Positions 1 through 26,295 of a stretch of DNA of 26,295 bases are shown here, piece after piece; position 1 is the first letter of the stretch; each line of letters begins with the position of its first letter. This DNA comes from a virus. The position numbers were made by a program, and so were the translations under genes. Location of the stretch: the IMG/VR virus record IMGVR_UViG_3300001847_000838, positions 1 to 26,295 of that record; one strand, written 5' to 3'. The notes under the pieces are model-generated. The model was not told the DNA's origin. It saw nothing but the letters and a program-made list of their open reading frames with translations, and searched no databases.

Positions 1-360
1 TTCCGCGGCTACAGCAAGGAGCGCCACGCCAGGACTGGCGGCCTCAATGCCAAGTTCCGCGAGAAGTACAACAGAGAGCACGGATCTAAGCTAAAAGCTC
101 CTGTGACTGAAAAAAAACCCTCTGGCAAACGTGCCGCTCGGAAGAAATCTTTCTGCGCTCGTATGTCCGGTGTTCCTGGCCCTACGTCTAAAGAAGGCAA
201 GCTTACTCCTAAGGGCGCTGCGCTGAAGCGCTGGCGCTGCAGCAAGTCCGAGGATATCTTCAAAGATAAGCTAGACCTGATCAAGAAGGCCGAGGAGGTC
301 TTGGACGTTGATCTTGATGACACCTTTCTTATCAATGACGAAGCTAACAGGAAGAAGTAG
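1..360 (+). CDS. 5'-truncated phage protein with DUF6321-like domain
   Basis: Frame 1 is open from base 1 (FRGYSKERHARTGGLNAKFREKYNREHGSKLKAPVT...RKKSFCARMSGVPGP...ALKRWRC) to TAG at 358-360. The GGLNAK...LKAPV...KSFCARM...W.C pattern resembles the phage DUF6321 family. The ORF track's start at 103 is probably internal. Confidence 0.7.
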   Translation, partial: FRGYSKERHARTGGLNAKFREKYNREHGSKLKAPVTEKKPSGKRAARKKSFCARMSGVPGPTSKEGKLTPKGAALKRWRCSKSEDIFKDKLDLIKKAEEVLDVDLDDTFLINDEANRKK

Positions 361-2808
361 ATGGCGATCTTGAGCCCTCAGGAACACGAGAGCCTGATGC
401 ACGATGCCGCCCAGAAAGGTGACTGGGACGGAGCAATCGCGCATGCGAGGAGAGTTCCCAAGGCCTGGTCGCCTTTCGACAAGCTTCCGCAGTACAAGAT
501 CCCGCCCCACGCCATCGACAAGGTTCTGGACGCCTCCCCGCGGGACGACCGGGCCAACCTGCTCTTCGAGGTGGCAAGCAACCTCCATCCCGACCTTACT
601 GGCCCGCAGTTGAACAAGATCAGCGCTCTTGCTGGCGAGGATGCTTACGTAAACAAGGCTGTCAGGGAACATCCAAACTACAGCAAGGATGTCGAGGGCC
701 ACGAAGGAGAGTATGCCGCTTCCGAGTTCTGGAGATCCTATGAGAGAAGCGTGTCTCCCCACCACTTTGCCGCTATAAAGTCGATGTTGTCGGGTAAGCC
801 TGAGACTGTGTCTCACCGAGACAAAGAAGGTAGCAGCCACGGATCGAGCTACATCAGGGAAGGAAGGTTATTTGATGACAAAAAAAGTCTCATACATCTT
901 CCGGAAGATTTTTCTAAGTACAAAGCTTATGGGTACAAGACGGAAGCGGTGATACCCCACTTGCCAGCTCACGCTAGGAAGGTACAGGATCGTATCCTGA
1001 AGGATCCCGACATAGAAAAGAAGTACATAAACGGAAAGCCTCACGTGAAGGTTTATAGGGGCATTGCAGGTAGCTACGCAGACAAGGTAGCTAAGGCTGC
1101 CGGGTATGACAAGAATACGCACACCGTTAAGGATAAGGAATTGAAGATATCCGCGCTACCTTTTCATTCTTGGTCGCTTAGCCGTAACGTGGCAGAAGGA
1201 TTTGCTGATAGGGAACTTCCAGTAGAAGCTAGCGGAGAACATAAGGCTATCCTTTCTACATGGGTGCCTATAGATCACGTTTTGCACTCCGGTTTTCATA
1301 CGGTGCATCCTAGCCAGCAACACGCTCACCCCCACGAGCAAGAGCTGGTAGTGGCTCATCCGTCAGGAAGCTTTAGCGTACAAACCTCCGAAATGGAGTT
1401 TGGACATAAAGATCAACAAATCTCTAAACCAAATACGGTTAAAATAAAAAATACGTTAAACATTCCCAAAAAACTTGCCGCTTCAGAAGAAAGCAAAAAA
1501 AAGCTAACCAAACTTAAGCGTGCAGATGAAATAAATAATGTTAAATTAAAGGCTGGTATTGCACAAGAAATAAAAACAGTTGCAAGTCCAATTGCAGCAA
1601 AAAAAATAGCAATGCGTAATCTTGAAATAAACAGCAACCATTATGGTAATATACAACGTTCAGGAGTTAAAACTCCAAGTTATTTAATGAAAAATCCAAA
1701 GTTTAAACCTATATCAAAATTTATAGCTAAGGCTTATAAAGATGAAGATTTATGGCAAATTAAAGGACGTCATCAGCCAGGTTTTGCTAGGGACGTAGAC
1801 CATTCTGCTCACATAAAAGAGAACCCTGCTCCTGAAAATTATGTAAAAGCTGTGGAAGATATGTCCATCAAGATGCCAAATCTTGAGGAGGAAGGTAAGG
1901 AAGGAATATCCCCAAAGCTTGTAACCAAAGTTCCTAAGGCGTTCGACAATGAAGGAAAGCCAGCTGGAGGCTCTCATACGGTCATGATCAAGCCTTACCA
2001 CAAAGCTACCGAGCCGGGAACCGAGACCTATTCTCCGCATCCTATACATGGATGGGCAACTCTGACTACCAAAGGCCTGTTCAACGCAGCCGGTATAGGA
2101 AGCTTATCGGAGAAGGTTTCTGGGCATCACGTTCAAGGATTACCTGTTACGGTGCATCACTTTGAGGAAAACCACATGCCCCTAAAGTTTTCCAACAAAG
2201 AGATGGGGACGATCCCAGTCGATGCTAGACAGGCTCACAAAATAGCTGTTATAGATTTTTTATCTAACAATTTAGATAGGCACGCTGGTAACATGGCGTT
2301 AGAAAAAATACCTAATCAAGAAGGCTATCACAATCTGGTAGGTATTGACCACGATAGAAACTTTCAATACCAGAGAAGCCTTAACTTTATGGAGATGCCT
2401 CATTACAGAAGAAAGCTAGCCTCTCCAGAAAAACATGCAGAAGAGCATCTTTCGGATTATGAGAATCAAGGCGCAATGGTAAAACTATGGAATGCACCGT
2501 TTATAATGCACGATATAAACGATCCCGCCGTATATTCGTCTACTGCTAATTGGTGGCACGAAAATAAGGATAAGATTCAACAAGCTATGGATCATAATCT
2601 TAACCACATCAAAAATGAAGAACTAAAAAATCACATTTCAAAAAATTTTTTAGATCGTATGAACTACATGAACGAGTGGGCTAAGCAGGTAAAAGCTAAC
2701 CCTAGCGTTAAGCCTAAGGTTAAACCGGTAACCATAACGCCAGCGCCAGGACAACTTCATGCCCCTATAAGCGAACAAGAAATGGTTGCGCCAACTGATG
2801 TGGCTTGA
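361..2808 (+). CDS. Polyvalent phage protein: ADP-ribosyltransferase-like domain + degenerate DUF5661-like motif + PI3/4-kinase/HipA-like kinase domain
   Basis: 815-aa ORF. ART R-S-E motifs: VYRG (1051-1062), SWS (1168-1176), EQE (1336-1344). Kinase motifs: MIKPY (about 1984), DFLSNNLDRHAGN (about 2254-2292), GIDH (2341-2352). Confidence 0.7.
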   Translation: MAILSPQEHESLMHDAAQKGDWDGAIAHARRVPKAWSPFDKLPQYKIPPHAIDKVLDASPRDDRANLLFEVASNLHPDLTGPQLNKISALAGEDAYVNKAVREHPNYSKDVEGHEGEYAASEFWRSYERSVSPHHFAAIKSMLSGKPETVSHRDKEGSSHGSSYIREGRLFDDKKSLIHLPEDFSKYKAYGYKTEAVIPHLPAHARKVQDRILKDPDIEKKYINGKPHVKVYRGIAGSYADKVAKAAGYDKNTHTVKDKELKISALPFHSWSLSRNVAEGFADRELPVEASGEHKAILSTWVPIDHVLHSGFHTVHPSQQHAHPHEQELVVAHPSGSFSVQTSEMEFGHKDQQISKPNTVKIKNTLNIPKKLAASEESKKKLTKLKRADEINNVKLKAGIAQEIKTVASPIAAKKIAMRNLEINSNHYGNIQRSGVKTPSYLMKNPKFKPISKFIAKAYKDEDLWQIKGRHQPGFARDVDHSAHIKENPAPENYVKAVEDMSIKMPNLEEEGKEGISPKLVTKVPKAFDNEGKPAGGSHTVMIKPYHKATEPGTETYSPHPIHGWATLTTKGLFNAAGIGSLSEKVSGHHVQGLPVTVHHFEENHMPLKFSNKEMGTIPVDARQAHKIAVIDFLSNNLDRHAGNMALEKIPNQEGYHNLVGIDHDRNFQYQRSLNFMEMPHYRRKLASPEKHAEEHLSDYENQGAMVKLWNAPFIMHDINDPAVYSSTANWWHENKDKIQQAMDHNLNHIKNEELKNHISKNFLDRMNYMNEWAKQVKANPSVKPKVKPVTITPAPGQLHAPISEQEMVAPTDVA

Positions 2809-2833
2809 CAATAGGGTTGATTTATTTTAGGAT
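2805..2833 (+). promoter_or_regulatory. Sigma70-type promoter, TTGACA-N17-TAGGAT, probably giving a leaderless transcript
   Basis: Perfect -35 TTGACA at 2805-2810, 17-nt spacer, -10 TAGGAT at 2828-2833. The ATG follows 6 nt later at 2840. Confidence 0.7.
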
Positions 2834-2839
2834 GTACCT

Positions 2840-3049
2840 ATGAAGCTAGTAATGAAGAGCGCATACGGCGGAAAAACTATAGAATACCCGATAAACAATC
2901 TAGAAGATCTAGCAGAGTTTCTGCAAGAGTTTCCTTCCGCTACCCATGCAGCCGTCAGCTTAGGAAAAGGAAACCTTGAGCAGATGGCCACCCTAGCAGC
3001 TAAGTATTTGTCAAGCCATCACATGGACGTTAAGTTGGTCAAGGATTAA
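2840..3049 (+). CDS. Small hypothetical protein (69 aa)
   Basis: The ORF fills the gap after a consensus promoter and reads like a plausible globular protein. It overlaps the convergent M15 peptidase gene by 11 nt. Confidence 0.65.
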   Translation: MKLVMKSAYGGKTIEYPINNLEDLAEFLQEFPSATHAAVSLGKGNLEQMATLAAKYLSSHHMDVKLVKD

Positions 3050-3476
3050 ACCAAATTGATTTGCTTTCTTTGTAGGATCCGTAAGGAACTATCTGAAAGT
3101 GACACCAGTTGGGTGTCGCAGAAAAAGCTTCCATCCAAAGACCGATCTCCTTAAGCTTGTCCTCGTTTGCCTCGCACCACTGTTGAAGTTCCTTGCTTGG
3201 ATCATATATGTCGACGGCTTGTCCAAACAAATGCTTAGACTTCATGGGTACCTTAGATTCGTCAAATACACCATCCTCAAAAGGAGCTTTTTTCTTGCTT
3301 GCCTTATCGCGATAGATTTGCAGGTGATCTTCCATAGAGCGAAGACCGGAAGTTACCTTCATGGGTCTTCCCCAACAAGCCCTAATTTTGTTAATGCGTT
3401 CCATCAAGATCTCTAAATTTGCTCTTTGTTCAGAGGTAGCCTCATCTTTCGGGTCAAGTTCCTTCATGGATATCAT
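3039..3476 (-). CDS. Peptidase M15-family Zn peptidoglycan peptidase (candidate endolysin)
   Basis: VTSGLRS, SKHLFGQAVDI (S-x-H-x6-D) and WCHFQ are typical M15/LAS motifs. ATGA overlap with the upstream gene's stop. Confidence 0.85.
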   Translation of the reverse strand: MISMKELDPKDEATSEQRANLEILMERINKIRACWGRPMKVTSGLRSMEDHLQIYRDKASKKKAPFEDGVFDESKVPMKSKHLFGQAVDIYDPSKELQQWCEANEDKLKEIGLWMEAFSATPNWCHFQIVPYGSYKESKSIWFNP

Positions 3477-4240
3477 GATTTGCTTCCCTGACGTTCATAC
3501 TCGTTATGGTTGTGAGATATGTATGATATGATGCCGTTCTTAAATCCAAAACCGGGAGGAAGCAGCGTGAGGCTGCATCTGCAGTGCGGGTGCAAACCGC
3601 AAACCTTTGGGCTGCTCTCCCCCTTCTTATGATACGAGTATCCAAGCTCGCTCATTTTCCACACGCGCGGAGTAATGCCGTCCCTTAGCATGTGAAGACG
3701 CTTGCATTCTGAGCAGGTCACGGAGTCTTTTATTACAACAAAAAAGACGGTGGGATCTTCCTGACCAATGGATGCGCCCACCTTAGCTATTGTCATAAGC
3801 TTGCCCATGTTGCGAGCCTTTGTAGCCTCCGCCTCCGCAATCAGCTTAACGTGATCCCTAGCCTTGTTCAGTACCTCTGCTATCTTTCCTTTTATCTGCG
3901 CCTCTGAGGGAGTCTCTCCCTTAGCGCGAGCTTCGCGAACGTAGGAGTCTACCGCTTCTACGAGCTGAGTCTTGGTTTTTACCTTCAAAGATTCCATGAA
4001 ACCGTGCGCGGTAGACAGAAGACTTTTCATGGCCTCCTCCTCTTTAGGTAGAGGGCGAGTGTTTCCCATCGATTGCACGAAGAGGTGTGCCAACGTTAAG
4101 GTTGGGGAGGAGCTGAAGATGATCGTCTTCTTGTTACGAAAAGCGGGTATCGTACCAAGAAGTCGGTGAGCTATCCGATCGAACATGAGATCTACGATCC
4201 CAGATATGACGTCCTTGACAGGGTCTGAGATACCGCGCAC
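3473..4240 (-). CDS. Head morphogenesis protein, MuF/SPP1 gp7-like
   Basis: The C-terminal CSEC...LHPHCRC motif is characteristic of MuF/gp7 domains, and the gene lies two genes after the portal. GTG start at 4240 after AAGGAAG is preferred; the ORF track gives TTG at 4246. Confidence 0.75.
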   Translation of the reverse strand: MRGISDPVKDVISGIVDLMFDRIAHRLLGTIPAFRNKKTIIFSSSPTLTLAHLFVQSMGNTRPLPKEEEAMKSLLSTAHGFMESLKVKTKTQLVEAVDSYVREARAKGETPSEAQIKGKIAEVLNKARDHVKLIAEAEATKARNMGKLMTIAKVGASIGQEDPTVFFVVIKDSVTCSECKRLHMLRDGITPRVWKMSELGYSYHKKGESSPKVCGLHPHCRCSLTLLPPGFGFKNGIISYISHNHNEYERQGSKS

Positions 4241-4242
4241 GA

Positions 4243-4866
4243 TCAATCTTCCTTCTTGGTAAGGGCCTCTGTCCCCAAGGCTCTCATGATCTCGGAGCTT
4301 GCTCCGCTAGCCTCCGACTCCCACTTTGTTAGGATGTCGTTAACTATCTTCTCTTGCAAGGCTACAGAGTTCTTTCCCTGAGATCCTAGGTTGGCACCTG
4401 CGCGAGCCGGAATCTTCTTTGGTAGCAAGGAAACCTTACCAAAACTTTTTAATGATTTAGCTACCTGCACGTTGGTGCGAAAGTTCTTGATCTTCTCTAT
4501 GGACTTCTTAAGCTCTTCAAACTTCCTTAGGTCCTCAGACTTACTTACCAAGCTTTCAAGCTCAGCTATGTGCTGATCAAGCTCTTGGTCGTTGGATTCT
4601 TGAGGCTGCATCTCCGCCTCTTGCTGATCCTCGCCTTGCTGCCCTGGTTGTTCCGAAGCCCCCGCTTCTTGCGGAGAGGCTTGAGCTGCCTGCGCCTGAG
4701 CGCCCTGCATCATCTGAGCATTCTGCGCCATCTGCTGCTGCATGTCTGACACCTGAGTATCCGTAGCTCCCTTCTCGTAACCTTGGCGAAAGGCAAGATC
4801 AAGGGATGACGCAAAGCGCCTTCTGAGTTCTAAATACTTATTCTTCCAGTCGATGGTATCTCTCAT
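4243..4866 (-). CDS. Q/A-rich coiled-coil hypothetical protein (possible head-assembly or scaffold-type protein)
   Basis: 207 aa with a GAAGGT SD-like element upstream. It has a low-complexity Q/A/E linker and sits between the portal and MuF-like genes. Confidence 0.7.
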   Translation of the reverse strand: MRDTIDWKNKYLELRRRFASSLDLAFRQGYEKGATDTQVSDMQQQMAQNAQMMQGAQAQAAQASPQEAGASEQPGQQGEDQQEAEMQPQESNDQELDQHIAELESLVSKSEDLRKFEELKKSIEKIKNFRTNVQVAKSLKSFGKVSLLPKKIPARAGANLGSQGKNSVALQEKIVNDILTKWESEASGASSEIMRALGTEALTKKED

Positions 4867-4923
4867 GGTGTTACCTTCTTTTTGTTAACCAAGAAATCTT
4901 ATCGTCTTATCCTGACGTTACGA

Positions 4924-6798
4924 TTATTGCTCTTCTTCTTTTTCGCCGATATTTCCTGGCTCATCATCTTCTTCAAGATAATCTGAAACCGCCATCTTAA
5001 GAAGTTCGAAGGCATACGGGCGAGTAGCGTAGTATGCCTTTATCGCTGTAGGGTTAGCTTGCATAAGGATGTTCATGTGCTGTATCCAGAAAGGGTCTCG
5101 ATGATACCAAAGCGTCGGATCCATCTGCGCTGCTGGATCCTCCAAAAATCCTTCCCTAAGCTCTGAAACTCTTAAGACCTTATCAGCTATGACCTGCCAC
5201 CGCTCGTTAAACGGAAAGTCTCCAGCTAAAGACTTGCCAATAGGATGCTTATCAACGTCTCCCAAAACCTCGTCCATGGTCATGTGGATAGGCATGTCTT
5301 GTTGTAATCTAAGAGACTCCTGCTCTCTACTCTGAGCGTCAAGGCCTGATAACTGTATGTAGCAGATCTGAGAAAGTTCTGGGTCAATTATAGGAAACAG
5401 TTTCTCGTTGAAGAAGGATTGAAATTTAAGAATCAACGGACGAAGGCCAGTATCGCGAGCTGCCGTAAGCTTAAACTCGTTTCCACTTTCGGAAAGCGTT
5501 TGCTGGTTTGTTCCTCTAGACAAGTGTCCGTACCCAGGTAGTTCATCTGGACTCATATTGAAGGTAGACAGTATGTTTCTAGCTACCTGATCGTAGAGAA
5601 ACTGAAACTCTCCATCTCCTGCATTTGAGGTCATTGGGATCCACATCACATCATCGGTAGGATTAACTCCAAAAACCGGTGCTCGAAAAGCGTTGTTCAC
5701 ACTATTTACCGATGCTACGAAATCTTGACGAATCTTGTTCAGGGTAGCTTGGTCGATCTCTTCCGATTTTACTACCAGCATACCCTTGGCAGCTCTGCCA
5801 TTTTGAAAATACAAGCGATTATATGCGTCTATAGAAAGGTGGGTTGTAATAGAGCTAATGCAAGTATCGATTGGAGTTACAGGATAGCCCGCGTGCTCCA
5901 CATCAGTTGATGGATAGATATTGTATACAATAAGCTCTTCATGGTTGAATGCCTGCATAGGTATACCGTCAATTGCCTGAATATAAGCGTACTCATCCTC
6001 ACTTAGTTTATTGATATCTATTTTAACGCCTGTAAGTTGTTCGAGCTTTCTGGCAGATGCTTCACGTACTGCTTGCGCTCCGTATTCGCCTTTTTTTACC
6101 GTATTATAGATTGTACCTACGTCTACGGGCCTAAACGAATGAAACTTTCTATTTGGTCCATCACTATCAAAGATAATCTCGGTAGCAAACCTACCAAAAG
6201 TAAGACCGTTTCTAGCCTGCAAATCTAAAAATTCAGAAAGTGACATTCTTTCATCTTCAGATAGACCTTGAACATTTCCACAGTTTAATAGCAACTTTTC
6301 TGCAATTCCAATTCGTTCTCGAATTTTTACCATTTGTTCAGGCTTAACGTACTGCTCAAATTCGGGTTTAAGGTTGATTTCCATACCAACGTCAAATCGG
6401 TCTCGACGTTTATGACCATGCATAGCCAAAGTATTGCCGCGTGCTCTAAGTACGGAAGCTACAAGATGGTTTTGAGTACGAATAAGTTTTAAAACATGAT
6501 CTGGAAGAAGCTTTCTTTTGGTTTTAAAAAGACCAGCATAATCAGAAACTTCAATAGGATCTTCATAGAACGCAAGTTTTACGTTCTTTTTTTGTCCGGA
6601 TCCAGAATCTATCATACCTTTAATAAGAGGCGATAAAGGGCCACCAGAACGACCTGACGCATGCTCTAAACCGCTAGTTGTAAGCGCCTGCATCAATTGT
6701 TCATCTAGATTTGGAGGATTGCCAGATAAACCTTCTGACTTCTCTACCCCTTCGAACATTATGGGTTTTTTTTCGTTCTGGTCTTTTTTATCAATCAT
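4924..6798 (-). CDS. Phage portal protein
   Basis: 624 aa. Portal-like segments: LTFGRFATEI, FRPVDVGTI, GYPVTPID, YNRLYFQNGRAAKGML, DGEFQFLY...ILSTFNMSPDEL, LRPLI...FNEKL. Located between terminase and MuF-like genes. Confidence 0.85.
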   Translation of the reverse strand: MIDKKDQNEKKPIMFEGVEKSEGLSGNPPNLDEQLMQALTTSGLEHASGRSGGPLSPLIKGMIDSGSGQKKNVKLAFYEDPIEVSDYAGLFKTKRKLLPDHVLKLIRTQNHLVASVLRARGNTLAMHGHKRRDRFDVGMEINLKPEFEQYVKPEQMVKIRERIGIAEKLLLNCGNVQGLSEDERMSLSEFLDLQARNGLTFGRFATEIIFDSDGPNRKFHSFRPVDVGTIYNTVKKGEYGAQAVREASARKLEQLTGVKIDINKLSEDEYAYIQAIDGIPMQAFNHEELIVYNIYPSTDVEHAGYPVTPIDTCISSITTHLSIDAYNRLYFQNGRAAKGMLVVKSEEIDQATLNKIRQDFVASVNSVNNAFRAPVFGVNPTDDVMWIPMTSNAGDGEFQFLYDQVARNILSTFNMSPDELPGYGHLSRGTNQQTLSESGNEFKLTAARDTGLRPLILKFQSFFNEKLFPIIDPELSQICYIQLSGLDAQSREQESLRLQQDMPIHMTMDEVLGDVDKHPIGKSLAGDFPFNERWQVIADKVLRVSELREGFLEDPAAQMDPTLWYHRDPFWIQHMNILMQANPTAIKAYYATRPYAFELLKMAVSDYLEEDDEPGNIGEKEEEQ

Positions 6799-6801
6799 TA
6801 T

Positions 6802-7743
6802 TTACTCTACAGCGGCGAAGAACACATTAGTAGACTCTATTCCATTATTTTCTACGCTCATAGACCATATAATATCAGATCTTAAAAGCTGCCCTGGAAC
6901 AGCTACAGTTTCTCTTATTAAAGGAGAAAGTTTAACAGAATCTAGCCCATTAGTCAAAACCTCCAATGGTTTGCTAGTTTCTAAATAAACTATTACTTTA
7001 GCTGCGCTATATATAGCAATTTCATTTGTAGTTACAGTCTCTAAAGGAAGAGATTTAGAAGAAAAGAATTCAATCAAGTTATCCTGTACAGCGGTTACTT
7101 CATACGCTGCCTGTGAAGCTATACTAAAACCCCCAAAGATTCTTAAGGTATCTCCTACTTGAACACCAGAAGCTGAATAGATTCTAATTTGGTTGACAAA
7201 ATCTGCGCCTAAAATTACAGGACTTTCGGTTACTCCAGAAGGATTTTCTACAGTAAAGCTTGTAGCTGTAATAGCTATTACCTTAAATCTACCGCGATTA
7301 CCGGCAGCAAACTGAGATCCTATAAGAACCTCATCTCCCACAATAACGCCTCCTGCAATCAGACTTAAAAGGGTGCCACCCGTGCTAGCGAATGTCAAAA
7401 TACTGTTGTTTGACGTTACCGTTACCTGCGTGGTAGCGTCAGACCCAACTGTCCGTGCTATGCGGAACTGGGGAGCCGTACCTCCTACATGCTTCAGCAC
7501 ATATGTACTACCACTTTTTAATAAAAGTTGGTACTGCGTAGTGCCATCTTGAAGCAGGGAACGGGTTCCGTCAAACAGTATTCGACTTTCTCCGGGGGCA
7601 AGAGTAAAAGAAAGGCTTATTGGACGATCTGTAGCAAGGCCAGAAAGTTGGCGAAACCATCTAAAATTATTAAGTGATGGATTATTTGAGGATGCCTCGT
7701 CCTCGTAGCAATTAAGATAGATGTTCATGTTAAGCTTGGCCAT
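6802..7743 (-). CDS. Beta-rich hypothetical protein with internal duplication (probable virion structural protein)
   Basis: 313 aa, rich in S/T/G/V, with SD GAGG upstream. Two GV.VGD..I...F repeats. Lies in the head module. Confidence 0.7.
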   Translation of the reverse strand: MAKLNMNIYLNCYEDEASSNNPSLNNFRWFRQLSGLATDRPISLSFTLAPGESRILFDGTRSLLQDGTTQYQLLLKSGSTYVLKHVGGTAPQFRIARTVGSDATTQVTVTSNNSILTFASTGGTLLSLIAGGVIVGDEVLIGSQFAAGNRGRFKVIAITATSFTVENPSGVTESPVILGADFVNQIRIYSASGVQVGDTLRIFGGFSIASQAAYEVTAVQDNLIEFFSSKSLPLETVTTNEIAIYSAAKVIVYLETSKPLEVLTNGLDSVKLSPLIRETVAVPGQLLRSDIIWSMSVENNGIESTNVFFAAVE

Positions 7744-7770
7744 CGTTATACCTCATGTTAAAGATTATCG

Positions 7771-9765
7771 CTAGAAGTCCCAAACGATCTTCTTGCTATT
7801 TTTATTATTTTCTTCAACATTTTCAATACGTTGAGTAGCCCTATTTGAGATCTCTGTAAGTATCTGTTGAGCATGGGCCTGATTCATAGGAATTGTAGGA
7901 ATTTTTTGATCAGGAATTAAAGGCTTAGACTTTTCTTCTCCTGATACCAATATTTTACCGCCTACTTTAGTTGCAAACACATTCTGTCCTATATAACGAA
8001 GGGCATCCATAACGTCAGCAAACTCTTCATCATCTGGTATAGTTGTAGGATTTCCAGCATTATCTAATATAAAGTGGTGCACTTTAAACCCAGTTAGTAA
8101 TTTAGCGTTTTGACAACGATCTTCTCCAGTTTTTGGGTCTATATCTTTAAGCACTAGCAACCGCCTCATGTTTCCTGAGTCTACTATTTGTCCTCTAATA
8201 GCTTCAATACCGCCAAGTACATCCTTTTTAAAGTCTGGAACTTTATGAGTTCTAAACCTTTTTCTCCAAGTTTTTATATTTGCAGGTGCCGCTGTATCAC
8301 AAAACCATTTATCTATACTATATTTGTCATCGATTTCTACAGCTTTAGGTAAAAACTCTGCTTCCACTTCAAGCTGTGGAGCCCCAAATGTTTCTAGTAT
8401 AAATGAATAGCCAACTTTAGTTACTGCCATAACAACTATAGTTGCCTCGTGTGTATATCCCCAATCTATACCGGCATAAATTTTAGAATCAAGACGTTTA
8501 AGCAAATTCACAAATTCTTGCATATTAGATCCGGAAACGTTTTCTCCAGTTAGCATACTAAACGCACTATCTATAGTCACAGCATTTTTTTGTTGGTCAA
8601 ATCTAGGATATACTAAACCTTTTGTGGAAGGCCTCCAGCACATTAGCTGCGCTTCCCCTTTGTCCGGAGTAACTCTTGCAAAAGATCCTATAGTACCAGA
8701 AATAGGACGATATAAATTTCTTATAGAGTTTTCTGGCTTTTGAGCTAATTGAGTTTTACATACTGAAAGCAGTTTACAGGAAAGACATCCAGGATGAGCA
8801 TTAATAGATTGATACTCAGGTTTGTCTTGCTGAGGCAAAGAATCATAGTCTTCTTTTGATAAATACTTTAAAGGAAGTTTTTTTGCTGCATAAACTGTTG
8901 TTGTTTTACCTTCAGAATCTGGTTTATAGCGTTCGGGAAAACATTTTTCGGTTATGTCCATAATATTCCATTGAAGTATCTCTTCTCCAGCCTCTTTTGC
9001 TTGATCAAGTTCTTTTTGCATTAAACCAAAAGCAAATTTTCTTGTCGATAGCTTAACAGTTATAGGAAATCTGCCATTTTCTCCTTGAGAAGGTATGAAT
9101 TTAGCTTCCTCATAAGCATTAGGGTCTCTTACTACATCGACTTCATCTATAAACATGATTGGCGTATGCTCACTGTTTGCACCAGCTATAGTGCATACAA
9201 TTACTACAAGATAAGGCTCTTTTTCTTCTGGAGTTTTAAATTGAATTTTAGTTTTTGAATCTGTCTGTTTACGCCACCCATTTGCATGAAGAAAAGGCTC
9301 AAGCTTGTTAAAAAACCCGTTAACATAACTAACGCATTTATCTGATTGTTTTTCAATAGCAGCCATATGGCTTATACTTACTTGAAAATGCAACAAAATA
9401 AGGACTTCAAGCATTGAGGCGGAAAGAGTTTTATAAGCTTCTCGTGCTGACAGCATGATATACCCTCTAACAACATCTCCAGTGTTATCTCTAACTGCCT
9501 TATAAATTGTCCACATAGCATCGAGGGGGTTGCTATTGGAATCCTCATCAACAGTATCAGAAGGAAGTTCTATCTTAAAAAAGGTTCTTACCCAATTCCG
9601 AAGATCTTCTTTATCTTGTAAAATTTCAAGCATAACCTCTGCTTTTGCACGCTCTTCTTGATCAAGTTTAAGGTAAGCCTTAACAGTAAAAGCGCGAAGG
9701 TCTGGGCGCATAATATTTATGCGCTTTTCAAATTTAGAAGTTATAAAATTGAACTGATCATTCAT
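7771..9765 (-). CDS. terL: Terminase large subunit
   Basis: Deviant Walker A LSAREAYKT, Walker B IMFIDEVD, coupling motif LST, linker GLVYPRF, RNase H-like nuclease AGIDWG...DALRY. Upstream of the portal gene. Confidence 0.85.
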   Translation of the reverse strand: MNDQFNFITSKFEKRINIMRPDLRAFTVKAYLKLDQEERAKAEVMLEILQDKEDLRNWVRTFFKIELPSDTVDEDSNSNPLDAMWTIYKAVRDNTGDVVRGYIMLSAREAYKTLSASMLEVLILLHFQVSISHMAAIEKQSDKCVSYVNGFFNKLEPFLHANGWRKQTDSKTKIQFKTPEEKEPYLVVIVCTIAGANSEHTPIMFIDEVDVVRDPNAYEEAKFIPSQGENGRFPITVKLSTRKFAFGLMQKELDQAKEAGEEILQWNIMDITEKCFPERYKPDSEGKTTTVYAAKKLPLKYLSKEDYDSLPQQDKPEYQSINAHPGCLSCKLLSVCKTQLAQKPENSIRNLYRPISGTIGSFARVTPDKGEAQLMCWRPSTKGLVYPRFDQQKNAVTIDSAFSMLTGENVSGSNMQEFVNLLKRLDSKIYAGIDWGYTHEATIVVMAVTKVGYSFILETFGAPQLEVEAEFLPKAVEIDDKYSIDKWFCDTAAPANIKTWRKRFRTHKVPDFKKDVLGGIEAIRGQIVDSGNMRRLLVLKDIDPKTGEDRCQNAKLLTGFKVHHFILDNAGNPTTIPDDEEFADVMDALRYIGQNVFATKVGGKILVSGEEKSKPLIPDQKIPTIPMNQAHAQQILTEISNRATQRIENVEENNKNSKKIVWDF

Positions 9766-11528
9766 GGCCGCTCATTGGCTTCATTAACAAAACCATCAGG
9801 GTTGTTTACGGATCTTTCAAACTCGCGATCCGCCTTTGCCTCTTCGCGCTCAACTGCCTCATCTCTTGGATATGCGACAATTCCGCCAATAGTTCCCATA
9901 ACAGTAGCTATGGATGCGGCATTTTTTAATGCTTCCTCTACAGCCGGAGCAGAATCAAAAATTCCAAGCTCTTCTGGAAGGCCATATTCTTGGTTTTCTA
10001 CATCATAAACGTCATCAGGATGATCAATTAAATATTCTAATATGTCAGTTATTTCTTGTCCTCTGTAACCCGCATTGTCTAGTAAGCGATAAATTGGAAC
10101 CATCAAAGATGGACAAAGTACTTCCTTTATTACATCACTTGCTTCTGGATCAGATAAAAGCTCTGTGTTTAAATCAATCAAAGTACGGCAGCCTCCGGGG
10201 AGAACGCCTTTAGCGATAGCGCTGCGAACAGCGCATACAGCATCTTCGCATCTGTCATGTGCTTCTTTTAGCTCCCCATTAGATCCGCCATAAATAGTAA
10301 GCTTAGCGATACCATTAGTAATTTTGCCAAGGCGTTCTTCTAACCATCTTTTTTCTGCTTCTGATTCTGCAGATTCTTTTTGAGACCGAAGTTCATCGGC
10401 TCTAACTTCTACGTTTAAAGACTCAGGATCTCCTACTACTGTACTTCTAAACCGATAAGCTTCAAAGTACTCCATGCCTTTACCTAAATCTTCGGGACGA
10501 GCATCAGCCACGCGGTCCTTGATACCAAACACCTTGGCGCCAGTAAAAGCTGCCATATCAAGCAAAAATTGAAGCTGAGAGTTAATAAACTGAGCCATAG
10601 GGGTAATCATAGGCACAATATTCATCGTATTGGGATTGCCAAAATTGAAGGCTAGCTGGGTAAGGACATTATCGCTGTACCCATGAGCAAAGATAACTAA
10701 GTTGCGAAAGTCAGAGTTGCCTTCAATATAGCCTTGAGCAAGCATATTGAGAAGCTCATTAAAAGTTACTAAGTCGTTTACTTGACCATCATATAGTAAA
10801 AATAAAGGTTTTTCAAGAAAACATCGTTGGTTGCTTTGGTCGTTAATAAAAGCGGTGTGAAACTTTCCAATAGATTCTTCGTACCCGATCGGTATAGGAA
10901 ACCCCTCAATTAGACCAATTTCGTACCCGAACGGGCCAGAAATTTCCTTAATTGTAACATGGGAATTTTCTCCATACCCTACAAGCTCAAAAGCTTTAAT
11001 TACAGCATCGGCCATATCGTCATCCCCATTAGCCGATACTTTTGCTACCATGCGGAGTAGTCCTTTGTTGTCTTCTGTGATAGGTATTGCTTTTTCCCTA
11101 ATGCGTGGAACTAGATTTTTTCTTACTACTTTAGAAAGTTCTCTAGCTGCTTTTTGAGGGCTATATTTAGGGTTTTCTTTACAAAAATCATAAAGATATC
11201 CAACCATTGCCGCAGAGAGTATTGTGGCTGTAGTTGTCCCATCTCCTGCTTCTGTAGCGGTGCGTTTAGCTGCATCTCTAGCTTGCTCTATAATCAAGTG
11301 CTCATAAGAATTTGAAGATCCTAAGCTATTAAAAACCGTAACCCCATCCTTAGTATTTTTATTTGGAATACCGGGATAATCGCTTTCTAGCAAAATATTC
11401 TTTCCGCCAGGCCCATAAGTGTTTCCTACTACTTCGCTGATTTTGTTCATAGTTTCTACTACAATCTTTTCCAAAGTCTTAGGATTGGACACAAACATTT
11501 TGGGGCTTGTTTTAACTTTTCTGATCAT
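9762..11528 (-). CDS. groEL: Phage-encoded GroEL-like chaperonin (Cpn60)
   Basis: Motifs TYGPGGKN, TKDGVTV, EAGDGTTTAT, VSANGD, ERLGKI, EDAVCAVRSAI..GVLPGG and GIFDS. Start placed at ATG 11528 after SD AAGGAG. No C-terminal GGM tail. Confidence 0.93.
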   Translation of the reverse strand: MIRKVKTSPKMFVSNPKTLEKIVVETMNKISEVVGNTYGPGGKNILLESDYPGIPNKNTKDGVTVFNSLGSSNSYEHLIIEQARDAAKRTATEAGDGTTTATILSAAMVGYLYDFCKENPKYSPQKAARELSKVVRKNLVPRIREKAIPITEDNKGLLRMVAKVSANGDDDMADAVIKAFELVGYGENSHVTIKEISGPFGYEIGLIEGFPIPIGYEESIGKFHTAFINDQSNQRCFLEKPLFLLYDGQVNDLVTFNELLNMLAQGYIEGNSDFRNLVIFAHGYSDNVLTQLAFNFGNPNTMNIVPMITPMAQFINSQLQFLLDMAAFTGAKVFGIKDRVADARPEDLGKGMEYFEAYRFRSTVVGDPESLNVEVRADELRSQKESAESEAEKRWLEERLGKITNGIAKLTIYGGSNGELKEAHDRCEDAVCAVRSAIAKGVLPGGCRTLIDLNTELLSDPEASDVIKEVLCPSLMVPIYRLLDNAGYRGQEITDILEYLIDHPDDVYDVENQEYGLPEELGIFDSAPAVEEALKNAASIATVMGTIGGIVAYPRDEAVEREEAKADREFERSVNNPDGFVNEANERP

Positions 11529-11560
11529 GCTTTCTCCTTTTGAACCCTTTAAATACTTTA

Positions 11561-11585
11561 ATATCACAAAAGCATGTGATATCTT
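11561..11585. promoter_or_regulatory. Divergent promoter palindrome ATATCACA-N6-TGTGATAT (back-to-back extended -10 elements or an operator)
   Basis: Perfect 8-bp inverted repeat at 11561-11568 and 11575-11582. The plus strand reads TGTGaTATCTT, ending 7 nt before the helicase ATG. The minus strand reads TGTGaTATTAA toward groEL. Confidence 0.55.
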
Positions 11586-11592
11586 ACTAACA

Positions 11593-13140
11593 ATGAAAGT
11601 TATTATATCAGATCCTACAAAAGCATATGTATCTGGAACGGATGAAGAGGTCTATAAGTTAAAAAAACTTCTTACCTATACAAACACCAGCGCTCAGTTT
11701 CAATATCGTAAAATATTAAAAAATAGATGGTGGAAAAATAGAGATCCAGATGGATGGGCTAAAGCCTGTGAAGACCTTAAATGCAAAATAAAGTCCGTGT
11801 TGGTATTTGAAGATTCGAACGGTATATTTGTACGGCCAGCTTCCTTATCATATTTAGAGCCTTATTTTTCAGATATGTCCCAAAATACAGTTGTTAAGGT
11901 AAGCTTTCCTAATCCTAGACCTTTTCCTTGGCATAATCCTCTTCCTTTTATTTTGCACCCTTACCAAGATGAGTCAATTAAAAACTTGATCTCTGTTAAA
12001 CACGGGAATGTTCAACTTTGCACTGGTGCAGGTAAATCTGCGATTATATTAAAAATAGCTAGAGATCTTGGTTTAAAAACAGTCGTTGCAGTTCCTTCGG
12101 TAAGCATTTTTAACGAAATGCTTAAAAACTTTGAGCATCATTTTGGAAAGTCATCAGTAGGAGCCTTAGGAGATGGAAAAAAACGTTTAGGAAAACTGTT
12201 TACGGTAGCTATATCAAATTCGCTTCGTAACCTTTCCTCTGAATCAGCAGAGTACAAAGAAATTGCTAGTGCTGACGTGTTGTTGGTAGACGAATCTCAT
12301 CTTTGGGGAGCCGATACTCTTGAGGAGCTATGCCATAGCCTATTTTGTAAGACTCCATACAGAATGTTCTTTAGCGGCACACAAACTAGAAGCAATGGCA
12401 CGGAAGTTCTTCTTCAAAGCATAATTGGCAAAACCGTCTGTACATTGACTACTGAAGATGCAGTAAAAAAAAGATATGTTTGTGATCACGACTTTACAAT
12501 AATCAAAGTCCCCACACAAAGGCCATCCTATAGTTCTGATGATCCTATAGATATGAAAAGAAAACACCTTCTTAATAACGAGAATGTAGCAATACTTTAT
12601 GCAAAGATAGCCAATTCTAGCGCTAAAGTAAAAGGAGAATCCACTTTAGTTTTGGTAGAAGAAATTCACCAAATAGCTTTAATAGCAAAATTCCTTGAGG
12701 TACCCTATGCTTATGCTCATGGAAATACTGGAAATAAAAGCGAACTTTCTGATCTTGGCTTAAGTAAATCCAACGCTGAAGAAGCCGTCGAAAAGTTTAA
12801 CAAAGGAGAGGTTAAGGTATTGATTGGGACAAGCTGTATATCAACCGGAACAAATATATACCCTACCCATAATACCTGTAACTGGCAAGGCGGAAGCTCC
12901 GAGATTAAGACCAAACAAGGTACAATTGGAAGATCGGTTAGACACCTTAAAGGCTCTAAATATGAAAAATTTCATTCTATTCCCAAAATGAAAACAAAAA
13001 TATATGATGTAGATGTAATAGGGGTGCCGGCCCCTACAAATAAAGATGGATCAACTGGAATATCCGACTTAAAACGTCAACTAATAGATCGAATAGATTG
13101 TTATCGAGATTCTGGTACTCAAATAAGATATATAGGATAA
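11593..13140 (+). CDS. Superfamily 2 DNA helicase (UvsW-like)
   Basis: Q motif LHPYQ, Walker A CTGAGKS, DESH box, motif III SGT, motif V STGTNI, motif VI QGTIGRSVR. Start moved to ATG 11593 to avoid overlap with groEL. Confidence 0.88.
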   Translation: MKVIISDPTKAYVSGTDEEVYKLKKLLTYTNTSAQFQYRKILKNRWWKNRDPDGWAKACEDLKCKIKSVLVFEDSNGIFVRPASLSYLEPYFSDMSQNTVVKVSFPNPRPFPWHNPLPFILHPYQDESIKNLISVKHGNVQLCTGAGKSAIILKIARDLGLKTVVAVPSVSIFNEMLKNFEHHFGKSSVGALGDGKKRLGKLFTVAISNSLRNLSSESAEYKEIASADVLLVDESHLWGADTLEELCHSLFCKTPYRMFFSGTQTRSNGTEVLLQSIIGKTVCTLTTEDAVKKRYVCDHDFTIIKVPTQRPSYSSDDPIDMKRKHLLNNENVAILYAKIANSSAKVKGESTLVLVEEIHQIALIAKFLEVPYAYAHGNTGNKSELSDLGLSKSNAEEAVEKFNKGEVKVLIGTSCISTGTNIYPTHNTCNWQGGSSEIKTKQGTIGRSVRHLKGSKYEKFHSIPKMKTKIYDVDVIGVPAPTNKDGSTGISDLKRQLIDRIDCYRDSGTQIRYIG

Positions 13141-13155
13141 TTATATTGGGTCACA

Positions 13156-13164
13156 TGATAAGTT
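13156..13164 (+). promoter_or_regulatory. Extended -10 promoter TGnTAAGTT, probably giving a leaderless transcript of the sigma gene
   Basis: TG-A-TAAGTT at 13156-13164, then 7 nt to ATG 13172. No SD sequence. A GGTCA/TGACC inverted repeat flanks it. Confidence 0.45.
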
Positions 13165-13171
13165 GACCTAA

Positions 13172-14221
13172 ATGACTAAGAAAAACAAAAAAGAATTTTA
13201 TAAAAACGATAACAGCCTATATTGGCTTGCTGAATCTGTTACCAAAGCTATAGAAAACAATGAGGACGGAACCTTTCAAAAAGAACAGGTTGAAGTTCTT
13301 ATGGAATTAGAAGAAAAGTTTAGGCGTAGTCTTCTTAAATATAGACAAACTACAGAAATATACCGCATGTTTATTATGATGGTGGTTGTCCAAAATAGAA
13401 ACATACTTAGCGCTAGGCCTTATTTTAGAGAAAAGTCAGATGTTTTTAGTTCTAAAATAACTCCAGCTATAAAGACTGGACAAGTTAAGGTGCTACAAAG
13501 TTTTCATATAAATTATCTTTTAATAAAGTTTATAAAAGATAATTGGGTAGGGCCGTTTCCAGAGCGAGCCCAAAAATTTTACAACAAAGCTTTAGTTGCA
13601 AGAAGAAAGCTTATAGAAAACAATATTCCCCTTGCAATCAATAGAGCAAAGCTATTTTACCGCAAGGTCCCTAAAGGCCAACTATCTTTAATGGACATGA
13701 TTGGTATAGCATCTACAGGGTTGATAAGTGGTGTGGACAAATGGGTTGGAGAGTACACACCAGTTTTTCGAAGTGTTTGCATAGGCAGAATGGGAGGTAA
13801 TATGATAGATAGCTATTCTGATACTATGCTTCACTTTTATCCTTCTGATCGCCACATCCTTTACAGAGCAAATTCTATAGCTTACAGAGAAGGTATAGAA
13901 GACTATGAAAGTCTAGCTGGTGCTATCAATAAAAGCTTTGATCAAGATAAAACTGAAGGAAGAAAGTCTTCTACTAAACCGATAAGCTCATCAGAGTTAG
14001 CTTCTTTAATGAAAGCGGCCTCTGTAATGAGCGCTACCCTGCCATTTGATCCCGAAGCTAACTGTACTACGCTATTTGATGTTGAAGATTTAAACCCTAA
14101 CGAAGAGGATATGGAAGACTCTATAGCTAACAGAGAAGCTTTATCTAAAACATTAGCGGCTGCCTCTAAATTGTCAATTTTACATCAAAAAATTTTAAAA
14201 TTAAAAGGAGTAAAGCTATGA
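13172..14221 (+). CDS. Phage RNA polymerase sigma70-like factor (region 2 present, region 4.2 absent)
   Basis: ARRKLIENNIPLAINRAKLF...LSLMDMIGIASTGLISGVDKW matches sigma regions 2.1-2.2. The protein ends right after a 4.1-like helix, LSILHQKILKLKG. Confidence 0.8.
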   Translation: MTKKNKKEFYKNDNSLYWLAESVTKAIENNEDGTFQKEQVEVLMELEEKFRRSLLKYRQTTEIYRMFIMMVVVQNRNILSARPYFREKSDVFSSKITPAIKTGQVKVLQSFHINYLLIKFIKDNWVGPFPERAQKFYNKALVARRKLIENNIPLAINRAKLFYRKVPKGQLSLMDMIGIASTGLISGVDKWVGEYTPVFRSVCIGRMGGNMIDSYSDTMLHFYPSDRHILYRANSIAYREGIEDYESLAGAINKSFDQDKTEGRKSSTKPISSSELASLMKAASVMSATLPFDPEANCTTLFDVEDLNPNEEDMEDSIANREALSKTLAAASKLSILHQKILKLKGVKL

Positions 14222-14550
14222 AATTGCCAGCATACAGCATGAACGACAAGCTTATACTTGAACCCTACGATCACGGGCAGGGATTAAAAACAGAGATAAG
14301 AAATGGTCTAGCTTTTGTGCAGCAAAAGGTTAATCTTGTACCTCTTCGCGTTCTTGTAGAGGCTAGACTAAATGATGGTAGCTATATACCTTCGGGAGCT
14401 ATTGTGTATCTAGAAGAGGATGCTTTATGCGGAAAAACAGCCACATGGGCAAAAGTTGTCAGAAAATGTAAAGCTCTTAAAGATCAACAGTTTATTATTG
14501 TTGATAAGCAGCACATTATAATGGTTGACACAGGGGAAGATATCCAGTAA
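14218..14550 (+). CDS. Divergent GroES/Cpn10-like co-chaperonin
   Basis: 110 aa. By-eye alignment to GroES: MNDKLILEP ~ LHDRVIVKR; KTEIRNGLAFV ~ mobile loop ETKSAGGIVL; IPSGAIVYL ~ VKVGDIVIF; QQFIIVDKQHIIMV ~ EEVLIMSESDILAI. Confidence 0.55.
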   Translation: MKLPAYSMNDKLILEPYDHGQGLKTEIRNGLAFVQQKVNLVPLRVLVEARLNDGSYIPSGAIVYLEEDALCGKTATWAKVVRKCKALKDQQFIIVDKQHIIMVDTGEDIQ

Positions 14551-14553
14551 ACT
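14525..14553 (+). promoter_or_regulatory. Sigma70-type promoter, TTGACA-N17-TAAACT, probably giving a leaderless transcript
   Basis: TTGACA at 14525-14530, 17-nt spacer, TAAACT at 14548-14553. The ATG follows 6 nt later at 14560. No SD. Confidence 0.72.
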
Positions 14554-14559
14554 TATTGG

Positions 14560-15528
14560 ATGAAAACCATCCGAGTAGGCGATCCACATATACGCCCAGA
14601 TAATCTAGAAGAATCAGAACGCCTTATGCAGTTCATCTATGAGCTAGCAAGCTCTCCAGACATTGGAAGCTTAGAGTTTATGGGAGATCAAATGCATACT
14701 CACGCGGTTCTTCGAATGGAAGTTATAGAGTTTTGGATGAGGTGGGCAAAAAAATTTGGCTCTATTGTTTCAACAAAGTTTATCGTTGGAAACCACGATC
14801 AACCAGGAGACTATCAAAGAGAGCGAAACATGAACTCTATGGCTTGCTTGGAGGGTATTTCTAATGTTTATGTAATATCTACCCCTTGGATATCAGACAA
14901 AACATTGTATATACCTCATATGAGCAAACAGGAAGATTTTATTGCGGCAATAGAGTGGGCAAAGGGTCAGCACGCAAATTTATCAGATCACATATTAATT
15001 TGTCATCAAACTTTTAATGGAAGTATGTACGAAAATGGTTTTTATGCCAAGGATGGCTTTGAACCATCTACAGTTTTGGAATTTAAAGCTGTAATATGTG
15101 GCCATATTCATAAGCAGCAAAAGTTTGCTAATATATTTTATATTGGTACTCCTAGATGGGATTCTGTATCTGATGCAAATGAAGATAAGGGCGTATGGAT
15201 ATTTGAAGGAATAGACGCCAAATTTGTATCAACAAAAAAAGTGTGCACACCTATTACATCAATACTATTAAAAGAGGGTGATCAGTTACCAGAAATTCCT
15301 GACGGTAGAGTTTTAGTAACCCTAGAGGGCTCTCAAGTGTGGATAGCATCTATTGGAAAAAATCTTAAGGGAAAAGTAAGAATAATCCCTAAGCCTACAG
15401 ATGCTCGCAATAAAGCCAAGGATGCTAGCAATAAGCTAAGTTCTATGGAAAGCTATGCAAAACATCATAAGTTTGATCCAAACGTTACGGCTAAAGAAGT
15501 TCTTGATTACCTAAAAGGTTTAGCATGA
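14560..15528 (+). CDS. sbcD: SbcD/Mre11-like (T4 gp47-like) nuclease subunit
   Basis: Calcineurin-like motifs GDPH, GDQMH, GNHD, HQT and GHIH. The SbcC partner is downstream. Confidence 0.88.
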   Translation: MKTIRVGDPHIRPDNLEESERLMQFIYELASSPDIGSLEFMGDQMHTHAVLRMEVIEFWMRWAKKFGSIVSTKFIVGNHDQPGDYQRERNMNSMACLEGISNVYVISTPWISDKTLYIPHMSKQEDFIAAIEWAKGQHANLSDHILICHQTFNGSMYENGFYAKDGFEPSTVLEFKAVICGHIHKQQKFANIFYIGTPRWDSVSDANEDKGVWIFEGIDAKFVSTKKVCTPITSILLKEGDQLPEIPDGRVLVTLEGSQVWIASIGKNLKGKVRIIPKPTDARNKAKDASNKLSSMESYAKHHKFDPNVTAKEVLDYLKGLA

Positions 15529-15845
15529 GCGATGAACTAAAAGGTATTATGAAAGGATCTATATTGTACGGAATGCTGTCTGATGTACATGAAAATAATA
15601 TAAAAATATATCCTTTTGTTTTTCTTGACGGAGTAAAGGAAGCTGAGATATCATATAACATACCTACTATGGGAGAATCTACAGCGAGGGCTTCTGTTAT
15701 ATACACTATAAAATTTAATAACGGTTTTCCTGCGGGCAATGTAAAACAACAAGTATCTAACCTTAAAAAAGCAGTTCAGATTTTAATGCAGCATGATGCC
15801 TCAATAAAAGTTTTTAATGAGCAAGGCAAAGAGATTGGAGAATAG
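15525..15845 (+). CDS. Hypothetical protein (106 aa)
   Basis: Start overlaps the sbcD stop. No recognised motif. Confidence 0.7.
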   Translation: MSDELKGIMKGSILYGMLSDVHENNIKIYPFVFLDGVKEAEISYNIPTMGESTARASVIYTIKFNNGFPAGNVKQQVSNLKKAVQILMQHDASIKVFNEQGKEIGE

Positions 15846-16533
15846 TTTGAGCCAAGATCAAAAGCAGGATATAGAAAACTCACTAGAGCCTGCTCGTACC
15901 TATGGGATGAACCCTAAAGAGATAGACTCTTTAAGAAGGTACATAGAAAGTGGTATGCCCGGAATAATTTCCGTAAAAGATGAGCAAGTAGAGACTATTT
16001 TTAAACTATATATGGAAGGTTGTAGCTACAGCGAAATTTCAATGAAGACCTTCATTAAGAAGGACATAATATTGTTTTTGTCATATAAATATGACTGGTG
16101 TTCTAAAAAACAGGAACGAGTAAGAAGCATCATTGAATCTCTAGACAACAAGATCGGGATGATACGCCTAGAAAGCTCAGAATTTATAGTAGACGTAGCA
16201 AGGTTTATACACGGATATATAAGAGATAGAATTAAGATATACGAAAAAACAAAAGACCCAGCCGTTCTTGATGCTACGGACTGGAAAATGCTTAACCATT
16301 ATTACAAGTGCGTAGAGGTAATGAAGGGATCTAACCCCATGACTCTGCCTACTCAAGGGTCACAACAAACTCCAAACGTCAGCATATATGCTGCTGACGG
16401 GTCTACGGTAAACTTAGGGAAGGAAACTAGCAATACCAACGTTGATCATGGATCCCTCTTAAAGTTCTTTGCAGACTTGGAACGTGCGAAGGAACAACAA
16501 CAAAACGAAAAGAAAGAAAGAAAGGAAAAATAA
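15817..16533 (+). CDS. HTH-containing protein, possible terminase small subunit
   Basis: IFKLYMEGCSYSEISMKTFIKKDIILFLSYKYDW resembles N-terminal TerS-type HTHs, followed by helices and a basic tail. Start uncertain; a later TTG is possible. Confidence 0.5.
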   Translation: MSKAKRLENSLSQDQKQDIENSLEPARTYGMNPKEIDSLRRYIESGMPGIISVKDEQVETIFKLYMEGCSYSEISMKTFIKKDIILFLSYKYDWCSKKQERVRSIIESLDNKIGMIRLESSEFIVDVARFIHGYIRDRIKIYEKTKDPAVLDATDWKMLNHYYKCVEVMKGSNPMTLPTQGSQQTPNVSIYAADGSTVNLGKETSNTNVDHGSLLKFFADLERAKEQQQNEKKERKEK

Positions 16534-17537
16534 TGAGTAAGCTATTATCAATGCTCGCTTTTGTCCTTGCCTTAACGGTATCTACCGCTATGGCAGGCGA
16601 TGGAGCAAAAAACAACACAAATAGTTCTGAGCAAGAACTAACGCTATCTAAAGACAACACAGTGATTTTATCGGATGTTATTGACGATCTGTCGGTAGCT
16701 AAGGTAGTTTCACAAGCCCGACAACTTGATGCCAGCTTAAAAAGTGGATATCCTATTGTTTTGGTGCTCAATACACCAGGTGGAAGCATTCAATCTGGAA
16801 TTGAAATGTTTGAGGCGCTTAAGGCTCTTAATCGACCAGTAAAAACGCTCACTATCTTTGCTGCATCTATGGGCTTTCAGACCGTGCAGCATTTAGGTGA
16901 GCGAAATATCCTAAATTACGGAGTGCTAATGAGCCATAAAGCTTATGGCGGTTTTCAGGGAGAGTTTGCAGATGGGCTTTCTCAGCTAGATAGCCGATAT
17001 GGATTTTGGCTTCGTCGGTTAAAAGCTATGGATGAGCAAACTGTTAGGCGCACAAATGGCAAACAAACGCTTCAATCTTATCGTAACTCTTACCAGAATG
17101 AACTCTGGCTAAACGGCCAAGAAGCTGTAGATAGCGGCTATGCTGACAAGGTTGTTAGCGCTCGCTGTGATTCTTCTTTAAACGGTACCAGAACTCAGGA
17201 CGTAAGCTTTTTTGGGATGACAATCCGACTTTCTTTTAGTGAGTGCCCATTGATTACGGCTCCGCTTGAAGTCGCAGTTCTTGTTCACACAAACGTTGGA
17301 GCCTTGCCGTTAAATGAATTCCTTCAAAAAGGTGGACTAATGCAAACAGATTGTCCTCCTTCTGATTCATCATATTCCTATTCTACTTTTGGGCCTCCAG
17401 TACCAGATACAAAAAAACAAGTTGTATGTGCACTGGATAAAGCTTTGACAGTAGAAAAGGTCCAACAAGAAAAAGACAAGCTAATGTTAAAATACTCTAT
17501 CAATGGTCGCAAGTCTGAAATATTAGTTAAACCATAA
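16533..17537 (+). CDS. ClpP-like (S14/S49 fold) serine protease with N-terminal signal peptide
   Basis: LNTPGGS, FAASMG (catalytic Ser), LMSH (His), ELWLNGQEAVDSGYAD. The N-terminus MSKLLSMLAFVLALTVSTAMA has a signal-peptide layout with an A-x-A site. Confidence 0.82.
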   Translation: MSKLLSMLAFVLALTVSTAMAGDGAKNNTNSSEQELTLSKDNTVILSDVIDDLSVAKVVSQARQLDASLKSGYPIVLVLNTPGGSIQSGIEMFEALKALNRPVKTLTIFAASMGFQTVQHLGERNILNYGVLMSHKAYGGFQGEFADGLSQLDSRYGFWLRRLKAMDEQTVRRTNGKQTLQSYRNSYQNELWLNGQEAVDSGYADKVVSARCDSSLNGTRTQDVSFFGMTIRLSFSECPLITAPLEVAVLVHTNVGALPLNEFLQKGGLMQTDCPPSDSSYSYSTFGPPVPDTKKQVVCALDKALTVEKVQQEKDKLMLKYSINGRKSEILVKP

Positions 17538-17547
17538 AGGATAGGCC

Positions 17548-17808
17548 ATGCCAATGATCAGGTACAAATGTTCTGATGATAAGTGTGGCCATTCTTTTGC
17601 CAAGCTATATAGAAAGGGCACGGATGCTCTTTCAGAGCTTGGTTGCGATAGGTGTAAGGGGAAGGCTAAGCGTATGCTTTCTTCTCCTGCATCTGCATCA
17701 AAGATAACTATTGACAATGGGCTACAGGCTAGGGCAGTAGAGACGTACCCCGATATAGAAGAAGTGATGTCAGAAAGGGCCAGAAAACCTTATGATAGAG
17801 GTGATTAA
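17548..17808 (+). CDS. FmdB-family zinc-ribbon protein
   Basis: MPMIRYKC...CGHSF...CDRC...KRMLSSP pattern. SD AGGA upstream. Confidence 0.75.
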   Translation: MPMIRYKCSDDKCGHSFAKLYRKGTDALSELGCDRCKGKAKRMLSSPASASKITIDNGLQARAVETYPDIEEVMSERARKPYDRGD

Positions 17809-19913
17809 TGTTTAAAATCCTCAAGATACGGTTCTCAAACTTTGGTAGATTTGTAGGAGATCACGAAGTCGATTTCTCTGAAAAATCTAACATAATGCAA
17901 GTAGATGCTATTAACAAAAACACTGGTGGCTCATCCGGATCAGGAAAGACTACAATTTTTTTGGCTTTAGAATACGTGCTAGGTATAAACGATATACCGG
18001 CAACAGCTCTACAGAGCAGGCTGACAAAAGACCCTATGTCCGCTTCTGTGACCGCTTTAATTGGTCAAGAAATATATGAAATTACTAGAAATATAAAGAA
18101 AGGTTTGTCTATAGTATCTGCTTTAAAGTCCGTTTCGGGAAGTAGTTCAATAGCAGAAGATGAACTTCGATCTTTAATAGGGATACCGATAAAGCTATTG
18201 AGGCCATTGATCCATAAACGCCAAAATGAAGGCGGATTCTTTTTATCTAAAACTCCATCAAAGATGCATTCTTTTTTGATGGACTGCTTAGATATGAAGG
18301 ACTATGAGGCCAAAATTAAAAAAGCCGAGTTAGATGAAAATACAGTAGAAGAAACTATAAAAGTTTTAGATTTTGCAATACAAGAAAAAAAACAAGATCT
18401 AATAAGCGCTCAAGCTGTTTTGGGGTCGTTATTAGAGCCTCAAAAAACTATAGAACCAAGCGTAATTTTTGATATAGAAAGTAAGCTAAAAAAAACAGCG
18501 GACTTAGTAAGATCAGAAACTGAAAAGCATTCTATAGAACTATCTAAGATACTTAAACCCGAAGCTCCTGACATTAAAGATAATGAAGATATTTTGTCTA
18601 AAATTAAAGCACAAGAGCTATCAATAACTGAACTTGAACTCTTTATAAAAAGTTCTGAAGATAAAGAGCTATCTTTAAAATTGGACAGGCAAAAGCGTTC
18701 AGTGAGCTTACAGAAAGATCTATCTTTAGCAAAATCTCAAGTAATATCGCTTAAGGCGGCGGCCAAAAACATGGCGGATCAACAAAGAGAATTTGATGCT
18801 ATCAAAAAAGAAATTGAGCATGCAAAAGGAGAATCTTGCCCTACCTGTAGACAAAAACTTCAAGGTGGCAATATGCAGGAAATACTTAGCAGATTAGCTG
18901 ATAGAGCTAAAAGAATATATGTTTCAATACAAGAATCCAGCGCTGCCATCGCTGACCTTCCTTCTTGGGAAAGCAAGATTTTAACCGCAGAAGACCAAAT
19001 AAAGAGTTTAAATTTAGAAATGATACAAGTTAATCCTGAGATAGATAGTGCAAAAAAAGCTATATCGTTAACGAGAACAGGACTTGCCGCTCTTTTTGTA
19101 GAAAAAGATCGATATCGCAATTCTCAGTTGCAAGCTTACAAAGAAACCCTAAAAAGCTATGAGTCTACAATTAGTGCGCTGTCTTCTGAGCATACTTCTA
19201 AGATGGTGTTGCTCAATGGAAGCTTAAGGGCATATGAGATGGCACTTTCTGATGCTAAGATGCGCCTACAAAAAGAATCTTTAGATTTAGAAAGATATCA
19301 AGCAGATATGATTAGATGGAACAAGTCAATATCTCAGATATCCCTACGGTTAGACTCTTTAGAAAAAGAACGTGAAGATGCAAAAAGAAAATTAATAGTA
19401 ACCAAAGAAGCTGTAAGGTTTGTTAAAAGTTATAGCAATCAATTGTTTCAAGATTCTTTATCTATGGTAGCAGAAAATGCCACCAAAATATTGTCTAGAG
19501 TACCAAATACTAGCACTGCAACTATAATGTTTGATTCATCTAGAACTACTCAGTCTGGAACTATAAAAGAAGAAGTGGTACCAGTCCTCTCTATTGATGG
19601 GGAAGTTGGTATTCCGGTAGATTCATTGTCTGGTGGAGAGCGTGCAGCAGTAGATCTTGCTGTAGACTTAGCGGTTATAGATATGATAGAATCTAGAACC
19701 GGAAAAGGCATAGATCTATTTGCTTTGGATGAACCATTTGACGGATTAGATTCTGTATGCAAAGAAAACTGCTTAGAAGTACTAAAGAATCATATGTCTG
19801 ACAGAAAAATAATTATAGTTGATCATTCCAACGAAACAAAGCAAATGGTTTCTGATAAGATAGTCGTAATAAGAGAAGGTAACGTTAGCAGTATAGGAAA
19901 GGCGCAACAATGA
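17808..19913 (+). CDS. sbcC: SbcC/Rad50-like (T4 gp46-like) SMC ATPase
   Basis: Walker A SGSGKTT, long coiled coil with Zn hook CPTC, signature LSGGE, Walker B/D-loop FALDEPFDGLD, H-loop VDH. Confidence 0.92.
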   Translation: MFKILKIRFSNFGRFVGDHEVDFSEKSNIMQVDAINKNTGGSSGSGKTTIFLALEYVLGINDIPATALQSRLTKDPMSASVTALIGQEIYEITRNIKKGLSIVSALKSVSGSSSIAEDELRSLIGIPIKLLRPLIHKRQNEGGFFLSKTPSKMHSFLMDCLDMKDYEAKIKKAELDENTVEETIKVLDFAIQEKKQDLISAQAVLGSLLEPQKTIEPSVIFDIESKLKKTADLVRSETEKHSIELSKILKPEAPDIKDNEDILSKIKAQELSITELELFIKSSEDKELSLKLDRQKRSVSLQKDLSLAKSQVISLKAAAKNMADQQREFDAIKKEIEHAKGESCPTCRQKLQGGNMQEILSRLADRAKRIYVSIQESSAAIADLPSWESKILTAEDQIKSLNLEMIQVNPEIDSAKKAISLTRTGLAALFVEKDRYRNSQLQAYKETLKSYESTISALSSEHTSKMVLLNGSLRAYEMALSDAKMRLQKESLDLERYQADMIRWNKSISQISLRLDSLEKEREDAKRKLIVTKEAVRFVKSYSNQLFQDSLSMVAENATKILSRVPNTSTATIMFDSSRTTQSGTIKEEVVPVLSIDGEVGIPVDSLSGGERAAVDLAVDLAVIDMIESRTGKGIDLFALDEPFDGLDSVCKENCLEVLKNHMSDRKIIIVDHSNETKQMVSDKIVVIREGNVSSIGKAQQ

Positions 19914-20242
19914 GATCCCTTCAAGATATAGAGGCAGATATTCACCTTTTCTTGTTAAAAGTAGATGAAATGAAATACAATGATCGCAAAAGCTTGCTTA
20001 TGGCTATGTTTCAAAAACATATATCTTTAAATGAATCTGAACTTGTACTATCAAAATACGATTTAGACACCATAGTAAACTCAGCGGCATCTATATATTC
20101 TAGCGCTTCGCTACCAACCAACATAAGCGGAAAATTTCTTTTACCAAACGAGGCCGTAAACCTTGCGTTGGTAGAATCAACTATAGAACTATTAAACAGT
20201 AAGGGAGCCATTAAAAGGCTTCCTAAATTTGATCGGAGGTAG
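19910..20242 (+). CDS. Hypothetical protein (110 aa)
   Basis: ATGA-coupled to sbcC. No recognised motif. Confidence 0.7.
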   Translation: MRSLQDIEADIHLFLLKVDEMKYNDRKSLLMAMFQKHISLNESELVLSKYDLDTIVNSAASIYSSASLPTNISGKFLLPNEAVNLALVESTIELLNSKGAIKRLPKFDRR

Positions 20243-20244
20243 TA

Positions 20245-20535
20245 ATGTCCAGTGAACTAGAACAGTCTAAGCTACGTAAAAAAATTCAAAAAGAATACCC
20301 AGATTTTGTTGAAGCCGTTAATGGCATGTCTGTTTTGCAGCTTGAAGCTCGATTGACCACAATGGCAAAACATCGAATAAAAACCAAACAAGCCAAAAAA
20401 GAGGACGAAAAGCTTAACGAGGTTGCTGCAATTAAAGCAGAGCTTGAGTCTCCTTATAATGATACCTTAAAAGCTCTTGATATTCAAAGTGAATATGTAG
20501 CTTTGCTAATAAAGGAAAAAGGTGGCCAAGCTTAA
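20245..20535 (+). CDS. Hypothetical coiled-coil protein (96 aa)
   Basis: Strong SD GGAGGT. Helical K/E-rich sequence. Confidence 0.75.
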   Translation: MSSELEQSKLRKKIQKEYPDFVEAVNGMSVLQLEARLTTMAKHRIKTKQAKKEDEKLNEVAAIKAELESPYNDTLKALDIQSEYVALLIKEKGGQA

Positions 20536-21151
20536 AAAAGAAGCTTCTTTATACGATGCAAATGGGCGCTGGATAGAGGAGCGAGGTCGAATAAAGGGAG
20601 CCATTAGACGCACGTTTCGTCTCTTTCCTCAGCTAAAGGAGGCGAAACAGCGTGCAAGAGTAGAGCTACCCCCTAAAATTCTTAAGGATGGATCCACAGG
20701 AAAGAAAAATCAAGTTAGATATAGGTGTGCAATTTGTCAGGATTTGTTTCCAGATAAATATACCCAAGTAGATCACATATCTCCAGTAGTCCCTCTTTAT
20801 ATGAAAGAAGGAGATATGTCTTATGATCTGATGGTAAAAAATATATGTTGTGGATTAGAAAATTTACAAGTTATATGTTCTACGCCAAAAAAAATAGCTA
20901 AGGATGGTAAACCTAGTTGTCACAACACAAAAACAAATGAGGAGAACTTTATACGAGATATATTGTCAGAAGAATGTAGGTCTGGTAAAGTCGATATGGG
21001 GGCTATACCTTTCAGAATCATAGAACTAAAAGAACAATACAAATCGTACCTTGCTGAAAAAGAAAAGTTACGGCTTGAAAAGCTAAAGCGAAAAGCGGAT
21101 AAAGAAGCAAAAAAGAAGAAAGCAAAGGAGAAAAATGAACCTGTCAAATGA
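20522..21151 (+). CDS. HNH endonuclease-family protein
   Basis: YRCAIC...QVDHISPV...NLQVIC...CHNTKT. GTG start after AAGGAA. Confidence 0.78.
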   Translation: MAKLKKEASLYDANGRWIEERGRIKGAIRRTFRLFPQLKEAKQRARVELPPKILKDGSTGKKNQVRYRCAICQDLFPDKYTQVDHISPVVPLYMKEGDMSYDLMVKNICCGLENLQVICSTPKKIAKDGKPSCHNTKTNEENFIRDILSEECRSGKVDMGAIPFRIIELKEQYKSYLAEKEKLRLEKLKRKADKEAKKKKAKEKNEPVK

Positions 21152-22988
21152 ACTACTTAGCAGTGTAACAGCATTTCGTACTTATGCCAAATATATCCCC
21201 CATCTCCAACGAAGAGAGTCTTTAGAAGAAACCATCAACCGTTCCATGCAGATGGATCTTGAGATGTTTCCTAAGCTATCAAAAGAAATAGTAAAAGCTT
21301 ATGGCTATGTTCATGAGTTAAAAGTAATGCCATCAATGCGAAAGATGCAATTTGCTGGCGAAGCTATTAAAAAAAATCACGCTAGATCGTACAACTGTTC
21401 TTATTTAGTAGTAGATGATCCTAAAGCTTTTTCGGAAGCTCTGTTTCTTCTTTTGTCGGGTTCTGGTGTGGGATATTCAGTACAGGGAAAACATACAGGT
21501 AGACTACCAAAAATTCAACCCCCTAGAGAAGAAGGTATTTTTATTGTTCATGATTCTATTCAAGGGTGGTCTCAGGCTATAGAGGCACTTTCAAATGCTT
21601 ATTTTTATGGGCAAATTCGTCCAGTATTTGATCTATCTAGAATTAGGCCTAAAGGATCTTACTTAGTAACTACAGGAGCTAGGGCTCCTGGCCCTGAACC
21701 TCTTCGTGTTGCTTTGGGCCGTGTAGAGGATATTCTTAAAAAAGCAACGGGGAGAAAGCTTAAGCCTATTGAAGTGCATGACATTATGTGTATTATATCG
21801 GATAGCGTGCTTGCTGGCGGTATTCGCAGAGCTGCTTTGATAGCGCTTTTTGATCGCGATGATCAAGAAATGCTAACATGCAAACATGGCAACTGGTACG
21901 AAAAGTTTCCATGGAGAGCTAGAGCTAACAACAGCGCAATGCTCCTTAGAAGCTCTACTACTAAAGAAGAGTTTATGCACGTTTATAAAATGTGCGAACT
22001 CTCTGGCTCTGGAGAACCAGGTTTTTATTGGACAAATGATCTTGATTATGGCTGTAATCCATGCTGCGAAATTGGGCTTCGCCCATTTCAGTTTTGCAAT
22101 CTTACGACTATAAATATGACAACGGTAGCTAACGAAAAGGACTTTCTTAAACGGGCTCGAGCAGCCGCTGTATTGGGTACCTTACAGGCAGCCTATACAG
22201 ATTTCTCTTATGTTCGTCCTATTTGGCGTGATAATTCTGAAGCAGAAGCCCTATTAGGCGTTAGTATGACCGGTATTGCAGACGTATACCCTATGGTTAC
22301 CGATGAAATGCTTGTAAATGGCGCAAAAATGATCTTAGATACAAACAAAGAGATTGCAAAACGTATTGGTATCAACATTGCCGCCAGAACCACGTGTATT
22401 AAGCCAGAAGGTACGGCCAGCTGTGTAGTAATGTCTAGCAGTGGTATGCATGATAGGGAAGACCATTATTACATAAGGCGTATACGCATGAACTTAGATG
22501 ACTCTTTGTACAAATATCTACAAACAGTAATACCGGAACTTTGTGAGCCAGACTTCTATTCTTCAACTGGTGGGGTAGTATCTATTCCTATTGAATCTCC
22601 AAAGGAAGCTATTATTAGATCTCAAAGCTCTGCTCTTTCTATATTTGATAGAGCATTAAGATTTAATGAACTTTGGGTTGCAAAAGGGCATAGAGAAGGT
22701 GTAAACTCACACAATGTAAGTGTAACAGTAAACGTAAGAAGTGACGAATGGGACAAGCTCGGGGAATCCATGTGGAAAAATAGAAAAGGATATAACGGAG
22801 TAAGCTTGTTGCCTTATGATGGAGGAAATTATAAACAAAAGCCTTTTGAATCATGCAGCAAAGAAGATTTTGATAAGATGTCACAGCTTGTTAAAGAAAT
22901 AGATCTTCGTCAAGTTATAGAGCTAGATGATATGACAAACAGGTCAGAAATCATTGCGTGCGCTGGAGGCCTTTGTGAGATACCTTAA
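21135..22988 (+). CDS. nrdJ: Class II adenosylcobalamin-dependent ribonucleotide reductase
   Basis: SYNC, GSGVG, GGIRRAA, GCNPCCEI, QFCNL, KPEGT and C-terminal CAGGLCE. No ATP cone and no adjacent beta subunit. Confidence 0.88.
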   Translation: MNLSNELLSSVTAFRTYAKYIPHLQRRESLEETINRSMQMDLEMFPKLSKEIVKAYGYVHELKVMPSMRKMQFAGEAIKKNHARSYNCSYLVVDDPKAFSEALFLLLSGSGVGYSVQGKHTGRLPKIQPPREEGIFIVHDSIQGWSQAIEALSNAYFYGQIRPVFDLSRIRPKGSYLVTTGARAPGPEPLRVALGRVEDILKKATGRKLKPIEVHDIMCIISDSVLAGGIRRAALIALFDRDDQEMLTCKHGNWYEKFPWRARANNSAMLLRSSTTKEEFMHVYKMCELSGSGEPGFYWTNDLDYGCNPCCEIGLRPFQFCNLTTINMTTVANEKDFLKRARAAAVLGTLQAAYTDFSYVRPIWRDNSEAEALLGVSMTGIADVYPMVTDEMLVNGAKMILDTNKEIAKRIGINIAARTTCIKPEGTASCVVMSSSGMHDREDHYYIRRIRMNLDDSLYKYLQTVIPELCEPDFYSSTGGVVSIPIESPKEAIIRSQSSALSIFDRALRFNELWVAKGHREGVNSHNVSVTVNVRSDEWDKLGESMWKNRKGYNGVSLLPYDGGNYKQKPFESCSKEDFDKMSQLVKEIDLRQVIELDDMTNRSEIIACAGGLCEIP

Positions 22989-22997
22989 GGAGAAAAT

Positions 22998-23948
22998 ATG
23001 AACACCTTTGATGATCAACGGGAAGATTTTTGGTCAGAATCTGAAGATATTATGGATGAAGAGCAAGCTAGCGCTGTTCTTTCTGGATCATCCACCCTGT
23101 CTACTCCAATAAAAGAAGTTGAAGTAGCGCAAGATATCTTTCAAAAATCTTTATCAGAAGATGATGAGGAAGACCCTAATGCTGTACGCCAGATCATGAG
23201 CGACGCTAGACTTCGTCTTGAGCAAGGAAGGCTGTACGAAATGTTACTTGAACATAGTCTTTTTGGCGACGTTCAAGCTAACCCTCAGGCGGTTAAAAAT
23301 GTAGAAAAAGAGATTCGCAGATTTATTAGGGAAAGATTAGAGATTTTGCTAGGCCTTCGAGAAGACCCTAGACTAATTAAAGATTTTCAATCACAATCAG
23401 CAGGGCAGTTTACTCCTTTTGAGGTTGATTTTCTTAAAAAACTTATCTCAAAAACTACAGGAGGAATATCGCAGCAAGTTCATGCTCCACCTCCAGAACC
23501 GTCTGTATCGGGATCTATACGAAAAATAGGGGCACCTATATCTAAAGCTGTTTCTGTACCTAAAGCTAGCAAACCCTCCAACGTAAGAGTAGCTCCTCCC
23601 AAAAGAGCCCAGCCATCCGCACCCGCTCAGCCAGCTATGACGGTTAAAACCAAACAAGGTTTTATAGAAATTCCTGAAGAAGTTGAAGTCCCACTAGAAA
23701 AACCTGTAAGCAAGATGAAAAGATCTGAGCTTGAGGAACGCAACAGACGAATAGCAGAAAGGCAGGCTAGCAAAAAAGCACAAATTCCTTCTGATAGACT
23801 CCCTACGCCTTCTCCAGACCAAGCACAGGCAATGGTGGTGGCTTCAGTGATGGGGCGAATGCAGAACGGAAAGATGGCTAACGGAATGATGTTAGCTCCC
23901 TTGATAAATAAGATAGTAAATAACAATAATGAAGGAGAATCAGAATGA
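22998..23948 (+). CDS. Hypothetical protein (acidic N-terminus, helical core, P/A/S/K-rich linker)
   Basis: 316 aa with SD AAGGAG. Confidence 0.75.
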   Translation: MNTFDDQREDFWSESEDIMDEEQASAVLSGSSTLSTPIKEVEVAQDIFQKSLSEDDEEDPNAVRQIMSDARLRLEQGRLYEMLLEHSLFGDVQANPQAVKNVEKEIRRFIRERLEILLGLREDPRLIKDFQSQSAGQFTPFEVDFLKKLISKTTGGISQQVHAPPPEPSVSGSIRKIGAPISKAVSVPKASKPSNVRVAPPKRAQPSAPAQPAMTVKTKQGFIEIPEEVEVPLEKPVSKMKRSELEERNRRIAERQASKKAQIPSDRLPTPSPDQAQAMVVASVMGRMQNGKMANGMMLAPLINKIVNNNNEGESE

Positions 23949-24541
23949 GTAATCTAAACAAAAATGACCAAAAGAAAAACCTAACTGCAGCTCAGCGGCT
24001 AGATGCGCTAGAGCAGGGCCTAGCTATGGTGGATAGCACTATAGGTGAGCTTTTTAATACTTTAGACAGAACAACTCGTGCTATCACGCTTCTTTCTAAA
24101 AAGCTTGAAGCTATTAAGCGTGCTGCAGACATAACTGACGATCAGATAGCTAAAATTCTTCAAGATATTGACATTGATGATCTTAAAAGTAGAGTAGATG
24201 ATTTGATCAACAAAAACATGCTCAAACCTTCTGAATTGATTGATATTGAAAAAACGTTGGTAGTAGCCAGAGAGCTTAACCGTAATACAAATGAAATCTC
24301 TAACTTACGCACTCAGTTTTTAACCTTTAACTTACCAGAAAATATAAAGATTTTGTTCTCCGGTAAAAAAGTTGGCGATATTGTTGACTTAGGAGAAAAT
24401 CGAAACCTTATAGAAATCCTTGAGATCTATGAAGTTTTGCTTCCAGAGCCCCCTAAAAATGATATTGAACAAGAATCAGTAGGACAAGAAGCGTCAGAGC
24501 AAACAAGCAAAGAAATTCAGCCAGCAGCTACCTCTGCATAA
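23945..24541 (+). CDS. Coiled-coil protein with C-terminal GreA-CTD/FKBP-like motif
   Basis: SD AAGGAG. N-terminal heptad helices. C-terminal LFSGKKVGDIVDL...IEILEIY motif. Confidence 0.55.
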   Translation: MSNLNKNDQKKNLTAAQRLDALEQGLAMVDSTIGELFNTLDRTTRAITLLSKKLEAIKRAADITDDQIAKILQDIDIDDLKSRVDDLINKNMLKPSELIDIEKTLVVARELNRNTNEISNLRTQFLTFNLPENIKILFSGKKVGDIVDLGENRNLIEILEIYEVLLPEPPKNDIEQESVGQEASEQTSKEIQPAATSA

Positions 24542-24553
24542 AAGAGAATTATT

Positions 24554-26134
24554 ATGAGTCGTAAAAATGAGATTGCCTTAGCTTATGCTAAACTAGCTAA
24601 GGCAATTAAAGAATATCCTAGAAGATCAGACCTTAAAAAGAAGGGGATCTCTAGAGATATGGTTAGGGATCACTTTGGTACAATGGAAGATCTTAGGGAT
24701 TACGCTAAAGGGCGTCTCCCTAAGTACTTTGAGAAAGTAATTGATTTAGACATCTTTGATGATGATGCCCATCGCGAATTACAGTCAAAGGTGTTTAAGT
24801 GCAATCGTTTTGTTATAACCACAGCCGTTGCTGGAGCGCCTGCTCACGACAAGTTTTTGTCTTCTATAAAAAAGTATGCGGAAATCAAAAAGGCTATGGT
24901 TTTGGTAATACCAGCAAACTATGCACTAAAAGAGATGGACCCTGATCTTATTGGTGATCCTAACATTCACATAGTCTTTAAACGACTTAGGCTAAATTCA
25001 AACATAATTGTAGACCCAATTAAAATTGACCCTAAACAAGTTGATCCCGTAGTAGGTTTAGATGCTATGGGGCATACGGAAGGAACCTTAATTATAGGCA
25101 GCCCTAAACAAAGGCGTGTTCCTATAGCTAATTCAAATCAAAAATTAGCCAGAATAATTCAAGCTACCGGAGCAATAACTAGACCTAGATATATACCTCG
25201 AGATGGTATACAGAAAAGAAGAGATAGATTGGCTGAAGAGCATCATGTTATGGGCGCTGTGGTAGTAGAAGTTGTAGATGAAAAGTTGTACCATTTTAGA
25301 ATTGTTCAAATGAAAAAAGACGGTTCTTTTAACGATATTTTTTATAACTATTCAAGTAAAGAAAAAAAGTATGTTGGGTGTCTAGCTATAGTTCAGGGAG
25401 ATAAGCATGTAGGTGAAACCGACCCTGAAGTCGATGCGGCAGTTGATGAACTTTGTGCCCTCGGTAAACCAAAATACAGAATACAACACGATTTTGTGTC
25501 TGGTATATCAATAAACCATCACGAAATACGCAATAAAGTTAAAAGAGCTATACTTGCTCGAGAGGGAAAAATTGATCTTGATTCTGAGCTTCGTATGGTA
25601 GCTCAAGAGCTTAACAGAATGCGTGCCCTTAAAACAGCTAAGCATATTGTAATTGTTAAATCAAATCACGATGAGTTTCTTGACCGTTATTTAGCAGAAG
25701 GAAATTTTGATGATCAAAACCGCATAATTTCTACAAAACTTCAGGTTCTTGCCATGGAGGGCAAGGATCCCCTTAAGGCTGGATTAGAAAAATATTATAA
25801 CATTAAGCCGGGCATTGATATTATGTGGCTAGAAAGAGATGAAGATTTTCGGATTGCCGGAATAGAATCTGGATGCCATGGAGATCTTGGGTCTAATGGT
25901 CGCCGGAATCCTGGCGCTAAAGGTATGTATAAAGCCTATGGTAAATGTAACTATGGGCACTGCCATTATGGAGAAATTTGGCATGGGGCTATGTCGTGCG
26001 GTACTTCTAGTTACAAAAAGTTAGGTTACAACAGAGGTTCAAGCTCTTGGGATAATTCTCAAATAGTTGTATACGACGATGGAACTAGGCAGCTTTTAAA
26101 CATCATTAACGGAAATTATGAACTAAAAGATTGA
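24554..26134 (+). CDS. T5 A1-like metallophosphoesterase/nuclease
   Basis: RFVITTA...HDKFLSSIKKY...VLVIP N-domain plus GDKH, HD...SINHH, SNHDEFLDRYL, HGDLGSNG and GHCH motifs, as recalled for phage A1-like proteins. Confidence 0.65.
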   Translation: MSRKNEIALAYAKLAKAIKEYPRRSDLKKKGISRDMVRDHFGTMEDLRDYAKGRLPKYFEKVIDLDIFDDDAHRELQSKVFKCNRFVITTAVAGAPAHDKFLSSIKKYAEIKKAMVLVIPANYALKEMDPDLIGDPNIHIVFKRLRLNSNIIVDPIKIDPKQVDPVVGLDAMGHTEGTLIIGSPKQRRVPIANSNQKLARIIQATGAITRPRYIPRDGIQKRRDRLAEEHHVMGAVVVEVVDEKLYHFRIVQMKKDGSFNDIFYNYSSKEKKYVGCLAIVQGDKHVGETDPEVDAAVDELCALGKPKYRIQHDFVSGISINHHEIRNKVKRAILAREGKIDLDSELRMVAQELNRMRALKTAKHIVIVKSNHDEFLDRYLAEGNFDDQNRIISTKLQVLAMEGKDPLKAGLEKYYNIKPGIDIMWLERDEDFRIAGIESGCHGDLGSNGRRNPGAKGMYKAYGKCNYGHCHYGEIWHGAMSCGTSSYKKLGYNRGSSSWDNSQIVVYDDGTRQLLNIINGNYELKD

Positions 26135-26295
26135 TGATGTCTAAGATAAAAACAATTCCCAAAATAGAAGATTTAGAGCTTGCTAGAGACAAAATACGCT
26201 CTGACATGTCCAATATAAATTTTTACTTAGATAAAGTAAGAGCGGATAGGGCAAGGCTCAATCAAATGCTTAATTACTATAATGATAATGCTTAT
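26134..26295 (+). CDS. 3'-truncated hypothetical protein
   Basis: TGATG coupling to the previous gene. The frame MMSKIKTIPKIEDLELARDKIRSD... stays open to the window end. Confidence 0.6.
   Translation, partial: MMSKIKTIPKIEDLELARDKIRSDMSNINFYLDKVRADRARLNQMLNYYNDNAY

Follow-up and report, generated by a model that had tools for sequence, protein, structure and literature searches.

A candidate sequence-cryptic co-chaperonin accompanies GroEL in a lineage of Mx1-like phages

A phage GroEL and a 110-amino-acid protein whose predicted shape is that of GroES and gp31 are encoded in one genome of an uncultured relative of Myxococcus phage Mx1, suggesting that a widespread phage group probably brings a complete chaperonin. 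The stretch analyzed, called the window below, comprises 26,295 nucleotides (positions 1 to 26,295 of IMG/VR record IMGVR_UViG_3300001847_000838), with a G+C content of ~35 to 54% per 1-kb segment. Judged from its structural model, the small protein, here called X, is probably a co-chaperonin that belongs to the GroES/gp31 kind but has diverged strongly, and the reading that we favor, with somewhat better than even confidence, is that X represents a third sequence-cryptic family of phage co-chaperonins, paired with the phage GroEL. X would assemble into a ring-shaped lid like GroES, itself a homoheptameric dome, and its conserved loop, G30-L-A-F-V...Q36-K37, would dock in the hydrophobic apical-domain groove of the ATP-bound phage GroEL. 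This docking would enclose phage proteins in a chamber where they fold; the most plausible clients are the proteins of head and packaging, which are encoded after groEL. Cross-use of host GroEL by X is also possible.

The chaperonin gene, gene X and their neighborhood

The features of the window that bear on this reading are as follows.

7771..9765, minus strand: terminase large subunit (terL), directly downstream of groEL; PHROG 5653 at 6e-9
9762..11528, minus strand: GroEL, a group-I chaperonin of 588 amino acids from its likely start, M14; Pfam, PHROG and structure matches
11593-13140, plus strand: helicase; Pfam ResIII/Helicase_C and PHROG 16
13172-14221, plus strand: sigma-factor-like gene (truncated); PHROG 351 at 4e-4
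14218..14550, plus strand: X, a 110-amino-acid candidate co-chaperonin with predicted GroES/gp31 fold; unannotated family, assigned by model, fold searches and hhalign
14269..14334, plus strand: conserved loop of X (residues 18 to 39), modeled as flexible and occupying the place of the mobile loop in the GroES topology
14560..15528, plus strand: SbcD-like nuclease, directly downstream of X; Pfam Metallophos at 8e-7 and PHROG 100 at 1e-26

The original prediction described a clear GroEL on the minus strand, and the family models agree, with matches to Pfam PF00118 (Cpn60_TCP1) at 3e-30 (105.7 bits; cutoff, 34.3) and to PHROG 5725, "chaperonin groEL," at 3e-79. Residues 35 to 570 align with solved Hsp60/GroEL chains over the full length (E of 1e-46). 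By family model and domain coverage, the product of 9762-11528 is classed as a group-I GroEL. Its translation contains the nucleotide-binding motif GDGTTT, within an EAGDGTTTAT that is invariant across 26 relatives, and its C terminus carries a conserved charged tail instead of Gly-Gly-Met repeats, which are no defining feature of group-I chaperonins. The GroEL of Mx1 is 44% identical to it. The open frame extends to a GTG at 11567 (ORF 9762-11567, minus strand); since the codon for M14 is the start in relatives (25 compared), the true start is probably 11528. At its other end, the groEL stop overlaps the terL start (9762-9765).

The 110-amino-acid reading frame that the prediction placed on the plus strand, 2.7 kb from groEL, is present, the two start codons lying 2.69 kb apart on divergent strands. 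Judged from its homologs, X is a genuine gene with a conserved family of relatives and no chance ORF: an exhaustive HMMER search retrieved 177 cluster representatives (50% identity) at an E of ≤1e-3, mostly of 95 to 135 amino acids. Three long proteins among the 150 listed matches, namely, the LRR/NACHT and CARDB repeat proteins P0060, P0132 and P0152, were set aside as false positives. Some family members carry acidic terminal extensions.

X begins with an ATG that overlaps the stop codon of the sigma-like gene before it. The order helicase, sigma-like gene, X and sbcD is invariant and codirectional at every locus with these genes, Mx1 included, and the synteny was identical in all 13 loci of a metagenome scan. 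GroEL, TerL and portal genes stay together in most relatives, and the position and orientation of groEL vary relative to the block with X, the distance between X and groEL being ~2.6 to 10 kb in all three genome arrangements observed. The invariant neighbors of X are therefore the sigma-like gene and sbcD, and groEL is not among them. In four aquatic metatranscriptome runs from one study, identical short contigs cover parts of terL, groEL, the sigma-like gene, X and sbcD; DNA carry-over is possible, and neither level nor strand can be read from contigs, one of which, of 417 nucleotides (14164-14580), spans all of X.

Sequence searches and predicted fold of X

What kind of protein is X? By family model it is not a member of Cpn10/GroES (PF00166): no PF00166 match was found for X in Pfam at an E of ≤1, nor for any of 128 family members at an E of ≤0.1. 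Neither X by itself nor the family profiles retrieved anything relevant from Pfam, PHROGs and PDB sequences; no PHROG family matched X, the phage co-chaperonin families included, and neither did any DNA- or RNA polymerase-binding family. A tblastn search of 50,697 phage records with X gave no match, and the Mx1 homolog appeared with the family profile only. The small protein beside groEL in Mx1 proved to be a zinc ribbon, and BLASTP found nothing when it was compared to X. Related loci sought with two outlying family members (P0119 and P0037) were likewise not found.

AlphaFold2 with a 128-sequence alignment gave a nearly all-beta model with a pLDDT of 83.9 and a pTM of 0.75; with three close relatives only, the pLDDT was 48 and the model unusable. 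In a Foldseek search of the PDB, the first ~30 matches were all Cpn10, GroES, Hsp10 or gp31, with probabilities of 0.9 to 1.0. VIA, which is independent of Foldseek, placed only three of 48,161 chains at a Z of ≥5, namely, GroES (5.8), T4 gp31 (1g31_A; 5.3 over 89 residues) and Hsp10 (5.1). Upon re-alignment, 30 chains reached a Z of ≥5, all of them co-chaperonins, the best (Z of 6.5 over 86 residues) pairing residues 4 to 105 of the model with residues 2 to 96 of GroES. Among other folds, the GroES-like domains of dehydrogenases came next, at a Z of ≤3.9, and generic barrels and OB/SH3 folds stayed at ≤2.7. Nearly all named matches among the top 50 in BFVD are viral GroES proteins. The ESM Atlas model, made from a single sequence (pLDDT of 0.56), has as its nearest structural cluster "Co-chaperonin GroES," which is 100% PF00166 (TM of 0.61/0.67). 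The predicted model thus matches the GroES beta-barrel from end to end, with a short hairpin at residues 46 to 57, where the roof hairpin lies, and a partly helical insertion of ~25 residues (67 to 90) that has no GroES counterpart. The GroES/gp31 fold expected from the original prediction is therefore the predicted one, AlphaFold2, ESM Atlas and a marginal profile alignment being in agreement.

That profile alignment was obtained with hhalign against a diverse set of 49 Cpn10 sequences and is marginal (P of 2e-4, probability of 46%, 91 collinear columns). It sets G-F-A of X on G-I-i-L of Cpn10 and G-S-x-V-Y on G-D-x-V-f, and it pairs the last two strands; the earlier alignment by eye, in which GLAFV of X stood for GIVL of GroES, has the same register, G-L-A-F on G-I-V-L. 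The score of 25.3 compares to 11.4 ± 2.4 (maximum, 18.8) for 200 column shuffles, none of which reached it, column shuffling being a lenient null for strand-rich profiles. An alignment with a narrow set of phage Cpn10 sequences gave a probability of 1% and is superseded by the comparison with the diverse profile.

Could the fold assignment be an artifact, with X a small, beta-rich protein whose real fold is different or new and which resembles co-chaperonins through a common strand arrangement and model bias? The structural scores are modest (Z of 5 to 6.5, below 8; TM of 0.4 to 0.6; root mean square deviation of ~5 Å), and the aligner's own notes call such Z values "middling" and possibly a reflection of a common strand arrangement; the low confidence of the three-sequence and Atlas models and the leniency of the shuffling null point the same way. 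Against this, two predictors, two aligners and three libraries agree end to end, a clear gap separates the co-chaperonins from the next fold class, and sequence profile and structure give the same register. We consider an artifact highly improbable.

Between strands 2 and 3 of the model (residues 11 to 14 and 40 to 45) lies the loop of residues 18 to 39. Mean pLDDT is 54 to 65 for residues 21 to 40, compared to 91 to 96 for residues 41 to 70 and 81 to 100, and the most conserved columns of the family fall in this low-confidence loop (G30, 98%; Q36, 98%; A32, 88%; K37, 85%). The family motif is [N/S/G]-G-F-A-x-[V/I]-x-Q-K, the version in the window being N-G-L-A-F-V-Q-Q-K, and hhalign sets it on "KT-x-G-I-i-L-p" of Cpn10. 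Its position, modeled flexibility and conserved Gly fit a mobile-loop-like segment. Compared to GroES, the second hydrophobic position is Ala, the third is often polar, and the invariant Gln-Lys is extra; with F/L-A-x followed by V/I and the invariant Q36 and K37, the loop is of a type other than the canonical I-V-L.

Co-occurrence and the partner of X

The lineage to which the window belongs comprises at least 60 IMG/VR records of 150 to 177 kb and the cultured phage Mx1, whose host on record is Myxococcus. The co-occurrence proposed as a check in related phages holds throughout their near-complete genomes: X is present in all eight GroEL-bearing relatives that are at least 90% complete, and the records found by way of X carry GroEL in 3 of 3 cases and, in a later set, in 16 of 17, including all six of those at least 90% complete. 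Mx1 holds both genes, and X without a phage GroEL was seen in no near-complete genome. Canonical Cpn10 (Pfam, E of ≤10) is absent from the window's own record, searched in six frames, and from 10 of 10 near-complete genomes. These genomes form one lineage, however, that retains the helicase, the sigma-like gene, sbcD and terL just as constantly, and for that reason the co-occurrence of X and GroEL is no independent evidence of pairing. Mirror-tree comparison of 28 genomes is a weak test for a protein of 98 columns and gave partial correlations of 0.16 for X and GroEL, 0.37 for X and the helicase, and −0.10 for X and the sigma-like protein. A complex prediction of X with the GroEL apical domain (residues 188 to 412) scored 0.02, below the mark, and speaks neither for nor against an interaction.

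The constancy of its immediate neighbors raises the question of whether X has a GroES-like barrel but serves its own module, either as a cofactor of the sigma-like factor, analogous to a late-transcription coactivator, or as a helicase/SbcCD accessory, its loop binding RNA polymerase, sigma or DNA-processing proteins. The invariant four-gene block, beside a groEL that moves and turns, would fit such a role, as would the overlap of the X start with the sigma-like stop, the invariant Q-K of a loop unlike that of GroES, and the acidic extensions of some members. Yet the best structural matches are specifically co-chaperonins rather than generic barrels or OB/SH3 folds, no DNA- or RNA polymerase-binding family was matched, and X shows no particular coupling to the sigma-like protein when their distance matrices are compared, weak as that test is. 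X is nearly all beta, whereas the late coactivator known from T4, gp33, is helical. A tblastn search with the sigma-like protein for phages that have it without GroEL found only Mx1. On balance, service within the module appears unlikely, though it deserves to be kept in view.

Pairing with the phage GroEL, the reading preferred here, draws on the kind of GroEL encoded. By sequence, this GroEL is closer to Hsp60/GroEL than to the lid-independent EL gp146, and group-I chaperonins normally require a lid (PMC9598537). A more far-reaching version, which we hold to be doubtful but worth stating, is that X and GroEL form a private, host-independent chaperonin, in which recognition between the loop G-F-A-x-V-x-Q-K and a modified apical groove would be orthogonal to host GroES/GroEL, so that host components could neither cap nor poison the phage folding chamber; many lineages with "GroEL only" would then hide similar lids.

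Relation to known chaperonin systems

X shares with Cpn10 (GroES and Hsp10; PF00166) a length of ~100 amino acids, a predicted barrel with the same strand order, a long loop, modeled as flexible, that joins strands 2 and 3 and carries Gly followed by hydrophobic residues, a short hairpin at the place of the roof hairpin, a G-x-x-V-[Y/F] strand motif, a hydrophobic C-terminal strand pair, and a genome that also encodes a group-I GroEL. It differs in lacking membership at the HMM level, in its loop (G-F-A-x-V-x-Q-K compared to G-G-I-V-L), in the insertion at 67 to 90 and in gene location, 2.7 kb from groEL on the other strand and behind a sigma-like gene instead of in a groES-groEL operon.

Viromes commonly hold viral groEL-groES operons in which the lid is an ordinary Cpn10, and viral lids with altered mobile-loop residues have been reported (Marine et al. 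2017; PMC5649160). In deposited phage genomes such as MW202828, Vibrio phage VAP7, a recognizable Cpn10 adjoins groEL. Of the background given with the original prediction, the lid-free nature of the characterized EL, OBP and AR9 GroELs stands (PMC9598537), but the common occurrence of phage groEL-groES operons (PMC5649160 and deposited genomes) means that a complete phage chaperonin is already known as such. The phage of the window resembles those viruses in carrying both a ring and a (candidate) lid; unlike theirs, the lid is unrecognizable by sequence and nonoperonic. What is new, as far as the model of X can be trusted, is a candidate lid unseen by sequence models, outside an operon, in a lineage otherwise scored "GroEL only." Such viral clades have been read as lid independent or as borrowing host GroES (PMC5649160, PMC9598537), and the Mx1-like lineage would fall among them by the criteria of PMC5649160.

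If X is a lid, then a large environmental phage lineage carries a full chaperonin, one part of which, the lid, escapes Pfam and PHROGs. The sequence-cryptic co-chaperonins of phages would then number three families, gp31, CocO and X, and X would be the first of these to occur alongside a ring encoded by the phage. Annotators would also gain a new family model, and biochemists a natural, strongly diverged lid-ring pair for studies of recognition specificity. The idea is directly testable, as both Mx1 and its host can be cultivated.

T4 gp31 and RB49 CocO are precedents for such a lid, being phage proteins of ~110 amino acids with the GroES fold (predicted for X), missed by ordinary sequence searches and presumably used for folding head proteins. 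Both serve host GroEL in phages without their own GroEL (PMC9598537), and gp31 has no roof hairpin (PMC5649160), whereas X is always accompanied by a phage GroEL and its model keeps a short hairpin, placing it outside the gp31/CocO class, of which an enlarged cavity is a further mark. The precedents nevertheless suggest another division of labor, in which X retools host GroEL as they do and the phage GroEL works lid free, giving two separate chaperone functions. EL gp146, OBP gp246 and AR9 gp228, likewise GroEL homologs of large phage genomes, form a group of divergent chaperonins that function with no co-chaperonin (PMC9598537, PMC7185714), and X and groEL do not share an operon. We judge this arrangement quite improbable: the candidate lid always travels with a phage ring in near-complete genomes, and that ring is far nearer to the group-I chaperonins that depend on a lid than to EL gp146, which it matches in the N-terminal third only (E of 1.6e-23). 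The lineage also extends from Mx1 of Myxococcus to the window at ~35 to 54% G+C, and a lid tuned to a co-inherited ring would seem simpler if the hosts are so diverse.

Gene layout and the phage chaperonin

The source IMG/VR record is 121 kb long, with a completeness estimate of 75%, and the window is its first 26.3 kb. Two gene arms point apart around groEL and the 110-aa open reading frame (ORF) that we call X, separated by a 64-bp gap between the likely groEL start at 11528 and the helicase start at 11593.

Genes of the two arms in the window
7771-9765, leftward arm: terL, whose start overlaps the groEL stop
Beyond terL, leftward arm: a 313-aa gene, then portal and more head-related genes
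9762-11528 (or 11567), leftward arm: groEL
11593-13140, rightward arm: helicase
13172-14221, rightward arm: sigma-factor-like gene
14218-14550, rightward arm (plus strand): X, 110-aa ORF, whose start overlaps the stop of the sigma-like gene
14560-15528, rightward arm: SbcD-like nuclease; beyond it, several more genes and SbcC

The start at 11528 is the likely one for groEL because 25 environmental GroEL relatives begin at the position equivalent to M14. The helicase ORF as mechanically called (window 11419-11592 region) begins with a GTG and there overlaps groEL, which is on the opposite strand; M59, at 11593, is the likely start. In relatives, the divergent gap between the two genes can be as short as ~25 bp. 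A 334-aa gene with matches to head maturation protease PHROGs (16533-17537) lies between sbcD and sbcC, in the rightward replication/recombination arm and far from the other head genes.

The window GroEL scores above the Pfam Cpn60_TCP1 cutoff and matches PHROG 5725 at 3e-79. Its residues 35 to 570 align with solved Hsp60/GroEL chains (E value, 1e-46), whereas with the lid-independent chaperonin of phage EL it aligns over the N-terminal third only (E value, 1.6e-23). Its nearest deposited relative, at 44% identity, is the GroEL of Mx1, a cultured Myxococcus phage. A conserved charged tail rather than Gly-Gly-Met repeats closes the protein in the window (9762-9800) and in the 25 relatives (L014-L058), most of which keep N-E-A-N-E-R-P or close variants as the last residues. 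Such a tail would face the inside of the folding chamber and may give it a chemistry unlike GroEL's. In G062 and G063 (L087 and L088), the most distant X-carrying records, a 736-aa GroEL-like open frame matches Pfam in three pieces, a split that suggests large insertions in this putative chaperonin.

The X family and its predicted fold

X is a real, conserved gene without annotation. A word-indexed search yielded only three close relatives; an exhaustive HMMER search with the alignment of these three yielded 177 cluster representatives at an E value of ≤1e-3 and 64 at ≤1e-10, nearly all 95 to 135 aa long. Three long repeat proteins among these matches were discarded as false positives. Across 128 aligned members there was no match to Pfam Cpn10 or to any other informative Pfam or PHROG family, and the family profile had no match among PDB sequences. 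The Mx1 homologue (WNM70310.1; profile E value, 3e-18) is labelled "hypothetical protein," and chaperonins go unmentioned in the announcement of the Mx1 genome. Length varies in the family (L059:3075-3539 in Mx1, L026:21202-21654, P0007, and P0039): some members reach 140 to 155 aa with C-terminal extensions, acidic in several, and others were called with long N-terminal extensions, perhaps because the gene call runs too far into the sigma-like frame that overlaps them.

AlphaFold2 failed on three sequences (pLDDT, 48) and, given the 128-sequence alignment, returned a model of X with a pLDDT of 83.9 and a pTM of 0.75, nearly all beta, with short helices within residues 67 to 90 and low confidence at residues 21 to 40. 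The original prediction had proposed a GroES fold for X, and the predicted model supports this at modest scores: in a Foldseek search of the PDB, about thirty co-chaperonin chains rank first (probabilities, 0.9 to 1.0), among them Thermus Cpn10, human Hsp10, Escherichia coli GroES, Mycobacterium tuberculosis Cpn10, and T4 gp31, with E values of only ~1e-3 to 1e-1 and TM scores of 0.4 to 0.5. GroES-like domains of medium-chain dehydrogenases rank behind them. A Foldseek-independent VIA search of 48,161 representative chains gave Z scores of ≥5 for three chains only (GroES, 5.8; gp31, 5.3; Hsp10, 5.1), followed by a chloroplast Cpn20-type chain at 4.3, with all others at ≤3.4. When the Foldseek list was realigned, 30 chains reached a Z score of ≥5, every one a co-chaperonin, and the next class stayed at ≤3.9; the best match (Z score, 6.5; 86 residues) places model residues 4 to 105 on GroES 2 to 96. 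Nearly all named matches among the first fifty in BFVD are viral "GroES," and the nearest structural neighbour of the ESM Atlas single-sequence model of the exact protein is a viral Cpn10 cluster (TM scores, 0.61/0.67; 86 residues). These structural scores are modest, and the aligner's notes caution that a Z score of <8 may reflect a common arrangement; the weight of the fold call comes from a ranking exclusive to co-chaperonins and from end-to-end coverage, and we regard it as very improbable that the call is wrong.

The most conserved family columns are G30 and Q36 (98% each), L43, E67, G60, N9, Y17, A32, and K37. G30, A32, Q36, and K37 fall within the low-confidence segment, which in the model lies between strands 11-14 and 40-45, where in the GroES topology the mobile loop is found. 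Conservation together with predicted flexibility is as expected of a loop that becomes ordered upon a partner. The family motif here is [N/S/G]-G-F-A-x-[V/I]-x-Q-K, written N-G-L-A-F-V-Q-Q-K in the window.

Profile-profile comparison by hhalign gave a probability of 1% against a narrow phage Cpn10 profile. Against a diverse profile of 49 sequences, mostly cellular with some phage-type, gathered by searching genomes from two phyla in six frames, it aligned 91 columns locally (P value, 2e-4; probability, 46%), spanning nearly the whole of both proteins. Family K-x-x-V-x-x-G-F-A falls on Cpn10 K-T-x-x-G-I-i-L, I-P-a-G-S-x-V-Y on V-k-v-G-D-x-V-f, and F-I-I-v-d...V-v-x-v on e-y-l-I-i-x-E-x-D-i-l; the loop register is the one that had been set by eye. 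The score of 25.3 compares with 11.4 ± 2.4 (maximum, 18.8) when the columns of the family alignment were shuffled 200 times. Because such shuffling is a forgiving null for proteins rich in strands, this sequence-level match is supportive of a link to Cpn10 but not conclusive.

Co-occurrence, gene order, and the proposed role of X

Scanning with the window GroEL retrieved 45 viral contigs at 59 to 75% identity. The X profile was found in 25 of the 43 GroEL-bearing records searched, and the co-occurrence expected for a GroEL/lid pair held, within one lineage, in all 8 that are ≥90% complete. Where no match was found, the record is a short fragment, has groEL at a contig end, or is a piece of the arrangement that puts X ~9.6 kb from groEL, past the end. 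Conversely, GroEL is present in 3/3 and 16/17 records drawn via X (6/6 near-complete ones); in the lone exception, X is 2 kb from the contig start. Pfam Cpn10 was not found at an E value of ≤10 in the window's own record or ten near-complete genomes, including Mx1; as a control, the same search picks up Cpn10 in 12 of 14 genomes, and the model also recognizes the phage Cpn10 adjoining phage groEL in MW202828. Co-occurrence is necessary for X to be a lid but does not discriminate, because all these genes are core to one lineage. A mirror-tree comparison gave no informative signal.

The order helicase, sigma-like gene, X, sbcD is invariant across ~90 loci, several drawn twice from one contig, and groEL takes three positions around it: divergent from the helicase gene with terL-portal next (the window and most other loci); co-directional upstream, as groEL-terL-portal-...-helicase-sigma-X; or divergent with terL elsewhere (Mx1 plus two distant records). 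In the Mx1 type, terL-portal has moved downstream of sbcD and groEL has stayed in place. The arrangements can be compared at L026, L029, L035, L053, L064, L065, L069, and L076 versus L059 (Mx1), L087, and L088. Inversions or rearrangements seem to recur at the junction next to the helicase gene.

The distance from X to groEL is always ~2.6 to 10 kb, and its fixed gene-order partners are the sigma-like gene and sbcD; a GroES-fold X working in the sigma/recombination module would suit this order, and we hold it to be unlikely. Most economically, and in our view somewhat probably, X would join T4 gp31 and RB49 CocO as a third kind of phage co-chaperonin that is cryptic at the sequence level. Unlike these two, X comes with a phage-encoded group I GroEL and its gene lies outside an operon. 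A role for X as a lid of host GroEL only would have precedents in gp31 and CocO; with a phage GroEL in every near-complete record that carries X, we judge this distinctly unlikely. Phage groEL-groES pairs are already known from viromes (PMC5649160) and are present in deposited genomes too, so a co-chaperonin X would be a variant and no new kind of system. "GroEL only" phages may carry lids hidden from sequence models, and Mx1 with its Myxococcus host, both cultivable, offers a direct test of the idea.

Many short phage-type Cpn10 genes (85 to 90 aa) occur in MAG contigs (L089-L113, G064-G066) of several "bacterial" genomes and one "archaeal" genome, with up to 8 matches beside a single cellular groES in one MAG; they are probably phage contigs binned there. 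Four metatranscriptome runs from a single aquatic study, where DNA carry-over is possible, contain identical short contigs that cover parts of the region, and one such contig covers the whole of X.
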